A DNA stretch of 64,000 nt from a virus (IMGVR_UViG_3300032322_002674:109458-173457); one strand, 5' to 3'; counted from the first letter of the stretch, positions 1 through 64,000 are shown. Translations and numbers: made by a program. Notes: generated from the sequence alone by a model not told the origin.

Positions 1-324
1 CATTCAAAACAAGTTCATGCAAGAAAGTATCATTCTTATTTTTTGGTGTTTCAAAAATTGGAAAAAAATCCTGTTGAAAAAGAATCATTAATAACCAAAA
101 AACATAAAAATAAGGTTTCTTTTTTGGTTAATAAAAATCTTTCTGATAAAGAAGTTGATGAAATATATGAAAAAACTAAGAACAATCCAAAAATTACTCT
201 TGAAGAATCTATTAGAATTTCACAAGAATTAAAAAATGAAATTCATAATAAATCAATTGCAAATATAGGTAAAGTTTTAGAAAAATATTCAAAAATTGAA
301 GATGAAAGGAATAGTATCAGTTAA
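1..324 (+). CDS. hypothetical protein, probably 5'-truncated by window edge
   Basis: The frame is open from nt 1 into the listed ORF 43..324. Lys/Glu-rich, no recognisable motif. Confidence 0.3.
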   Translation, partial: HSKQVHARKYHSYFLVFQKLEKNPVEKESLITKKHKNKVSFLVNKNLSDKEVDEIYEKTKNNPKITLEESIRISQELKNEIHNKSIANIGKVLEKYSKIEDERNSIS

Positions 325-682
325 TAATTTGTGTTTTATTGGAAAAGAAAATGAATTACTTTGGAAATGTAAAGAAGATTTAAATCATTTTAAAAATTTA
401 ACATTAAACACTAAAATATTAGTTGGTTATAACACTTTTACAAAATTACCACCACTACCTAAAAGAGAAATTATTTTAGATGAAAGGAATGGTTTGGTTA
501 ATGATTTTGAATTAATTGATTGGTGCATTGGTGGTAAAAAAACTTATGAGAAATATTCACCTTATTTTACTGAATTACATATATCCCATATAAATGATAA
601 TTCAATAGGTGATTGTATGTTCCCTAATTTTAAAAATTTAAATAAAAATTGTAAAATCTATAACTACTATTTTAACTTATGA
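296..682 (+). CDS. folA: dihydrofolate reductase (short phage-type)
   Basis: N-terminal 'VSVNNLCFIGKENELLWKCKEDLNHFKNLTLNTKILVGYNTF..LPPLPKREIIL' and C-terminal 'IGGKKTYEKYSPYFTELHISHIN...GDCMFP' follow the DHFR pattern (MPWxLPxDLxxFK...vimGRkT...LPgR.niVls...IGGaqiY...l.lThI...GDt.FP). Confidence 0.6.
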   Translation: MKMKGIVSVNNLCFIGKENELLWKCKEDLNHFKNLTLNTKILVGYNTFTKLPPLPKREIILDERNGLVNDFELIDWCIGGKKTYEKYSPYFTELHISHINDNSIGDCMFPNFKNLNKNCKIYNYYFNL

Positions 683-873
683 AAGTAAAAGAAATGATTG
701 AAGAACTTAGTAAAATAAATCCTGAAAATGAATGTGTTTTATTAGATGGAATGAATGAACAAAATTTTAGATTTGTTCCTATTAATTCAATAGAAGTTTT
801 AAATACAAAAACTAATCAAACCCTTGTTGTTCTTGGTTTTGATTATGGAGGAGAAAATTAAAAATAAATAAAA

Positions 874-1125
874 ATGGAAGTCTTACACAAATTTGAAGTT
901 GGTCAGGAAGTTTATGCAATTAAAGATAATAAACTTCAAACAGGTGTCATAGTGTCAATAATTATTAACATTAGTAAAAATAAAATTGGTATTAAACAAA
1001 TAGATACAACTTATAATGTTAGGTTTAAAGGTTCTTATTATAGAATTCTTTATCTGAAAGAAAGTCAAATATCAGATACACCTGAAAACTTATTAAAAAA
1101 ATTAAAGAAAAACTTAAAAAAATAA
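874..1125 (+). CDS. hypothetical protein
   Basis: 83-aa ORF, same strand as neighbours, no motif. Confidence 0.3.
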   Translation: MEVLHKFEVGQEVYAIKDNKLQTGVIVSIIINISKNKIGIKQIDTTYNVRFKGSYYRILYLKESQISDTPENLLKKLKKNLKK

Positions 1126-1128
1126 ATT

Positions 1129-1632
1129 ATGATTATCAAAAAATTAACACCAGAAGAAAGAAACAAAAGAGTTGTAACTGCAATTGAAATTATTAAATCT
1201 GCAATTGCAAACGGAACATCAATGTCGCAAGAAAGTGAAAAACTTGGGTTACATAAAGACTTTGTAGGACATGTTTTTGATTTAATTGAAGGAATGTACA
1301 GAAATGAAGTAAGTGATGTTTTAATTAAAGAATTGGAAAACAAATATGATGAGTATTATGATAAACCAATTATTGTTGAAGGACTTGCAATTCCTGAAAG
1401 AAAAAGACCAATGGAAAGAATGTCCAAATATAAATTTAATTTATTGGATGCCCCAGGTAAATGTGCGGTAATACCAATTAAAAATGATAAACAATTTAAA
1501 ACAATTTGTTCTTATGCATCAAATTGGTCAAAAGGTAGGGGATGGAAATTCATTGCTAGACAAATTGATGAAAGAAGAATGGGTGTATGGAGGGTTGAGA
1601 AAAAACAAACCGTAATTGAGGAAAATGTCTAA
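1129..1632 (+). CDS. hypothetical protein
   Basis: 167-aa ORF in a tightly packed + strand block. Confidence 0.4.
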   Translation: MIIKKLTPEERNKRVVTAIEIIKSAIANGTSMSQESEKLGLHKDFVGHVFDLIEGMYRNEVSDVLIKELENKYDEYYDKPIIVEGLAIPERKRPMERMSKYKFNLLDAPGKCAVIPIKNDKQFKTICSYASNWSKGRGWKFIARQIDERRMGVWRVEKKQTVIEENV

Positions 1633-2317
1633 GAAAATAACTTTCACTAAAGAAGAATTTATTAAATCTATTTTAAAAGAAGAAGAAGGTTTAATAAAAA
1701 CTACAAATATTAATCATACAATAACTTTAATCAATAATTGGATTAAAGGTGAGATGGATTTGGAACGAACAAAGTTAATTATAAAATCTGATATTGAAAA
1801 TTGGTTTGTTTATAAAATTACTAAGGAAACCAACTTAGTAGAATTATTTAGATTAGTAGATAATTTAGGTTGGTTTCCTGCATATATCCAATATAAAGGA
1901 CAAAGTGCAAAATATAGTCAACCAAATTTAGAAATGTTTTTAGAAGAATTTGGTGAAGTAATGGTTAAATTTGAGTCAAAATATGATGTTAAATATATTC
2001 CTGAAAATAATATTTTTTATCATATAACTTCTGATAAGTATATTGATAAAATTATGAAGATTGGTTTAGTACCAAAAAGTAAGGAAAAAATATCATCACA
2101 TCCAAGTAGAATTTATTTATTAATAAATGAAGAATCTATAAATGATTTAATAGATGTGTTTAGTTATCAATATAATATTAAACCTATTGTTTTAAGAATA
2201 ACTATACCACAAGAAAAATTAAATGGGATAAAATTTTATAATGATACAAATTTTCCTGAAAAGGGAATATATACAGAATCAAATTTACATCCTGATTGGA
2301 TAGAAATTATAAATTAA
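1616..2317 (+). CDS. Tpt1/KptA-like (RNA 2'-phosphotransferase / ADP-ribosyltransferase-fold) protein
   Basis: 'NNIFYHITSDKYIDKIMKIGLVPKSKEKISSHPSRIYLL' parallels KptA '[30 protein letters not shown]'. A similar C-terminal segment follows (pivL.I). Paralogs at 11354 and 13798(-). Confidence 0.4.
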   Translation: MRKMSKKITFTKEEFIKSILKEEEGLIKTTNINHTITLINNWIKGEMDLERTKLIIKSDIENWFVYKITKETNLVELFRLVDNLGWFPAYIQYKGQSAKYSQPNLEMFLEEFGEVMVKFESKYDVKYIPENNIFYHITSDKYIDKIMKIGLVPKSKEKISSHPSRIYLLINEESINDLIDVFSYQYNIKPIVLRITIPQEKLNGIKFYNDTNFPEKGIYTESNLHPDWIEIIN

Positions 2318-2832
2318 AAATTATGATATATCAATTTAAAAAAGGAAAACATTTTTCAAAACCAAGATTGGGATTAATGGATTTATTCGCATTTGGTTGG
2401 GAATATCATTTTAGGGTGAAATTTAATTTTCTTGAAGGTTTTGAAAGTGAACAAGATGACCAATGGAACAAACTTTGTGGAATTTCTTATTCATTAAAAC
2501 CAAACAAAAATGCAATAATGATTGGTTATCGTTTTAATAAACAAAAAAATAAAATGGAAATAACCCCATTTGTTAATAGAAATTTTAATTTTGAAACTGG
2601 TGATATTTTTGAATGTGATTTGGGTGAAGATTATATTATTGATGGTTATAATATTGATGGTATTTTTAAGGTTGTATTAAAAAAAGGTTTAAATATATTG
2701 CCAAATATTGTTCATATTTTTAATGATATTAAATCTCCTGAACCAAAATGGTTTGGAACACACAGACAACCTTATCATGGAGGAAGTGGATTACCTTTAA
2801 CAGATTATCAAATAAAAATGATTTATTTATGA
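2296..2832 (+). CDS. hypothetical protein
   Basis: 178-aa ORF. Its stop overlaps the next start in ATGA. Confidence 0.4.
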   Translation: MDRNYKLKIMIYQFKKGKHFSKPRLGLMDLFAFGWEYHFRVKFNFLEGFESEQDDQWNKLCGISYSLKPNKNAIMIGYRFNKQKNKMEITPFVNRNFNFETGDIFECDLGEDYIIDGYNIDGIFKVVLKKGLNILPNIVHIFNDIKSPEPKWFGTHRQPYHGGSGLPLTDYQIKMIYL

Positions 2833-3041
2833 CATTAGAAAAAACTTTGTTAAATCTGGGTAGAAATAGTGGGAATTTTTTAACTAATGATTTAATTAAA
2901 AAATCATTAGTTATTTGGTATGATAATCGAAAATTTAATTTAACATATTTAGATGGTAATTATGATGATGAAAACTATAAATTTTTAAAAACTTCTGACC
3001 AGATTCAGATTTATGAAATTTTAAAAGAAGTTCCTTTTTAA
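2829..3041 (+). CDS. hypothetical protein (start moved to the ATG overlapping the upstream stop)
   Basis: Listed ORF 2748..3041 overlaps the previous gene by 85 nt. An internal ATG at 2829 gives ATGA coupling. Confidence 0.3.
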   Translation: MTLEKTLLNLGRNSGNFLTNDLIKKSLVIWYDNRKFNLTYLDGNYDDENYKFLKTSDQIQIYEILKEVPF

Positions 3042-4376
3042 GAACTCTTTTGCGTTTAACCCAAATATTCTATCAACCAATTCTTTAACATATCTACCTC
3101 CTATTAAAGAATCAATTTTTTCTTTGGAGTAAATTAAATCCCCCTTAAATAAAATGTCCTTCGGACAAATTAAAAAGTTCAAAATTTCAAAGTAAAGTTT
3201 TGGAAAATCCTCACTTTTTAATAGTCCTGGCAAGTGTGTAATCATTCCATCAAAATCACTTCCAATTGAAATGTGATTCCAAGTTTGAATTCCACCAAAT
3301 TCAACACACTTTAAAATATTTGCAATAATGACTTCTGTGACATTATCTTCGGTTATTTTAACTCTACTACCCACAAGACGTTTTTTGTCCATCTGAATAC
3401 CAATTAAACCCCCAGAATTAACAATTTCTCTTACATCCTCACCACATATATTAATTTCCAATTCATGAAAAAAAGATTTTTTATTTCTTTTGTGGTCATC
3501 CTTAATATCTGATAAATTTTCCCAAGTGGATATTCCTGTATGCGAACAAATAATTGGTATATTTTTTCCCCTTATGTGGTTATAAAAATCTCTTCTTGAA
3601 TCCCCATCAAAATGTTTTATATCAATTAAAATTCCCCTTTCAATAAGTGAATCAATTATTTCCAATCCCAAAGGTGAAATTCCTTTAAATTCATTTTTCT
3701 GTGTGAATAAGAAACTTTGTACCGAATCTGCATTGGATGATAACCCATTCCAAAAATGATGATTAAAAGTTATAAAAAAAGGTTTTAAGGGAAGTGAATC
3801 CAATCTACTTAATAACAATTCTTTATTTGGATTTTTTAATTCATCATAAGTTAATAAACATTGAATTCCCTCAATTGATGGAATAACACAAAGGGTTTTT
3901 GGATTTTTTCTGTGAATCCTTTCTATGTGAGAATAGTTTTTTGCAATAACAAAATTATAAAGTTGGGTGTTATTTTTTTCTTGTTCTTTTAACCATAACA
4001 TTTCATTATAAATAAAATTATAATAATCTAAGGTAACTTTATTTTCTGGAACTCCTGTTAGGTGAGAAAGAAGTGGTAAATCCAATTTTTTTGGTAGAAT
4101 TTTTGTATTAAAGAATTCCTTTTCAAGTGCAAAGAATGATGTGATTATTATGTTAAAATTTCCTTGAATAAGTGATTGAAAATGTGATTGAGAATGTTTT
4201 GGTATATCCTTTGTTAAAAGTGATATTATTGATTTCACTAATTTATGAAAAACATTCTTTGATTTTTGATTATTTTTATGTTCAATGAAAATATTTCCAT
4301 TATTGGTAAAAGGTTTAAGTGTTGGGTGGGTGTGAATATCAATGAACATAATTTGGTTTATAAATAAATATTGCAT
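3021..4376 (-). CDS. metal-dependent amidohydrolase, membrane dipeptidase (M19)-like
   Basis: N-terminal 'IDIHTHP' metal-binding motif, 'ICSHTGIS', 'SIGSDFDG' (the GxDFDG of the renal dipeptidase family), 'SIEGIQCL'. Confidence 0.4.
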   Translation of the reverse strand: MQYLFINQIMFIDIHTHPTLKPFTNNGNIFIEHKNNQKSKNVFHKLVKSIISLLTKDIPKHSQSHFQSLIQGNFNIIITSFFALEKEFFNTKILPKKLDLPLLSHLTGVPENKVTLDYYNFIYNEMLWLKEQEKNNTQLYNFVIAKNYSHIERIHRKNPKTLCVIPSIEGIQCLLTYDELKNPNKELLLSRLDSLPLKPFFITFNHHFWNGLSSNADSVQSFLFTQKNEFKGISPLGLEIIDSLIERGILIDIKHFDGDSRRDFYNHIRGKNIPIICSHTGISTWENLSDIKDDHKRNKKSFFHELEINICGEDVREIVNSGGLIGIQMDKKRLVGSRVKITEDNVTEVIIANILKCVEFGGIQTWNHISIGSDFDGMITHLPGLLKSEDFPKLYFEILNFLICPKDILFKGDLIYSKEKIDSLIGGRYVKELVDRIFGLNAKEFLKRNFF

Positions 4377-4379
4377 TAA

Positions 4380-4406
4380 TTTGGTAGTAAAAAAATAGTA
4401 TTTTTG
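4380..4406 (+). promoter_or_regulatory. putative Bacteroidota-type promoter for the cas operon (TTTG-N15-TATTTTTG)
   Basis: TTTG at 4380-4383 and TAttTTTG at 4399-4406, about 19 nt upstream of the cas3 ATG. Confidence 0.35.
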
Positions 4407-4424
4407 TGTTCATAAATTTAAAAT

Positions 4425-6638
4425 ATGTTAGGAAAAACAAACGAATTATTAGATGTACATTCTTTAAAAGTAATGGAATATTCTTTAGAGTTTTTAAAAA
4501 GATATGATAGTCTTAATAAACAACATAAAAAAGTTTTAGAAATATCATCACTTTTACATGATATAGGTAAATGTACAGAAGAGTTCCAAAGATTCTTAAA
4601 AGATGAAGATTCACAAAGAAAATTTACTCATAATGAAATCAGTTGGGCATTTGTTAGCAAACATTTAAAAATTGATGATTATGAATATAATATGATATTG
4701 GATTTAATTTATTGGCATCATGGGTTTCCTTATTTTAAAAAATATGGCGATAAAAAATTAACAAATCAAGATGTTTATGATTCAATTACTGAAAAAGATA
4801 TTGAATCAATGAAGAAATATTTCTTAAAGTTTCCAATAACAAAAAAATGTTTTGTGGATGATAATGGTAGAAAAGAAATAAATCCACCACTTTTTTATGA
4901 ATTTTTGGAATTAAAAGGAAAACAAGTTGAAAAAACTTTATTAAGAAGTATTTTAATTACATCTGATAGATTGGTTTCATCATTTGATGGTAATTATCCT
5001 AATTCAGAAGAATTTATCCAAAAACTCTTGGAAAAGGAAATAGTAAAAAATTATAATCCACCATTTAATAATGAAAGATTTGAACTTCAAAAAAATATTG
5101 TTACACAACTTAAAGGTACTAATTTTGTTAATGCACCTGCTGGGTTTGGTAAAACTTTAATTGGATTTCTAAAAAATCTACAATCAAATAAAAAAATGAT
5201 TTGGGTTTGTCCAAGAAATATTGTTGCAGAACAAGTTTATCGTGAATTAAAAGATTTGATTGGTAAATTCTGTGTTAATGTTAAAATTGAATTATTCTAC
5301 CAAAGTGAAGTGAAAATGTCTAATTGGAATGGATGTGGTGGGTTTGATTCTGATATTATTGTAACTAATATAGATAACTTTTTATCCCCATCAGTTAATA
5401 GTGGAAGAATGAATGAACTTTATTTTATAAATGATTGTGATGTTGTTTTTGATGAATATCATGAATTAATTACAGAAGGTGCATTATTTTCTTGTTTTAT
5501 TAACTTAATGAATATTAGACATAAATATACTAATTCTGATACAATTCTATTATCTGCAACACCATTTGATATTTCTTATATGTGGGATACCCCATCAAAT
5601 AAATCAAAATTCTTACCAGAGAAAAATCATCATTACCCACCTGCACATGATAAAAAATATAAACTTAATTTTTCTGAAAAATCTGATGTTTCAGTTTTAA
5701 ACTTAGAAGAAAATGGTGATAATTTAATCATCTTAAATTCTATTAAGAATACCCAAAAAGTGTATAGAAACTTAAATAAGAAAATTTTAATTCATTCTGA
5801 TTATTTAGAAGAAGATAGAAAGAAAAGAACTGATTTAATTTATTCTTTATATGATAAATATTCAAAAGATGGTGTAAAAGAAGATGTTGTTTCTTCACTT
5901 ATTTTACAGGCATCAATGGATATTTCTTTTAAAAATTTATATGAATCAGTTTTATCACCACAAACAACAGTACAAAGAATAGGTAGAACAAATCGTTGGG
6001 GTAAATATGATGATAGTACTATTAATATTATTAATCTTAATAAGGATAAGGCAGAACGTGCAGTAAAACACATTCATTATACATTTGACTTATCAACTAA
6101 ATGGTTTAATTTCTTTAAAGAAAATGGAAATAACAAGAATTTGACTTTGTCAGAAATTTATTCTATATTTAATAAATTCAATGAAATAAATCAAAAAGAA
6201 ATTAAAGACTTTATTCAAGAAAGATTTCTTACTTCTTGTGAATTATTAAGTGGAATTTATCCTATTAAATTTTTTAATAAAGGAAAACAAAAAACTGATA
6301 TTAAAAACGCAGAATCAAATAAACTAAGACTTGTTGGTTCAAATATATTTTATATTTGTCAAAAAGTTAATTCAGAAGAATATACTGATGTTTTTAACCA
6401 ACAAATATATAAATCAATTGGTGAAGATTTCCATGAAAAACAAAATGTAATGGAAAGATTCAAAAAAACATATCGAGCACTTTGTGATGATAAACGATTT
6501 GAATTCAGAGAAATGTTGGAAAAATTTGAAAAATTAAATATTGATATTGTTCGTAGAATGGGGAAAAAATCAAATACACCTTATATAAGGTATGATAAAA
6601 AATATGATTCTGAATTAGGATTAATAGATACCGAATAA
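4425..6638 (+). CDS. cas3: Cas3 HD nuclease + SF2 helicase (single-chain, compact, 737 aa)
   Basis: HD domain 'LLHDIGK', 'HNEISW', 'YWHHG'. Walker A 'NAPAGFGKT', DExH 'VVFDEYHEL', motif III 'LSATP', motif VI 'VQRIGRTNRWG'. Confidence 0.85.
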   Translation: MLGKTNELLDVHSLKVMEYSLEFLKRYDSLNKQHKKVLEISSLLHDIGKCTEEFQRFLKDEDSQRKFTHNEISWAFVSKHLKIDDYEYNMILDLIYWHHGFPYFKKYGDKKLTNQDVYDSITEKDIESMKKYFLKFPITKKCFVDDNGRKEINPPLFYEFLELKGKQVEKTLLRSILITSDRLVSSFDGNYPNSEEFIQKLLEKEIVKNYNPPFNNERFELQKNIVTQLKGTNFVNAPAGFGKTLIGFLKNLQSNKKMIWVCPRNIVAEQVYRELKDLIGKFCVNVKIELFYQSEVKMSNWNGCGGFDSDIIVTNIDNFLSPSVNSGRMNELYFINDCDVVFDEYHELITEGALFSCFINLMNIRHKYTNSDTILLSATPFDISYMWDTPSNKSKFLPEKNHHYPPAHDKKYKLNFSEKSDVSVLNLEENGDNLIILNSIKNTQKVYRNLNKKILIHSDYLEEDRKKRTDLIYSLYDKYSKDGVKEDVVSSLILQASMDISFKNLYESVLSPQTTVQRIGRTNRWGKYDDSTINIINLNKDKAERAVKHIHYTFDLSTKWFNFFKENGNNKNLTLSEIYSIFNKFNEINQKEIKDFIQERFLTSCELLSGIYPIKFFNKGKQKTDIKNAESNKLRLVGSNIFYICQKVNSEEYTDVFNQQIYKSIGEDFHEKQNVMERFKKTYRALCDDKRFEFREMLEKFEKLNIDIVRRMGKKSNTPYIRYDKKYDSELGLIDTE

Positions 6639-6668
6639 ATTTAATAACCATAAAAAACAAACAAAAAA

Positions 6669-7754
6669 ATGTCAAAAAAATCAGTATTTTCGGTTGAGGA
6701 AGTTCAACCAAAACAAAAAGAAAAAACAGTTAAATCTATTCTTTTAAGATGGAAATTAAAAGGTAGGGGTGTTGTAAACTTTGATTCATCTGACCAAAGA
6801 TTTGTACTTAATAGTACTGATTTGAGTTACATGAAAACCCAACATAAAAACACCAATTATGCAAAGAAAAGACTTTATAAGAATGGTGATAAATTTTCTT
6901 ATAAGTTAACAACTTCATCAGATTTCTTATTGCATAATATTTTTTCTGATATTCCATTCCAATCACCAAATGTTCAAGATAATGTGGTGGTATTACATTC
7001 TTATCTTGCATCACCATCAAAATTGGTTAGAGGTTGGTTGGAAACATCAAAAACAGTTACCTTAAAAAGAAAAGGTTCTTTAACTTTGGTTGATGCAGAA
7101 CAAACAAATGATTCAGTTTCACATATTGAAACTTTTGCAAAATCTGGTAGAAAAGATGATGAAGATAATGGTGCAACCGATAATACTTTCTTCAAAAAAG
7201 AAGTTGTTGGTGATATTGATTATCAAACCGTTGGTTCAATTGATTTATCACAATTACAATTTGTTAGTTGTGATGATATTTTTGATAGAATGTCATTTGA
7301 CCCAGACAATTTTGAATTGTTTAAGAAATTCTTGCAAACAAAGTTACCAAACTTTAATTCAGAATTAGGTTATTTCCAAATGAAAAATTCAATCATTGAA
7401 ATACCTGAATGGGGATTCTTATTAAGTCAAGAAAATGTTAACTTTTTGGTTAATGATTTGTTACAAAAAATGTTAAGATTAAATGTAACAAAACGAGATG
7501 CATTTGTTAAATCAAATGAATTGGAAGTTAAATTTGTTTATGATGTATTAACTGATACATTAGAAGATGAAAATGGTTGGGTTAAATTTACACCACAAAC
7601 AAAATTGGAATTTGAATCAGAATTATTCTATAATGAAGTTGATTTAAAGAAAAGTAAAGAATTAAGAGAATCAATTGAAGTAGAATATAAAAACAGAAAG
7701 AAAAAATCTGCTGAGAAAAAAGAATCAAAAAAAGGAAAGAAAAATGAAGAATAA
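6669..7754 (+). CDS. cas7: Cas7-family Cascade backbone subunit (putative)
   Basis: N-terminal 'GVVNFDSSDQRFVLNSTDLSYMK' resembles the Cas7/CasC 'LNRDD...RVRISSQSLKRAMR' region. It lies between cas3 and cas6. The lysine-rich C-terminus overlaps the next gene by 11 nt. Confidence 0.5.
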   Translation: MSKKSVFSVEEVQPKQKEKTVKSILLRWKLKGRGVVNFDSSDQRFVLNSTDLSYMKTQHKNTNYAKKRLYKNGDKFSYKLTTSSDFLLHNIFSDIPFQSPNVQDNVVVLHSYLASPSKLVRGWLETSKTVTLKRKGSLTLVDAEQTNDSVSHIETFAKSGRKDDEDNGATDNTFFKKEVVGDIDYQTVGSIDLSQLQFVSCDDIFDRMSFDPDNFELFKKFLQTKLPNFNSELGYFQMKNSIIEIPEWGFLLSQENVNFLVNDLLQKMLRLNVTKRDAFVKSNELEVKFVYDVLTDTLEDENGWVKFTPQTKLEFESELFYNEVDLKKSKELRESIEVEYKNRKKKSAEKKESKKGKKNEE

Positions 7755-8598
7755 ATTTTTGGTATTGGGTTTTAAAAATGCTAGACAATTTAGACCTGGA
7801 AAATATAAGGATAAAGTTGGTGATATAAATGGTACAAGGGATAGGGATGATATTGATTTTTTTGAAGAACCTATAACAAAATATCAGGTATCAAATCTTC
7901 TTCATGTTCTTTTTGGTGAAAGACCATCACCAACATTAAGGGAAACCTTAATTCCAAGAATTGATTATTATTTTGATAAGGCAAATAATTCTTATATTAA
8001 ACTTGATTCTTTAAAAATAAATAATAATTTTGTTTATGAAACCATGCAGATTAAAAAGTCTGCATGGAATTCTTGGAATCCTAACGTTTGGATTTATTGG
8101 GAAAAAGTGAAACAAATGTTGGATGAAAATTATGATGATTTTATTTCATTAATGAAAAAAGAATATGGTTTTAATCCTTTGGAAAAATCATTTAATGAAT
8201 GGATTCCAATTATTAGGGAAAATGGGGTTATTAAAAACTATTTGTTAAATGTAAAGGGTAAAAAACCTATTTATGATTATGTTTATAGTGATAATAAACA
8301 AGAAAGAGCAAATATAAATAAAAACTCAAGAACAATGAGAACTGTTTTAACTGCCCCTGTTAATATAACAAAACATCATGGTGAAATAATTATTCCAGTA
8401 AGTGATGAAGATTTATCAAAATTATCAAGAGCAAATGGAACAATTCTTGATGGTGGTTTTGTATGGATAAAAGGGGTTTTTAGTGAAAATCAAATTGATT
8501 GGGATGGGTTTCAATCTGTTAATGAAATTAATTCAGAAAAAACAAATTTAACAAAGTATTATGAGAATAAAAATAAATTTAAGCAAGAACAAAACTAA
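7744..8598 (+). CDS. Cascade subunit of unassigned family (Cas5- or Cas8-like by position)
   Basis: Translationally coupled between the cas7-like gene and cas6. No clear motif. Assigned by operon context only. Confidence 0.35.
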   Translation: MKNKFLVLGFKNARQFRPGKYKDKVGDINGTRDRDDIDFFEEPITKYQVSNLLHVLFGERPSPTLRETLIPRIDYYFDKANNSYIKLDSLKINNNFVYETMQIKKSAWNSWNPNVWIYWEKVKQMLDENYDDFISLMKKEYGFNPLEKSFNEWIPIIRENGVIKNYLLNVKGKKPIYDYVYSDNKQERANINKNSRTMRTVLTAPVNITKHHGEIIIPVSDEDLSKLSRANGTILDGGFVWIKGVFSENQIDWDGFQSVNEINSEKTNLTKYYENKNKFKQEQN

Positions 8599-9259
8599 TG
8601 TTCCAATTCAAAACCAAACCCTATTAAATTCTTGGATTCATAAGATATTGGGTGAAAATAATAAGTGGCACGATAAAAAGTCCAACTATTCGATTTCTTC
8701 CCTAAGAGGTGGAAAAATGAATAATGACAAACAAACCTTATCTTTCCCTAATGGTGGATTTATTACTGTATCATCATTGGATGATGAATTAATAACAACT
8801 TTCTTATTGGGTGTTATGAAAAATCCTAATTTTGGATTTGGAATGAGTTTTGTTGGTGTGGATTATATTAAGGAAAATTTTCATGATGGTTGGAATTATT
8901 TTGCAGCATTATCACCCTTTATTGTTAAGGAGTATAATGATGGAAGATATAAATTTTTAACCCTTAAAGATGAAAACTTTGAGGAAAAATTAAAGGAATA
9001 TCTTAAAAAGAAATTAATTCCTTATGATTTGGATTTAACTGATTTTGATGTTAAAATTGGTGATAACAAATCAAACAAAGTTAAACAAATTTTGGTTAAA
9101 AATGTTATTAACTTTGCAAATCAATGTCAAGTTAATATTTTCTGTAACAAAAAAGTTGCAGAAACCTTATACAACATAGGAATTGGACAATCTACTGGTA
9201 GTGGTTTTGGTACAATATACAAAACCGAAAATCATAAAACTTACAGAAACCAGGATTAA
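8561..9259 (+). CDS. cas6: Cas6 crRNA endoribonuclease
   Basis: Typical N-terminus 'MRIKINL...VPIQNQTLLNSWIHKILGENNKWHD'. C-terminal glycine-rich loop 'GIGQSTGSGFGTIYK' (GhGxxxxxGhG). The gene ends 100 nt before the array. Confidence 0.75.
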   Translation: MRIKINLSKNKTNVPIQNQTLLNSWIHKILGENNKWHDKKSNYSISSLRGGKMNNDKQTLSFPNGGFITVSSLDDELITTFLLGVMKNPNFGFGMSFVGVDYIKENFHDGWNYFAALSPFIVKEYNDGRYKFLTLKDENFEEKLKEYLKKKLIPYDLDLTDFDVKIGDNKSNKVKQILVKNVINFANQCQVNIFCNKKVAETLYNIGIGQSTGSGFGTIYKTENHKTYRNQD

Positions 9260-9361
9260 AAAAATGGGGTACAACATTATATTTTATGGTATATTTCCTC
9301 ATTTTTTCTCACCCAAAAACAACCTCAAACCCAATAAAATCAAGGGTTTGAGGGGTATTAC
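9260..9361 (+). promoter_or_regulatory. putative CRISPR leader
   Basis: AT-rich sequence between the cas6 stop and repeat 1. The degenerate repeats lie at the opposite end of the array. Confidence 0.4.
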
Positions 9362-9998
9362 ATTGTAGTCTATATTAATCCTTAGTGGAATCACAACTTT
9401 GGGTCACCAATAGGAAAAGGTGAAGGAATTGTAGTCTATATTAATCCTTAGTGGAATCACAACCTTTGTACAGGTTTTGTACTACCTGATGGAATTGTAG
9501 TCTATATTAAACTTTAGTGGAATCACAACGACATACTCAAAGACTCGAACTATAAAGTGATTACAGTTTATATTAATCCTTAATCGAATCACAACCGAAC
9601 ATCTTGTATTTGGTCTGCAAGTTCTATTGTAGTCTATATTAAACTTTAGTGGAATCACAACCCCAAAAACATTGATTTTACAGGGTTTTAATTGTAGTCT
9701 ATATTAAACTTTAGTGGAATCACAACAAGATGATGTGACATGATACAAATCGAAAGATTGTAGTCTATATTAATCCTTAGTGGAATTACAACATTGGTTT
9801 GGATTCTAATTATTTACATTTATTGTAGTCTATATTAATCTTTAGTGGAATCACAACATACGTTAGACGCAAGAGACAACGTTTATCATTGTAGTCTATA
9901 TTAGTTATATTAAATCTTTAGTGGAATCAAAATATATCTGCTGTAGTTAAATTCATTTTTATTGTTGTAGTTTTATATTAATCCTTTAATTGGAATTG
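9362..9998 (+). CRISPR. CRISPR array: 8 intact 36-bp repeats (ATTGTAGTCTATATTAATCCTTAGTGGAATCACAAC) with 29-30 bp spacers, plus 2 degenerate trailer repeats
   Basis: Repeats start at 9362, 9428, 9494, 9560, 9626, 9691, 9757 and 9822. Degenerate units at 9888-9933 (10-bp insertion) and 9961-9998. All spacers are unique. Confidence 0.95.
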
Positions 9999-10061
9999 AT
10001 TAAATTTTAAAAGGGGGTTACTATTTGATTTTTTCAATAAAAATCATTATATTTCCATTAT

Positions 10062-10391
10062 ATGAATCTGAATAAAACCATTTCTAATCTAAGAAAGTCA
10101 AAACATAGTTTTTTTAACTTAAATTCTGATTGTTATATTAACTATGACCTATTAAAAGTAGGGGTATCTTATAATGCAAAAGTATATGATATTAATGAAG
10201 ATGAAGTATTTGTTCTTAATTCTTATATAAGAAAAAATTGGGAATATATCGAAACTTTTGAATATGAAAATAATCCTTTAATTATGTCTTTTAAAATTTA
10301 CGAACCAACAACAAATGATTATATTTACATTCCTTTTAATTGTTTATATAAACCAGTACCAGAAGAATGGTTTTGTTTTTTAAATAAATAA
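10062..10391 (+). CDS. hypothetical protein, tandem paralog 1
   Basis: N-terminus 'MNLNKTISNLRKSKHSFFNL' is near-identical to the next gene. Confidence 0.45.
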   Translation: MNLNKTISNLRKSKHSFFNLNSDCYINYDLLKVGVSYNAKVYDINEDEVFVLNSYIRKNWEYIETFEYENNPLIMSFKIYEPTTNDYIYIPFNCLYKPVPEEWFCFLNK

Positions 10392-10521
10392 ACAATGAAA
10401 AAAGAATTTAAAATTTTTGGTTATAAAATAAAAATAACAATTGAAAAAATAGATATTGTCAGAGAAATCTTTCATTTAAGAACTAAGGAAAAACCAATAC
10501 TTAAAACCAAATTTTTTAAAA

Positions 10522-10818
10522 ATGAATCTGAATAAAACCATATTAAATTTAAAAAAATCACATAAAGGATTTTTTAATCTGAAAAAAGGTGATGAGGTTT
10601 GGTTTGAAATATTAAAAGATAAAATTTATGTCTATAAAAAATATGATAATTTTACTGAATTTTTATATAATAGAAATTATCATAAAAAAATAAGAGAATG
10701 TGGAGGTCATTTTGAATATTATTCAAAATATTATGATGAAAAATATTATGATGAAAAATTTTCTGTTAGAAAAAATACATTTGCAAATTTATCATATAAT
10801 ATTTTTTTAAATGAATAA
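10522..10818 (+). CDS. hypothetical protein, tandem paralog 2
   Basis: N-terminus 'MNLNKTILNLKKSHKGFFNL'. The 5' DNA sequences are also similar. Confidence 0.45.
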   Translation: MNLNKTILNLKKSHKGFFNLKKGDEVWFEILKDKIYVYKKYDNFTEFLYNRNYHKKIRECGGHFEYYSKYYDEKYYDEKFSVRKNTFANLSYNIFLNE

Positions 10819-11341
10819 ATTGATAACAAAAATAAAAAAAATAAAACTTTATTGGTTTTTATTTAAAAGAATAATTAAATGGATTCCCCTTTTAATAAAA
10901 GATAGGGATTATGATTATGTTTATACATTAGATATTTTAAAATTTAAATTGCAATTAAAAAAAGAACGTTTTAAAAGTTATGATGATTTAAACGTTGTTA
11001 ATCAAATAAATTTGGTTATAAAATTAATTGATAAATTTAAAAATGAAGAATATCTTGATGAATATTTAAACTATGGAGAATATAAATATGAATTTCTTGA
11101 TAACGATATTAAAACAACTTTAATTTCAGAAAATTATGATGAATATATTAATAAAAATAAATCATCATTAAAAAGAATGAACAGAATTTTCTCAAAAAAT
11201 ATTGATTTGTTGGATTCAGAAAGTTTTTCAGTTGAGGAAAAAAAGTCAATATCAATGGATATTTCCTTATATAAACATGACAAATGCAAAAGAATTTTAT
11301 TTAACTATCTTGCACACAAAATTGAAAATTGGTGGAATTAA
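10811..11341 (+). CDS. hypothetical protein
   Basis: 176-aa ORF, no motif. Confidence 0.35.
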   Translation: MNKLITKIKKIKLYWFLFKRIIKWIPLLIKDRDYDYVYTLDILKFKLQLKKERFKSYDDLNVVNQINLVIKLIDKFKNEEYLDEYLNYGEYKYEFLDNDIKTTLISENYDEYINKNKSSLKRMNRIFSKNIDLLDSESFSVEEKKSISMDISLYKHDKCKRILFNYLAHKIENWWN

Positions 11342-11353
11342 TATTTATGGAAT

Positions 11354-11770
11354 ATGATTTTTACCAAATTACAGTTTATTCTAAATGAAGGGTTGATTAA
11401 AATTCAACCCAAAGAAAAGGTTTTGCAAATCTTAAAAAAATTCAATCCAAAACCATCCAATAATTCACAATTTCTAATTCCTTTAATTAATTCTGAACAA
11501 CTACCAGAAATTCTTACCTTAACAAATAATTTAGGTTATTTCCCTTCTTCATTAAGAATATTAGAAGAAGGTAGTTATTTAACTCATAAAAAATTTAAAA
11601 AAGAATTTATTGATTTTTATTTGGAAGATAAAACTAATAAAGTGTTTATTGTTTTTGAACCAAAGTTTGATGTTGAAGTTAGACCAAAAAATAATATATT
11701 ATACCATATCACCAAAAAAAGATTTATTTATTGCAAGATAAGGAAAGTGTTAAAGAATTACTTTCTTTGA
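11354..11770 (+). pseudogene. truncated paralog of the Tpt1/KptA-like gene at 1616
   Basis: 'LPEILTLTNNLGYFP...VFIVFEPKFDVEVRPKNNILYHITKK' aligns with the 1616 protein. The similarity stops right after 'YHITKK', where TnpB-derived sequence begins. Confidence 0.5.
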
Positions 11771-12200
11771 TTGGTTTGGAAATGGAGAATTTAAATGTTT
11801 CAGGGATGATGAAAAATAGTAATTTGGCAAAATCCATTCAGGAATTAAGTCTTTATAGATTTAAACAAATATTAAAATATAAATCTGATTGGTATGGAAA
11901 ACAAATTATTGAAATTGATAGATTTTATCCATCATCGAAATTATGTTCCAGTTGTGGTGAAAAAAATGATAATTTAAAATTATCTGATAGAGAATGGATT
12001 TGCAACAATTGTGGAACACATCATGATAGAGATTTAAATGCCTCGATTAATATATTAAATGAGGGAAAAAGAATTTTAAATAAAATACCCATTCGTAGTG
12101 GGGAATTAACGCCTTTGGAGAGTTATCAATAGATGCTCGTTGAATTAGGAAATTACTATATTTTATTATATAGTTTTATACGGTTGGTTTGCAAAAACTG
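11731..12200 (+). mobile_element. tnpB: IS200/IS605-family TnpB (OrfB) remnant: C-terminal ~130 aa only, plus a possible right-end/omega-RNA remnant
   Basis: 'GLEMENLNVSGMMKN.NLAKSI' (RuvC-II region), 'YKSDWYGKQIIEIDRFYPSSKLCSSCGEKN...REWICNNCGTHHDRDLNASINIL' (zinc finger plus RuvC-III DRDxNA). The N-terminal ~270 aa are absent. Confidence 0.6.
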
Positions 12201-12309
12201 TTTTTTCTGATAATGAGGTTTTTATGTTCACAAAAGAAAATCTAAAAAAATCAAAATATATCAAGTTTAAAAGATTTGATTTTTCTTAATTCATCATTAG
12301 ATTTAACCA

Positions 12310-13797
12310 ATGATTACAATTGGTTATTCAACAAGGGAAACAAATCCCACTTATAAAGAACATATTAAAAAAATGTCTGGTCTAAAGGACATTGAAATAA
12401 TTGAAGTTGTTAACAACGGAGATAAATCACTTTCAGAGGTCTATAATTCAATTATAACCAATTCTAAATGGGATGTGGTAGTTCTTATTCATGATGATTT
12501 AATTCTTCCCCATAACTCATTTAAATCAATCTTGAATACTTTTAATGAAACCGATTATGGTATAATTGGTCTTGCAGGAACAACTCATCTACCAAATTCT
12601 GGTGTATGGTGGGGAGATAGAAGTAAAATGATTGGAATTGTTAATCATAAATGGGAAGGAAAAACCCACCAATCAAAATATTCACATAATTGGAAAAAAG
12701 AAATAAAACAAACCGTTTTGGTTGATGGTTTGTTTATTGGTGTTCACAAAAAAAGAATAAAAAAGGTATTTAATGAAAATTATAAAGGGTTTCACTTTTA
12801 TGATATTCCATTTTGCATTGATAATCATTTAAGTGGGGTTAAAATTGGTGTTACATTTGATTTTGTTGTAACACATAAATCAATTGGTCAAACGGATGAA
12901 AAATGGGAGGAAAATAGAAAACAATTCATTTCAGAATATCAATTACCAATTAGTATTACCCCAGAAATTCAATTACCAAAAGATGAAATTCAGTTAAAAG
13001 AATCCCCAAAAGTATCAGTAGTTATTCCTCATAAAGATAAACATCATTTAATAAAAAATTTATTGGAATCATTTAATGAGTATGAAACTTATGATTTTTC
13101 AAAAATTAAATTCTATATTGCAGATACAGGAAGTCAAAATAAGGAAGAACTAAAAGATATTATTACAGAATTTAATATAAAAGGTTTAGATACATACTTA
13201 ATTGAATATGATTATTATAATTTTGCAAAAATTAATAATAATGTGGTTAAGTATTATGTTGATTCAGAATTAATTTTATTTTGCAATAATGATGTTGAAT
13301 TACAAAATAATGCATTAAGTAGGTTGGTTAAACAATATCTTAAAAACCCAAAAAAAATTGGTACTTTGGGTAGTAGATTATATTTTGAAAATAAAACAAT
13401 ACAACATGCAGGAATGATATTGGTTGGAAATAAAGAAGGAATACAAGGTATTACACATAAAGGTTTACAATCACATTATAATTATTCACCCAATTGTGAA
13501 TCAGTAATTGGTAATACTGGTGCATTTATGTTAACAAGGAAAGAATTATTTGATGAAATTGGTGGATTTAATGAAGGATATTCTTCTTGTTTTGAGGATG
13601 TGGAATATAATATTTCTTGTTTATTAAAGGGTAAACATAATCTTTATTGTGGTGATTCAGTTTGTTATCATTTTGAATCCTTAACAAGAAATGAGGATTC
13701 AGAAAAAATGGTTAAATTACAAAATGATGCAAAAGAATTATTATTTCCTTTTATATTCAAAAACATGGGAAAAATAAAAGAATATATTAATAAGTAA
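12310..13797 (+). CDS. two-domain glycosyltransferase (GT-A / family 2-like)
   Basis: Two Rossmann-like GT modules: 'VVLIHDDLIL' and 'VSVVIPHKDK...YIADTGSQN...LFCNNDVEL', plus 'CFEDVEYNISCLLKG'. Confidence 0.5.
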   Translation: MITIGYSTRETNPTYKEHIKKMSGLKDIEIIEVVNNGDKSLSEVYNSIITNSKWDVVVLIHDDLILPHNSFKSILNTFNETDYGIIGLAGTTHLPNSGVWWGDRSKMIGIVNHKWEGKTHQSKYSHNWKKEIKQTVLVDGLFIGVHKKRIKKVFNENYKGFHFYDIPFCIDNHLSGVKIGVTFDFVVTHKSIGQTDEKWEENRKQFISEYQLPISITPEIQLPKDEIQLKESPKVSVVIPHKDKHHLIKNLLESFNEYETYDFSKIKFYIADTGSQNKEELKDIITEFNIKGLDTYLIEYDYYNFAKINNNVVKYYVDSELILFCNNDVELQNNALSRLVKQYLKNPKKIGTLGSRLYFENKTIQHAGMILVGNKEGIQGITHKGLQSHYNYSPNCESVIGNTGAFMLTRKELFDEIGGFNEGYSSCFEDVEYNISCLLKGKHNLYCGDSVCYHFESLTRNEDSEKMVKLQNDAKELLFPFIFKNMGKIKEYINK

Positions 13798-15567
13798 TTA
13801 TAATCTTACAATTTTATATTTAGAAACTTCACTTGTTGGTTTTGTTTTTTTTAATTCACTTAATTTCCAATTACACAATCTATAATGTCCTTTTATAATA
13901 ATCTGACCAGTTGGTGCATATATTAACTTATATTGTTTTTCGTTTTCAAATAAACTTAATTGATTTGGATTGGTAGTCAAAGATAAGAATACATTCCTAA
14001 CTTCATTTTCACTATAAGTATAATCCCTATCTAATGATTTAAATAGTTGGTAAAATTCCTGAAATGTTGGTACTTCATTAAATTCTTCATCCAAAAGATA
14101 TTCAACTTCCCACTTTAATTCATCCCTCCTTTCTTTCATCCAAAGTTGTTCTCTTGCATCAATTAAATCCATCATTTTATTAAGACTTATATTTTCTTCA
14201 TACATAATATCTCTTAATAAATCATGTTGAATATTTCCTTCTGAATCAATTGGAATTATTCTTAAAATCATTTCTTTATAGTTTTTAACATAATACTCAA
14301 TTTCCAACATTGTTCTTTCATCCATTACAGAATATAAATCTTTATTCACTTCAAAATCCTTCATAAATAAATCCCTTGTTTCATCATTTATTCCTTTTTG
14401 TTTTATATAATTTGCCTTTTGTTTTAAATTATCATTTGCACGAGATTTTAGATTTAAAGATTCTTTAATATTTTTTTTGATTTTGTTTTTTGGTTTTAAT
14501 GATGCAATTACAGTATCAATTAATTGTTTACCACTATAAGTATAAAATCGGCTACCTTTATAAGAAATTAAGAACTTACCATTTATGTACCACATCATAA
14601 ATTCACCATGATATTCATTACCCAAAAATAATAAACCAGGATAATCAGAAGTAGATATTGTTTTATCAACGACTTCTATACCTTCATTCCTAAAATAGTT
14701 TTTTATTTTATCATACATTAAAGTTAAAAATTCTTTATAAAAGGGGTTTGTTCGTATATTTGAATTAACTACCACAAAACTCAAATCTGATTCTGTTATA
14801 TCCTTCAAATCTTTTTTAAGAATATTTCTAATATATTCTTCCCTTTGTTTTTCTTGTTCACTTGCTCTAGATTTTAAATTCAATCCCTCATCTAAAAACT
14901 GACTAACATGTTCTTTATTTAATAATTCAATTTTATCAGAAGGTATTGATTTATTAGTAACCATTGAGTACATATCCCGACCACCAACAATACCTTCACC
15001 TCTTGCATCTAAATTAATATCAGTATAAAATTTATGGTCAGGTAATTTTTCTGTATCAATCTTAAAAACATATTGTCCCCATCTATGTCTTGATGGTTCA
15101 GTTTCAAAAAAAATTAATTTAGGATATGCAAGAGATTTACTCCATTTTTTAAAATCAGTTTCCTTTGGAATTAAACCATTTTTTAGTATTTCCTTAACAG
15201 AATCCAAAGAACGAGTTGAATGATATAAATATTTTGGCGGTTTCATTCGTTTAAAATACCAATTTCTGAAATTAATTGTTATTGATGAAGGTAGAACATT
15301 AAATACCATTAAGATATTCATATCCTTATAGATTTTATTTTGTATTCTTTTTAAAAATTGTTCTATTTCTTTTTCTTCTTCATCAGATACCAATCTTCCT
15401 GAATCCCAATCAAAAAATACTTGATAATATCTAGCATTGTGATAATTCCCATCCCTAATATTTTTTTTGAATCGTTGTCTATATCCTTTTTTTTCTAAAA
15501 AAGAATTGATTTTGTCAACTACTGTTTGTATGTAATTTGGATTTATCTCAACTTCATTAATGAACAT
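13798..15567 (-). CDS. large protein with a Tpt1/KptA-like motif (third paralog of that domain)
   Basis: 'PKYLYHSTRSLDSVKEILKNGLIPKETDFKKW' matches the YHxT...GLxPK pattern of the 1616 protein. The rest has no motif. Confidence 0.35.
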   Translation of the reverse strand: MFINEVEINPNYIQTVVDKINSFLEKKGYRQRFKKNIRDGNYHNARYYQVFFDWDSGRLVSDEEEKEIEQFLKRIQNKIYKDMNILMVFNVLPSSITINFRNWYFKRMKPPKYLYHSTRSLDSVKEILKNGLIPKETDFKKWSKSLAYPKLIFFETEPSRHRWGQYVFKIDTEKLPDHKFYTDINLDARGEGIVGGRDMYSMVTNKSIPSDKIELLNKEHVSQFLDEGLNLKSRASEQEKQREEYIRNILKKDLKDITESDLSFVVVNSNIRTNPFYKEFLTLMYDKIKNYFRNEGIEVVDKTISTSDYPGLLFLGNEYHGEFMMWYINGKFLISYKGSRFYTYSGKQLIDTVIASLKPKNKIKKNIKESLNLKSRANDNLKQKANYIKQKGINDETRDLFMKDFEVNKDLYSVMDERTMLEIEYYVKNYKEMILRIIPIDSEGNIQHDLLRDIMYEENISLNKMMDLIDAREQLWMKERRDELKWEVEYLLDEEFNEVPTFQEFYQLFKSLDRDYTYSENEVRNVFLSLTTNPNQLSLFENEKQYKLIYAPTGQIIIKGHYRLCNWKLSELKKTKPTSEVSKYKIVRL

Positions 15568-15605
15568 TATTTTACTTTTTAAGATAAATATTTAGATTTA
15601 ATAAT

Positions 15606-16265
15606 ATGATTAAAATTGCAATATCAAGTAATATTAATTTTTCAGAAAAATCTTTACCAATAATAATACCTTCTTTATTAGAAGTTGGTATAAGTAAAGA
15701 AGATATTTATGTTTTTATAAATGGATGTGATATTTATGAAAATAAAACGCAAAATAATATAAATTATTTTTATTTGAATTATAATTCTTATGAATATACT
15801 CCATTGATAGAAATAGTTGAAAAAGAGTTAAAATCAGAATATTGGTTTTTAATACATGATACTTGTAAAGTTGGGAAAAATTTTAAAAATTTTTTATATA
15901 ATATACCAGAAAGTAAACCTGAAAAAATGGCATTAAAAAACAAACCTGCAATGTCAATAGGTTCATATAGATATGATTATTTATTAACAGTTAAAGATAA
16001 ATTATTATCAATTAAAAATTATGATTTATCAAAAGAATCATTAATGAAATGGAAATTATGGGGAGTTCCTAATGAAGATTATATTTTATGGATGTCTGAA
16101 CCAAAACCATTCATTTATAATAATGATAATAGATGGGATGTTATAGATTATAAAAATTGGTTTAGTACTAAAACAATAAGGAGAACTGAATATTATTATT
16201 CATTAGATTTATATAAAAATAAATCTAATTGGGGACAATCAGTAAATATGGTTATAGATATTTAA
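15606..16265 (+). CDS. hypothetical protein
   Basis: 219-aa ORF inside the sugar-modification cluster. Confidence 0.4.
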   Translation: MIKIAISSNINFSEKSLPIIIPSLLEVGISKEDIYVFINGCDIYENKTQNNINYFYLNYNSYEYTPLIEIVEKELKSEYWFLIHDTCKVGKNFKNFLYNIPESKPEKMALKNKPAMSIGSYRYDYLLTVKDKLLSIKNYDLSKESLMKWKLWGVPNEDYILWMSEPKPFIYNNDNRWDVIDYKNWFSTKTIRRTEYYYSLDLYKNKSNWGQSVNMVIDI

Positions 16266-16269
16266 TAAT

Positions 16270-17250
16270 ATGAATATTTTAATAATCGGTGGAGGATGGG
16301 TAGGTTGTCACTTGGCAATGAAATTAAGGGATAAACATAATATAACTATTTTTGATAAAAATATTGAATTGTTTTGTGAAACATCCTTTAAAAATCAAAA
16401 TAGACTTCATTATGGTTTTCATTACCCAAGAAACCATAGAACAAGAATGTTATGTAAAGATACTTATCAAAAATTTATTGATGAATATGGATTTTTAGTG
16501 GAAGATGTTAAAAATAATGTTTATTGTGTACCAAATAAATCACTAATAGATTTCGATACCTTTAAAACAATTTTTAGGGATTTTGAATATGATATTTATA
16601 ATGATAAATTTAGTACTGATGGTTGTATTAAAACAAAAGAAAAATTTATAAATTATAGAGTTGCAAAAGAATTTTTTAATAAAGAACTAAAACATTTATT
16701 TAAACAAATTAAGGTTGATACTATTGAAGAATTAAAAAATAATTATGATTTAATATTGAATTGTACCAATAATAATATACCATCTGATAATGGTTATTTT
16801 TATGAGTTAACCATATCATTAATAATTGAAAAAATAAAAGATATTAATTTTGATTCATTAACCTTAATGGATGGTAAATTTTTTTCAATATACCCCTATG
16901 ATAATAATCTTTTTACATTAACTGATGTGGAATATACTCCATTTAGAAAATTTAAAAATATTAATGATTTAGAAGTAGTAAAAAAAGAAATTAATGATAA
17001 TGTTATTAGTGATATTAAAAATAAAATGTTTAATAAAGTAAATGAATATTTTCCAATAGATGAATATTTTACTTATAAAGATTATTTTTTGTCTTTAAAA
17101 GTAAAGAATATAAGTGAATCTGATGATAGATACCCAACCATAATAAAAAATGATAACGTGGTTAATATATATACAGGAAAAATACAGGGAATTTTTACCA
17201 TAGAAGAATATATAAAAAATTTAATAAATGAAAATACCACTTTATTGTAA
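16270..17250 (+). CDS. NAD(P)/FAD-binding Rossmann oxidoreductase (sugar dehydrogenase-like)
   Basis: N-terminal 'MNILIIGGGWVGCHLAMKL' GxGxxG dinucleotide-binding motif. Confidence 0.4.
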   Translation: MNILIIGGGWVGCHLAMKLRDKHNITIFDKNIELFCETSFKNQNRLHYGFHYPRNHRTRMLCKDTYQKFIDEYGFLVEDVKNNVYCVPNKSLIDFDTFKTIFRDFEYDIYNDKFSTDGCIKTKEKFINYRVAKEFFNKELKHLFKQIKVDTIEELKNNYDLILNCTNNNIPSDNGYFYELTISLIIEKIKDINFDSLTLMDGKFFSIYPYDNNLFTLTDVEYTPFRKFKNINDLEVVKKEINDNVISDIKNKMFNKVNEYFPIDEYFTYKDYFLSLKVKNISESDDRYPTIIKNDNVVNIYTGKIQGIFTIEEYIKNLINENTTLL

Positions 17251-17264
17251 TAAACTTTGAACAA

Positions 17265-18296
17265 ATGACTAGAAATGAACTTAAATTTTTGTTTAATACC
17301 CATTTAAAAAGGGATTATACACCTAATGAATGGATAGTGCATGGTAAAAAAAATTACCATTTATTTGAACATGAAATATTAAATTGTAGTGAATATTTTT
17401 TAATAAATAAAAAAGATGTAAAAATTGCACTTTTATTAAGTGGACATATAAGGAAAAATTCAATATATAATAATATTTCAAGTGCACTAAATAGATATGA
17501 TACTGATATTTTTATACATACTTGGGATAATTTTGGTTTGAAAGGTACTGAAACTAACGTTAATGACCATACCAATGAAAGTGAAATAGAAAAAGAAATA
17601 CAAAAATTTAATAATGTTAAAAGTTTTATAATTGAAAATAATAAACAATTGATAAATGGTATGGAAAAAAGAAGTGGATATTTTAATTTTTCATCTCCAG
17701 AACCTTTTATAAAATCACAACTTTATTCAATTAATAAATCTTATGAATTAATGAATAATTACTCCAAAGAAAATAATATTAATTATGATATTGTTTTTAA
17801 ATTTAGATTTGATTGTGATATTTTTTATTTTAATTTAAAAAAACATACAATAAATAACATAAAGAATAATAATATTATTTTCACATCAAATAATGATTGC
17901 AATCATAGTCACATGGATTATGGAACTTCTTGTTGGGCATGTGATAATATGTATTACAAATATGGATTAAAACATGTTCATATTTTTGAACATACAAATG
18001 TTATATGTGATTTATTCGCATACGGAAATCAAAAATCAATGGAAAGTTATTGCAATTTATATAATGTATATGATGAATTAATTAGTGAATTTGAAGAAGA
18101 AAATAAAAAACAATTGGAAAAACATAGTAGTAATTTAAAATTAATTAATGGTGATTATAAATTAGAAGGTATGCGTGGACATATTGATTCATTATATTAT
18201 TACAATTGTTCTTATCCTGAAAGATTATTACAAAAATATTTAAAGGATTATATGTTAGTAGAATCAAGGGATGTAAAATTAAAATTAGTAAGATGA
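17265..18296 (+). CDS. hypothetical protein (Cys/His-rich segment)
   Basis: 343 aa. 'CNHSHMDYGTSCWACDNMYY'. No family assigned. Confidence 0.4.
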   Translation: MTRNELKFLFNTHLKRDYTPNEWIVHGKKNYHLFEHEILNCSEYFLINKKDVKIALLLSGHIRKNSIYNNISSALNRYDTDIFIHTWDNFGLKGTETNVNDHTNESEIEKEIQKFNNVKSFIIENNKQLINGMEKRSGYFNFSSPEPFIKSQLYSINKSYELMNNYSKENNINYDIVFKFRFDCDIFYFNLKKHTINNIKNNNIIFTSNNDCNHSHMDYGTSCWACDNMYYKYGLKHVHIFEHTNVICDLFAYGNQKSMESYCNLYNVYDELISEFEEENKKQLEKHSSNLKLINGDYKLEGMRGHIDSLYYYNCSYPERLLQKYLKDYMLVESRDVKLKLVR

Positions 18297-19048
18297 AAAT
18301 ATTAATAGGAAACACAGGTTTAGTAGGTCAAACATTAAAAGAAAAAATAAATTTTGATTTTGAATACAATTCAAAAAATATTGACTTATATAATGTACCA
18401 GATAATTGTGATTTATATTTGTCTTGTTTACCTGCAACAAAGTGGTTGGTTAATCAAGATACCAAAAAAGATTTGGAAAATATTAATAATATCATAAATA
18501 TTATTAATAAATTTAATTACAATAAAATATTTTTAATATCAACAATTGATGTTTATAATGATTCACCTTTAAATAAAGATGAAGATTTTGAACCCATTTT
18601 TAAAAAATTTTCTTATGGTGGTAATAGATTTTTATTTGAAAAAATGGTTAAACAATATGTTAAATATAAAAATTTAAAAATTTATAGATTACCAGCACTT
18701 TTTAATAATAAAATCAAAAAAAATATTTTATTTGATTTAATCAATAATAACAATATAGAAAAAATAAATGTTAATAGTTTTTATCAATGGTTTAATTTAG
18801 ATAACTTACATAATTTTATTGAAACCACTAAATTTGAAAATAGGGAGATATATAATTTATTTACAGAACCAATAAATACTAAAGATATAGTAAATTTATT
18901 TCCTCAACATTGGGATAAAATAAGAAATTATGGTGAATATGTTATATATAATTATAAAACTAATTTAAATGATAATGGGTATATAGATACTAAGGAAAAT
19001 ATATTAAAAGAAATAAAAACTTTTATAAATGAATTTAACAGTAAGTAA
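18293..19048 (+). CDS. NAD-dependent epimerase/reductase-like (RmlD-like) protein
   Basis: N-terminal 'MKILIGNTGLVGQTL' glycine-rich Rossmann motif. Confidence 0.35.
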   Translation: MKILIGNTGLVGQTLKEKINFDFEYNSKNIDLYNVPDNCDLYLSCLPATKWLVNQDTKKDLENINNIINIINKFNYNKIFLISTIDVYNDSPLNKDEDFEPIFKKFSYGGNRFLFEKMVKQYVKYKNLKIYRLPALFNNKIKKNILFDLINNNNIEKINVNSFYQWFNLDNLHNFIETTKFENREIYNLFTEPINTKDIVNLFPQHWDKIRNYGEYVIYNYKTNLNDNGYIDTKENILKEIKTFINEFNSK

Positions 19049-19748
19049 TATAGGTTGGGATAATAATGAACTTTTCTTTAGTGAAATAAAAAAACAAGGT
19101 TTAAATTTTATTGAAACCATACCTAATAAAGTAGATTTAGAATATAGGAAATTATTGAAAAAATATGATTTAAAAACATTATCTGCACAATCAATATTTT
19201 ATGGTGTTGAATGTCTTTCTTTCTCTGATGAAAGATTTTTAAAACATTTTGATTTTTTAATTAATTTATCCAAAGAAATGGGTATAAATACTTTAGTACT
19301 TGGTTCACCCAAATTACGTCATAAAGATGATTTAAGACACTTAAATACAATCTTTAATAATTTGGATATAAAGTTAAAAGAAACTAATATAAAAGTCTGT
19401 ATTGAACCTAATGCAAAAATATATGGTGGACAATATTTCTTTACAATAAAAGAAATTGTGGATTTTATAAATCAAAATGATTTTAAGAACATAAAAACTA
19501 TGATAGATACTCATAATTCTGAATTAGAGGAATTAGATTTCATTGAAGAATATAAATCATATAAAGATTATATTAAACATATACATATTTCTAAAATTGG
19601 ACTTGAAAATATAAATAATTTTGAATATTATATTGATTTTTTTAAATTATTAAAAAAATATGAATATAAAGATTTAATAACTTTAGAAGTTTTGAATTTG
19701 AATAATGAAACTATAAAAGAATTCAAAAAATTAGATATTTATTATTAA
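19029..19748 (+). CDS. TIM-barrel sugar-phosphate isomerase/epimerase-like protein (weak)
   Basis: Size and position in the cluster, 'IEPNAKIYGG', 'DTHN'. Weak call. Confidence 0.25.
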   Translation: MNLTVSNIGWDNNELFFSEIKKQGLNFIETIPNKVDLEYRKLLKKYDLKTLSAQSIFYGVECLSFSDERFLKHFDFLINLSKEMGINTLVLGSPKLRHKDDLRHLNTIFNNLDIKLKETNIKVCIEPNAKIYGGQYFFTIKEIVDFINQNDFKNIKTMIDTHNSELEELDFIEEYKSYKDYIKHIHISKIGLENINNFEYYIDFFKLLKKYEYKDLITLEVLNLNNETIKEFKKLDIYY

Positions 19749-19757
19749 CTATACTAT

Positions 19758-20504
19758 ATGGGAAGAAGAAAACAGAAATTTGATTTGCAGGATGAAATCT
19801 ATGATATTACACCTGTAAATTTTTTTACCGAACCTGGTAATGTTGATAAAATCAAGATAAATTTTAAACCTAAAACTCAAAAACAAAAGGAATTAATCAA
19901 TACAATAAATGAAAAGGATATTGTAATTGTTAACGGAAGTCCTGGAGTTGGTAAAACTTTAACAACAATGTACGCTGCTCTTGAATTGTTACGTACTGGA
20001 AAGGTTAATCAAATATTAATTACAAAATCAGTACAAACCCTTGATAATGAATCACTTGGGCACCTCAAAGGTGAATTGGACTCAAAGCTCGAACCAATAC
20101 TTTTTTCATTTATACATAATATTAATAAATTAATAGGTAGAGAAAATTATAACAAATTAAAAAATTTTAATATGTTAAAGGAATTTCCTTTAGGGTATTT
20201 AAGAGGAACAAGTTGGGATAATACTATTATAATTACTGACGAAATTCAAAACGTAAGTATAGAAAATGTGCGCACAATATTAACTAGGATAGGTGATGGT
20301 AGTAAAGTAATATTATTAGGAGATTCTAATCAAGTAGATAATAAAAAATTGAAAAAAAACACATTAGAAACTCTGATTAAATATTTTAAACCAGAAGAAA
20401 GTGTTGGTGTTATTGAGTTTGATACAAATGAAATTGTTAGAAACCCTATTATCAAAAGAGTAGAAACTATTTTTAAATTAATAGAAGAAAATGCAAATAT
20501 TTAA
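19758..20504 (+). CDS. phoH: PhoH-like ATPase
   Basis: 'IVIVNGSPGVGKTLTTMYAALE', 'GELDSKLEPI', 'LGYLRGTSWDNTIIITDEIQN', 'ILTRIGDGSKVILLGDSNQVD'. Confidence 0.8.
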   Translation: MGRRKQKFDLQDEIYDITPVNFFTEPGNVDKIKINFKPKTQKQKELINTINEKDIVIVNGSPGVGKTLTTMYAALELLRTGKVNQILITKSVQTLDNESLGHLKGELDSKLEPILFSFIHNINKLIGRENYNKLKNFNMLKEFPLGYLRGTSWDNTIIITDEIQNVSIENVRTILTRIGDGSKVILLGDSNQVDNKKLKKNTLETLIKYFKPEESVGVIEFDTNEIVRNPIIKRVETIFKLIEENANI

Positions 20505-20512
20505 TGAAAAAT

Positions 20513-20875
20513 CTAATTAAATAAAGAACTTTCGATTTTTAATTTTAATAAATCAGTACCCAAAAATTTAAGAAATTCTTCATATCTTTTTATAAAGAAT
20601 AATATTTCTTCACCAGTCATTTTTTCAGGTTTCCCATCAAAATCAAAATCCAATTCCTCATAATCAAAATCTATTGATGTTTCTTTTATATTATAAAATT
20701 TAACATGAATTTTTTCATTAGTTTCAACCTTTAATACAACCCCAAAATAACCATCCTCAACTTTTGAATTAAGTGGTTTATCTTTCCAAGACCACATTGT
20801 TGGGTTGCAAATAAAATCACCAACCTTATAAAGTTCTTCTTGTTTTAATTCTTCTACTGTAAAAAATGTTTTCAT
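20513..20875 (-). CDS. hypothetical protein
   Basis: 120-aa ORF. Confidence 0.35.
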   Translation of the reverse strand: MKTFFTVEELKQEELYKVGDFICNPTMWSWKDKPLNSKVEDGYFGVVLKVETNEKIHVKFYNIKETSIDFDYEELDFDFDGKPEKMTGEEILFFIKRYEEFLKFLGTDLLKLKIESSLFN

Positions 20876-20877
20876 AA

Positions 20878-22455
20878 TTATCCTTCATCTTCTTCTTCTA
20901 AAAAGTTCACTTCCCTTCTTTCATCTCTTCGTTCAGTTAACAAATTATATATATTTTTAACTTTTAAATCAGATTTTTTAGGTTTTCCTTTTGATTTGGG
21001 TATGTTTTTATTTTCTAAAACTTTTGAATATAATAATAAATCTTTAAAATTATTAATATTATTATATTTTTCTTTGTTAGAATAAAAATCCTCATATTCC
21101 CCCATTACTTTATTATCTTTACCCAAATGTTTTTTTACGAACCATTCATTACCTATTTTTACACAATCTTTTTTTATAAAGAATTTGTCACCTATCATAA
21201 CACAATCATCTTTAAATAAAAAGTCAATGATTGGTTGTTCACCATAATAAATGAATGCAGAAACTACATCATCTTTAAAAACATAGGTATTATAGGTTTT
21301 TGAATAAAAAACTTGAGATTTATCATAAACATTACCATTAATTATTACTGAATTTTCTTTTGGGATATATGAGTTTATATATTCACTATAAATTGAATTT
21401 TCTTTTATTATAGTTGTTTTATAAAAATCTGACCAAATACCTTTATAAGTAGGAATCCACTTATAAAAAGAAGAATATACCATAGTATCAGGTGCGCCAT
21501 AACAATCATAAAAATCTGACCTAATTGCATCTTTTGAATTACAAAAATTACCATCAAAGGTCTTAACTGCCTTTTCAGAATTAATATATTCTTTTGTCCA
21601 AGAACAAAAAACCCCTTGAAGAACATAACCTTTTGTTGACTGAAAAAATCTTACAATTTTTTTGGTTGTTTGGTTTGATAATTTATCATAACCTTCATTC
21701 AAGAATTTAAAAGTATCAAAATATGGATACCTTTCATAACCATCCCATTTAATAGGTAATAATAATTCTTTATCTAAAATATTACCTTCTTTGTTGATAA
21801 ATCTATGTTCTTTATGGTTTTGTTCCATTTTAACATATAAATTATTATCAAATGCCCAATTCTTAAAAATTTGTACTTGATTATCTTTAATGGTATAAAT
21901 TCTATCCATTAAATTATATTTATTACCCATTAAATCAGTTACACCATGCCAAACCAATGCTCTTGCTTCAACAAGTCCATCTATTGAAAGTGTTAACATT
22001 TTAACATTTTCAGGATTATTTACATAAATTTTGAAAAACTTTTGTTTTTCTTCTTGACGCATACAAGATTTCCACAAAGTTCCAACTTTACCATATTCTA
22101 AAGAGTAATTATATTCTAAATAATAATAAGGTATATTATTTCCCTCAACCAACTCTAAAACCTCACCAACCTTTCTTTTTGATGAACAAATATTTGAGAA
22201 TATTTCTATATCTTTATCAAGATATTTTTTATTAAAAAACTTCATAACAAATCTACCTGGTTTTATAACTTCGGTTTTTTTACCTTCTTTTAAAAGGTAA
22301 TGAATAGTTCCATCAATCAACCTAACATCATAAAATTCAGAATTAAAAAAGTCCTTTTTGTTCATAGTTATTACATGATATAAATCTGAACAAATAATTG
22401 AGGTTGTACGGTTATTTTTTAAGGTGTTTTTTAAAGTGTCATTTATGTAAAACAT
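20878..22455 (-). CDS. large hypothetical protein, paralog A ('TLWKSCM' family)
   Basis: Shares 'GTLWKSCM', 'ARAL', 'MDRIY', 'PYFDTFKFL' and a C-terminal 'DC.KI..WF.KK' repeat with the 24329 protein. Confidence 0.5.
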   Translation of the reverse strand: MFYINDTLKNTLKNNRTTSIICSDLYHVITMNKKDFFNSEFYDVRLIDGTIHYLLKEGKKTEVIKPGRFVMKFFNKKYLDKDIEIFSNICSSKRKVGEVLELVEGNNIPYYYLEYNYSLEYGKVGTLWKSCMRQEEKQKFFKIYVNNPENVKMLTLSIDGLVEARALVWHGVTDLMGNKYNLMDRIYTIKDNQVQIFKNWAFDNNLYVKMEQNHKEHRFINKEGNILDKELLLPIKWDGYERYPYFDTFKFLNEGYDKLSNQTTKKIVRFFQSTKGYVLQGVFCSWTKEYINSEKAVKTFDGNFCNSKDAIRSDFYDCYGAPDTMVYSSFYKWIPTYKGIWSDFYKTTIIKENSIYSEYINSYIPKENSVIINGNVYDKSQVFYSKTYNTYVFKDDVVSAFIYYGEQPIIDFLFKDDCVMIGDKFFIKKDCVKIGNEWFVKKHLGKDNKVMGEYEDFYSNKEKYNNINNFKDLLLYSKVLENKNIPKSKGKPKKSDLKVKNIYNLLTERRDERREVNFLEEEDEG

Positions 22456-22537
22456 GTAAAAGTTTTTTAGAAACTTAAATAAAAAAAATTAAAAAATCAA
22501 ATTTATTTTTTTACTATATATTTATTAACAAAAAAAT

Positions 22538-22945
22538 ATGTTTGTACCAAACCACCTACACATTTTGGTTAAAGGGTTTATTAATAACCCACCAATGAAA
22601 GAAGAAGAATTAAATAAATGGTTTATTGAATTAGTTGAAAAAGTAAGAATGAAAGTTGTTGCAGGACCCACTTCTGTATATGTTGAGGAAGAAGGTAATG
22701 AAGGTTTAACTGGAACTATTTTAGGTTCAGTTACACTTGCAACTAGTCATGCTGGAATTCAAATTTCAATGCATGTGTGGGATTCTACAACACCACCAAT
22801 GTTTCAATTTGACCTTTATTCTTGTTCTTGTTTTACTCCAGAAGAAGTTATTGAACATCTTAACAAATTTGATTTAGTATCTTATGAATGGATGTTAATA
22901 GATAGAAATAAAGATATAAAAGTTATAGAATCAGGTAACAAATGA
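22538..22945 (+). CDS. speD: S-adenosylmethionine decarboxylase (SpeD, class 1)-like protein
   Basis: 'GTILGSVTLATSHAGIQISMHVWDS....FDLYSCSCFTPEEV' parallels the SpeD core 'GVVIISESHLTIHSFPE...IDVYTCGDLDP'. Thr replaces the Glu before the pyruvoyl-precursor Ser. Confidence 0.4.
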   Translation: MFVPNHLHILVKGFINNPPMKEEELNKWFIELVEKVRMKVVAGPTSVYVEEEGNEGLTGTILGSVTLATSHAGIQISMHVWDSTTPPMFQFDLYSCSCFTPEEVIEHLNKFDLVSYEWMLIDRNKDIKVIESGNK

Positions 22946-23265
22946 AAATAAAAGATTTATTACATTTTTCATGGTTAATTATGGATATTTTTTGGTTATT
23001 AGGTATTAAATTAGTTGGTACTTTTATGGTAATACCTACAATTATTTTAACTATTTTAGTTTTAAAAGAATCAAAATTAATTTCAATAGAAACAATATTT
23101 GCAAATTGGACTGTAATGAATATACTATGGATGTTTTCCGATTTTTATGGTATAAACAATTTTTATTCAAAAATATTCTTAATATCTGGTTTTATTATAT
23201 TTATATTTTATTTGGTGAAAGAATATTTATATATAAATGGCATCACCAAGAAAGAAAAATATTAA
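22942..23265 (+). CDS. small integral membrane protein
   Basis: Three hydrophobic segments. Confidence 0.4.
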   Translation: MKIKDLLHFSWLIMDIFWLLGIKLVGTFMVIPTIILTILVLKESKLISIETIFANWTVMNILWMFSDFYGINNFYSKIFLISGFIIFIFYLVKEYLYINGITKKEKY

Positions 23266-24259
23266 TATACAACCTGAAATTGCATACAAAGATTTAAGGT
23301 TTAAATATTGGAATGGAGTTACAAGGAATAATGGTTTCTTACCCCAATCAGTATTACATGAAGATATAGATAGGGAAGTAATTAATTATTTTAATGAATT
23401 ACCACTTACTGTTGGTGATGAAAAAATACCTGTAATATTTTTAACCATACAAAGATGGGGTGAATTCACTAAAACCTGGCAATTTACTGATGAGTTTGAA
23501 AATATAAAAATACCATTTTTATCAATTGTAAGACAACCAAATGTTGAATTAATGGAAAATGATTTCACAATTCCTGATAGAAAGACTTTTCCTTTTATCA
23601 AATTACCTATATGGGATGGTAATAGAAAGGGTGTGGATATTTACAAAATTCCACAACCACCAAGAATAATAATGAAATATCAAATTTCTTTTTTCTCAAC
23701 AAAAATGAGAGAAATAAATATGATAAATAGAATAATGGCACAACAATTTACATCAAGACAAAGTTATATTTTGGTAAATGGTCATTACTTTCCCCTTCTT
23801 TGGAATGGAACAAGTGATGAAAGTCAAATTGATAATGAAAATAAAAGATTTTATCATATTACTTTTGATATAGATTGTGAGTGTTATTTAATGGATACAT
23901 CTGAATTTAGTCGTGTTGAATTAGTTCCAACAATCAATCGTTCTTTTTTAACTACTGAATTAACAAATTCGTTAATAAGACGTCCAGTATTTGATAAAAA
24001 TGGTAATGAAACTACACTTTATTTTTATTTTGAAGTACCCCTAACATCAACTTTTACTTTTTTAGATTCTAATTATAAATTTTCAGAAGTTACATTAGAA
24101 AATATATCATCTTATCAATTTAAAATTAATAATAGTAACGTTTCTTTACCCTTTGATGGATTTTTAGATTCTCAATTATCAATTGCGATTGTTAAAACCA
24201 ACTCATCTTTACCAGCGAAAATAATTCTTCAAGGTATTGATTTAGGTTCAATTACTTAA
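23237..24259 (+). CDS. hypothetical protein
   Basis: 340-aa ORF between the two TLWKSCM paralogs. Confidence 0.4.
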   Translation: MASPRKKNINIQPEIAYKDLRFKYWNGVTRNNGFLPQSVLHEDIDREVINYFNELPLTVGDEKIPVIFLTIQRWGEFTKTWQFTDEFENIKIPFLSIVRQPNVELMENDFTIPDRKTFPFIKLPIWDGNRKGVDIYKIPQPPRIIMKYQISFFSTKMREINMINRIMAQQFTSRQSYILVNGHYFPLLWNGTSDESQIDNENKRFYHITFDIDCECYLMDTSEFSRVELVPTINRSFLTTELTNSLIRRPVFDKNGNETTLYFYFEVPLTSTFTFLDSNYKFSEVTLENISSYQFKINNSNVSLPFDGFLDSQLSIAIVKTNSSLPAKIILQGIDLGSIT

Positions 24260-24328
24260 TGCAAAATAAATCAATTAATTTGATTTTTATGTTTTTTTTA
24301 CTTAGATTTCTAAAAATCAAATTTTATT

Positions 24329-25930
24329 ATGGAAAAAAACACTATTATCATTTCCAAAACAGAAGTTATTGAAAGATTTCAATCTATGAAATCAAAGATT
24401 GGTAAGATATTATATAATATTTTAACAAGTAAAGATAAAAATTCATTACAATTTTTAAATGAAAATTATCCTAATTTCATTTCCTTAAAAAAAGAAGATA
24501 ATACAATATCCTACATAACAAACAAAAAATCAGAAGAATTTTTGGTATTAACAAAAAGAGATAATCAACCAATCGAGGAATGGTATAAATTATGTTGGAT
24601 TAAATCAAGACAACATTGCAAAATTTCAAGATTTATTTCACTTTTAATTAAAAATTTAAATGAATTTGATATTAAAGAAAAGGATATACAAGACTTTGTA
24701 CAAGAATGGGGAAAATTTTTGGAAGATGACAAAGAATTTTTAATTGTTAAAGGAAAAGACATAAAATTTTGGTATAATAATGTTAATTATGCTAATCCTG
24801 AAAATGTTGATTATGGTGGTAGTACTCTTTGGAAATCTTGTATGGCACATTCTTCAAAGAACAATTACATGGAACTTTATTCCGTAAATCCACAATTTTC
24901 ACTTTTAATTTTAAAAGATTCAAAAAATAAAATTTGGGGTAGAGCATTACTCATAGAAAGTGAAAATTTAAAAGTAATGGATAGGGTATATTTCATTAAT
25001 GAATATATCTTAGAAAGATTCCGTGATTGGGCAAGAAAAAATGGTTTTATCCAAAAAAATGAACAACGACATGATTCTTTCCAAAATTTTTTGGTTGAAG
25101 AAAATGGAAAAGAAATAGTAAAAAAATTAGAGTTACATTTTTCAATTAATGAGTTACCAAAAAATAAATTTTATCCTTATGTAGATACATTTTTTTATCT
25201 TTATAATGAAAAATTAATATTAAGTAATTATAAATCAACAGAATTAGGTAAAAGGTACTTAGAACTTAGAAATGCAGGTGGTACACCTTCTAGCGAGCAA
25301 GGTTATTGTGAACATAATCAAAAATGGTTCAATTATAGTGATTTAAAAAAATGTTTTATAACAAATAACTTTTATCATTATTCTTTTATTGTTAATTATT
25401 TAATTAATGGTGAAGAAAAAACAATATACAAGGATTTGATTGTACCTTCAAAACATTTAAAAAGAAATTTATTGAAAACAGAAGCAATAAAAGTTCTATT
25501 CGATAATGACTGGGTAACAGAGGGGGATGTTGTTTTCTCTAAATTCCATAACGGACATATCTTAAAAAATAAATCAATTCCTAATCCTGATGATAAAAAT
25601 GATTTTGTTCATTCCGACAAAATGGTTTATTCAATTAGATATAAAAAACATATCTTAATGACTGATAATGTGGTTAAAACTATCAACGGAGTTTGGATGT
25701 ATGATAAAGATTGTGAAAAAATTAATGGTTATTGGATGGATAAAAAAGAAATTGTTGAAATTCTTGATAAGGAAAGTGGACAAGTTGTAAAAGTTTCTAA
25801 AAAACACTTAAATGAAGAAGGTAGTTTAAATGATTATTATAGAAGTATATATATTCAAGGTGAGGTTATAAATAAATTTAGAAATGCATTTCATACTTAT
25901 ACTGATATAAAAGATTTATATTATAAGTAA
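24329..25930 (+). CDS. large hypothetical protein, paralog B ('TLWKSCM' family)
   Basis: 'GGSTLWKSCM', 'GRALL', 'MDRVYF', 'PYVDTFFYL', C-terminal 'NGVWMYDKDCEKINGYWMDKK'. Confidence 0.5.
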   Translation: MEKNTIIISKTEVIERFQSMKSKIGKILYNILTSKDKNSLQFLNENYPNFISLKKEDNTISYITNKKSEEFLVLTKRDNQPIEEWYKLCWIKSRQHCKISRFISLLIKNLNEFDIKEKDIQDFVQEWGKFLEDDKEFLIVKGKDIKFWYNNVNYANPENVDYGGSTLWKSCMAHSSKNNYMELYSVNPQFSLLILKDSKNKIWGRALLIESENLKVMDRVYFINEYILERFRDWARKNGFIQKNEQRHDSFQNFLVEENGKEIVKKLELHFSINELPKNKFYPYVDTFFYLYNEKLILSNYKSTELGKRYLELRNAGGTPSSEQGYCEHNQKWFNYSDLKKCFITNNFYHYSFIVNYLINGEEKTIYKDLIVPSKHLKRNLLKTEAIKVLFDNDWVTEGDVVFSKFHNGHILKNKSIPNPDDKNDFVHSDKMVYSIRYKKHILMTDNVVKTINGVWMYDKDCEKINGYWMDKKEIVEILDKESGQVVKVSKKHLNEEGSLNDYYRSIYIQGEVINKFRNAFHTYTDIKDLYYK

Positions 25931-25940
25931 CCAAAATCCT

Positions 25941-26477
25941 TTAATTATATATTCTTATTTCAATAAAAATTGGAAAACCAAAAGGAACACCACTATTATT
26001 GTCTTTATCTCTTGAGAAATATCTAATTTCAGAATTTGATTGCCTACGACCATAAAAACTATATATACTAGAACCACTACCTATATAACTTGCTGATTGT
26101 ATCCATGTCTTATTACTTAAAAATGGTGCAGATGACATATTTAAACTATAATAAGTGGAATTATCTACCCATTGAATATCATTAATCCCATCACCAGACC
26201 CATCACCAATGGTGTTATCCATAACAATTAAATTTATTACGCCACCTGAATTAAATGTTACTTGTGCAGTGTAAACTTTATAATTTTTTAAAGGTAAAAT
26301 ATAATGATTACCATCATTTCTATTAAAAATAGCAGTGTCTCCTGAAAGTGTTGCTCCAGTTGTACTACCTAAATAATCCGTTTGATAGGCAATACCATTT
26401 GAATCTGCAATAACAGTTTTATGGTTTTGTATAACCCCACTTTTATTACTTAATTCTGTTATTTTTTTTCCTGCCAT
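25941..26477 (-). CDS. hypothetical protein (Gly/Ser/Thr-rich, possible virion protein)
   Basis: 'TIGDGSGDGINDIQW' and a beta-rich composition. Confidence 0.35.
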   Translation of the reverse strand: MAGKKITELSNKSGVIQNHKTVIADSNGIAYQTDYLGSTTGATLSGDTAIFNRNDGNHYILPLKNYKVYTAQVTFNSGGVINLIVMDNTIGDGSGDGINDIQWVDNSTYYSLNMSSAPFLSNKTWIQSASYIGSGSSIYSFYGRRQSNSEIRYFSRDKDNNSGVPFGFPIFIEIRIYN

Positions 26478-26664
26478 TTATTTTATTTATAAATATAACA
26501 AACAATTATTTTGTCCATCATTTATACAATTACCCAAACCATCCAATATTGTTTTTTCTTTTTTTTCTTTGTATTTAACAAAATTAGAATTTGGTTTTTT
26601 TAATTGTGTTTTACACCAATCCTTTTTTCTGCCTGATACAGATGGACATTTTATTCTTTCCATT

Positions 26665-27333
26665 TTAAATTATTTTTTTTGACTCAGGAATAAAAGATTT
26701 TTCAATTTCCTTTTCATTATAATCTTCTATTTCTTCTGGTGTTAACTGAAAAACTTCTTCTTCTTTTTTTTCTTCTTTAGGAAAATCATTACTTACAGTT
26801 TCAACAGGTTTAACTTTATCTAGTTTATCCCCCCAAAAATCCTTCAAAGTAATGTTATATGGATAAGTATTTAAAGAAACTAATTCTAATTTTTCTTCTG
26901 GTGTTGGATTCATTTCTTTAATTTCTGTTTCAAGTGAATTAATTTTATTAACCAAAACATCCATTTGTGAAATTTTATCTTGTAAATTAGATAATACTTG
27001 ATTTAAACCTGACATTTGTTGATTAAAAGAATCAACTTTTTGCGTTACTTCTTGTTGTCCTTTCACCAAATCAGTTACATCAACTTCTTTTGTATCACCC
27101 ATTTGACCATCAGGTTGAGAACCATCAAAAGATACTTCTTGACCTTGTATTTGTGGTTCAGGTTGTTGTTCCATAGGTTGTTCTTGAGGAACTTGATTTT
27201 GTCCAAAAGGATTTTGTTCTTGATTTGGTTGCATATTTTGGTCAAATGGAGTATCTTCTGTAATTATATATTTATAATTCAAAATTTGTTTTTGTCTTTC
27301 AACCATTTCTTTAATAGTTCTAGGTTTTCTCAT
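26665..27333 (-). CDS. Gln/Pro/Glu-rich coiled-coil protein (scaffold-like)
   Basis: Low-complexity 'QNPFGQNQVPQEQPMEQQPEPQIQGQE' followed by heptad-like segments. Confidence 0.4.
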   Translation of the reverse strand: MRKPRTIKEMVERQKQILNYKYIITEDTPFDQNMQPNQEQNPFGQNQVPQEQPMEQQPEPQIQGQEVSFDGSQPDGQMGDTKEVDVTDLVKGQQEVTQKVDSFNQQMSGLNQVLSNLQDKISQMDVLVNKINSLETEIKEMNPTPEEKLELVSLNTYPYNITLKDFWGDKLDKVKPVETVSNDFPKEEKKEEEVFQLTPEEIEDYNEKEIEKSFIPESKKII

Positions 27334-27587
27334 ATTTTTTTATTTTAGTTTGATTCGTTTATTACTTCACGTAAAAGTTGTCTCCCATCCTGCATAACCA
27401 ATTTTTTGTTCATTTTTTCTACAATATCAGATTTTTCAGGAATTAAACATTCTTCACCCTCACATTTACTTTCTTGTTTGTCTAAGAATTTTTTTAATAA
27501 TTCTTCTTTTTTCTTATTATCTTCCATAATTTTTATTTAATAAATATCAGTTAAAATAATTTTGCAATATTTATAATAAAAAAATAT

Positions 27588-27980
27588 ATGAGTAACTATT
27601 TTGATGAAACTAAACATCTTCTTGAGATGTCAAGAAATATGAGAAAAAAAAGAATAAACGAAAAAGAAGAAGAAATCCTTTTTTTATCAGATTCAGAAAA
27701 AAAACAAGAAGAAGATAAATTTAAAAGTGCAGTAAACTCCCAAATAAAATTTGCAGATTTTAAGATATATAAATCAGGTAATGTTGAATTTAGAGGTAAG
27801 TTGATGACAGAAGGTATTGATTGGACATTTTCTTTGGATGATACAGAGGGGTGTTATATATTTTCTTCTACCTTTTTACAATTAAGAGACGAAACCCTTG
27901 ACATCTTAAATAAATTAAAAGGTTATTATATGGTTTGGAGAAAAGAATGGGTGAATAAGGTTAATGAATTTATTAATTAA
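27588..27980 (+). CDS. hypothetical protein
   Basis: 130-aa ORF. Confidence 0.35.
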   Translation: MSNYFDETKHLLEMSRNMRKKRINEKEEEILFLSDSEKKQEEDKFKSAVNSQIKFADFKIYKSGNVEFRGKLMTEGIDWTFSLDDTEGCYIFSSTFLQLRDETLDILNKLKGYYMVWRKEWVNKVNEFIN

Positions 27981-28037
27981 TGCAAAAAAATAAAAAAACT
28001 TTAAAAAAATAAAATTGTATATAAATTTAAAATAAAA

Positions 28038-28589
28038 ATGTTTAAAATAAAATTTAAGGATTTATTTAAAGAAAATAAAGAATATGTTTATCCTCGTTCT
28101 TTAAACGAGGCATTAAGAATGAATTCTTTTTCTATAAAAAAAGAAAATGATGTAAATGCAGAAACATTTTATTTTTCTTTAAAAAAAGGTATTAACGAAA
28201 ATAAAGAAATTTTTACTTTAAAAGGTGGTATCATTGTTTTTTCTACTGATGTTAATACAAAACAAGAATCGAAATATAAAATCGTTAATAAAGTTACAAA
28301 TTATATTAATACCATTTACAATAAAATATTAATTACAAGAAAAATGGATAAAGTAATTAATTATTTTGAAGATGTTTATGGTATTACCATAGGTGCATTT
28401 GCAAGAGGTAGATATAAATCAAAAAAAGGTAGTATGTTTAATGAAACATCTATATCTATTGAAATTATTGGAATATCTACTGAAATTTTAGACAAAGTTG
28501 CACTTGAATTATGTAAAGAATTCAATCAGGAATCGGTTTTGGTAAAAAACCATGAAACAACAGAAATATATTTAATTTATGCAAACTAA
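28038..28589 (+). CDS. hypothetical protein
   Basis: 183-aa ORF. Confidence 0.4.
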   Translation: MFKIKFKDLFKENKEYVYPRSLNEALRMNSFSIKKENDVNAETFYFSLKKGINENKEIFTLKGGIIVFSTDVNTKQESKYKIVNKVTNYINTIYNKILITRKMDKVINYFEDVYGITIGAFARGRYKSKKGSMFNETSISIEIIGISTEILDKVALELCKEFNQESVLVKNHETTEIYLIYAN

Positions 28590-28947
28590 AATACTTTGTT
28601 TTTTAAAAAAATATTGGTATATACCAGTAATAGTTTTGTTAACTTTATTGTTAATATATAACAATAATAATTCTAATAAATTAGTAAAAGAATATCAAAA
28701 ACAAATAAAAGAATCTGAAAATATAATAAAAGGTAATGAGAAAAATATTGATGAATTAAATAAAAAAATTAAAAAAATTGATGATGAATTAAATATTTTA
28801 AAAGAAAGGGAAAGGGATATTAAAGAAAAAGAAAAAGATATTGATAAAAAAACTAAAGATAAAATAACTAAAGTGAATGAAGAAAATAATCCAAACTCAC
28901 TTATAAAATTATATAAAGAAACAATTAAAAAACATGAAAAAGATTAA
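28579..28947 (+). CDS. N-terminal TM + coiled-coil protein (i-spanin-like topology)
   Basis: TM 'YWYIPVIVLLTLLLIY' followed by a long charged coiled coil. Confidence 0.3.
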   Translation: MQTKILCFLKKYWYIPVIVLLTLLLIYNNNNSNKLVKEYQKQIKESENIIKGNEKNIDELNKKIKKIDDELNILKERERDIKEKEKDIDKKTKDKITKVNEENNPNSLIKLYKETIKKHEKD

Positions 28948-29368
28948 ATTTACACTTATTTTATTATTAATGTCTTTGTTTTCTTTTGCACAAGAATATC
29001 CAAAACTATATTCAAAACAACAAAGATTATATCTGATTACAGAACCACAATTAAAAACCACAATAAAGATGGGTATAAAAATTGATATGTGTGTAGAAAA
29101 ATTAGAGTTATGCAAAAATCTTAATAAAATAAAAGATGAAAGAATAAATCTTTTAAATAAAAGAGGTTTTTATTGTGAGGAAAAAATTGAACAACAAAAA
29201 TCAATTATAAATCAACAATCTAAACAATTACAATTAAAAGAAGAAATAATTAAAGAAAAAAATAAGGAAATTAAAAACCAAAAAGTTAAAAAAATTGTTG
29301 GTGTGACAGTTGGTATTGGTTTGGGTTTCATTGGTGGTGTAGTTACTGCAACATATTTGGTTAATTAA
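28934..29368 (+). CDS. signal peptide + coiled-coil + C-terminal TM protein
   Basis: 'MKKIKFTLILLLMSLFSFAQE' then coiled coil, C-terminal 'GVTVGIGLGFIGGVVTATYLV'. Confidence 0.35.
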   Translation: MKKIKFTLILLLMSLFSFAQEYPKLYSKQQRLYLITEPQLKTTIKMGIKIDMCVEKLELCKNLNKIKDERINLLNKRGFYCEEKIEQQKSIINQQSKQLQLKEEIIKEKNKEIKNQKVKKIVGVTVGIGLGFIGGVVTATYLVN

Positions 29369-29369
29369 A

Positions 29370-30323
29370 ATGAAAATAGAAGATTTTGGTTCTAAGGGTG
29401 AAATTTTTTCTTATGGAATGATGAATTTCGATATAGAAAAATTGGTTAAAGAATTGAATTCAGGGAAATACAATTATGAAATTAAAGAAATAAAACCTTT
29501 TAATCCAAAAGAATCTTTTATATACATTGATGATTCAAAATTACCAAAAGAAATAAATTATGATAAACCTATTGCATTATTTTTAACCTTTAAATATAAA
29601 GGTTCAGAAACTAATATAATTGTTGATGGAAATCATAGAATGTATAAGGCATATAAAGATGGTGTGGATTCTGTAAAAATTTTGGTTATTAAAGATATTA
29701 ATCTTATTAAAAAAATAATATATGGTTATGGTAAAAATTTTGGTAAGGAAATAAAAAAACATATTACAGAGGATGTAGAAAGAATTCCTGAAAACATATT
29801 GGAAAGATTAAGAAAAAAATTTAAACTTAAAAAATATTGTGTTGGTGCTCAAGGTTGTCATGGTAGGATTTATGAATTAACAAATGGGAATCTTTTAAAA
29901 GTTACCACATCACCATCAGAATCTTATATTGCATCAAAATTGGTGGGAAAAAATTTAAAACATATTGCAAATGTTTATTGGGTTAAAAAAATTAAGGATG
30001 AAGAACTTTGGATATATGAGGTTGAGAAAATAAAAATTCCCTGGAAAAGTGAAGATATTTTGTTATATGAAGAAATAACTGGTGATTGGTTTGAAGTAGA
30101 TGATTGGATTTCACAAAAAGAAAATAAAAAAGATAAAGATAAAATTAAATTTTTTGATGAAGGTTTAGAAAAAATAAAAGAAGAAGTAAAAAGTTTAGGA
30201 ATACATGAAAGGGCATTAGATTTACACATTTTTAATTTAGGTATAAAAAATGGTGAACTAGCAATTTTTGATTTGGATGATGCAATGAGAACTAAATTTG
30301 ATACAGAAGAAATTGATTTATAA
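29370..30323 (+). CDS. ParB/sulfiredoxin-like nuclease-domain protein with a possible kinase-like C-terminal half
   Basis: 'NIIVDGNHRMYKAYKDG' (DGxHR motif). C-terminal 'VGAQGCHGRIYELTNGNLLKV' glycine-loop-like. Speculative. Confidence 0.3.
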   Translation: MKIEDFGSKGEIFSYGMMNFDIEKLVKELNSGKYNYEIKEIKPFNPKESFIYIDDSKLPKEINYDKPIALFLTFKYKGSETNIIVDGNHRMYKAYKDGVDSVKILVIKDINLIKKIIYGYGKNFGKEIKKHITEDVERIPENILERLRKKFKLKKYCVGAQGCHGRIYELTNGNLLKVTTSPSESYIASKLVGKNLKHIANVYWVKKIKDEELWIYEVEKIKIPWKSEDILLYEEITGDWFEVDDWISQKENKKDKDKIKFFDEGLEKIKEEVKSLGIHERALDLHIFNLGIKNGELAIFDLDDAMRTKFDTEEIDL

Positions 30324-30350
30324 TATATTTATATTATAAATCTTAAATCA

Positions 30351-31277
30351 ATGAAAATTTCTATAACCGAAGAAAAATTACATTCCATTATTCAAGAAGG
30401 AATACTTTTAGAGAACAAAAAAGTTGCAAAACAATTTCTTGAACAAAATAAAATCACACAAGAAGATTTTTCTCAAATTGAACAAATTGACCCAACACCA
30501 ACAAAAAAATATATGGGTTGGATGGCAAAAATTCTTGCAACAGAAAAACCATCAATTGATTTGTTAAGAAACGCAGTAACAGAATATCATAGTTTACTAT
30601 CAAGAATTCCAGGAAAAATAAAACAAAAAGAAGATAATCTTAATAAACAAAAAGAAGATGGAAAAATATCTGATGATGAATTTGATAAACAATTAAAACA
30701 ACTTCAATTAGAAAAAGAAAAGGTTGATATATATAAAATTAAAACATTTAGTGAATTACAAAATTTGGTTGATGAATTAAACCAAGAAGTTTCATCTTAT
30801 AAATCTTCAAAAGAAAAGGATTTTGAAGTAATTGCAGATAATTCAGAAATATATGTTGTGCATCCTATGTCATGGGAAGCATCAAGAAGGGTTTGTATAT
30901 CAAAATTTGCAGTAAATAAAAAAGGACAACAAGATTCCCCCTGGTGTACAGGTTTTGGAAATGATACCCACTTTGTTTCTTATCATTTATCTCAATTAAA
31001 TACATTTTATTATGTTCTTTGTCATGGTCCGAATATTACAAATGACTTGAAAAAAGTATTTGGTAAAGTAGAAAGAAGTGGTCATGGTGTTGATTTACCA
31101 AAATATGAGGCATACCAAAAAGTTGCAATAATGGTTAAACCTTATACCGTTAATGGTGTTAGACAAGAAGAAGTTCCTTTTACAAAAGAATATTACGAAC
31201 CTTATGATGCAACTGATTCAGTTATTCCCTGGTCAGATTTTGTTAAATATTGGGAAATTATAAACAGATACTCATAA
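30351..31277 (+). CDS. hypothetical protein
   Basis: 308-aa ORF, coiled-coil-rich middle. Confidence 0.4.
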   Translation: MKISITEEKLHSIIQEGILLENKKVAKQFLEQNKITQEDFSQIEQIDPTPTKKYMGWMAKILATEKPSIDLLRNAVTEYHSLLSRIPGKIKQKEDNLNKQKEDGKISDDEFDKQLKQLQLEKEKVDIYKIKTFSELQNLVDELNQEVSSYKSSKEKDFEVIADNSEIYVVHPMSWEASRRVCISKFAVNKKGQQDSPWCTGFGNDTHFVSYHLSQLNTFYYVLCHGPNITNDLKKVFGKVERSGHGVDLPKYEAYQKVAIMVKPYTVNGVRQEEVPFTKEYYEPYDATDSVIPWSDFVKYWEIINRYS

Positions 31278-31457
31278 TGAAAAAAGAAATCACCAAACAA
31301 GAAGTTCTATCCTTAATTGATGATAAGTTAAAAAAACATATCAAATCAAAAGAATTGGAGGATAAAATTGTTGAAAAAATAAAAGAATTATTGGTAAATT
31401 ATCACAAAACCTTATTTCATAAAAGAAATAATTGGGTTAATTCTTTGGAAAAATAAT

Positions 31458-32288
31458 ATGATAAACGAAAAATTTGGAGTTACAACTAATTTAAAACCTT
31501 TAATTGATTTATTAAAATATTCTATTTTAAATTCACCTTATGAATCGTTTTTAATGGGTAATGGTTTTGATTTTGGTGAGTTCCCAATTAAACATATAAA
31601 AATTGATAAAGAAAAATCTGAAAAAACAAAAGGTAATGTTAATTTTAAAGTAGGAACTGATGAATATGGTAATAAATTATTTATTATAAATTTAAATGTA
31701 TTTTATAATCCAGAAAATCTAATTGAATTGGACTCTTTTTTAAATCACGAACTTCATCATTTTTATGATTTTTATAAAAGGGAAGGAAAGGAAACAAAAA
31801 CAAAAGGTTTTATTAAAGTAAGAAATAAATTGAAACTTTACAATGACAATCCAATAACCAATAAATTCTATACAATGATTTATCTTTCTTTGGATGAAGA
31901 AATAAATGCAAGAGTACAAGAACTTTATTCTGATTTAAAAAATGGTTATGATTTAAAAGAAACCAAATCTTATAATGAATGTATGATGTTGTTAGATTAT
32001 AATATTAATGAATTGAATGAACTAGAAAATAAGGAACAAATAATGGAAAGAATTAATGAACTTTCTAAAGAAATTAATGTTGATTTATATTTTAATAATT
32101 TTGAAAAATTTAAAAATTATTTTGAAAATAGATTTAAAAATAAAGGAAAAAAACTTTTAAAAAAACTACTTAAAATATCTGCAACATACAATCAAATAGA
32201 AGAATCTTTATTTGAATATTCCCTAACTATTCTTGGCGAAAATGTTTATAAATTTTTTAATAATAAAGATTTTAAAAAATTGCATTAA
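31458..32288 (+). CDS. hypothetical protein with HExxH motif (possible zincin-like)
   Basis: 'LNHELHHFYDF'. Confidence 0.25.
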   Translation: MINEKFGVTTNLKPLIDLLKYSILNSPYESFLMGNGFDFGEFPIKHIKIDKEKSEKTKGNVNFKVGTDEYGNKLFIINLNVFYNPENLIELDSFLNHELHHFYDFYKREGKETKTKGFIKVRNKLKLYNDNPITNKFYTMIYLSLDEEINARVQELYSDLKNGYDLKETKSYNECMMLLDYNINELNELENKEQIMERINELSKEINVDLYFNNFEKFKNYFENRFKNKGKKLLKKLLKISATYNQIEESLFEYSLTILGENVYKFFNNKDFKKLH

Positions 32289-32334
32289 AAAATTAAAATT
32301 TTATTTTTATCTTTGTTGTGTTAAATTTAAACAA

Positions 32335-32565
32335 ATGAACACAAACTTCTTTATAAAAACAATTTTATCACTTCATGGTATTATAATGTTCCTGATATTA
32401 ATATTTGGAATTTATATCATTCTTGGATTATTATTTTTAATTACAAAAAGTACATGGTTTTTGGTTTTTGGTGGTATTTTTCTTTTAATGGATTTATTTA
32501 AACATCATTGGATGAAAAATAATGGTTTTAAATTGGGTAAAGGATTAACTTATGAAAAAGAGTAA
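32335..32565 (+). CDS. small membrane protein (start moved to the internal ATG downstream of a TATCTTTG element)
   Basis: Hydrophobic 'LHGIIMFLILIFGIYIILGLLFLI'. TAtcTTTG at 32308-32315. Confidence 0.3.
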   Translation: MNTNFFIKTILSLHGIIMFLILIFGIYIILGLLFLITKSTWFLVFGGIFLLMDLFKHHWMKNNGFKLGKGLTYEKE

Positions 32566-32626
32566 TCTTAATTTTGGTGATTGGTATTTTTATAAAGGTA
32601 AAATAATAAGAAAAATTAAATAAAAA

Positions 32627-32938
32627 ATGGAAGAAAAAAAATTAACAATTTGGGTGGTACTTTGGGTATTACTTTTAGGATGGTTGTTCAAAAAGTCAAC
32701 ATCAAAATTCTTTAAATCCTTATTTGCAGGATTAATAGTTTATTCTTTATATCCCATCATCAGGGGGGTATTAAGTGGAGGTTATCCTGATTGGGATAAA
32801 GTCCAAAAAGAAACAATTGTAATGAGTTTCTTACCTGCACTTTATTTGTTGTGGGAAGAAATATCCAATTGGTTCGGGTTGGATTCAGAAAATATTAAAA
32901 ATAAGGTAACAAATTTTATTAAAGAATTAAAAAATTAA
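32627..32938 (+). CDS. small membrane protein
   Basis: Two TM segments. Confidence 0.35.
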   Translation: MEEKKLTIWVVLWVLLLGWLFKKSTSKFFKSLFAGLIVYSLYPIIRGVLSGGYPDWDKVQKETIVMSFLPALYLLWEEISNWFGLDSENIKNKVTNFIKELKN

Positions 32939-33084
32939 AAATATGTTTTGGATTAATTTTACAATAGGTTATGTTATTAATGAATCGTTTTTGGAGAAAA
33001 GAAATGTTTTTTTCTAAGGATTGGGAATTTTTTGCAATTCTTATGTGTATTTTGAATTTTTTAATGACTTTGATAAAACTTTAA

Positions 33085-33423
33085 ATGAGAAAACTTATTA
33101 TATATTTTTTAATTTTTTTTTCCTTTTTTTATTATTGGGAAAATATTAAAGAACATTTGTTCATTATATTTGACCTTTTTTGGTCATTAGAAGTCATTTA
33201 CCGAGTTTTAATTGTTGGTGTGTTGGTTTATATCGGTTCAATTAAAAACTTCCTTAAAGGGGTTTATAATGAAAATTCTAAATTAATTAACAGTTTATTT
33301 TTAATATTGGTATTGTCTTTTATAGGTATTAATGTTTGGGGTTATGAAGATTTAAGAAATATAATCATTGCAATTGGTATAGTTGGTTTTGTCTGGATTG
33401 CAATGTTATTTAATAACGAATAA
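33085..33423 (+). CDS. small membrane protein
   Basis: Multiple hydrophobic segments. Confidence 0.35.
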   Translation: MRKLIIYFLIFFSFFYYWENIKEHLFIIFDLFWSLEVIYRVLIVGVLVYIGSIKNFLKGVYNENSKLINSLFLILVLSFIGINVWGYEDLRNIIIAIGIVGFVWIAMLFNNE

Positions 33424-33434
33424 AAATGGTGGTT

Positions 33435-34034
33435 TTAAATCAAATTCTTTTCAAACAAATCTGAATTAAATGCAGGTGAAATATCTGTATAAAAAGAGTT
33501 ATAATTACTTTTTGATACAATACCTTTAAAATTCTCAATTCCAGGAATCTTAATATTATCTTGTATGAAATTCTTATTTATATTAAATTTTTCACATAAA
33601 TATTTTGATAACTTTGCACAAGAAATTGTTTGTTCATCACTATAACTATCCCAATAACCATGATTTCTCCACATTCTTTCATAGATGTTACCATAAAACA
33701 AATCACCAATAAAATCAAAATAATAACCATTTAATATATCTTTATCCAACCAACCACGATTAACTAAAGATATAACAATAATATTTCTATCAATATTTTT
33801 ATCACCCAATACATCTGAATAATATTCAGGATTAAAGTGTTGAAAAATATTACCCTCCCTATCAATGGTGAAGTGAGGGGTTTTTGTATTTTTACCAAAA
33901 TTTCTATATCTTAATTTTGCAAAATGTTTATCAATTTCCCTAAATGTATTTGTTAATAGAATTTGGGTTTTTGGGGTTTTTTCTTTATTGTAATTATTAA
34001 ATGTTAATTTATATTTTGTTTTATCAATGTCCAT
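33435..34034 (-). CDS. PGRP / N-acetylmuramoyl-L-alanine amidase (amidase_2)-like protein, endolysin candidate
   Basis: 'PHFTIDREGNIFQHFNP...NIIVISLVNRG' parallels T7 lysozyme 'GYHFIIKRDGTVEAG...NSIGVCLVGG'. The first Zn-ligand His appears to be replaced ('ILLTNTF'). Confidence 0.4.
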   Translation of the reverse strand: MDIDKTKYKLTFNNYNKEKTPKTQILLTNTFREIDKHFAKLRYRNFGKNTKTPHFTIDREGNIFQHFNPEYYSDVLGDKNIDRNIIVISLVNRGWLDKDILNGYYFDFIGDLFYGNIYERMWRNHGYWDSYSDEQTISCAKLSKYLCEKFNINKNFIQDNIKIPGIENFKGIVSKSNYNSFYTDISPAFNSDLFEKNLI

Positions 34035-34098
34035 ACATTTATAAATATAAAAAATTGCATAAAAAAATAAAGAAATTTTTGTTATTTTTGTTTAAAAT

Positions 34099-34347
34099 AT
34101 GGAAATCTTAATAGGTTTTATTTCTTTAATAGTTTTATTGGTGGTATTTTACTTTTTAATTTTACCTTTAATAAAGTTATTAGGTAAATGGCTACTACTG
34201 TATTCTTATGGAGCGAGTACAGATGATAATTTTATTCTTTTTTGTAGTGGTTTATTTGGTTTACTTGGAATTGGACTTATTACTGTATTTTTAATTAAAT
34301 TATCAAAATTATTGGGTGAATTTTTAATAATGCATTGTTACATTTAA
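34099..34347 (+). CDS. small 2-TM membrane protein (holin candidate)
   Basis: 82 aa with two hydrophobic helices, adjacent to the amidase-like gene. Confidence 0.3.
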   Translation: MEILIGFISLIVLLVVFYFLILPLIKLLGKWLLLYSYGASTDDNFILFCSGLFGLLGIGLITVFLIKLSKLLGEFLIMHCYI

Positions 34348-34353
34348 AAAATT

Positions 34354-34554
34354 ATGATGGTCTCATTAACAACTTATTTATTAATTATATTATTACCAAT
34401 TTATTGTTATTGTTATTATCTTACAATAATAAATTCTTCATTTATTGATGGTTGGGATTTTTTTTGGTTTTGTATATTATCCATTATTGGATGTTTTATT
34501 TTTGTTTTTATAATATATTTTGAAGATAAAGATAATTTTAAATGGTTTATTTAA
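34354..34554 (+). CDS. small membrane protein, paralog of 35482
   Basis: 'MMVSLTTYLLIILLPIYCYCYYLTIIN...NFKWFI' vs 'MIISINSYLLIIGLIIYCYYYYLIMIN...NWKWF'. Confidence 0.4.
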   Translation: MMVSLTTYLLIILLPIYCYCYYLTIINSSFIDGWDFFWFCILSIIGCFIFVFIIYFEDKDNFKWFI

Positions 34555-35227
34555 AACCTAAAAATCCACCTTTTCTTTTTTTCAAATTACCATTTATAAT
34601 TTCTGATGTTTGTGGTTGAGATATTTCAATGGGTTTTTCTTTATTTTCAATTTCCTCAATAACTTTATCCAATTCATCCTTTTCCTCAATAACATTATTA
34701 ACTTCTTCTTCAATTGGTGTTGCAATTTCTTCAACTTTATCATCTTTATATAATTCTTTGAAGATTATATGTGTTGATGCAAGATAAAGAACTGGTAACA
34801 TACCACCAGTTAATAGTGATAACAATCGTTTATGAAATCCCATAACATCATTAATTTCACCAAAAAAAGTGGAAATTAAATCAATAATTGGTTGACCAAT
34901 AAAGGTTATCCAGTTATTAAGAAAATTGGGATTAGATATTAATTGATTTGACATAAATTCAAATGCATAATAAGAATTACCTAATATTTGAAAAAACGCA
35001 ACTGTAATAAAAATAACCCATAAAGAATTGGTTTTATTCTTTGAATAGAAGATTGCAAATAAAGAACCTATTGCAACAGTTTCAAATGCAATTGCAGTAA
35101 TAATACTAATTAATAAATTATTAGATAATGCAAACAAAGAAATAACGTGAAATGTTGATACAAGGGTTATTATAACTGTTGCAACAATTAAAGGTAAAAA
35201 TGGTTTTAGTTTTTTCCACATAATCAT
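34547..35227 (-). CDS. multi-TM membrane protein with an acidic C-terminal tail
   Basis: Four to five hydrophobic segments, then a Glu/Lys-rich C-terminus. Confidence 0.4.
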   Translation of the reverse strand: MIMWKKLKPFLPLIVATVIITLVSTFHVISLFALSNNLLISIITAIAFETVAIGSLFAIFYSKNKTNSLWVIFITVAFFQILGNSYYAFEFMSNQLISNPNFLNNWITFIGQPIIDLISTFFGEINDVMGFHKRLLSLLTGGMLPVLYLASTHIIFKELYKDDKVEEIATPIEEEVNNVIEEKDELDKVIEEIENKEKPIEISQPQTSEIINGNLKKRKGGFLGFK

Positions 35228-35481
35228 AAAGATAAATATTGCATAAGAAAATTAAACTATTTTTTGTATTTTTGTTGTGTAAATTTTTATTATGGATTTA
35301 AGACTTTAACCAAAAAGAAATTTTCTTATAGATGTGGACAATTGATTAACTCATTAGACAAACCTATTTATTTTATCTCACAAAACTATACAAGTGCAAA
35401 AGATTTCTTTAGAACATTGAATCGTATTGGTTTTAAACTAACTGAAACTGAATCTAAAAGATTATGGAATATATTTGAATT

Positions 35482-35739
35482 ATGATTATTAGTATTAATT
35501 CTTATTTATTGATTATTGGGTTAATAATTTATTGTTATTATTATTATTTAATAATGATAAATGAAGAAAAAAGTAAGGTCATAATTCAATTTCTTAAATG
35601 TTTTAATTATGACCTTGAATGGTTTTTATATTTTATATACTTAACATTTATATTATCTTTAATTTTTATTCTTGCACCATTAGAGTTAATAACAATAATC
35701 AATAAACCAGAAAAAAGGAAAAATTGGAAATGGTTTTAA
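35482..35739 (+). CDS. small membrane protein, paralog of 34354
   Basis: See 34354. Confidence 0.4.
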   Translation: MIISINSYLLIIGLIIYCYYYYLIMINEEKSKVIIQFLKCFNYDLEWFLYFIYLTFILSLIFILAPLELITIINKPEKRKNWKWF

Positions 35740-35755
35740 TTTTTCCTTTTCTTAT

Positions 35756-36082
35756 TTAATTTTTTTGTAATTCCTTAAAAATTTTTTCTTTATCCTTCTT
35801 ACATTCATTTAAGGAATTTTCAAGTAATTGAATTTGTTGTTCACAACCATTTGTTTTAACCCCATCTTTTTCTGCAAGAGAGTTTAATTCCAGATTTTTT
35901 AAGGTTAAAAGTGAGTCTTTTGATTTGATTATATTTTGCAAAGAATCTTCTTTCTTTCTTGTATAAAATAAAGAATTATTTAATTTTTTTACATCTGATT
36001 GTTTTTTACAATAACTAAGTAAAAGTATTACAGATATTATACTAATAATAGTAAATTTGTTTTTTAAGATAAAGTTTTTCAT
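35756..36082 (-). CDS. lipoprotein with coiled coil
   Basis: Signal 'ISVILLLSYCKKQ' with a lipobox-like LSYC. Confidence 0.35.
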   Translation of the reverse strand: MKNFILKNKFTIISIISVILLLSYCKKQSDVKKLNNSLFYTRKKEDSLQNIIKSKDSLLTLKNLELNSLAEKDGVKTNGCEQQIQLLENSLNECKKDKEKIFKELQKN

Positions 36083-36235
36083 ATTTATTTTTTTGTTTTA
36101 AAAATGTACCATTGTGGTACTGATAAATGTTTATTTGTTATTGGACAATAATCCAATAAATCTGAATATGTTTGATAACCTTTAATAGAAAAAGTTCTAA
36201 TATCATCAGATTTATTATATTTTGCAACTTTAATG

Positions 36236-36715
36236 TTATTTTCTAAGAAAAACCATTTCATAATATTTTTTTAATTTTAATTTGAATGATAATTTGTATT
36301 TGTTTCTTAAAGGAACATACCAATTCATGTAGAAAAATTCTTTTAAATTAAAAGAATCATCCACATCTTTTTTAAATTCTAACATATAACCTTTTAGTTC
36401 ATCTAATTCTTCTTGTGAAAAGGTTTTTGGTTCATAAATAACATCTTTATAAGTAGAACTACCATCATCATTAAAACCTGACCAAATCTGACCTTCTATT
36501 TCTTGAGAATATTTATCCACAACTTTTTCTATGCAACTATCCACATTTTCATTAATTTCTTTATATGAAAAATATAAAATTCTACCAAAATCACATATCT
36601 CAAAATATTGATTATTTTTCAATTTTTTTGTTGGTAGTTTATAATCACATTCTTCTGAACAATTTGAAGTCCAGAAAGTGTACCAAATCGAATTACTCCA
36701 TCTACTGTATGCCAT
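36236..36715 (-). CDS. hypothetical protein
   Basis: 159-aa ORF. Confidence 0.4.
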   Translation of the reverse strand: MAYSRWSNSIWYTFWTSNCSEECDYKLPTKKLKNNQYFEICDFGRILYFSYKEINENVDSCIEKVVDKYSQEIEGQIWSGFNDDGSSTYKDVIYEPKTFSQEELDELKGYMLEFKKDVDDSFNLKEFFYMNWYVPLRNKYKLSFKLKLKKYYEMVFLRK

Positions 36716-36924
36716 CGAAATATTTTAAATCTATATTTTCATGAATTTTTATTTTGGTTTGATATTCACCAAAAGATTTTTCTGTTTTTTCTTTTTCGTA
36801 ATATGATTCTATTACAACATAAGAATTATCTGTAAATGTTATTTTTAAATAACCTTCATCATCATAACCTTTTAATTTTAAAGGTTTAACTTCTTTAATC
36901 ATTTTACCTACTAAGTATTGCATA

Positions 36925-38151
36925 TTATTGTACTATTAATTTACCTAATTTAATTTCACCATTTATTTTAGTTCTTCTACTTTTCCTAATTACTGGTTTA
37001 TTTTCTTCTTTTAAATACTTAGATAAACGTTTTTTGAACAAATCAACCATATCCAATTTTTCCCAATTAAAATTCTTACCAAAAAAACCTAACCCAGTTT
37101 CACTATAAATAGGTTGTTTTAAGTTTAAATGTTCAATTATGTCTTTTGGTTTAAAAGAAATAATTTTTATTAATTTTTTTGATAATTCTTCATCATTTAA
37201 GGTTGTTTTATTTCCTTTTGTTTCAATATTTAAAGAATTAATGTTACTTTCACCAATAACATAAGAAGTTTGTATTAAAACTTCATCAAATAAACCTGAT
37301 GCAACCAAATTTTTTGCAATATATCTGTTGAATAGTGCTGCACTTAAATCAACTTTTGATGGGTCTTTTCCTGATAAACCACCACCACCTATGATATAGT
37401 AACCATTATCCACACAAAGTTTTCTATTAGTTAAACCTGAATCGGATTCAGGACCACAGATTGAAAATTCCCCAAGAAAATTTATTTTATATTGAGTTTT
37501 GTTTGTGAAAAGTTTACCATAACCATTTTCTTGAATATAATCATTAATACAATTAAAAACATCATGTCTAAGTTTTTCTAAATAAGTACCTTCTTTATGT
37601 GAAATAGATACAACAACTGATTGTATTAGTTTTGGTTTATCATCATCATATAAAACTGTTATTTGAGTTTTACCATCAGGTAATAAATAATCATAACCAC
37701 AACTTCTAATTTTTTCTTCAATTCCTCTTGCAATAACATAAGGAAGTTTTAAATATTCTTTTGTTTCGTTGGTTGCAAAACCAAACATTATTCCCTGGTC
37801 ACCAGCACCCAAATCTTCACCACCTTCAACCAATTTATTTATTTCAGGTGATTGAATAATCATACGATTTTCTACTTCTACTAAATGATTGAAATCTTTT
37901 TCTGTATCAGTATAACCAATTCTTATAATTGAATCTTTAACAATTTCTTTAATTTGTTCATCAGTAAAAGTTTTTTTGGTTTTAACCTCACCTGCAACTA
38001 TAACTTTTTTTGGTGTAACCAAAACTTCACAACCTAATTTTGTATTAGGGTCAATTTTTAAATATTCATCCAAAATTCTTGATGAAATGTAATCTGCGAT
38101 TTTATCTGGATGACCTAATGAAACATGTTCTTGTGTAATTACTTTTTTCAT
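36925..38151 (-). CDS. metK: S-adenosylmethionine synthetase
   Basis: 'MKKVITQEHVSLGHPDKIADYISSRILDEY' (GHPDK motif), 'GAGDQGIMFGFA', 'DGKTQITV', 'IGGGGLSGKDPSKVDLSAA'. Start moved to the internal Met. The listed ORF extends 25 codons upstream. Confidence 0.9.
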   Translation of the reverse strand: MKKVITQEHVSLGHPDKIADYISSRILDEYLKIDPNTKLGCEVLVTPKKVIVAGEVKTKKTFTDEQIKEIVKDSIIRIGYTDTEKDFNHLVEVENRMIIQSPEINKLVEGGEDLGAGDQGIMFGFATNETKEYLKLPYVIARGIEEKIRSCGYDYLLPDGKTQITVLYDDDKPKLIQSVVVSISHKEGTYLEKLRHDVFNCINDYIQENGYGKLFTNKTQYKINFLGEFSICGPESDSGLTNRKLCVDNGYYIIGGGGLSGKDPSKVDLSAALFNRYIAKNLVASGLFDEVLIQTSYVIGESNINSLNIETKGNKTTLNDEELSKKLIKIISFKPKDIIEHLNLKQPIYSETGLGFFGKNFNWEKLDMVDLFKKRLSKYLKEENKPVIRKSRRTKINGEIKLGKLIVQ

Positions 38152-38271
38152 AATTGTACTAATTTTAAAGAAATATAAATTCAAAACTTGAAAAATAAAG
38201 TTATTTCTTATTTTTGCCAATCTCACTTTAATATTTTATAAAAAACATTATTTTATGATAAAATTTATAAA

Positions 38272-38910
38272 ATGGTATCAAAAAATGGTTTCCAAAACGG
38301 AAAAGAATATGAATTTATTCAAAATAAATTGGGTGATTTTATATTTAGATGGGATTTTTGTTTTATTGATTTTTTAAAAGAAAATAACATTGATTTTGTT
38401 ATATCAGGTTCATCATCTTTATATATTAATGGTTATTTGGATAGAAAACCAAAAGATATTGATTTGAATATGGATGAAAATAATTTTAATAAATTGAAAG
38501 AATTAACCAAGAATAGTTATTGTAGTTTTTATGAAAGTAATACCTATGAAGAAGATGGGGAAGTTGTAGTTGATGATTGGTTTGGGGATTTTACAGTAAA
38601 AGAAGTTAAGAAAAAAAATAAAAATCCTTTTCCTGTAATGTGCAAAAAATTTTATAAATTTATATACTATGATGGTGTTAGATACCATAGATATGATATA
38701 TTTGTTTGTAACGAAAATACCAAAGATTTTCAGGAAGTTAATGGATTAAAAATAATGACTTTGTGGGGAATGATAAAAATAAAAATGTTAATTAATGTAT
38801 GTTATAATAAAATCAAAAAAGTTGATGGATTTCATTATAAAACAAAAATAAAACACCTAAAAGATACATTTGAGATTTTTGGAAAAATTGCAAATAAGAA
38901 ATTAGATTAA
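38272..38910 (+). CDS. hypothetical protein
   Basis: 212-aa ORF. Confidence 0.4.
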   Translation: MVSKNGFQNGKEYEFIQNKLGDFIFRWDFCFIDFLKENNIDFVISGSSSLYINGYLDRKPKDIDLNMDENNFNKLKELTKNSYCSFYESNTYEEDGEVVVDDWFGDFTVKEVKKKNKNPFPVMCKKFYKFIYYDGVRYHRYDIFVCNENTKDFQEVNGLKIMTLWGMIKIKMLINVCYNKIKKVDGFHYKTKIKHLKDTFEIFGKIANKKLD

Positions 38911-38911
38911 T

Positions 38912-39826
38912 TTAAAAACTAATTTCATCAGAATAATTTTCCCTAACCACTTTTAATATACCTTCTTTACCCCACTTTTGGTTTATTTCTGATAAATCTT
39001 TATCTACTAATTTAACCATTTTAACCCTACCCTTTAATCTACCAAAATTAAGGTCATTATAGATTCTAATCATATTATATTCTGCATCAGAATCCAGAAT
39101 TATTATCAATTTCGCATTAAGTTTATCAAATATTTCAGATTTGATTTTTTCTGAAAGTACCTTACCCAATAGGGGGAGGGAGTTTGGTAAAGTTATTGCA
39201 TCAAACACCCCCTCAACCAAATATAAGGTTGAATCCCAATTAATAAGGTTTTCACCAAATATAACATTATCTTTCGGAATTTTGGGGTTTAAATACTTCA
39301 ATTTGTGGTTAATATAACTTCTTGATACAAAAAAATTTAGTTTATTGTTAATATCATAAGAAGGTATTATAATTCTGTTTTTATATTTTCCACCATAACA
39401 TCCATATATTTTCCATTTAAAAATTTGTTTATCATCTATCCCCCTTGTTTTAAGATATTCGTATGCCTTATTATTTTTATTTTCCCAAAGTGGAACTATT
39501 TCTTTTGGTAATTGTAGATTAATTATTTCTTGTTCATCTTCGTTATCAGGAAACAATCCTTCATAAACCATAAAATTTTTAAGTTGTTCTTTTGTTCCAT
39601 ACTTAAAAATTAATTTTTGTATATTACCATGATTTTTTTCTTCTGGTGGACAAGACCAACAATTATAGACGTTCTTTTGCAAGTTAACCTCCAAATTTCC
39701 TTTGCCATCACCTTCTAATAAACCTTTCGATGCAGAACATGTTGGACAATCAAAAGAAATTTGATGACCATTTTCTTTTCTCGCTCGACCAAGAATGTCA
39801 TGAAGAATTGTTTTTCTTATATCCAT
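38912..39826 (-). CDS. DNA primase (CHC2 zinc finger + TOPRIM)
   Basis: Zinc finger 'FDCPTC...NCWSC'. TOPRIM 'LYLVEGVFDAI' and 'IILDSDAEYN'. Confidence 0.6.
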   Translation of the reverse strand: MDIRKTILHDILGRARKENGHQISFDCPTCSASKGLLEGDGKGNLEVNLQKNVYNCWSCPPEEKNHGNIQKLIFKYGTKEQLKNFMVYEGLFPDNEDEQEIINLQLPKEIVPLWENKNNKAYEYLKTRGIDDKQIFKWKIYGCYGGKYKNRIIIPSYDINNKLNFFVSRSYINHKLKYLNPKIPKDNVIFGENLINWDSTLYLVEGVFDAITLPNSLPLLGKVLSEKIKSEIFDKLNAKLIIILDSDAEYNMIRIYNDLNFGRLKGRVKMVKLVDKDLSEINQKWGKEGILKVVRENYSDEISF

Positions 39827-39882
39827 GAAATAAATCTAAACATTGCATAGAAAAATTAAAATTAATTTCGTATTTTTGTGTT

Positions 39883-40233
39883 ATGTTAGACAAAGAAATT
39901 TTAGAATTACAAAAATCTGTATTACAATTTTCCAAAAAACTTTCTAAAGATTTAAGAAATGAATATTGGAAAGAAATAGGTAACAAGGTAATGTTACTTG
40001 ACAAACATTTAAGTAAAGACTATAAATTAACCGAACCTGATTTTGTTTCTGAATGTTGTGCTGAATCTCCTTATTCTAATGGTGATTCTGATTTATCAGA
40101 TATTGGAATATGTAAATGTGGTGAACATACAGATTATGGTTATTTTAATAAAAATGGTGAATTTTTTACTGACCTAAATGATTGTATGATTTCAGATATT
40201 AACATTACTTTAGAAGAAATAGAAAAAGTTTAG
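39883..40233 (+). CDS. hypothetical Cys-rich protein
   Basis: 116 aa. 'CCAES...CKCGEH'. Confidence 0.35.
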   Translation: MLDKEILELQKSVLQFSKKLSKDLRNEYWKEIGNKVMLLDKHLSKDYKLTEPDFVSECCAESPYSNGDSDLSDIGICKCGEHTDYGYFNKNGEFFTDLNDCMISDINITLEEIEKV

Positions 40234-40440
40234 TTATGAAACTTACTAATACAGAAGTAAAATTATTACAGGAAAGGTTAAAAGATATTATTAATAATAT
40301 TGATTCCAATATGGGAATTATTAATAATGAAGAAATTAATGAAACTTTCTTACAACCTATACTTGATTTAACTGTAAATATATCTGATAAAGTTTTTATT
40401 CAAACTAAAGACACATTAAATGAAATAAACATTTAGAAAA

Positions 40441-40788
40441 ATGGAAATTAGAAAAACCAAATATAGTGAAGTAGAAAAGGAATTTTCAGAAATCAAACCT
40501 GATTTACTTGATGAAAATGCAACATATTATGGTGCATATATAAAAGAAGAACTTGTTGGAATTGTTTCTTATGTTGAAAATCCAACAACAATTTATTTAT
40601 GTCATGCCTTTGTAAAAGAAGAATATAGAAATGGTGGTATATATAAACTTCTTTGGGAATATAGAAATTCCAAAATAAAAGATTCTAATAAACAAATTTA
40701 TGCTCATTGTAATGTTGATTCCTTAAAACATTTCATCAATAATGGGTATAAAATTGAAAAGGCATTATTCAAAGTGGTTAGAATTTAA
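40441..40788 (+). CDS. GNAT-family N-acetyltransferase-like protein
   Basis: 'FVKEEYRNGGIYKLLWEY' resembles GNAT motif A. Confidence 0.3.
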   Translation: MEIRKTKYSEVEKEFSEIKPDLLDENATYYGAYIKEELVGIVSYVENPTTIYLCHAFVKEEYRNGGIYKLLWEYRNSKIKDSNKQIYAHCNVDSLKHFINNGYKIEKALFKVVRI

Positions 40789-40814
40789 TTTTTGCATAAA
40801 AAAATAAGAAATAA

Positions 40815-40829
40815 ATTTGTATCTTTACA
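40815..40829 (+). promoter_or_regulatory. conserved promoter-like motif TTTGTATCTTTACAC
   Basis: Identical 15-mer also at 42280-42294. Variants at 43763, 49961, 32304 and 46201. It sits 18-24 nt upstream of ATGs. Confidence 0.45.
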
Positions 40830-40847
40830 CCAACAAAAAATAAAACA

Positions 40848-41546
40848 ATGGGAATTTTTAAAAAACCTGTGGAAAAAAGTACATCCACAAAAACAAAAGA
40901 AAAACACCTTCACGTTAAAGTTTCTGGTGAAGAATTTAACACACAGTTAAAACAACTTGCGGAGTTAAAGGAAACCGAAAAACAAACAAAGGCAAAGATT
41001 GAGTCTTTGGAGGGGATTGTTAAGGATAAATCAAAGGATGAATTTTTAAAACTTTTTATTGAAAAGGGTATTAACCCAAATACCTTTATTGTGGAATCAG
41101 ATGATGCACAAGTAATGGTTTTACCTATGGACAAATATCTTAAAGTTGATTCTGAAAGATATGAAGAATTAAAGAAAATGTTTGGTAAACCTATTAAAAA
41201 CGAAGAAGGTGAGGTGGTTGATTATGAATGTGAATATGTTGAAGAAAAAATAACATATACATTCAACAACGAATTATTGGAAAAACATTTTTCAAAAATT
41301 GAAAAGGTATTGGAAGGAATAAAAGGAATTCCACAAGAAGATAAAGAAAATTTGATTTCATCAACTGCAACATATTCAATCAAATCAGGTACAATTGACC
41401 AATTTAAAAAAATTGTTGATGAAACTGATTTCCAAAATGATGTTCATGGTGTAAGAAATGATGTTTCAGTTAAAACAAAATTTGAAGTATTGATGAATTA
41501 CTTTGCACCAATTTTTTCTTTAAAATCTTATTTGGTTAAAAAATAA
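40848..41546 (+). CDS. hypothetical protein
   Basis: 232-aa ORF preceded by the conserved motif. Confidence 0.45.
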   Translation: MGIFKKPVEKSTSTKTKEKHLHVKVSGEEFNTQLKQLAELKETEKQTKAKIESLEGIVKDKSKDEFLKLFIEKGINPNTFIVESDDAQVMVLPMDKYLKVDSERYEELKKMFGKPIKNEEGEVVDYECEYVEEKITYTFNNELLEKHFSKIEKVLEGIKGIPQEDKENLISSTATYSIKSGTIDQFKKIVDETDFQNDVHGVRNDVSVKTKFEVLMNYFAPIFSLKSYLVKK

Positions 41547-41552
41547 TAAAAT

Positions 41553-41891
41553 ATGAGTTACGGAGTAGGTTTAGTAATTCCTAAAGAAGATTTGGGTAAA
41601 GAAAAAATAAGAGTTTCCACTTGTGATTGGATGTTACCAATTTATGTGCAAATCCACCCAGAACGTTCTAAAAAAAACTTTTTAAGGTGGATTAAAGAAT
41701 TTGAAACAGAAACTAAATTAACCACTTTAGATAAGTTAAAAACTGCACCTTGTGATTGTGTTTGTATTATTGATACAGAAGGTAATTTTAGTACTTTGCA
41801 GGGTCATAAACCTCTTAATTGTTCTAAAGGAAGTGGTAACGAATATTGGGGCACTAATTTAGAGGAATATTTAACAGGAATTAAAAAATAA
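41553..41891 (+). CDS. hypothetical protein
   Basis: 112-aa ORF. Confidence 0.35.
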   Translation: MSYGVGLVIPKEDLGKEKIRVSTCDWMLPIYVQIHPERSKKNFLRWIKEFETETKLTTLDKLKTAPCDCVCIIDTEGNFSTLQGHKPLNCSKGSGNEYWGTNLEEYLTGIKK

Positions 41892-41898
41892 AACTGTA

Positions 41899-42243
41899 AT
41901 GTCCTATCCAGATAAAGTAGTTGAAAGAGCAACCAAAGTTGCAAATCTATTAAAAGAAAATGGATTCTTTGAGGAAGAAGAATTAAATCCTGAAATTGCT
42001 CATAAAGTCGCAATAAATAAGTTTTCAGAATTATTCTACCCAAAATGGATTAGTGGTGATGAAGAAGATTTTTCTTATTCTGATGGTGAATTTGAAAGTG
42101 TTTTAATAGAAATAATTTCTGATTCTGCATTGGAAAGTTTAAAACAAAAGGGTTTTATTGATTCTTTTGATGGTGATACATATTTTTTAACTCAAAAAGG
42201 TAAAGAATTTAATGAGCAAAGAGGAAAAAGTGCAAAAAATTAA
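41899..42243 (+). CDS. hypothetical protein
   Basis: 114-aa ORF. Confidence 0.35.
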   Translation: MSYPDKVVERATKVANLLKENGFFEEEELNPEIAHKVAINKFSELFYPKWISGDEEDFSYSDGEFESVLIEIISDSALESLKQKGFIDSFDGDTYFLTQKGKEFNEQRGKSAKN

Positions 42244-42279
42244 AAGAAAAAAATATTGCATTAAAGGATAAAAAATAAA

Positions 42280-42294
42280 TTTGTATCTTTACAC
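42280..42294 (+). promoter_or_regulatory. conserved promoter-like motif TTTGTATCTTTACAC (second copy)
   Basis: Exact repeat of 40815-40829, 24 nt upstream of the ATG at 42319. Confidence 0.45.
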
Positions 42295-42318
42295 TATCAA
42301 AAAACAAAAAACAGAACA

Positions 42319-42546
42319 ATGGAAAAATTAACATTTGAGAATTTCCAACAAAAATGGATGGAACAAGAAACTGGTAATGATGAACAATTAGAGTTTGAAA
42401 TTTCAGAATCATCTGATTGGTCAGAAATTTTTAGTGTGATTAGAATGTGGTCGCATAAACCATTAAAAGAAAGAATTAAAGTTTTTTTAGAAAGAAACAA
42501 CTCTTTTTTAGATGATGAAGGTAAGGTAGTATTAGAAACTTTTTAA
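42319..42546 (+). CDS. hypothetical acidic protein
   Basis: 75-aa ORF downstream of the motif. Confidence 0.4.
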   Translation: MEKLTFENFQQKWMEQETGNDEQLEFEISESSDWSEIFSVIRMWSHKPLKERIKVFLERNNSFLDDEGKVVLETF

Positions 42547-42564
42547 AACAATTTAAAAACAAAT

Positions 42565-43083
42565 ATGTCAGTAGAAGAATTAGAAAAAAAACCTACATTG
42601 GTTGGGGTTTATGTTGAAGAACAATTACAAAACCCAGAAGTGAATCAAATTGTATCTTACCACAATAAAGATGGTAAATCACGAATTGCGAAAATTACAG
42701 AAGTTTCAGAGGAAACTGTAAAAATTGAAGGAAGATTTGATATTCCCAAAAAGGATATATTCAGAATTTTCATTGGGTTGAAAAACGAAAATGGTGTTGT
42801 AGTAGAAACCTATAATATGCACCAACGTTGGTTTGAACATCTTATTAAGAACAAATTTGAATACAAACCTGGAAAAGAAGTTAAATTCTTTCTTGATGAT
42901 GAAGGTTATGGTATTTTTGTAAACAAATTGGGTTATAAAGATGTTAATTACTACGGTAGTTATTTTGAGAATTTCTTAACAAAATTAAGAAATTGCCAAA
43001 CCAATTCAGAGGCAAAATCTTTGTTCTTTGAACATAACTATAAAGTAGTTAGAGTTCCAAAAAAACATGAAGTATCTGAATAA
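42565..43083 (+). CDS. hypothetical protein
   Basis: 172-aa ORF. Confidence 0.4.
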   Translation: MSVEELEKKPTLVGVYVEEQLQNPEVNQIVSYHNKDGKSRIAKITEVSEETVKIEGRFDIPKKDIFRIFIGLKNENGVVVETYNMHQRWFEHLIKNKFEYKPGKEVKFFLDDEGYGIFVNKLGYKDVNYYGSYFENFLTKLRNCQTNSEAKSLFFEHNYKVVRVPKKHEVSE

Positions 43084-43130
43084 AGAACTTATGTCATAGG
43101 TTTAACCGAAATCCTACTCTGTGGCAAAAT

Positions 43131-43203
43131 GAATCCATAGCTCAACTGGCAGAGCAATCCCCTTTTAAGGGATAGGTTGGAAGTTCAAATCTTCCTGGGT
43201 TCA
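43131..43203 (+). tRNA. tRNA-Lys (anticodon UUU)
   Basis: Acceptor GAATCCA/TGGGTTC, D-arm GCTC-AACTGGCA-GAGC, anticodon arm ATCCC-CTTTTAA-GGGAT, T-arm GGAAG-TTCAAAT-CTTCC, discriminator A. 73 nt, no encoded CCA. Confidence 0.8.
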
Positions 43204-43788
43204 CATACAATTTAAAATTAAAAAAATATGATAATGATATTAATTATATTATGGAGTTTAAGTGGATTAATACCTTTTCATTTAACAAATATGGGTTTTA
43301 AAGTCTGTTGGTACAGAAATTTTAAAAGTCATTATGATGAATATAAAGATGAAATGTTAATCTATATATTATCAATATTAAGTGGTATTATTTGTTCTAA
43401 TATTAGGTGATAAAGAAACATGGAATAAAAAAAAATCTCATTTTTATATTGGTAATTCATTATGGATGATATTTTATAATAAAGAAAAAGTAGAAAAACA
43501 CTTTAAAAAATAATATTTTTTATGGAAAAATCAGTCAATTTAGTTTTATTTATTTACTTGTTAATAGTTTTATTACTATTTGCATCAATAATGCATGGTG
43601 AATCTCATAAAAAATTTAAAGATTCTAATGGTCATACTTGGTATGTTAAAACAGAAAACTACCAAAGTTGTAATACAAAAACAGATTCTTTAATTTTGAT
43701 TAAAAGTCCTGAATTAATGGATTTTAAAATTGAATGTTTGCCAAATAAAAGTAAATAAATTTTATTATCTTTACAAAAAAATAGAACA

Positions 43789-44025
43789 ATGGGATATTTT
43801 AAACAAGTTTATTCAGTAGTTAAAAATATTGAAAACTTATTACCACATACCAAAAAATCACTTATTGGTATGGAAATTGAATTAGAAATTGGTAAAACAA
43901 CAATAAAAAATTGGAACTATAATAGGGATTCTAAAGTAGTTTTATCATTAACTAATGGTACAACTATGTTATTGGAAAATTTACCACTAAAAACCCTTGA
44001 GGATATAGAAAATGAGTTATCTTAG
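43789..44025 (+). CDS. hypothetical protein
   Basis: 78-aa ORF downstream of the TTATTATCTTTACAA motif. Confidence 0.35.
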   Translation: MGYFKQVYSVVKNIENLLPHTKKSLIGMEIELEIGKTTIKNWNYNRDSKVVLSLTNGTTMLLENLPLKTLEDIENELS

Positions 44026-44171
44026 ATTTATAAGAAGGAAATTTATTAAAAACTTTTTTTTATTAAGAAGTTCCTTAAATAGTGATTTTCCTTACTTATT
44101 GATATTAGTGGGTTTCTTATTTTACTTTATAATTAACACAATAAAATATTTCTTAATCAAATAAAACAAAA

Positions 44172-44537
44172 ATGAATCTAAACTTAGTAGAAAGAAAAAT
44201 CTTATTTGCTTACAAAGATGTGGCAGGTAATGATGGTAAATCCAGAAAAGTAACCTTTGCAGGTGAACTTAACCAAAACCATGAATTAGTTGTTGGTTTC
44301 TCAATTGCTCAACCAAATGAGAAATACAATAAAAATTTAGGTAGAGAAATTGCAGTAGGAAGAATGGAAAAGAAACCTATGGCAAAAGTTAAAGTAAACG
44401 GAGAATCCGTAAAGGAAATCAGAACAAACGCAGGTAAATTATTCAATGATTTTGTTCGTGAATTAGACACAACAGATGAAAAATTACGTGAATTTTTACG
44501 TGATTTACACGAAAAAAAATTAAGAAAAAATGGATAA
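44172..44537 (+). CDS. hypothetical protein
   Basis: 121-aa ORF. Confidence 0.4.
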   Translation: MNLNLVERKILFAYKDVAGNDGKSRKVTFAGELNQNHELVVGFSIAQPNEKYNKNLGREIAVGRMEKKPMAKVKVNGESVKEIRTNAGKLFNDFVRELDTTDEKLREFLRDLHEKKLRKNG

Positions 44538-44684
44538 AAGTAAATTATTTTTAATAATCTTAATATACATTTTATTGGGATTATCTTATATATGGATTTT
44601 TAATCTATATAGTCCATTTCTTTCTTTAGGTTTAACAATTTTAACAATTTTTTTAACAATCAAATACAAAAACAAAATTTTATC

Positions 44685-45512
44685 ATGAAAAATTTAATTT
44701 TTTTAATCAGCACAATTATTTTATTTTCCTTTTCATCTTGTTCTTGGGTAGAACCAAACCATGAAGGGGTTTTAATGACAAATTACGGAAGAAACGGTGA
44801 AAGTGATTTTACTTTAGTGAGTGGTAAACAAAACACACTTTTTCCAGGAACAGAATTAATATCTGTACCAATGTATGAACAAAGAGCGGACTGTGAAAGT
44901 ATTAGGGTTTATGCAAAAGATGGTGGTGAATTTACTGTTGACCCAACTTATGCCTATGAGGCAATTAGGGGTAAAGGTATTAAAATTGCCTTCAATTATA
45001 AACACTTAAATTCAGGTAAAGAATTTTTTGATAACATTGAGGGTTCTATTTTAAATACAAGGGTACTTAATGCTTATCGGGAAGAGGCAAGAAATTATTC
45101 AACTGATTCATTAATGAATAATGTTGGTTCTTATGAATCCAATGTTCAAAAGAGGTTGGTAAAGGAATTTGAAACTTCTTACTTTAAGTTAAACGAAATT
45201 ACATCAAATTTAGTTCCACCAGCATCTTTAAAGGCAGTAATTGAGGAAAGAAATAATCAAATACAACAGGCGAACAAACTAAAGAATGAGGTAGAATCTG
45301 AAAAACAAAAGGCAGAAATATTATTAACACAAAAAAGAGCAGTTGCAGAAGCAAAGAAAATAGAAGCAGATGCTCAAGCGTATTATAATGAAAAAACATC
45401 CCAAACTTTAACACAAAATTTGATTAATAAAATGTGGATTGATAAATGGTCAGGGGATTTGCCATCAACTATGACAGGAAGTAATTCCACTATGTTAATA
45501 CAACCTAAATAA
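44685..45512 (+). CDS. lipoprotein with SPFH/Band-7 (prohibitin/HflC-like) domain
   Basis: Lipobox 'LFSFSSCSW'. C-terminal 'AEILLTQKRAVAEAKKIEADAQAYYNE' is the typical SPFH coiled-coil tail. Confidence 0.4.
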   Translation: MKNLIFLISTIILFSFSSCSWVEPNHEGVLMTNYGRNGESDFTLVSGKQNTLFPGTELISVPMYEQRADCESIRVYAKDGGEFTVDPTYAYEAIRGKGIKIAFNYKHLNSGKEFFDNIEGSILNTRVLNAYREEARNYSTDSLMNNVGSYESNVQKRLVKEFETSYFKLNEITSNLVPPASLKAVIEERNNQIQQANKLKNEVESEKQKAEILLTQKRAVAEAKKIEADAQAYYNEKTSQTLTQNLINKMWIDKWSGDLPSTMTGSNSTMLIQPK

Positions 45513-45580
45513 TTAAAATTGTAGAAAAAACTACCATGTTAAGTTCTTTTTTTTAACTTAGGTGGAACTTGAAAAAATTA

Positions 45581-45608
45581 AACCCTATCTTATGGATAGG
45601 GTTTTTTT
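45581..45608. terminator. bidirectional rho-independent terminator
   Basis: AACCCTATC-TTATG-GATAGGGTT followed by T7. An A/T run is also present on the other strand. Lies between convergent genes. Confidence 0.6.
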
Positions 45609-45626
45609 ATTATTAAAAAGATTTTT

Positions 45627-46115
45627 TTATTCACCAACTATTGAATTTACCAGTTCTTCTTTTGCAGATTTTTGGTTATCAATTTGTTTTTGTTTAATAT
45701 TCTTTGTTTGTTCAATTTTATTAAATCTATTTTCTATTGATTTGCTAAATTCAGGTGAAATAATAAAATTCTCACCCCTTTCCTCACCCAATTGAGTTCC
45801 ACCCAATGAATATTTTTTTACAACAAATGATTCAGGTTTAAGGGTAAATTCAATAGGGTTATTACCATTTCTAATTGTTACAGTCCAAACATTAAAATTT
45901 TTTAAACCTTCTTCCAAATCATGTTCGGTATTTGGGGTTTTTTTAATGTCAATGGTATGGGGTGATTCCATACAAACCTTTTCTGCATAATTAACCAATT
46001 TATTAACATGTGATTCATCACTTGCCTTTTCACTTTCATTTAATTTTTGTTTTTTATTCTCAATTAAAAATTTAGTTAATAATGCAACCTGTTTTTCATT
46101 TATAATGATTTTCAT
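45627..46115 (-). CDS. hypothetical protein
   Basis: 162-aa ORF. Confidence 0.4.
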   Translation of the reverse strand: MKIIINEKQVALLTKFLIENKKQKLNESEKASDESHVNKLVNYAEKVCMESPHTIDIKKTPNTEHDLEEGLKNFNVWTVTIRNGNNPIEFTLKPESFVVKKYSLGGTQLGEERGENFIISPEFSKSIENRFNKIEQTKNIKQKQIDNQKSAKEELVNSIVGE

Positions 46116-46228
46116 AAAAAATATATTTTATATATAAATATACGATTTTTTATTTCTTAACAATTTCTTAACATTAAAAATTTGGATTTTTGAATTAATT
46201 GGTTTATCTTTGTGGAAAATTAATAATT

Positions 46229-46639
46229 ATGGATTTTATTTACAATGAAATAAAAGGTAGAACAATACTAAATCAAATAGTAATTGATGAAGATTTATTA
46301 TATTCATGTACTGATAATATAATTACAAAGGCAAGAATACATATTAATAATCATCTTTATTTAAGGGGTGAAATATATGTCAAAGAACATATTTGTGGAT
46401 TTTCTGATATTGTTGAAGTAATTGATTTGGAAGTATCTGAAACTGAATTAAATGAATATTTAAGGGATTATTATATTCCTGATAATGCAATAATAAGGAA
46501 AACTGAATCATTTTTTGGTTTCTTTAAAAAAGAAAAAATATACATAAGAAAAAGATATTATTTTAAAAGACAAACAAAAGAAATTTCTTTTACAACATCT
46601 AATTTTAAAATAATAAACCACATTTGTTTGATAATTTAA
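46229..46639 (+). CDS. hypothetical protein (start moved to the ATG 16 nt downstream of TATCTTTG)
   Basis: TAtcTTTG at 46205-46212. Internal Met of listed ORF 46199..46639. Confidence 0.35.
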   Translation: MDFIYNEIKGRTILNQIVIDEDLLYSCTDNIITKARIHINNHLYLRGEIYVKEHICGFSDIVEVIDLEVSETELNEYLRDYYIPDNAIIRKTESFFGFFKKEKIYIRKRYYFKRQTKEISFTTSNFKIINHICLII

Positions 46640-46761
46640 CATAACCACCATTATCAAAATCATATAAACCATCCAACCATTCAGAAACCATTTTTGCACA
46701 AAAAAATAAAAAATATTTACCTACCTTTGTAAAATAATTAAAAAACAATAAAAAAAATCGC

Positions 46762-47517
46762 ATGAAAAAAACTGTATCTAAGAAAAAGAAAAATGAAGTT
46801 ATGGATTCTAACCATGATGGTTTAGTTAGTACATCAGAAAAATTTGATTACCTTGAAAAATCTGTTACAATGTTAATCAAAGATGAAATGCCTTCATTAA
46901 TAATCGCAGGGGATGCTGGTGTTGGTAAAACCTTCACAGTAATGAAACGTTTAGAAGAAGAAAATGTTACCAATTTTAAAGTAATTAAAGGTTATTGTAC
47001 ACCTTTGGGTTTATATAGAAACCTTTATGATAACAATGGAATGATTCTTGTGTTTGATGACACAGATGCAGTTTTGGAGGATAAAAAAACTAAAAATGTT
47101 CTAAAGGCAGCGTTAGATAGTTATGATACACGTAAAGTATCATGGAACTCAACAAGATTACCAGAAGATTTACCTGATGAATTTGATTTTACAGGAAGAA
47201 TTATCTTTATCACCAATAAAAATCTAAAAGATTTGGATAAGGCATTAATATCTCGTTCTTTTACGATTGATATGTCCTTAAATGCAGAACAAAAGGTTGA
47301 ACGAATTGAGGAACTTAAATATAAATTAAGACCTGATTTGGATATTAAAACCAAAGACCAAATTATCAAATTCTTTAAAGAAAACCTTAAAACAATACCA
47401 AACGCAGCAATCAATTTGCGAGCATTTGATAAAATTGCCACCATACGAAAATCTAACCCTGAAAATTGGGTAAATATGGGATTATTTGTATTAAGAACTG
47501 AAAAACATTGGAGTTAA
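46762..47517 (+). CDS. AAA/P-loop ATPase
   Basis: Walker A 'IAGDAGVGKTF'. Walker B 'MILVFDDTDA'. Confidence 0.5.
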   Translation: MKKTVSKKKKNEVMDSNHDGLVSTSEKFDYLEKSVTMLIKDEMPSLIIAGDAGVGKTFTVMKRLEEENVTNFKVIKGYCTPLGLYRNLYDNNGMILVFDDTDAVLEDKKTKNVLKAALDSYDTRKVSWNSTRLPEDLPDEFDFTGRIIFITNKNLKDLDKALISRSFTIDMSLNAEQKVERIEELKYKLRPDLDIKTKDQIIKFFKENLKTIPNAAINLRAFDKIATIRKSNPENWVNMGLFVLRTEKHWS

Positions 47518-47701
47518 ACTTTAGAAAATTTGTATTATGAAAAAATATTTTATTGAAGCAGAAACTTCTTTAGAAGTTTAGGAAGGCGAATGGTCTTTTT
47601 TAAACCCTGAGGAAGCGGAGTGGAAAATAGTACACAATGCACAGCCTAATAACCCGAACTTTTGCCACATTATTTTAACCATTCATAAAAACTGAAAATC
47701 T

Positions 47702-48010
47702 ATGATGACTTATAGCCAAACAGATATTAAAGCGCAAATTAAAGCAGCTAAACTAACAGGAAACGGTAAAACTGAATTTAGTAATCAAAGCACTATAAAT
47801 GGGCAGATAATTAAAAAAATGGTATGCTCAATAGATGTAAACAAAGATGCTAAAAACGATATATACCCACATTTTAAAGTAAGGTACGAAACCGACACGA
47901 AATTTAAAACTATCTTTTATTCATTCCGTGATATTAAAAAATTGGTAGCAGACTTAAACTTGTTTCAATTAACCCAAAACCCAAAACTTTGTGTATTATC
48001 AAAACATTAA
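47702..48010 (+). CDS. hypothetical protein
   Basis: 102-aa ORF in a locally GC-richer segment. Confidence 0.35.
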   Translation: MMTYSQTDIKAQIKAAKLTGNGKTEFSNQSTINGQIIKKMVCSIDVNKDAKNDIYPHFKVRYETDTKFKTIFYSFRDIKKLVADLNLFQLTQNPKLCVLSKH

Positions 48011-48315
48011 ACACTACATTTATTCTATCCAATACACTTTGTAAAATCTGCAAGAAAGGATTATCCCGAAGATGGAATAAAAAAAGGTCAATCTTATTGG
48101 TGGATAAAGAAAGACCGTTTTTCTAAGAAACAAAGATTTTCTAAAAAACCTTAGAAAATAATTTGGTAAATCACATAAGTTATTGCAGATACCAATACCC
48201 CAGTTAACATAAAACCAATAGTTGTGAAAAATTGCTCAATTTTTTTTGTGTTCATTTTGTATATTTGTTTTGTTAAAACGAAATTTAGTTAAAATTTTTT
48301 AAAAAATCAAATAAT

Positions 48316-48642
48316 ATGAAAGAAATTAAGAATTTTGCGATAAAGTTCATAAAAGAACATTGGCAAGAAATTGATTTGGTTAACTGTGAAATTACTGAAA
48401 CTAAACCACAAATAATCAAAAGAATTAAAGAAGATTTGGATTTTGCAGGTTGGATTATTCTTGAGGTTATGTGTTGGGGAACTAAAAAAAATTATTTGAA
48501 AGAATGTGTTGTAGAAACTTGGCAGGAAGAATCCTCATATATTGTTATAAAATTGGGAAAAAAGTATTTCCAATACACAGGTGAAGGAAATTTGTTTAAG
48601 GAAGTTAAACCTAAATGGAAAAAAGTCTTATACTTTGAATGA
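48316..48642 (+). CDS. hypothetical protein
   Basis: 108-aa ORF. Confidence 0.35.
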   Translation: MKEIKNFAIKFIKEHWQEIDLVNCEITETKPQIIKRIKEDLDFAGWIILEVMCWGTKKNYLKECVVETWQEESSYIVIKLGKKYFQYTGEGNLFKEVKPKWKKVLYFE

Positions 48643-49045
48643 TGGGAAAGAAGAAAAAAACAACTGTAATAAAATTACAAAAGGAAAAAATGAGGGAATC
48701 TCGCAAGGAACAAGGTTTCTTTGATGGAAGATTCAAAAATAAGGTTGTTCTTGATAAAAAGAAACAACAAGATAAATTATTTTGCAAGAAGTGGAAAAAT
48801 AAAGACCTATGAGAATAGATGGAAATACAGAAATAACAACTAAATTAGAAGAATCTAATATGTATTTTACTAAAAATCAGAATTCAAATAGATTTAAAGG
48901 GTGTGTTCTATTACAAATTGAAATTAATGAAAATCAATATCTTTCATTATTACAAAAGAATATTACAAAAGAATAATTTTGCACTTGATAAAACAAAAAA
49001 TTTTTATTAACTTTATAATCTAACAAAAAAACAAATAAATCTTTT

Positions 49046-49567
49046 ATGAAAATCACAGTTTCAGAATCTTTACGTTTAAAAAACGAATTAAAACAACAAA
49101 TCAATACCGTTCAATACGAAACTCGCAATTCACCTTTGGGATTGAACTACGAAAATGGTGTATTAACATCTGATGAAGAAAATGGAAATAAATTTAAACA
49201 AAATATTTCTCGTTTAGAAAAACTTCTTTCATTCTCTCACGAAATTAATTCAAAAATTTCAAACTTCAATAGAGAAAATGGTGTTGATGATAAGGTGCGT
49301 GAAATGAAAAACTATCAAATGTTATTGGAAATCTATAATGGTATTTTGCAAAAAACAAAACCAACAAAAACCGTTAATTTCCAAACAGTAGGAAATGAAA
49401 GAAAACAAGTTACAGTTGAATACAAACCAACCCTAACAGGTGCAGAAGTAAAAGAAAAACAATCCAGTTTAAAGAAACAATATCGTTCATTGCAAAATGA
49501 AATTGAAAAATTAAACACAAGGGAAATTGAACTTTCATTTTCTTTTGATGATTTGGAAAATATTTAA
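49046..49567 (+). CDS. hypothetical protein
   Basis: 173-aa ORF. Confidence 0.4.
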   Translation: MKITVSESLRLKNELKQQINTVQYETRNSPLGLNYENGVLTSDEENGNKFKQNISRLEKLLSFSHEINSKISNFNRENGVDDKVREMKNYQMLLEIYNGILQKTKPTKTVNFQTVGNERKQVTVEYKPTLTGAEVKEKQSSLKKQYRSLQNEIEKLNTREIELSFSFDDLENI

Positions 49568-49574
49568 TATCTTA

Positions 49575-49850
49575 AAAATTAGGTTAGTACAAACCCATCA
49601 CTGGGTAAGTGATATTCTTTCGGAAGAAGAAAAATGCCGATAGATTTTGGAATATTTGTCGAATCAAATAAACATTATTAGTCTGAAAAACTAAACCACT
49701 CTTAATGGTATCTTGTAAAAGGTAAATTGTAAAGTGTAAAAGTGTAACTAAGTAAGAAAGTATTAAGTTCAGTTCGATTCTGAATTGTATGTAAAGGCAA
49801 CTTTTTTGGAAAACCTAATTTTTATCCCATCTAAGGATGGGATTTTTTTG
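49575..49850 (+). ncRNA. candidate structured ncRNA ending in a tRNA-like T-arm and an intrinsic terminator
   Basis: 410-nt ORF-free gap. Hairpins ATCACT-GGGTA-AGTGAT and TTCTT-TCGG-AAGAA. T-arm-like TTCAG-TTCGATT-CTGAA at 49781-49797. Terminator at 49824-49850. Confidence 0.3.
49824..49850 (+). terminator. rho-independent terminator
   Basis: ATCCCATC-TAAG-GATGGGAT followed by T7. Confidence 0.65.
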
Positions 49851-49976
49851 CTATTTATTTTAGTATTTTTTTTGTACCTTAGAATATCCTATTGGTATGT
49901 TTGACCAACTTGCAGATTTATATGTCGTTTAATATAATTGCACAATATTTTAAATATTTTTTTGTATCTTTGTTGA

Positions 49977-50882
49977 ATGTCAGATAAAATAGGATATTGT
50001 TGTATTAATACCACACTTGAACAAAAAGGAATTAAAGTTAATCGTGGTATGGTTAAAAAGACCTTTGAAGAAAAAGGTTTAACCTATGTTTCAGAATTGG
50101 TATTGCAGAATCTTAGGGATACAATTGAAATAATTAAATGGAATGAACAAAATGGTATTAGAAATTACCGAATGAGTTCAGATTCTTTCCCCTGGTTCAC
50201 CCATTATGAATTAAAAGATTTACCCAACTACTATAAGATTAGAAATATCCTTTCTGGTATGGGTAAATTGATTAAAACCTACAAACATAAGGTTTCATAT
50301 CACCCAGGACAGTTTAACGTTCTGTGTTCACCTAAAGAAGATGTGGTGCAAAAAACCATATATGAACTTAATCAACATTCACTTATTATGGATTTAATGG
50401 AATTGGATGATAATCCATTTTATAATATTAACATTCATATTGGTGGTGTATATGGTGATAAGGAATCTGCAATGAAAAGATTTTGTGAAAAATTCTTGGA
50501 ACTTAATGAATCAACCAAAAAAAGATTAACAGTTGAAAATGATGATTCACCAAATGGTTATACAGTTCAAGATTTGTATGATGGTGTTCATCAGGTAATT
50601 GGAATACCAATAGTATTTGATTCACTTCATCATTATTGTAATGATGGTGGTGTGGATAATAATTTTGCATTTGCTCTTGCAGAATCCACTTGGGGTGGTA
50701 TTATTCCAGAAGTACATCACAGTTCATCAAAGAAGTTAAATGAAGATGCAAAATCAACAATAAAGAGTCATGCGGACTTTATTTACGAAAAATTTCCTAT
50801 CTTTGATAAAGATTTATATATTACATTGGAAGTGAAGAATAAGGAACTTGCGGTGTTTAAATACAGAAAAGATTTTTTATGA
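49977..50882 (+). CDS. uvdE: UV damage endonuclease (UvdE/Uve1 family)
   Basis: 'YRMSSDSFPW', 'SYHPGQFNVLCSPKEDVV', 'INIHIGGVYGDKESA', 'LTVENDD', 'IVFDSLHH' align with the B. subtilis UvdE motifs (YRFSSS, FHPNQFTLFTSPKESV, INIHIGGAYGNKDTA, TLENDD, FVFDFHHF). Confidence 0.75.
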   Translation: MSDKIGYCCINTTLEQKGIKVNRGMVKKTFEEKGLTYVSELVLQNLRDTIEIIKWNEQNGIRNYRMSSDSFPWFTHYELKDLPNYYKIRNILSGMGKLIKTYKHKVSYHPGQFNVLCSPKEDVVQKTIYELNQHSLIMDLMELDDNPFYNINIHIGGVYGDKESAMKRFCEKFLELNESTKKRLTVENDDSPNGYTVQDLYDGVHQVIGIPIVFDSLHHYCNDGGVDNNFAFALAESTWGGIIPEVHHSSSKKLNEDAKSTIKSHADFIYEKFPIFDKDLYITLEVKNKELAVFKYRKDFL

Positions 50883-51253
50883 AGGACATTATAATTAATA
50901 ATAAAAAAAAATTTAACATTATGGAAAACATTAAAAAAGACATTTTATTAAAGTATTTTTATATTCATTTACCAAAAATACTATTTTCATTTATATTAAT
51001 AATTGAATTTTATTTAACTTATTCTTTTTTAGAAACGGAAAATAATTTTTTGGTTAGTTGTTTTAGTATTCTTTTTTATTATATCCCTAAATTATTGGGA
51101 TTAATGTTGTTATTTGAAAATTATGATAAAAATGAATTAGGTTTTATGTCATTAATCTTTATTGTTTCTTTTATACCTTTAATAAATATTTTTACTGTGT
51201 TATCACTTATTGATGAAGGATTTGAAATAAATTGGAAAAATAAAATTGCATAA
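50879..51253 (+). CDS. small multi-TM membrane protein
   Basis: Three or four hydrophobic segments. Confidence 0.4.
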   Translation: MKDIIINNKKKFNIMENIKKDILLKYFYIHLPKILFSFILIIEFYLTYSFLETENNFLVSCFSILFYYIPKLLGLMLLFENYDKNELGFMSLIFIVSFIPLINIFTVLSLIDEGFEINWKNKIA

Positions 51254-51306
51254 ATAATTCAAAAAATTTTTATTAACTTTACATAAACAAAAAAACAATT
51301 AAAAAA

Positions 51307-51807
51307 ATGAAAAAACTATTATCATTGGTGTTTTTTGTAATTGGATTTACAAAAACACAACAACACACACAGGCACAAGTAAAAGTGGACAGTACAGTAA
51401 ATGTAACCACTAATGTAAAATCATCATCTGACCCTATGAAAGATGCTCTGTATGAAACAGGAAGGAGTATTTTGGAAAAAACTGCAGTTGGTGCTGGAAA
51501 TACTTTAACATCAGGTTATGCAGTAATTGTGGCTCAACAAAGAGTTAAGGCAGTAACTTATTTAATACCATTAATAGTTGGGGTTATATTATTATTTCTT
51601 GGTGTATGGTTTTATGGTAAATCGGCAACTGAACATAATAAATTATTACCATCAGTTTTATTTATGGTTTTAGGTTTAGGGTTAACTGTATTTGGTTCTT
51701 GGCATTTTGATGAAATAATGGTAGGTTTAATTAATCCTGACTATGCTGCTATACGTGATATAGTTTCTTTCGGTAAAGAATTTACTTCAGCAAAAACAGG
51801 TAACTAA
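51307..51807 (+). CDS. secreted/membrane protein (signal peptide + 2 TM)
   Basis: 'MKKLLSLVFFVIGFTKTQQ' signal. Later TM segments. Confidence 0.4.
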   Translation: MKKLLSLVFFVIGFTKTQQHTQAQVKVDSTVNVTTNVKSSSDPMKDALYETGRSILEKTAVGAGNTLTSGYAVIVAQQRVKAVTYLIPLIVGVILLFLGVWFYGKSATEHNKLLPSVLFMVLGLGLTVFGSWHFDEIMVGLINPDYAAIRDIVSFGKEFTSAKTGN

Positions 51808-52104
51808 TCTGAATATAGGGAATTAGTTTAATGGTAAAAACCTAAGATATTAGTTCGATTCTAGTATTCCTAGATGAATCATAATTCTTGCATTAAATGA
51901 TTTTGCAAGAGTTACCATTTCAGGAAAAAACTTATCTAACTGTTCTATTGAATAGATATAGTAAGGTTTAATTAAACGATTATTTTTACCCAATTCAGGA
52001 TTATCTTTTGAACGTTGCAGAACTTGAATGAAGTAGAAATCATGTTCATTATGGAATTTCAAAAATGGTTTGATTATTTCAATATTATTAATCATTTTTC
52101 TTTT

Positions 52105-52458
52105 TTAATTTTTTATAAATTTATTAGGATTTTTCCCTAATTTTCTTAATTCTTCCTTAACTTGTAATTTCCAAATAATATCTTTAACTACTGTTGCAAG
52201 TTGTTGTTGTGAATGTTTATGATATTTTTCGTAAACCAATGTTTGATTTACTTTAAAATCAGATAAACCTTCACCTTTAATCATAAATTCAAAGTTTAAA
52301 GACATCATTTTAAGTGAATTATGTGTTGTACCCATTAAAGAACAAAGATTTTTAATATTCATATTCAAACAAGACATACCATGACGATAGTGGTAGTAGG
52401 CAATTGTTTGATTTTGTTCAGTCCAAATTGTAGGAGTTTTCATAAAAAATATTTTCAT
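52105..52458 (-). CDS. hypothetical protein
   Basis: 117-aa ORF. Confidence 0.35.
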   Translation of the reverse strand: MKIFFMKTPTIWTEQNQTIAYYHYRHGMSCLNMNIKNLCSLMGTTHNSLKMMSLNFEFMIKGEGLSDFKVNQTLVYEKYHKHSQQQLATVVKDIIWKLQVKEELRKLGKNPNKFIKN

Positions 52459-52543
52459 TAATCAGTAAGACAAAAATACTAAAAATAACCTAATTATTTA
52501 TCGCAAATTTTTGGAATAAGATTTAATCAAATCTATTATATAA

Positions 52544-53104
52544 TCATTTTTTTTCATATTGTTGATTTAATATTTTAAAAACAGTTCTAATCTCAAGAGA
52601 ATCTTTTGGTGTTTTTTTAATTAAGTATTCTTCCATTACAGGTGCAGATTTCTGTAAGTATTCAAATGTTTTATCTGTTTGGATTGATACTTTTTTATTA
52701 AAAACCAAATCGTATGCAAAATGTTCACAATTATTTGTCATCATATCATACTTTTGATTTTTCCATTCCTTTAGTTTGTTCATGTTATTTGAAAAATCAA
52801 TTGGTTTTGCAGAAACAACTTCCACCTCAAATCCTTTTGAAAATTCTTTTAGTGTCGTTGATTCATGAACACCAAATTGGTCAAAATGTATTACTTTATC
52901 TCCCTTTACCACACCAAAATGATAAAATGGAGTTCCTTCTATTTTTCTTTTTAGGATAAACCCATCATAAAGTGTTGTAACTTTTTCTTTATTTGTCTTT
53001 TCTTCTTGTGGTAATGAAGATACATTTTTTTCTTGTTTACTAAATTTACTATCACAAGATGAAAATAAAAAAATAAATAATGGCAATATAAAAATCAGTT
53101 TCAT
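52544..53104 (-). CDS. lipoprotein with LRAT/NlpC-P60-like domain
   Basis: Lipobox 'LFSSCDSK'. 'NNCEHFAYDL' resembles the NCEHF catalytic-Cys motif of the LRAT-like family. 'HFGVV' upstream supplies the His. Confidence 0.4.
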   Translation of the reverse strand: MKLIFILPLFIFLFSSCDSKFSKQEKNVSSLPQEEKTNKEKVTTLYDGFILKRKIEGTPFYHFGVVKGDKVIHFDQFGVHESTTLKEFSKGFEVEVVSAKPIDFSNNMNKLKEWKNQKYDMMTNNCEHFAYDLVFNKKVSIQTDKTFEYLQKSAPVMEEYLIKKTPKDSLEIRTVFKILNQQYEKK

Positions 53105-53145
53105 AAAAAAAATAATTAAATTAAAGTTCAGTTTGATTTATTTTT

Positions 53146-53508
53146 TTGCAGGGAAGAAATTCTTGGAAGATTGCACTTGAAATGATGGAAGATTTGGCAC
53201 ATAATCTTAATTCAAATCAAGTTAACGGTTTACATAAAATTTATTCATCAGTTTGCGGAAAACATCATTCAGGTGATAAAAGTTGGGTTGTAGATATTGA
53301 TAATAAAGATGAAGAATTTGATAAAGAAATTCAGGAATTTATAAATAGTTTACAACCAGAAGATAATAAAATGAAAATTTTGGGTAATATTCCCACAAGG
53401 TCAGGACATCACCTGATAACACTACCGTTTAATAGTAAAGTGTTTCAGGAAAAATATCCTGATGTGCAAATACATCGAAATAACCCAACAATTCTTTTTT
53501 GTTTATGA
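53146..53508 (+). CDS. hypothetical protein
   Basis: 120-aa ORF. Confidence 0.35.
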   Translation: MQGRNSWKIALEMMEDLAHNLNSNQVNGLHKIYSSVCGKHHSGDKSWVVDIDNKDEEFDKEIQEFINSLQPEDNKMKILGNIPTRSGHHLITLPFNSKVFQEKYPDVQIHRNNPTILFCL

Positions 53509-53728
53509 TAGAAAAAATATATTGTTCTGCAATTTGGTATAAGGAATTATTAGAACAAAGAAAATATCTTTTAAAAGAAGGACAATCAGTTTGGCAAACT
53601 GATTTACTAATAGACAAACATTGTAAATAGAGTTTGCTCAATTCTAACCCAAAATTTTTTTGTATATTTGAATTATGGAAAAATTCGATATAAGGAAATT
53701 GATAGGTTACGTGGTATCATAAAACGTT

Positions 53729-54208
53729 ATGCTCACTTATAAAACTAATCATTTGCGTATGTGGAGTATGAATAGAACGGAATGTGTCAATTGGAATAAC
53801 AATTTTTATGTTGATAATATTAACATTAATAAATTTATTGAAATAATGTCAAAATTTAAAGAACAATTAGAAGAATCTCTGACTTTCTTAAAACTAAAAA
53901 AAGAAGGTGAAGGTTTCATCACCATTGGTAAATTGCACCCAAATAAAAAAACAGGTAATCCACAACATCCTGGTCATGTTGGTAGGGTTATTCATTTTGG
54001 TTTACTGATGGAATCACAACCTGATTTACAACCACTTTTTTTATCAGAGGTAATATCACAGAAATGGGTCTTTGTTATTCAAAGATTACATAAGGACTTT
54101 AAGGTGCAAGAACAAATTATTTTATCCATTGTTGAACAAATGAAAAAAATGGGTAGGAAACGAGTTACAGAAAAAGAATTTCAGGAATTGGGTTATTCAG
54201 AAGATTAA
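53729..54208 (+). CDS. hypothetical protein
   Basis: 159-aa ORF. Confidence 0.35.
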   Translation: MLTYKTNHLRMWSMNRTECVNWNNNFYVDNININKFIEIMSKFKEQLEESLTFLKLKKEGEGFITIGKLHPNKKTGNPQHPGHVGRVIHFGLLMESQPDLQPLFLSEVISQKWVFVIQRLHKDFKVQEQIILSIVEQMKKMGRKRVTEKEFQELGYSED

Positions 54209-54724
54209 AAAAATAAATTATGAAAACAATACAAACACTTTTATCATTATTAATTATAGGTATATTGATAATTTCTTTTTTCATAGGAGGTTTAATTATA
54301 GGTGAATATTATAACGAACCAAAACAAATGTTAATTGAATTAACACCACTTGTTTATAGTTTTTCAGTATCATTTTTTCTTCTATTTTGGTGGTTTATGA
54401 TTGAAATTGTTTTATTAAGAAATAAATAATTATAAATAATGCAAAAAGTACAAACTCTTCCTGATGATAATTTACAAAAATTCAATATACCAACAATTTT
54501 TGTTACTTGTATTGATGATGAAAATCTAACAGGATTTGAAACATTTCCTGAAAAGGGAAAAACCTATATACTAAAAGATATAAGATATTCAACAACATCT
54601 GCAATTGGAATGGTGCAGATTTTGGGTTTGGATATTCAAAAAGAAAGTATGGGTAAATATTGGGGATTCTCAATAGAAAGATTTCAGTTCACTAATTTAT
54701 GTCCTAATTAATTAAATAAAACTT

Positions 54725-55087
54725 ATGAAACATTCTAAAGTATTTGTAAACAAAGATGGTGAAAATTTTTTAATATCTTATAGTGGTAATGAAGATATTA
54801 AAAAAGATGGTTTCATTATGCACTACACAGGATATGATAATGGAATAGGTAATCAGATTGAAGATTATAAACATTTCGGTCAATTTAATGAAGTTATGGG
54901 AAAACCTGCACTTAGAAATCTTCTTGATATTGAGCATGATAAATATAGAAACCCAATAACATCAGGTTTTGCATATATGAATGCAATAGATGTGGTTAAT
55001 TTCTATGGAAGATTAATTCAGGAGGGTTATAAAATTGATTATAATGACAGAATAAACAAATTTGGATTTAAAATAGAAAAAATATAA
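54725..55087 (+). CDS. hypothetical protein
   Basis: 120-aa ORF. Confidence 0.35.
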   Translation: MKHSKVFVNKDGENFLISYSGNEDIKKDGFIMHYTGYDNGIGNQIEDYKHFGQFNEVMGKPALRNLLDIEHDKYRNPITSGFAYMNAIDVVNFYGRLIQEGYKIDYNDRINKFGFKIEKI

Positions 55088-55088
55088 T

Positions 55089-55821
55089 ATGGCAACAATA
55101 GATAAAACTTATGTAAATAAAGAACAATATAAGGAAATTAAACTTTGGTGGATTAAAACAAAGAAAAAAAAAATAAGGGATTTGGGTAAACCAATATGGT
55201 TATATCCACTTTCTTTGTTAAAAGATTATAGTGAAGATATTGATAACCCTAGAAAGATAATATTGGTAAATTACGTGAATTTGTAAATGATTTTAAATTT
55301 GGTAAGTCAAAAGGTATTTGGATTGCATCAATTAAAACCAAAAAATCTATTATTTATTTCTTCAAAGATGTTGATGAAAATTACATTGATGATAATATAA
55401 TTGTTTATGGTACAACTGATTTATTAAAAATTATTGATAATGCAAGAAAAATAATAAGTGGGATAATTTATATAAAAAAAGAATGTGATTATGAAATTCT
55501 ATTTGAATTTAATGGTATTCCTATTTCATATAAAAATGGGAAATATTTTGCAAAAAAAGATGGTAAAGAGATTGATGTTTCATTAGGTTATGTTGCAGAT
55601 TATTTATTTCATAAAATTAAAATAAATCATTCTTACAAAATCCAAGATACTAAAAAATATAAGTGGGATGAACAAATTTTCTTATCTTTTGGTGAAGATG
55701 ATTGTTGTGATATAACGCAATATAAAAAAACTTTAGAACTCCATGAATATGGGAATAGGGATTATCTTAAAAGATATGTTAGTTTTTTACCTGATTATAT
55801 TACAGAAAGGATTAAATTTTA
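55089..55821 (+). pseudogene. gene split by a -1 frameshift (65-aa ORF 55089-55286 continues in the -1 frame to 55821)
   Basis: The -1 frame is open from 55253 to the stop at 55819-55821 (about 189 codons) and has no ATG/GTG/TTG. The frames overlap only across 55253-55283. Confidence 0.4.
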
Positions 55822-56301
55822 ATTACCCGAAAATTTATCAAAATCTTTTTTAACGTTAAAAAATTTAGTAATTAATGTTTTTAATCTACTAAATAAATTT
55901 ATATTATATAAAATCTCAATATTTTCATGAATTGATTTTATTTCAGTAAAAACTGCACCTGCAGTTATTAATTTTGTTGTTAAATATTCTATCTTAGAAA
56001 AAAATATTTGAATAAACTCATTTAGAAAAAAATAGTCTAAAATAAATGTACTAATGATAATCATATTATATATATATATTTTCTTTCCTGTTGAGTAAAA
56101 TCCTCTACTTGTTATTCGTTCACCTCTTTTTAGTGCCTTTTTAACCCCCAAAAATAAATCTAAAAGTATTAGAAAAATACACAAAAAAATTAACGATTTA
56201 ATTGGGGCAATGAATCCTAAAAATAAATAAAACCAATTCTTTAAATTAATTTTATGAAAAACTGTTATGAAATAATCTTTTATTAGGTTTAATATATTCA
56301 T
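55819..56301 (-). CDS. multi-TM membrane protein
   Basis: Four hydrophobic segments. Confidence 0.4.
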   Translation of the reverse strand: MNILNLIKDYFITVFHKINLKNWFYLFLGFIAPIKSLIFLCIFLILLDLFLGVKKALKRGERITSRGFYSTGKKIYIYNMIIISTFILDYFFLNEFIQIFFSKIEYLTTKLITAGAVFTEIKSIHENIEILYNINLFSRLKTLITKFFNVKKDFDKFSGN

Positions 56302-56595
56302 TTGTGGTTTGATTTAATAATAAATATTTCGTTTTTTGCATTATTTTTTTAAAAAAAAATTTTTATCTTTGATAAACGAAAATATAAGTACGGTTTAATT
56401 AGTACAAAACTTTAATCGAAGAACTAAAAAAAGAATTTTTATATTTAAAAATAAAATTATGAGTAAAGAAAGGATATGAAACACCTGGTTTTTGGGTTAT
56501 GGATGATAATGGAAAAATGAAAGGTTTAGGTTTTCAATATTGGATGAAACCAGAACTGTTTGAGTTAGTAGAAGCAAAGTAAATTTTATTACCGC

Positions 56596-56617
56596 TAACG
56601 GTTGCAAATATGAGAAG
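56596..56617 (+). promoter_or_regulatory. repeated intergenic element TAACGGTTGCAAATATGAGAAG (copy 1)
   Basis: 16/16 match with 57093-57108. Shares TATGAGAAG with 57441-57449. 49 nt upstream of the ATG at 56666. Confidence 0.45.
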
Positions 56618-56665
56618 TAAATCTTTTCATTAAAAAATAGACAAAGTAAGATTTATTTCTTATAT

Positions 56666-57073
56666 TTGTTGTTATATTTAGTATCAAAAATTTATACAAT
56701 GGGATTAATTAAAACAGAAAAAACAATATCAATTAAACTTACAAAGAGTGAGTGGTCTTGGTGTAATACTTGGATTTCAGGTATTAAAACTTCTTCAATT
56801 GAAAGAATGTCAGAAGATTGGTTTATTGAAACAAAATCATGGTTCAAAGATAATGTGTCATTGAAATATCTTTATGATTTAAACATTGAACATGACGATT
56901 CGATTGAGGTTTTAATACCAAGAAACATATTACGAATATTTGTTTTTTCTGTTGGTAGGATAGCATACGATTTTGATGTTAAATCAGGAACCTCAACAAG
57001 TGCTTATGAAATTATTACTAAAATAGAAGAACAGATTAAGGTTGATGAATATTGGAATCAAAATCGTTTCTAA
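56666..57073 (+). CDS. hypothetical protein
   Basis: 135-aa ORF. Confidence 0.4.
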   Translation: MLLYLVSKIYTMGLIKTEKTISIKLTKSEWSWCNTWISGIKTSSIERMSEDWFIETKSWFKDNVSLKYLYDLNIEHDDSIEVLIPRNILRIFVFSVGRIAYDFDVKSGTSTSAYEIITKIEEQIKVDEYWNQNRF

Positions 57074-57088
57074 ATTTTTGATATTGAA

Positions 57089-57112
57089 TATAACGGTTGC
57101 AAATATATACAG
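57089..57112 (+). promoter_or_regulatory. repeated intergenic element TATAACGGTTGCAAATATATACAG (copy 2)
   Basis: See copy 1. Preceded by TGATATT as in copy 3. 43 nt upstream of the ATG at 57155. Confidence 0.45.
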
Positions 57113-57154
57113 TTTTGGAATTAGAATTACAAACCTTAAAATACAAGATAAATT

Positions 57155-57415
57155 ATGGAAGAAGAACAAAAGTTAAATGAACCCCCAAAATTGGATATAT
57201 TTGGTGTTATACACAGTAATATGGTTGATGGTAAATTAGATGCTGTTGGTGCTTTAACGGATATTTTCAATGAAGAATGTGCTAAAGCGGTGTTAAAGGG
57301 TGTTGAAAATAAACAAGATTTACTTGATTTTATGAATTGGTTGAATGATAATAAGAAACTTGGATATACATCTGTTGGGGTTGAAAGGATAGTTGATAAT
57401 TATTTACTTGGGTGA
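57155..57415 (+). CDS. hypothetical protein
   Basis: 86-aa ORF. Confidence 0.4.
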   Translation: MEEEQKLNEPPKLDIFGVIHSNMVDGKLDAVGALTDIFNEECAKAVLKGVENKQDLLDFMNWLNDNKKLGYTSVGVERIVDNYLLG

Positions 57416-57425
57416 TATTATTGTG

Positions 57426-57450
57426 TATAACGGTTGGGTGTATGAGAAGG
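57426..57450 (+). promoter_or_regulatory. repeated intergenic element TATAACGGTTGGGTGTATGAGAAGG (copy 3)
   Basis: Shares TATAACGGTTG with copy 2 and TATGAGAAG with copy 1. Upstream of the ATG at 57565. Confidence 0.45.
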
Positions 57451-57564
57451 TTTGCTTAGATGAACTTTCAAATTAACTACAACTGATGATAGCAAACTTT
57501 CTTATACACCTTGTTATGTGTAGGTGCGGTTTAACAAAAATAATCATAAATTAAAAATAAAACT

Positions 57565-57996
57565 ATGTTTAAAGAATTATTAAATGACAAGATGGAAACT
57601 ATCGCTAACTTAGGTGATGGTATTAGTGAAATTTTAAAATCAAACGCTGTTTCTGAAATTACAGAACACAATAAACCATTTGATTGTTATATTTTACCAA
57701 ATGAAATTGGATTGAATGAATTAAAGGTTGATTCACCAATTTATAAATATAAAGGAAATGGACATCAATGTGGACTACGTAAAATTAATTTAAGACGAAC
57801 CTTTGAATTAAACAAGGATTTTAATTTGTTAAATCAAGATGAAAAAGATTCGATATTGAATGAACTAATACCAATATTAAAAGATAGATTCACTCACATC
57901 TATAAGATTATAGAAAAAAGAAATAGTTTTATTGTTGCTGGATATGTTGAGAATCACATTGATTATATTTGTTATGGAAATAAAGTTGGATATTAG
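57565..57996 (+). CDS. hypothetical protein
   Basis: 143-aa ORF. Confidence 0.4.
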   Translation: MFKELLNDKMETIANLGDGISEILKSNAVSEITEHNKPFDCYILPNEIGLNELKVDSPIYKYKGNGHQCGLRKINLRRTFELNKDFNLLNQDEKDSILNELIPILKDRFTHIYKIIEKRNSFIVAGYVENHIDYICYGNKVGY

Positions 57997-58242
57997 CACT
58001 ACTCAAATGTTTTTGTGGAACAAACCACATATTACATTTACAGATGTGAAGAAGATAGATTAAATGATAAACCTTTTTTAGTAACATCAGACAAAAACAA
58101 ATTTGAATTATATAAGGAGAAAATTAGAAACGGTGAACATAAATTAAGGGATAAAGCAGAATAATTTTTATGTTTTATAACGTTTTGCGTATAAAAAATC
58201 GTTTTAATGTTTTTTATACGCTGTTAGCAGTATGTATCATTT

Positions 58243-58524
58243 TTGTTTAACGATAAATTTAAAAATATGAAAGCAAGTAAAGAACAAGTAGAAAACGCCA
58301 TTTTGTTTTTTGCAAAAACATTTGGTCAGGAAAAAAATTACAAAGCACTTATGGAAGCATATAGTGGAACACCTAAAATTGTTGAAATGATAGTGTATGA
58401 AATGTTTTTGCAAAAATTCAATTCATATCATTGTACAGATGAACAATATGAACAGTATAAAATAATTCACGAATATACAACTGAGTTAAAACAAAATGGA
58501 TGGGTTGCTCACGAACAAAAATGA
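58243..58524 (+). CDS. hypothetical protein
   Basis: 93-aa ORF. A TATAACGTTTTGCGTATAA variant of the repeated element lies at 58176-58196 upstream. Confidence 0.4.
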   Translation: MFNDKFKNMKASKEQVENAILFFAKTFGQEKNYKALMEAYSGTPKIVEMIVYEMFLQKFNSYHCTDEQYEQYKIIHEYTTELKQNGWVAHEQK

Positions 58525-58622
58525 TATTACTGCTAACTATCGTATATATCTAACTACCCATAACTAATTGATTTTCAATATGAAAGAAACTAACTATTAC
58601 GAAATTTGTAAACAAAAATGAA

Positions 58623-58928
58623 ATGAAATTTTTATTAATATATACTATTTTACACCAAATAATAATTTTATCAAATATTAAATATTATTTTAATATTTAT
58701 ATTGGTCTAAAACAAATAAAAAAGAACTATTCAATTGAAGAAACAAAATATTCTTTTTTTGCAGTATTATCATGGATTTGTCTATTTTTAAATATTAATT
58801 ATCAAATCATTATATTAATAATTTTTAATTTAATACCATTTAAAGAAAAATTTGGGTGGGTGGGTTATTTATTTTCTTGCATAGTAAATATCATTTTTTT
58901 ATCACTATATTTGTACTTCAATTTATAA
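58623..58928 (+). CDS. small multi-TM membrane protein
   Basis: Hydrophobic throughout. Confidence 0.35.
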   Translation: MKFLLIYTILHQIIILSNIKYYFNIYIGLKQIKKNYSIEETKYSFFAVLSWICLFLNINYQIIILIIFNLIPFKEKFGWVGYLFSCIVNIIFLSLYLYFNL

Positions 58929-59152
58929 AGTTATGAAGATACTTTTATTTTGTTTTTATTGGTTGTATGGATTGTAAACAAAAAACCTATGAAATTAAAA
59001 TTACTTATTGTGATGATAGAGAAGATGAATACCTACTTATTTTTGGTATAAAACATTCCCTAACTTTTACCTATCGTGAGGCAGTTCCTAATGTAAAATT
59101 GTATTCAACAGGAAGAAAATATATAAATGTTTGTGATTTAACATAAAAGTTT

Positions 59153-59479
59153 ATGATGAAACGAAATACAAATAAATCAGAATTTTATTATCATGCAGAT
59201 TATTCAATTACCACTTATCGTTTAAAGGAAGGTATCACCAATAATTTTATTATAAAAAATATTAAGGATTGGGTTGGTAAATATAATGAATATTGTGAAG
59301 AAAGAAAAACCAAAGACTATAAAGATAGGGAACAAAAAGAAATTCCTGAATATGAATTTAATAGTGAAAATTGGTTAAAAATTACCAAAGATTTGAATCT
59401 CAACCCACAAACAAAATTGGTAATAATTTGTTATAGACAAACTCATCACCATGTTTTAAAATTAAAATTATCAAAATAA
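59153..59479 (+). CDS. hypothetical protein
   Basis: 108-aa ORF. Confidence 0.35.
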   Translation: MMKRNTNKSEFYYHADYSITTYRLKEGITNNFIIKNIKDWVGKYNEYCEERKTKDYKDREQKEIPEYEFNSENWLKITKDLNLNPQTKLVIICYRQTHHHVLKLKLSK

Positions 59480-59720
59480 CTTCACTATGAAAGTTTTAAT
59501 TGATGATTTGGGTTGTTATTTTATTTCTGATGGTAAGATATTCAGAAGTGGTTGTTTTTCCTTTAAAGAAGGTCAAGAGTTAACTGATAAGGATATAAAT
59601 AAATTTTCATCAACAAAAATTAAATTTAAAGAAAATAATTTGGATGAACAAAAAACCAAACAAATAAATTTTACACCAAAGAAATTTAAACCACAACCTA
59701 AAAAACGTGCATGGTTATAA

Positions 59721-60242
59721 ATGAATTCTGCCCAATCTGATATTGATTTTTTTGGTAAATTTGTGGAAACAAAAGTGATAATGAATAAAATAACCAATCC
59801 ATCTGATATTAAGAATTTTATATTCGCAGGGAATTCCACTTTTACTTTAAAGAATCCCAACACAAATAAACATTTTACTTATAAAGTATATAATCCAAAT
59901 AAAAACAAAGAAAAAGAAGATATTTTCTTTGTTAAAGTACTTACAGGAACAGATAACGAAACTGATTATAGTTATATTGGTTATGTTAAAAATAGTGAAT
60001 ATTATCATGGAAAATCTAATAAAACAAAAATAAGTTCTAATTCACCTTCTGTTTTGGGTTTTATGTATTTGTTGAATAATATTGAGAATCTTAAATTGGA
60101 ATTCATGCACGAAGGTCGTTGTGGAAGATGTGGAAGAAAGTTAACACATCCTGAAAGTTTGGAAAATGGAATTGGTCCTGAATGCTCATCAATAATTGAA
60201 AAAAATATTTTTAATAAAAAACAATCAAAAATTAAATTTTAA
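59721..60242 (+). CDS. hypothetical protein with C-terminal zinc-ribbon-like CxxC...C motif
   Basis: 'HEGRCGRCGRKLTHPESLENGIGPECS'. Confidence 0.35.
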   Translation: MNSAQSDIDFFGKFVETKVIMNKITNPSDIKNFIFAGNSTFTLKNPNTNKHFTYKVYNPNKNKEKEDIFFVKVLTGTDNETDYSYIGYVKNSEYYHGKSNKTKISSNSPSVLGFMYLLNNIENLKLEFMHEGRCGRCGRKLTHPESLENGIGPECSSIIEKNIFNKKQSKIKF

Positions 60243-60246
60243 TATT

Positions 60247-61695
60247 ATGTCAGTAGAAAAAAATCCACTTTTAGGTCTTGATGTTTACAAAATGGGTCAC
60301 ATGGAACAATATGTTCCTGGTTGTAATAAAGTATATAACCATTTGGTTGCACGTTCAGATAAACATTTTAAGGATGTTCTTTATTATGGTCAACAAGGTA
60401 TTTTAAAAAAATATCTTTCTCGTTTTATTACTGAAAGTAACGTTGATGAACATCTTAGATATAAAAAACATATCTTAGGTTCAGAAGGAAATAACAGTAG
60501 AAAACAATTAATGGATTTATTAAAATTAGGTTATTTTCCTTTACATATAAAATCTGTACCAGAAGGTACAATAATACCAACTAAACAAGTATTACAAACA
60601 ATAGTATCAACACATGATGATTTTCATTGGTTGCCAGGTTTTTTTGAATCTTTAATTTTAAAAGTTTGGTTTCCAACAACAGTTGCATCTTGTGTTTATA
60701 AATATAGAAAATTAGTTGAAGAAAAGTTTAAATTAGTTGATTTAGAAAATCATTGGAAAAAAGATTATACAGTACATGATTTTGGGTATAGAAGTGATTC
60801 AAGTGAAGAATCTGCTGCAATTTCTGGAAGTGCATTTTTATTAAGTTCTTATGGTAGTGATACTGTATCATCTATTCCTTTTATATTAGATTATTATAAT
60901 GGTTCTTTAGATGATAATATAATGAAATCTGTTCCTGCATCAGAACATTCTGTTATGTGTAGTTTTGGTCGTGAAGATGAATTAGCTGCCTTTGAAAATA
61001 TGTTAAAACTTTATCCTGATGGTATTGTGTCAATAGTTTCAGATACATATAATGTATATAAAGTGTTAACAGAATTTGCAACAAAATTAAAACCACAAAT
61101 TTTATCAAGAGAAGGTAAGGTAGTTTTTAGACCTGATTCTGGTAATCCTGAATATATAATTTGCGGTAATCCTGAATCAGAAGAAGATTCTTTGGAATGG
61201 AAGGGTGCAATAAGATTGTTGGATGAAGTTTTTGGTCATACAATAAATAAACAAGGTTTAAAGGTTTTAAATGATAAAGTTGGTTTAATTTATGGTGATG
61301 GTCAGTATTATGAAAGATATGAAAGAACATTAAATAAATTAATTGAAATGGGATATTCACCAGAAAATTTGGTTATTGGGGTTGGTGGTATTATGCGTAA
61401 TCATTCAAGAGATACTTTAGGTTTCGCATTAAAGGCAACTTATGTTGAAGTAAATGGTCAACCAATAGAAATTATGAAAGACCCAATTACTGATACTGGT
61501 AAAAAATCGTTAAAGGGGTTAATGAGATTGGATTACGAAAATAATCAATTTATAACAAAAGACCAAGTATCATGGGAAGAAGAAAGGGGTGGTTTGCTTG
61601 AAACTGTTTATTATAATGGTAAAATTGTTAAAGAATATTCATTTAATGAAATTCGTGAAAGAGTAAAAAATAGTTTATGTCAAAAACAGAATTAA
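60247..61695 (+). CDS. nadV: nicotinamide phosphoribosyltransferase (NAMPT/NadV)
   Basis: 'NPLLGLDVYKMGH', 'HIKSVPEGTIIP', 'HDFGYRSDSSEESAAISGSAFLL', 'SIVSDTYNVYK', 'RPDSGNP', 'GDGQYYE', 'VIGVGGIM' all align with the NAMPT motifs (NILLATDSYKVTH, IKAVPEG, HDFGYRGVSS, SVVSDSYD, RPDSGNP). Start placed at the Met preceding 'SVEKNPLL'. Confidence 0.9.
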   Translation: MSVEKNPLLGLDVYKMGHMEQYVPGCNKVYNHLVARSDKHFKDVLYYGQQGILKKYLSRFITESNVDEHLRYKKHILGSEGNNSRKQLMDLLKLGYFPLHIKSVPEGTIIPTKQVLQTIVSTHDDFHWLPGFFESLILKVWFPTTVASCVYKYRKLVEEKFKLVDLENHWKKDYTVHDFGYRSDSSEESAAISGSAFLLSSYGSDTVSSIPFILDYYNGSLDDNIMKSVPASEHSVMCSFGREDELAAFENMLKLYPDGIVSIVSDTYNVYKVLTEFATKLKPQILSREGKVVFRPDSGNPEYIICGNPESEEDSLEWKGAIRLLDEVFGHTINKQGLKVLNDKVGLIYGDGQYYERYERTLNKLIEMGYSPENLVIGVGGIMRNHSRDTLGFALKATYVEVNGQPIEIMKDPITDTGKKSLKGLMRLDYENNQFITKDQVSWEEERGGLLETVYYNGKIVKEYSFNEIRERVKNSLCQKQN

Positions 61696-61895
61696 TTGAA
61701 GAAATTATTCCAAAAATAACAAATTCCTATGAAAAAGTAATTGAAATAGGAAAAGTTAAATGGTTAATAGTTTCACATAATATTATTATTCCTTATGGAG
61801 TTGTTTTAAATCTAAAAACATTAGGTGCAACAAATAGAATTCCTTTGGAAAGATTAACAAATGAAGAGTTAGAAAATTTAAAAAAATTAATATGA
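61677..61895 (+). CDS. hypothetical small protein
   Basis: 72-aa ORF coupled between nadV and the prs-like gene. Confidence 0.35.
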   Translation: MSKTELIEEIIPKITNSYEKVIEIGKVKWLIVSHNIIIPYGVVLNLKTLGATNRIPLERLTNEELENLKKLI

Positions 61896-62719
61896 TAATA
61901 AATCTTAACGGTGTTAGGCAGACCAATCAATATAATGCATGGATTTTTCCAGGTGGTGAAATACATTTAAAATTAAATGATTCGGTTATTGAAAAGTTAT
62001 CTGTTTGTAACCCCAATTCTATAATACTGATAGATTGGTATTTTAAGGGTTCTGATGACCTTTTATTGTTGATGTTGATGGTTGATACCATTAATAAGGA
62101 TTTTGATGTTAAAATTGAGGTAATGATTAGATATTTTCCTTATCAACAAGCAGATAGGGATTTTGGTGTGGGTGAATGTTTTTCCTTAAAAACTATAACA
62201 AAAATACTAAACACTTTGGAAGTTAAAAAGTTTTTTGTTTTTGATTCACATTCAGATGTTGCACCTGCATTATTAAATAAATGTGTAAGAATTGATAATA
62301 AATCTTTTATTGAATGGGTTGTAAATATAATAGGAAGAAAAGATTTGAAATTATTATCAAGTGATGCAGGTTCTTTTAAAAAGATTTTCAAACTATCAGA
62401 AAATTTGGGATTTATTCCTGTGGTTTCTGCATCAAAGTATCGTGATGAACAAACAAGAAATATAGTAACAGTAATTCCACCTGTAAAAGATTGTGATTTA
62501 CTCTTGGTTGACGATATTTGTCTTGGTGGCAAAACGTTTATTAATATTGCAGAACAATTAAGAAAAAATGGATTTAATGGTAAATTGTATCTTGCAATAA
62601 GTCATGGAATTTTTTCAAATGGTTATGATGATTTGGAAAAACATTTTGAAATGATTTTTACCACAAATTCAAGATACTCCGATAAAAGAGAAAAGATAAA
62701 GGTTTTTAATTTGCATTAA
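61892..62719 (+). CDS. prs: ribose-phosphate pyrophosphokinase (PRPP synthetase)-like protein
   Basis: 'FPGGEIHLKL' (Prs FSDGEVSVQI), 'DLLLLMLMVDTINKDFDVKIEVMIRYFPYQQADRD' (Prs [35 protein letters not shown]), 'LLLVDDICLGGKT' (PRPP-binding VDDxxDTGGT), 'SHGIFS'. Confidence 0.65.
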   Translation: MIINLNGVRQTNQYNAWIFPGGEIHLKLNDSVIEKLSVCNPNSIILIDWYFKGSDDLLLLMLMVDTINKDFDVKIEVMIRYFPYQQADRDFGVGECFSLKTITKILNTLEVKKFFVFDSHSDVAPALLNKCVRIDNKSFIEWVVNIIGRKDLKLLSSDAGSFKKIFKLSENLGFIPVVSASKYRDEQTRNIVTVIPPVKDCDLLLVDDICLGGKTFINIAEQLRKNGFNGKLYLAISHGIFSNGYDDLEKHFEMIFTTNSRYSDKREKIKVFNLH

Positions 62720-62750
62720 TATTTACCAAAATTTTTTGTATTTTTGATTT

Positions 62751-63305
62751 ATGAAAAAAATAGAAAAAATTTTACAAGAAATATTTAGTGTATTTTTTGG
62801 GAAAAGTTTTATTGTAACTTATTTAATTAGGGGTAAAGAAATTACTCAATTTAATCTTGTAACCATTAGTGTTATTTATATATCATCCCTACAAACAAAG
62901 GTTGATTTGATTGAATATGATGAATTTGTTAAATGGGAAAAAAGGGAACTTAAAAAACAAGATTTTTCTCGTTTAATGAATGAATATTTTCGTGATGTTA
63001 AACATCATTGGGAATATTCAGGAAAAAAGTTCAGAAAAATGGAAAATTTTGAACAGAAAGGTAATTCTTTATCATCAAATTATCAGTTGGGTAAACAAGT
63101 ACCTTACCATAAATTAGAAAAAAAAGAATGGTTAGGTAATTTAATTTTGGTTTATCATTGGGGTAGAATTTATTATCATACAATTTCTTACGGTGGTGAA
63201 GGTGTTGGTCAATTAGTTTGTCCAAAAACTTTTAATCTTTTAAGATGGTGCAGATTAAAACATTGTTCCCCAGTTTTTTGTATAACTGATAAAAGGATTT
63301 GTTAA
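62751..63305 (+). CDS. hypothetical protein
   Basis: 184-aa ORF. Confidence 0.4.
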   Translation: MKKIEKILQEIFSVFFGKSFIVTYLIRGKEITQFNLVTISVIYISSLQTKVDLIEYDEFVKWEKRELKKQDFSRLMNEYFRDVKHHWEYSGKKFRKMENFEQKGNSLSSNYQLGKQVPYHKLEKKEWLGNLILVYHWGRIYYHTISYGGEGVGQLVCPKTFNLLRWCRLKHCSPVFCITDKRIC

Positions 63306-63328
63306 TATGATTTTACATAATTTAAAAT

Positions 63329-63661
63329 ATGATAATTAGAAAATTTAAAAGAAACGAGGTTTTTGTTTATAAACCCAATGGTGAATTATTATGTTCTGCT
63401 GATGAATATACCATAATGGATATTCAAATTCAAATTGCAGAACAAAAACTAAAGGGTTATTATTATACTTTTGAAACAAATAATGGTGATATATTAAGGG
63501 GAGAAATTACCGAAAAAGGTGAGTTAACCAATTGGTTTTCAGGGATGTTTGACTTAACTCAAATTTTATTTTGCAAATTAATTAATGTTAGAAAAGAAAC
63601 TTATCAAAATGAAATGGAAGAACGTATAGACCAAATGATAGAAGAAGAATATGAAATTTGA
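63329..63661 (+). CDS. hypothetical protein
   Basis: 110-aa ORF. Confidence 0.4.
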   Translation: MIIRKFKRNEVFVYKPNGELLCSADEYTIMDIQIQIAEQKLKGYYYTFETNNGDILRGEITEKGELTNWFSGMFDLTQILFCKLINVRKETYQNEMEERIDQMIEEEYEI

Positions 63662-63914
63662 AATTGAGCAGTTAAAGTTATTTATAATGGCATTTTTACA
63701 AGTGTTCTTTACTTGTATGAATATTGTTTTTATAACAAATAACATGATTTTTCTGATGTTTATAACAGGTTTTGTAATATCATTTATTTGGTCAGGAAAT
63801 GTTAAAACCGTTGTTTTTGGAACATTAAAGGAAAGATTCACTTATTCTTTGGGTGGAAGTTTTGGTGTTATTTGCGGATACTGGGTATCAAATTTTATAT
63901 TATCTTTGTTATAA
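63651..63914 (+). CDS. small membrane protein
   Basis: Two or three TM segments. Confidence 0.35.
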   Translation: MKFEIEQLKLFIMAFLQVFFTCMNIVFITNNMIFLMFITGFVISFIWSGNVKTVVFGTLKERFTYSLGGSFGVICGYWVSNFILSLL

Positions 63915-64000
63915 AATAATTACCATTATGGTAAAAACATCAAAAAACATAATGAAACATGTCTGAAAAATCGGTTAAAAAGAAAAAGAAAAAAGGGGAA

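Follow-up and report, generated by a model that had tools for sequence, protein, structure and literature searches.

A probable type I CRISPR-Cas cassette for interference only, akin to type I-F2, on a phage-like element

Gene content of the cassette

Four genes, cas3, cas7, cas5 and cas6, lie co-oriented on the plus strand at positions 4425-9259 of the 64-kb stretch of DNA that we analysed (hereafter the window), and a CRISPR array comes next. These are the only genes of the interval, with nothing extra between cas3 and the array: the Cascade genes occupy about 2.6 kb, or 4.8 kb together with Cas3, and the type I core of Cas7, Cas5 (by fold) and Cas6 adjoining a CRISPR array is present. The open reading frames have the strand and the sizes (737, 361, 284 and 232 aa) given in the original prediction, which also held all four genes to be translationally coupled. 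Coupling is supported at two of the three junctions, where cas7 and cas5 overlap by 11 nt and cas5 and cas6 by 38 nt, but not between cas3 and cas7, because 30 nt separate the two. As had been predicted, the Cas1, Cas2, Cas4, Cas8 and Cas11 families are absent, in Pfam and PADLOC searches alike, from the 74 ORFs that reach 100 aa in the window, for which the Pfam result is a complete list of 24 families.

The first gene, cas3 (4425-6638, plus strand), encodes an HD nuclease and SF2 helicase of 737 aa without a Cas2 domain. The architecture proposed originally is borne out by matches to the Pfam families HD, Cas3_HD, DEAD and Cas3-like_C_2, by a match to TIGR01596 (cas3_HD) above its cut-off, and by Cas3fv as the top PADLOC model (3.7e-52). 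The closest solved structure is the I-F2 Cas2-3 protein (9g44_A, 1.9e-30), and the protein is colinear with residues 115-853 of Legionella Cas2-3fv (25% identity, 1e-31). Since this alignment begins at residue 115 and the window protein opens with its HD domain, it is not a Cas2-Cas3 fusion. Read from the sequence, the catalytic motifs are intact, comprising H12, H45-D46, H69, H98-H99 and D181 in the HD domain, and the Walker A motif GFGKT, DEYH, SAT and QRIGRTNR in the helicase.

Downstream, cas7 (6669-7754, plus strand) codes for a Cas7fv-like backbone subunit of 361 aa with a Lys-rich C-terminal tail, which past residue 338 is unaligned in every relative. The NCBIfam Cas7fv model matches at 5.3e-24 and 85 bits, below its equivalog cut-off of 200 bits; PADLOC Cas7fv matches at 8.6e-19, the PDB entries 9g44_F and 5o6u_C at about 3e-13, and the Pfam family PF28157 (Cas7fv-like) is precomputed for the protein. 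Across NCBIfam, PADLOC and the PDB, only Cas7fv and Cas7f models were matched, and identity to annotated cas7fv products on plasmids is 25%. The earlier Cas7-like reading of the 361-aa protein is upheld.

The third gene, cas5 (7744-8598, plus strand), encodes a Cas5fv-like protein of 284 aa with an RRM-like core and an alpha-helical insertion at about residues 119-193. Unassigned in the original prediction and placed there in a Cas5-like slot of the gene order, the protein shows the fold of Cas5, and two independent structure searches each ranked Cas5fv first. Searched against the PDB by sequence or profile, it shows no link to Cas5fv; an NCBIfam search with 15 members of its family gave no such link either, and hhalign against Legionella Cas5fv is not significant (E 0.056). 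The Cas5-like family counts 518 representatives at 50% identity.

Finally, cas6 (8561-9259, plus strand) encodes a predicted pre-crRNA endoribonuclease of the Cas6/I-B kind. TIGR01877 (cas_cas6) matches above its cut-off (1.8e-22), Pfam Cas_Cas6_C at 1.2e-10 and PADLOC Cas6b over the full length at 1.2e-45; the expected G-rich loop, GIGQSTGSGFG, lies close to the C terminus of the 232-aa protein. There is no similarity to Cas6f, the Csy4-type nuclease of I-F2, in agreement with the earlier view that this Cas6 is not Cas6f-like. The original prediction had proposed profile searches of the four proteins and would have been undone had the 361- and 284-aa proteins proved unrelated to Cascade subunits. 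Instead, Cas3, Cas7 and Cas6 matched Cas families, the 361-aa protein is a Cas7fv relative by profile, and the 284-aa protein has its place by fold.

The array and its spacers

The array (9362-9998, plus strand) follows the cas genes as anticipated and consists of nine 36-nt repeats, eight 29-30-nt spacers and a degenerate tail. The nine repeats span 9362-9933 with a periodicity of 65-66 nt, where the chance expectation is zero matches; the last one bears an insertion, and another degenerate repeat-like unit follows at about 9961-9998. The repeats are heterogeneous, with two main variants, one copy that is 81% identical and decayed terminal copies. Thirteen repeats of the family retain the 3' end GGAATCACAAC and a mini-hairpin of 5 bp. 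In its folding, the repeat RNA does not surpass shuffled sequence, which fits the weak structure originally ascribed to it. An Rfam scan of the array found neither CRISPR-DR nor any other family, and searching published papers for the repeat sequence returned unrelated primers only.

The putative leader (9260-9361, plus strand) lies between the cas6 stop codon and the first repeat. Two observations bear on this side: the degenerate repeats stand at the array end far from cas6, and two relatives (L015 and L016) have their sole spacer difference at the cas6-proximal end. No leader promoter could be called, as the scan for sigma-70 promoters and terminators was uninformative (41 sites against 46 expected).

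What do the spacers target? Their GC content of 0.36, compared with 0.247 for 30-mers of the window (P = 5e-5), indicates a foreign origin, because they are GC-richer than the element. Searches of INPHARED, PLSDB, IMG/VR and JGI metagenomes gave no perfect protospacer for any of the eight. The concatenated spacers had no match in INPHARED and PLSDB; seed patterns with every sixth base free found nothing in IMG/VR for S1, S2, S3, S6 and S8, nor in JGI metagenomes for S1. S4 matches two homologous IMG/VR contigs within a 139-aa ORF, at 21/30 and with the last 7 nt mismatched, which we judged to be chance.

Spacer 3 (9530-9559, plus strand) nearly matches the 5' end of hsdM, the methylase gene of a type I restriction-modification system. 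Identity is 26/30 to one locus (L046), with positions 1-23 exact, and 25/30 to three others (L044, L045 and L047). The protospacer corresponds to codons 5-14 of a protein with HSDR_N_2 and N6_Mtase domains, downstream of which lie HsdS and a GmrSD-like gene; on the spacer-identical strand, the 5' flank of this single imperfect protospacer ends in CA. The match was found with a seed-based pattern and, given the seed hit, has a chance probability of about 0.02-0.09. Chance could account for a 26/30 match obtained with such a pattern; spacer 3 probably derives from a bacterial methylase gene of this type. The gene family is widespread, mostly in Bacteroidota, on bacterial chromosomes of 2.7-5 Mb. 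Together with the GC-richer spacers, the hsdM-like spacer would make an attack on the host during infection, on its defence loci or its chromosome, the likeliest use, perhaps alongside action against competing mobile elements.

A plausible, if less probable, alternative is that competition between viruses or other elements is the main use, with spacers directed at phages or plasmids that compete for the same host and not at host defence genes. Competing phages are reported targets of CRISPR spacers in huge phages (PMC7162821), the other seven window spacers have no identified target, and methylase genes of this kind are also carried by mobile elements. When the spacers of the family's arrays were compared with all fetched loci, self matches and one weak match were returned: a spacer of the L021 group at window positions 57106-57129 (22/24), a faint phage-versus-phage hint. 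On the other side, neither IMG/VR nor INPHARED yielded a convincing spacer match, and the sole credible near-match falls in a gene family of bacterial chromosomes.

Genomic setting and relatives

With a GC content of 25%, the window carries a single tRNA and lacks both rRNA and cellular core genes. Its roughly 100 mostly small ORFs lie largely on one strand, most of them without known function, and phage-like genes for NadV, PRPP synthetase, PhoH, primase, DHFR, UvdE, holin and amidase are among them. Downstream of the locus, 1.8 kb away, is a TnpB-like gene in truncated form, and one window ORF has a Csx1-like PADLOC match (3e-15). We rejected type V use of the array, as the neighbouring TnpB/Cas12f-like ORF is only a C-terminal fragment of 116-133 aa, and a CAST-like function, as Tn7 genes are absent and Cas3 is intact.

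Together with a 36/30-nt array, this set of four genes occurs on 19 IMG/VR viral contigs of up to 389 kb, eight of them above 200 kb, and IMG/VR contigs of relatives range over 100-389 kb. The cassette belongs to a large family that is not yet catalogued and occurs chiefly on contigs of huge phages. With Cas7 as the query, 118 matches had E <= 0.001, and contigs of 90-380 kb account for many of these; tblastn of Cas7 against deposited phages gave no match, nor did the locus show DNA similarity to them. Eleven distinct loci keep both the cassette and the 36/30-nt array down to 30-35% identity, and in Pfam tables covering about 10 kb around each of them there are no adaptation genes. The cas genes are all that the window has in common with the flanks of the relatives, so the locus acts like a cassette that moves. 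From sample to sample the relatives' arrays do not differ, with one exception, in which near-identical phages have a different spacer at the leader end through replacement; the newest spacer of L015 matched its own array only.

The original prediction of a virus or other mobile element is supported by the phage-type auxiliary and lysis genes and by the relatives on IMG/VR contigs, but not by virion genes: the 64-kb window of the 173-kb source contig yielded no gene for capsid, terminase or tail. We consider the source to be probably viral. Could the locus instead be cellular, on a Bacteroidota chromosome, plasmid or integrated element with its adaptation genes elsewhere in the genome? One relative (L031) sits in a metagenome-assembled genome (MAG) labelled Bacteroidetes, one Cas7 relative carries the name 'Bacteroidia bacterium', the array at the end of a chromosomal Bernardetiaceae contig (L030) has repeats of this family, and the missing virion genes would agree. 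However, mis-binning of viral contigs into MAGs is common, the base composition and gene content of the window speak against a cell, and the 19 relatives are viral contigs. IF3, PTH2 and tRNA-binding genes are typical of huge phages, and some of the relatives' IMG/VR contigs carry one or other of these. A cellular origin is therefore unlikely.

It is also rather improbable that the locus is what a formerly complete system left behind, in decay and no longer functional. The lack of adaptation genes, a short array with heterogeneous and decayed distal repeats (which could mean an ageing locus), the truncated TnpB-like gene nearby and the want of perfect targets would fit such a history. Against this, the four ORFs are intact, with catalytic and structural motifs conserved, and the same four genes alone recur in lineages down to 30% identity and in more than 500 clusters, with arrays reaching 37 repeats. 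Retention of the four-gene form across lineages points to purifying selection on the adaptation-less form itself, and the system is probably functional.

Proposed function and comparison with known systems

Taken together, we think it quite likely that the locus is an intact, interference-only type I cassette related to I-F2 (I-Fv), carried on a phage-like element and used most probably against host defence loci or the host chromosome. By homology, the array would be transcribed from the cas6-proximal leader, and Cas6 would cut each 36-nt repeat near the small 3' hairpin and stay on the 3' end. Cas5 would cap the 5' handle, from ...AUCACAAC, and some five or six Cas7 subunits would line the 30-nt guide, giving a Cascade without Cas8 or Cas11. 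In I-F2, the PAM is read by Cas5 and Cas3 is recruited by Cas7 (PMC12956352); here, too, Cas5 may read the PAM through its helical insertion, the Cas7 backbone may recruit Cas3, and Cas3 would unwind and shred the target DNA. Having no Cas1, Cas2 or Cas4, and a Cas3 without a Cas2 domain, the cassette should be unable to acquire spacers alone; these would be inherited, or supplied in trans by an adaptation module of the host.

If the system is active, Cascades without Cas8 and Cas11 would be widespread (more than 500 sequence clusters) and favoured on large phage genomes, no longer a rarity of a few gammaproteobacterial plasmids. An I-F2-type effector joined to a different Cas6 and repeat and to a Cas2-less Cas3 is a natural experiment in Cascade modularity, and the variant provides a Cas3-based editor of very small size. 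That spacer 3 nearly matches hsdM makes it testable whether phages aim CRISPR at restriction-modification systems, while the leader-end spacer replacement raises the question of how adaptation-less viral arrays get reloaded. More tentatively, an abundant and so far unclassified type I sub-variant specific to phages might have its founding member here, a chimaera whose effector is of I-F2 type and whose Cas6 and repeat are of I-B type. It would rank with the most compact systems built on Cas3, would give phages a programmable counter-defence against restriction-modification and other defence loci of the host, and would be reloaded in trans by host adaptation modules with arrays of the GTTG...GGAATCACAAC repeat family.

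How does the cassette compare with known systems? The order cas3, cas7, cas5, cas6, array is that of I-F2 (PMC4937334), as the original prediction had it. With the I-F2 systems of Shewanella putrefaciens CN-32 and of Legionella and Acinetobacter plasmids (PDB 5O6U, 9G44) it shares, besides gene order, the lack of Cas8 and Cas11, association with mobile elements, a homologous Cas7 (about 1e-13, 25% identity), a colinear Cas3 HD and helicase region (1e-31) and the best-matching Cas5 fold. In contrast to I-F2, whose canonical locus has cas1, neither the window nor the relatives' flanks contain that gene; Cas3 is without an N-terminal Cas2 domain (737 aa versus 882-994); Cas6 belongs to the Cas6/I-B family and not to Cas6f; and Cas5 is shorter (284 aa versus 336-337) and unrecognisable by sequence. 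In the window and across its family, repeats are 36 nt instead of 27-28 nt and spacers 29-30 nt instead of 32 nt (PMC12956352). The I-F2 PAM is GG; the one imperfect protospacer here has CA as its 5' flank, not CC/GG.

With type I-B the cassette has in common the Cas6 family and a repeat that is long (36-37 nt) and weakly structured and has a short hairpin at its 3' end; I-B differs in having Cas8b together with Cas7b and Cas5b, as a rule alongside Cas1, Cas2 and Cas4. That the locus is a type I-B system reduced by loss of Cas8b, and no relative of I-F2, is very improbable: Cas6b models do match its Cas6 best, and a 36-nt repeat with spacers of about 30 nt is I-B-like and not I-F-like, but no Cas8b was found among the window ORFs searched, Cas7 matches Cas7fv and Cas7f models only, Cas3 is nearest to Cas3fv and the I-F2 Cas2-3 structure, the Cas5-like fold is nearest to Cas5fv, and the gene order is that of I-F2. 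A chimaeric origin is the better fit, with the effector of I-F2 type and Cas6 and the repeat of I-B type.

Among phage-encoded systems, the I-F1 locus of the Vibrio phage ICP1 is alike in being type I with a Cas3 nuclease, which ICP1 turns on an anti-phage element of its host, but it comprises Cas1, Cas2-3, Cas8f (Csy1), Cas5f, Cas7f and Cas6f, acquires its own spacers and has 28-nt repeats. Like the present cassette, type IV-A3 and I-F3 (CAST) are class 1 systems without adaptation genes; plasmids and transposons carry them, and they depend on spacers or crRNAs provided in trans (bioRxiv 10.1101/2023.06.23.546257; PMC11656645); they have no Cas3 nuclease and act through repression or guided transposition, whereas Cas3 here appears catalytically intact. 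Also comparable are the CRISPR systems of huge phages, almost all of which are reported to do without Cas1, Cas2 and Cas4, and which have compact effector sets (Al-Shayeb et al. 2020, PMC7162821). Those reside in huge-phage genomes, with spacers against hosts or rival phages, while for the present cassette we infer the phage location; their I-C variant has no Cas6, relying on Cas5d-like processing, and another helicase in place of Cas3, whereas HD-Cas3 and Cas6 are kept here. Adaptation-less CRISPR on phages is therefore already known (PMC7162821), and the surprise expressed earlier was overrated; what is new is the variant itself, with its Cas6b-type nuclease and repeat, Cas2-less Cas3 and divergent Cas5, and its abundance.

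Genes and array of the window cassette

Four ORFs of 737, 361, 284 and 232 aa lie on the + strand within window 4425-9259 (cas3 4425-6638, cas7 6669-7754, cas5 7744-8598, cas6 8561-9259). Cas3 and cas7 are separated by a gap of 30 nt, while the later genes overlap, cas7 and cas5 by 11 nt and cas5 and cas6 by 38 nt. Downstream of cas6, a 102-nt spacer region leads to the first repeat at 9362, which opens an array of nine 36-nt repeats and eight 29-30-nt spacers with a periodicity of 65-66 nt. None of these repeats is expected by chance. The original prediction of four cas ORFs with an adjoining 36-nt-repeat array is borne out, as are the ORF sizes. There is a 10-nt insertion in the ninth repeat, beyond which lies a decayed, repeat-like tenth unit (~9961-9998). 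The repeats (9362-9998) are unusually heterogeneous: they fall into two main variants, distinguished by stem positions 18 and 20, besides one copy of 81% identity and the decayed distal copies. This suggests an old array that is slowly decaying or has recombined.

Several other elements were seen in or near the locus. Directly 3' of the array lie two small paralogous ORFs, both on the + strand (10062-10391, 109 aa; 10522-10818, 98 aa), which start with MNLNKTI.NL.KS and are 79% identical over their first 56 nt; their array-adjacent position may be meaningful. Divergent from cas3 and just upstream of it is an M19 membrane-dipeptidase-like gene (3021-4376, - strand, 451 aa, Pfam 3e-14), which is not conserved beside the cassette in relatives. 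Far from the array, an isolated 15-mer, TGATGGAATCACAAC (54006-54020, inside the ORF at 53729-54208), is like the repeat 3' end with two mismatches and probably arose by chance, because 0.13 such matches are expected.

The 737-aa protein contains HD, Cas3_HD, DEAD and Cas3 C-terminal domains (Pfam), scores above the TIGR01596 cut-off and has Cas3fv as its best model in the PADLOC defence library (3.7e-52). The closest solved structure is Cas2-3 of the Shewanella I-F2 complex (9G44, 1.9e-30), other Cas3 structures reaching only ~1e-4. From residue 6 on, the protein is colinear with an annotated 994-aa Legionella Cas2-3fv from residue 115 on (25% identity, 1e-31); it thus corresponds to Cas3 minus the Cas2 portion. 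The sequence retains intact HD motifs (H12, HD45-46, H69, HH98-99, D181) and intact helicase motifs (GFGKT, DEYH, SAT, QRIGRTNR).

The Cas7-like nature proposed for the 361-aa protein finds support in several comparisons, which together point to a relative of Cas7fv: it matches the NCBIfam Cas7fv model at 5e-24, but with 85 bits against a cut-off of 200, matches both solved Cas7fv chains (~3e-13), is assigned to PF28157 'Cas7fv-like' in precomputed Pfam tables, and is 25% identical to annotated plasmid cas7fv genes. Cas6, described beforehand as I-B/I-D-like rather than Cas6f-like, lies above the TIGR01877 cut-off, matches the PADLOC Cas6b model end to end (1e-45) and has no similarity to Cas6f. 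Its cut in the repeat is predicted to give a 6-8-nt 5' handle, ...CACAAC. The 284-aa protein has no match in Pfam, NCBIfam, PADLOC or, by sequence or profile, the PDB. Its AlphaFold model, built with 15 homologues (pLDDT 78.7), has a beta-sheet core with a helical insertion of ~75 residues, and in Foldseek a Cas5fv chain was the only match at E <= 0.001 (3e-4, probability 0.97). Profile comparison with Legionella Cas5fv was not significant; an N-terminal helix motif aligned in register. From fold and gene position, not from sequence, we conclude that this protein is a putative Cas5 of the Cas5fv kind.

The cassette family and its genomic setting

Searches with Cas7 returned 118 proteins, all PF28157 and many on contigs of 90-380 kb, and the Cas5-like profile found 518 representatives of 50%-identity clusters, 219 of them at E <= 1e-30; the Cas5-like proteins are thus a large family covered by no library. 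The cassette is present on 19 IMG/VR viral contigs, whose lengths include 124, 141, 181-256, 310, 362 and 389 kb, and was not found in deposited phage genomes by DNA similarity of the locus or by tblastn with Cas7. All four genes occur in every locus examined, mostly in the window's order; a phage group (L021-L028) and a Bacteroidetes MAG contig (L031) have cas7-cas5-cas6-array-cas3 instead. The array always directly follows cas6, with 36-nt repeats, up to 37 in number, and 29-31-nt spacers. Across the family, the repeats share the 3' end ...ATTCCGTAAGGGAATCACAAC, and in 13 family repeats a 5-bp mini-hairpin is paired in 87.7% of cells, with compensatory changes at two pairs and a lower score for every shifted register. 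Repeat RNA folding was no better than that of shuffles. A short periodic repeat cluster upstream of cas3 in a 50%-GC relative (L002 5978-6172) is possibly a second mini-array.

The window and its relatives have no flanking genes in common; the cassette thus travels as one block. In the relatives, the neighbouring genes include those for IF3, PTH2, tRNA-binding and NUDIX proteins, dCMP deaminase and PRPP synthetase, a setting typical of huge phages. In one relative, a large ORF follows cas3 (L021 16577-18526), and one of 118 flanking ORFs of seven relatives matched a DinG-type helicase model of PADLOC (6e-52).

A viral origin of the window itself is likely. It has 25% GC, one tRNA-Lys, no rRNA, and ~100 mostly small ORFs at a coding density of 88%. 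Recognisable genes are those for NadV, PRPP synthetase, PhoH, primase, DHFR, UvdE, SAM synthetase, glycosyltransferases, holin and amidase; no capsid, terminase, portal or tail families were found within the window, which spans 64 of the 173 kb of the source contig. NAD+ salvage and reconstitution sets are known from jumbo phages, and the NadV/NAMPT gene (60247-61695, + strand, phrog_448, 1e-146) and the ribose-phosphate pyrophosphokinase match (phrog_619, 1e-58) together resemble them.

Adaptation, spacer supply and targets

No Cas1, Cas2 or Cas4 was among the 24 Pfam families identified in 74 window ORFs of at least 100 aa, and PADLOC gave only TnpB/Cas12f-like, helicase-like and a few other matches, in agreement with the original prediction that the window lacks these genes. 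Precomputed Pfam tables contained no adaptation genes within ~10 kb on each side in four relatives, nor were any among the PADLOC matches listed (weakest E 7.6e-14) for the 118 flanking ORFs of seven further relatives. The TnpB/Cas12f-like match is a C-terminal fragment of 116-133 aa (11731-12132, + strand), 1.8 kb downstream of the array (Pfam Cas12f1-like_TNB 9e-26; PADLOC Cas12f/Cas12u). It has the look of a truncated IS605-family remnant rather than of a second effector, a reading that we rejected because only the C-terminal part is present and the upstream ORFs (10811-11341 and 11354-11770) do not resemble TnpB. Among the window ORFs of at least 100 aa, one matched the PADLOC model 'Csx1 (found elsewhere)' at 3e-15; it was not among the ten large window ORFs that were re-scanned.

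Where do the spacers of such a system come from? In three groups of near-identical contigs, the array does not differ from sample to sample. Over 13.9 kb, the related IMG/VR contigs L015 and L016 have 99.86% identity, but their cas6-proximal spacers (L015 11030-11059, L016 11640-11669) are unrelated and stand above a common, otherwise identical older array. Polarised acquisition would be expected to give such a pattern, which is a sign that spacers turn over at the leader end without nearby cas1 or cas2 and suggests that arrays are now and then reloaded in trans. When 185,579 species genomes were scanned for the paired GGAATCACAAC motif, only two true arrays came up: that of the Bacteroidetes MAG relative with all four genes (L031), and one at the end of a Bernardetiaceae chromosomal MAG contig (DAISIL010000108.1; L030 19-252). 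The latter contig is GC-rich (53%), with histidine kinase and malic-enzyme/PTA genes; its 36-nt repeat, GTTGTCAAATCCCTAAATTTGCAAGGGAATCACAAC, is a member of the repeat family found in the phage arrays, and its cas genes lie off the contig. Arrays with 36-nt GTTG...CACAAC repeats and 30-nt spacers, this one included, presumably resemble type VI-B arrays of Bacteroidota.

The window spacers have a mean GC of 36%, compared with 24.7% for window 30-mers (P = 5e-5), so they derive from foreign DNA. Most protospacer searches (INPHARED, PLSDB, IMG/VR, JGI metagenomes) gave no match, and that of spacer 4 was weak. Spacer 3 (9530-9559, + strand) matched four JGI contigs. On one of them, L046, 26 of 30 positions agree, with positions 1-23 exact and mismatches at 24, 27, 28 and 30, three of the four on third codon positions. 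Positions 24 and 30 are sixth positions, which are flipped out and unpaired in type I complexes. The protospacer spans codons 5-14 in the gene of a 685-695-aa HSDR_N_2 + N6_Mtase protein. On L046, HsdS and GmrSD-like genes follow this methylase gene, and together they form a type I restriction-modification and defence island. More than 8000 clusters, at 82-98% identity, make up the methylase family, which is found on 2.7-5 Mb chromosomes; most of the named members are Bacteroidota and some are Bacillota. Once a seed hit is given, agreement at 6 or more of the 10 other positions has a probability of 0.02-0.09 by chance. The evidence that spacer 3 targets a type I R-M methylase gene is suggestive, not conclusive. 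The 5' flank of the near-protospacer, ..CA, gives no basis for a PAM. Separately, window 57106-57129 agrees at 22/24 with spacer 23 from the L021-L028 phage group (E 0.002, 153 queries searched against 0.5 Mb); this may be a chance match or a trace of one phage targeting another.

Relation to type I-F2

Huge-phage CRISPR systems are reported, almost without exception, to lack Cas1, Cas2 and Cas4 (PMC7162821; also PMC11656645, PMC12607003), so this absence is already known and not new. The 2025 classification, with I-F1 to I-F4 and an I-F1/F2 intermediate, contains no variant like the window system (PMC12669027). We found no description of it in the literature; a 2022 Cell survey of virus-encoded systems, which lay outside our search, may include it. 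We rate the variant as new and its kind as already known.

Canonical I-Fv (I-F2) operons are composed of cas1f, cas2-3, cas7fv, cas5fv and cas6f (PMC4937334), with 27-28-nt repeats, 32-nt spacers and a GG PAM (PMC12956352). As originally noted, the window's order of cas3, cas7, cas5, cas6 and array mirrors this operon, and like I-F2 the window system is without Cas8 and Cas11. Unlike I-F2, the window system has no cas1, its Cas3 lacks the Cas2 domain, its Cas6 comes from a different Cas6 family, and its repeats and spacers measure 36 and 30 nt. By analogy of gene order and absent subunits, the system would be predicted to work like I-F2, yet it differs in several of the features that define membership.
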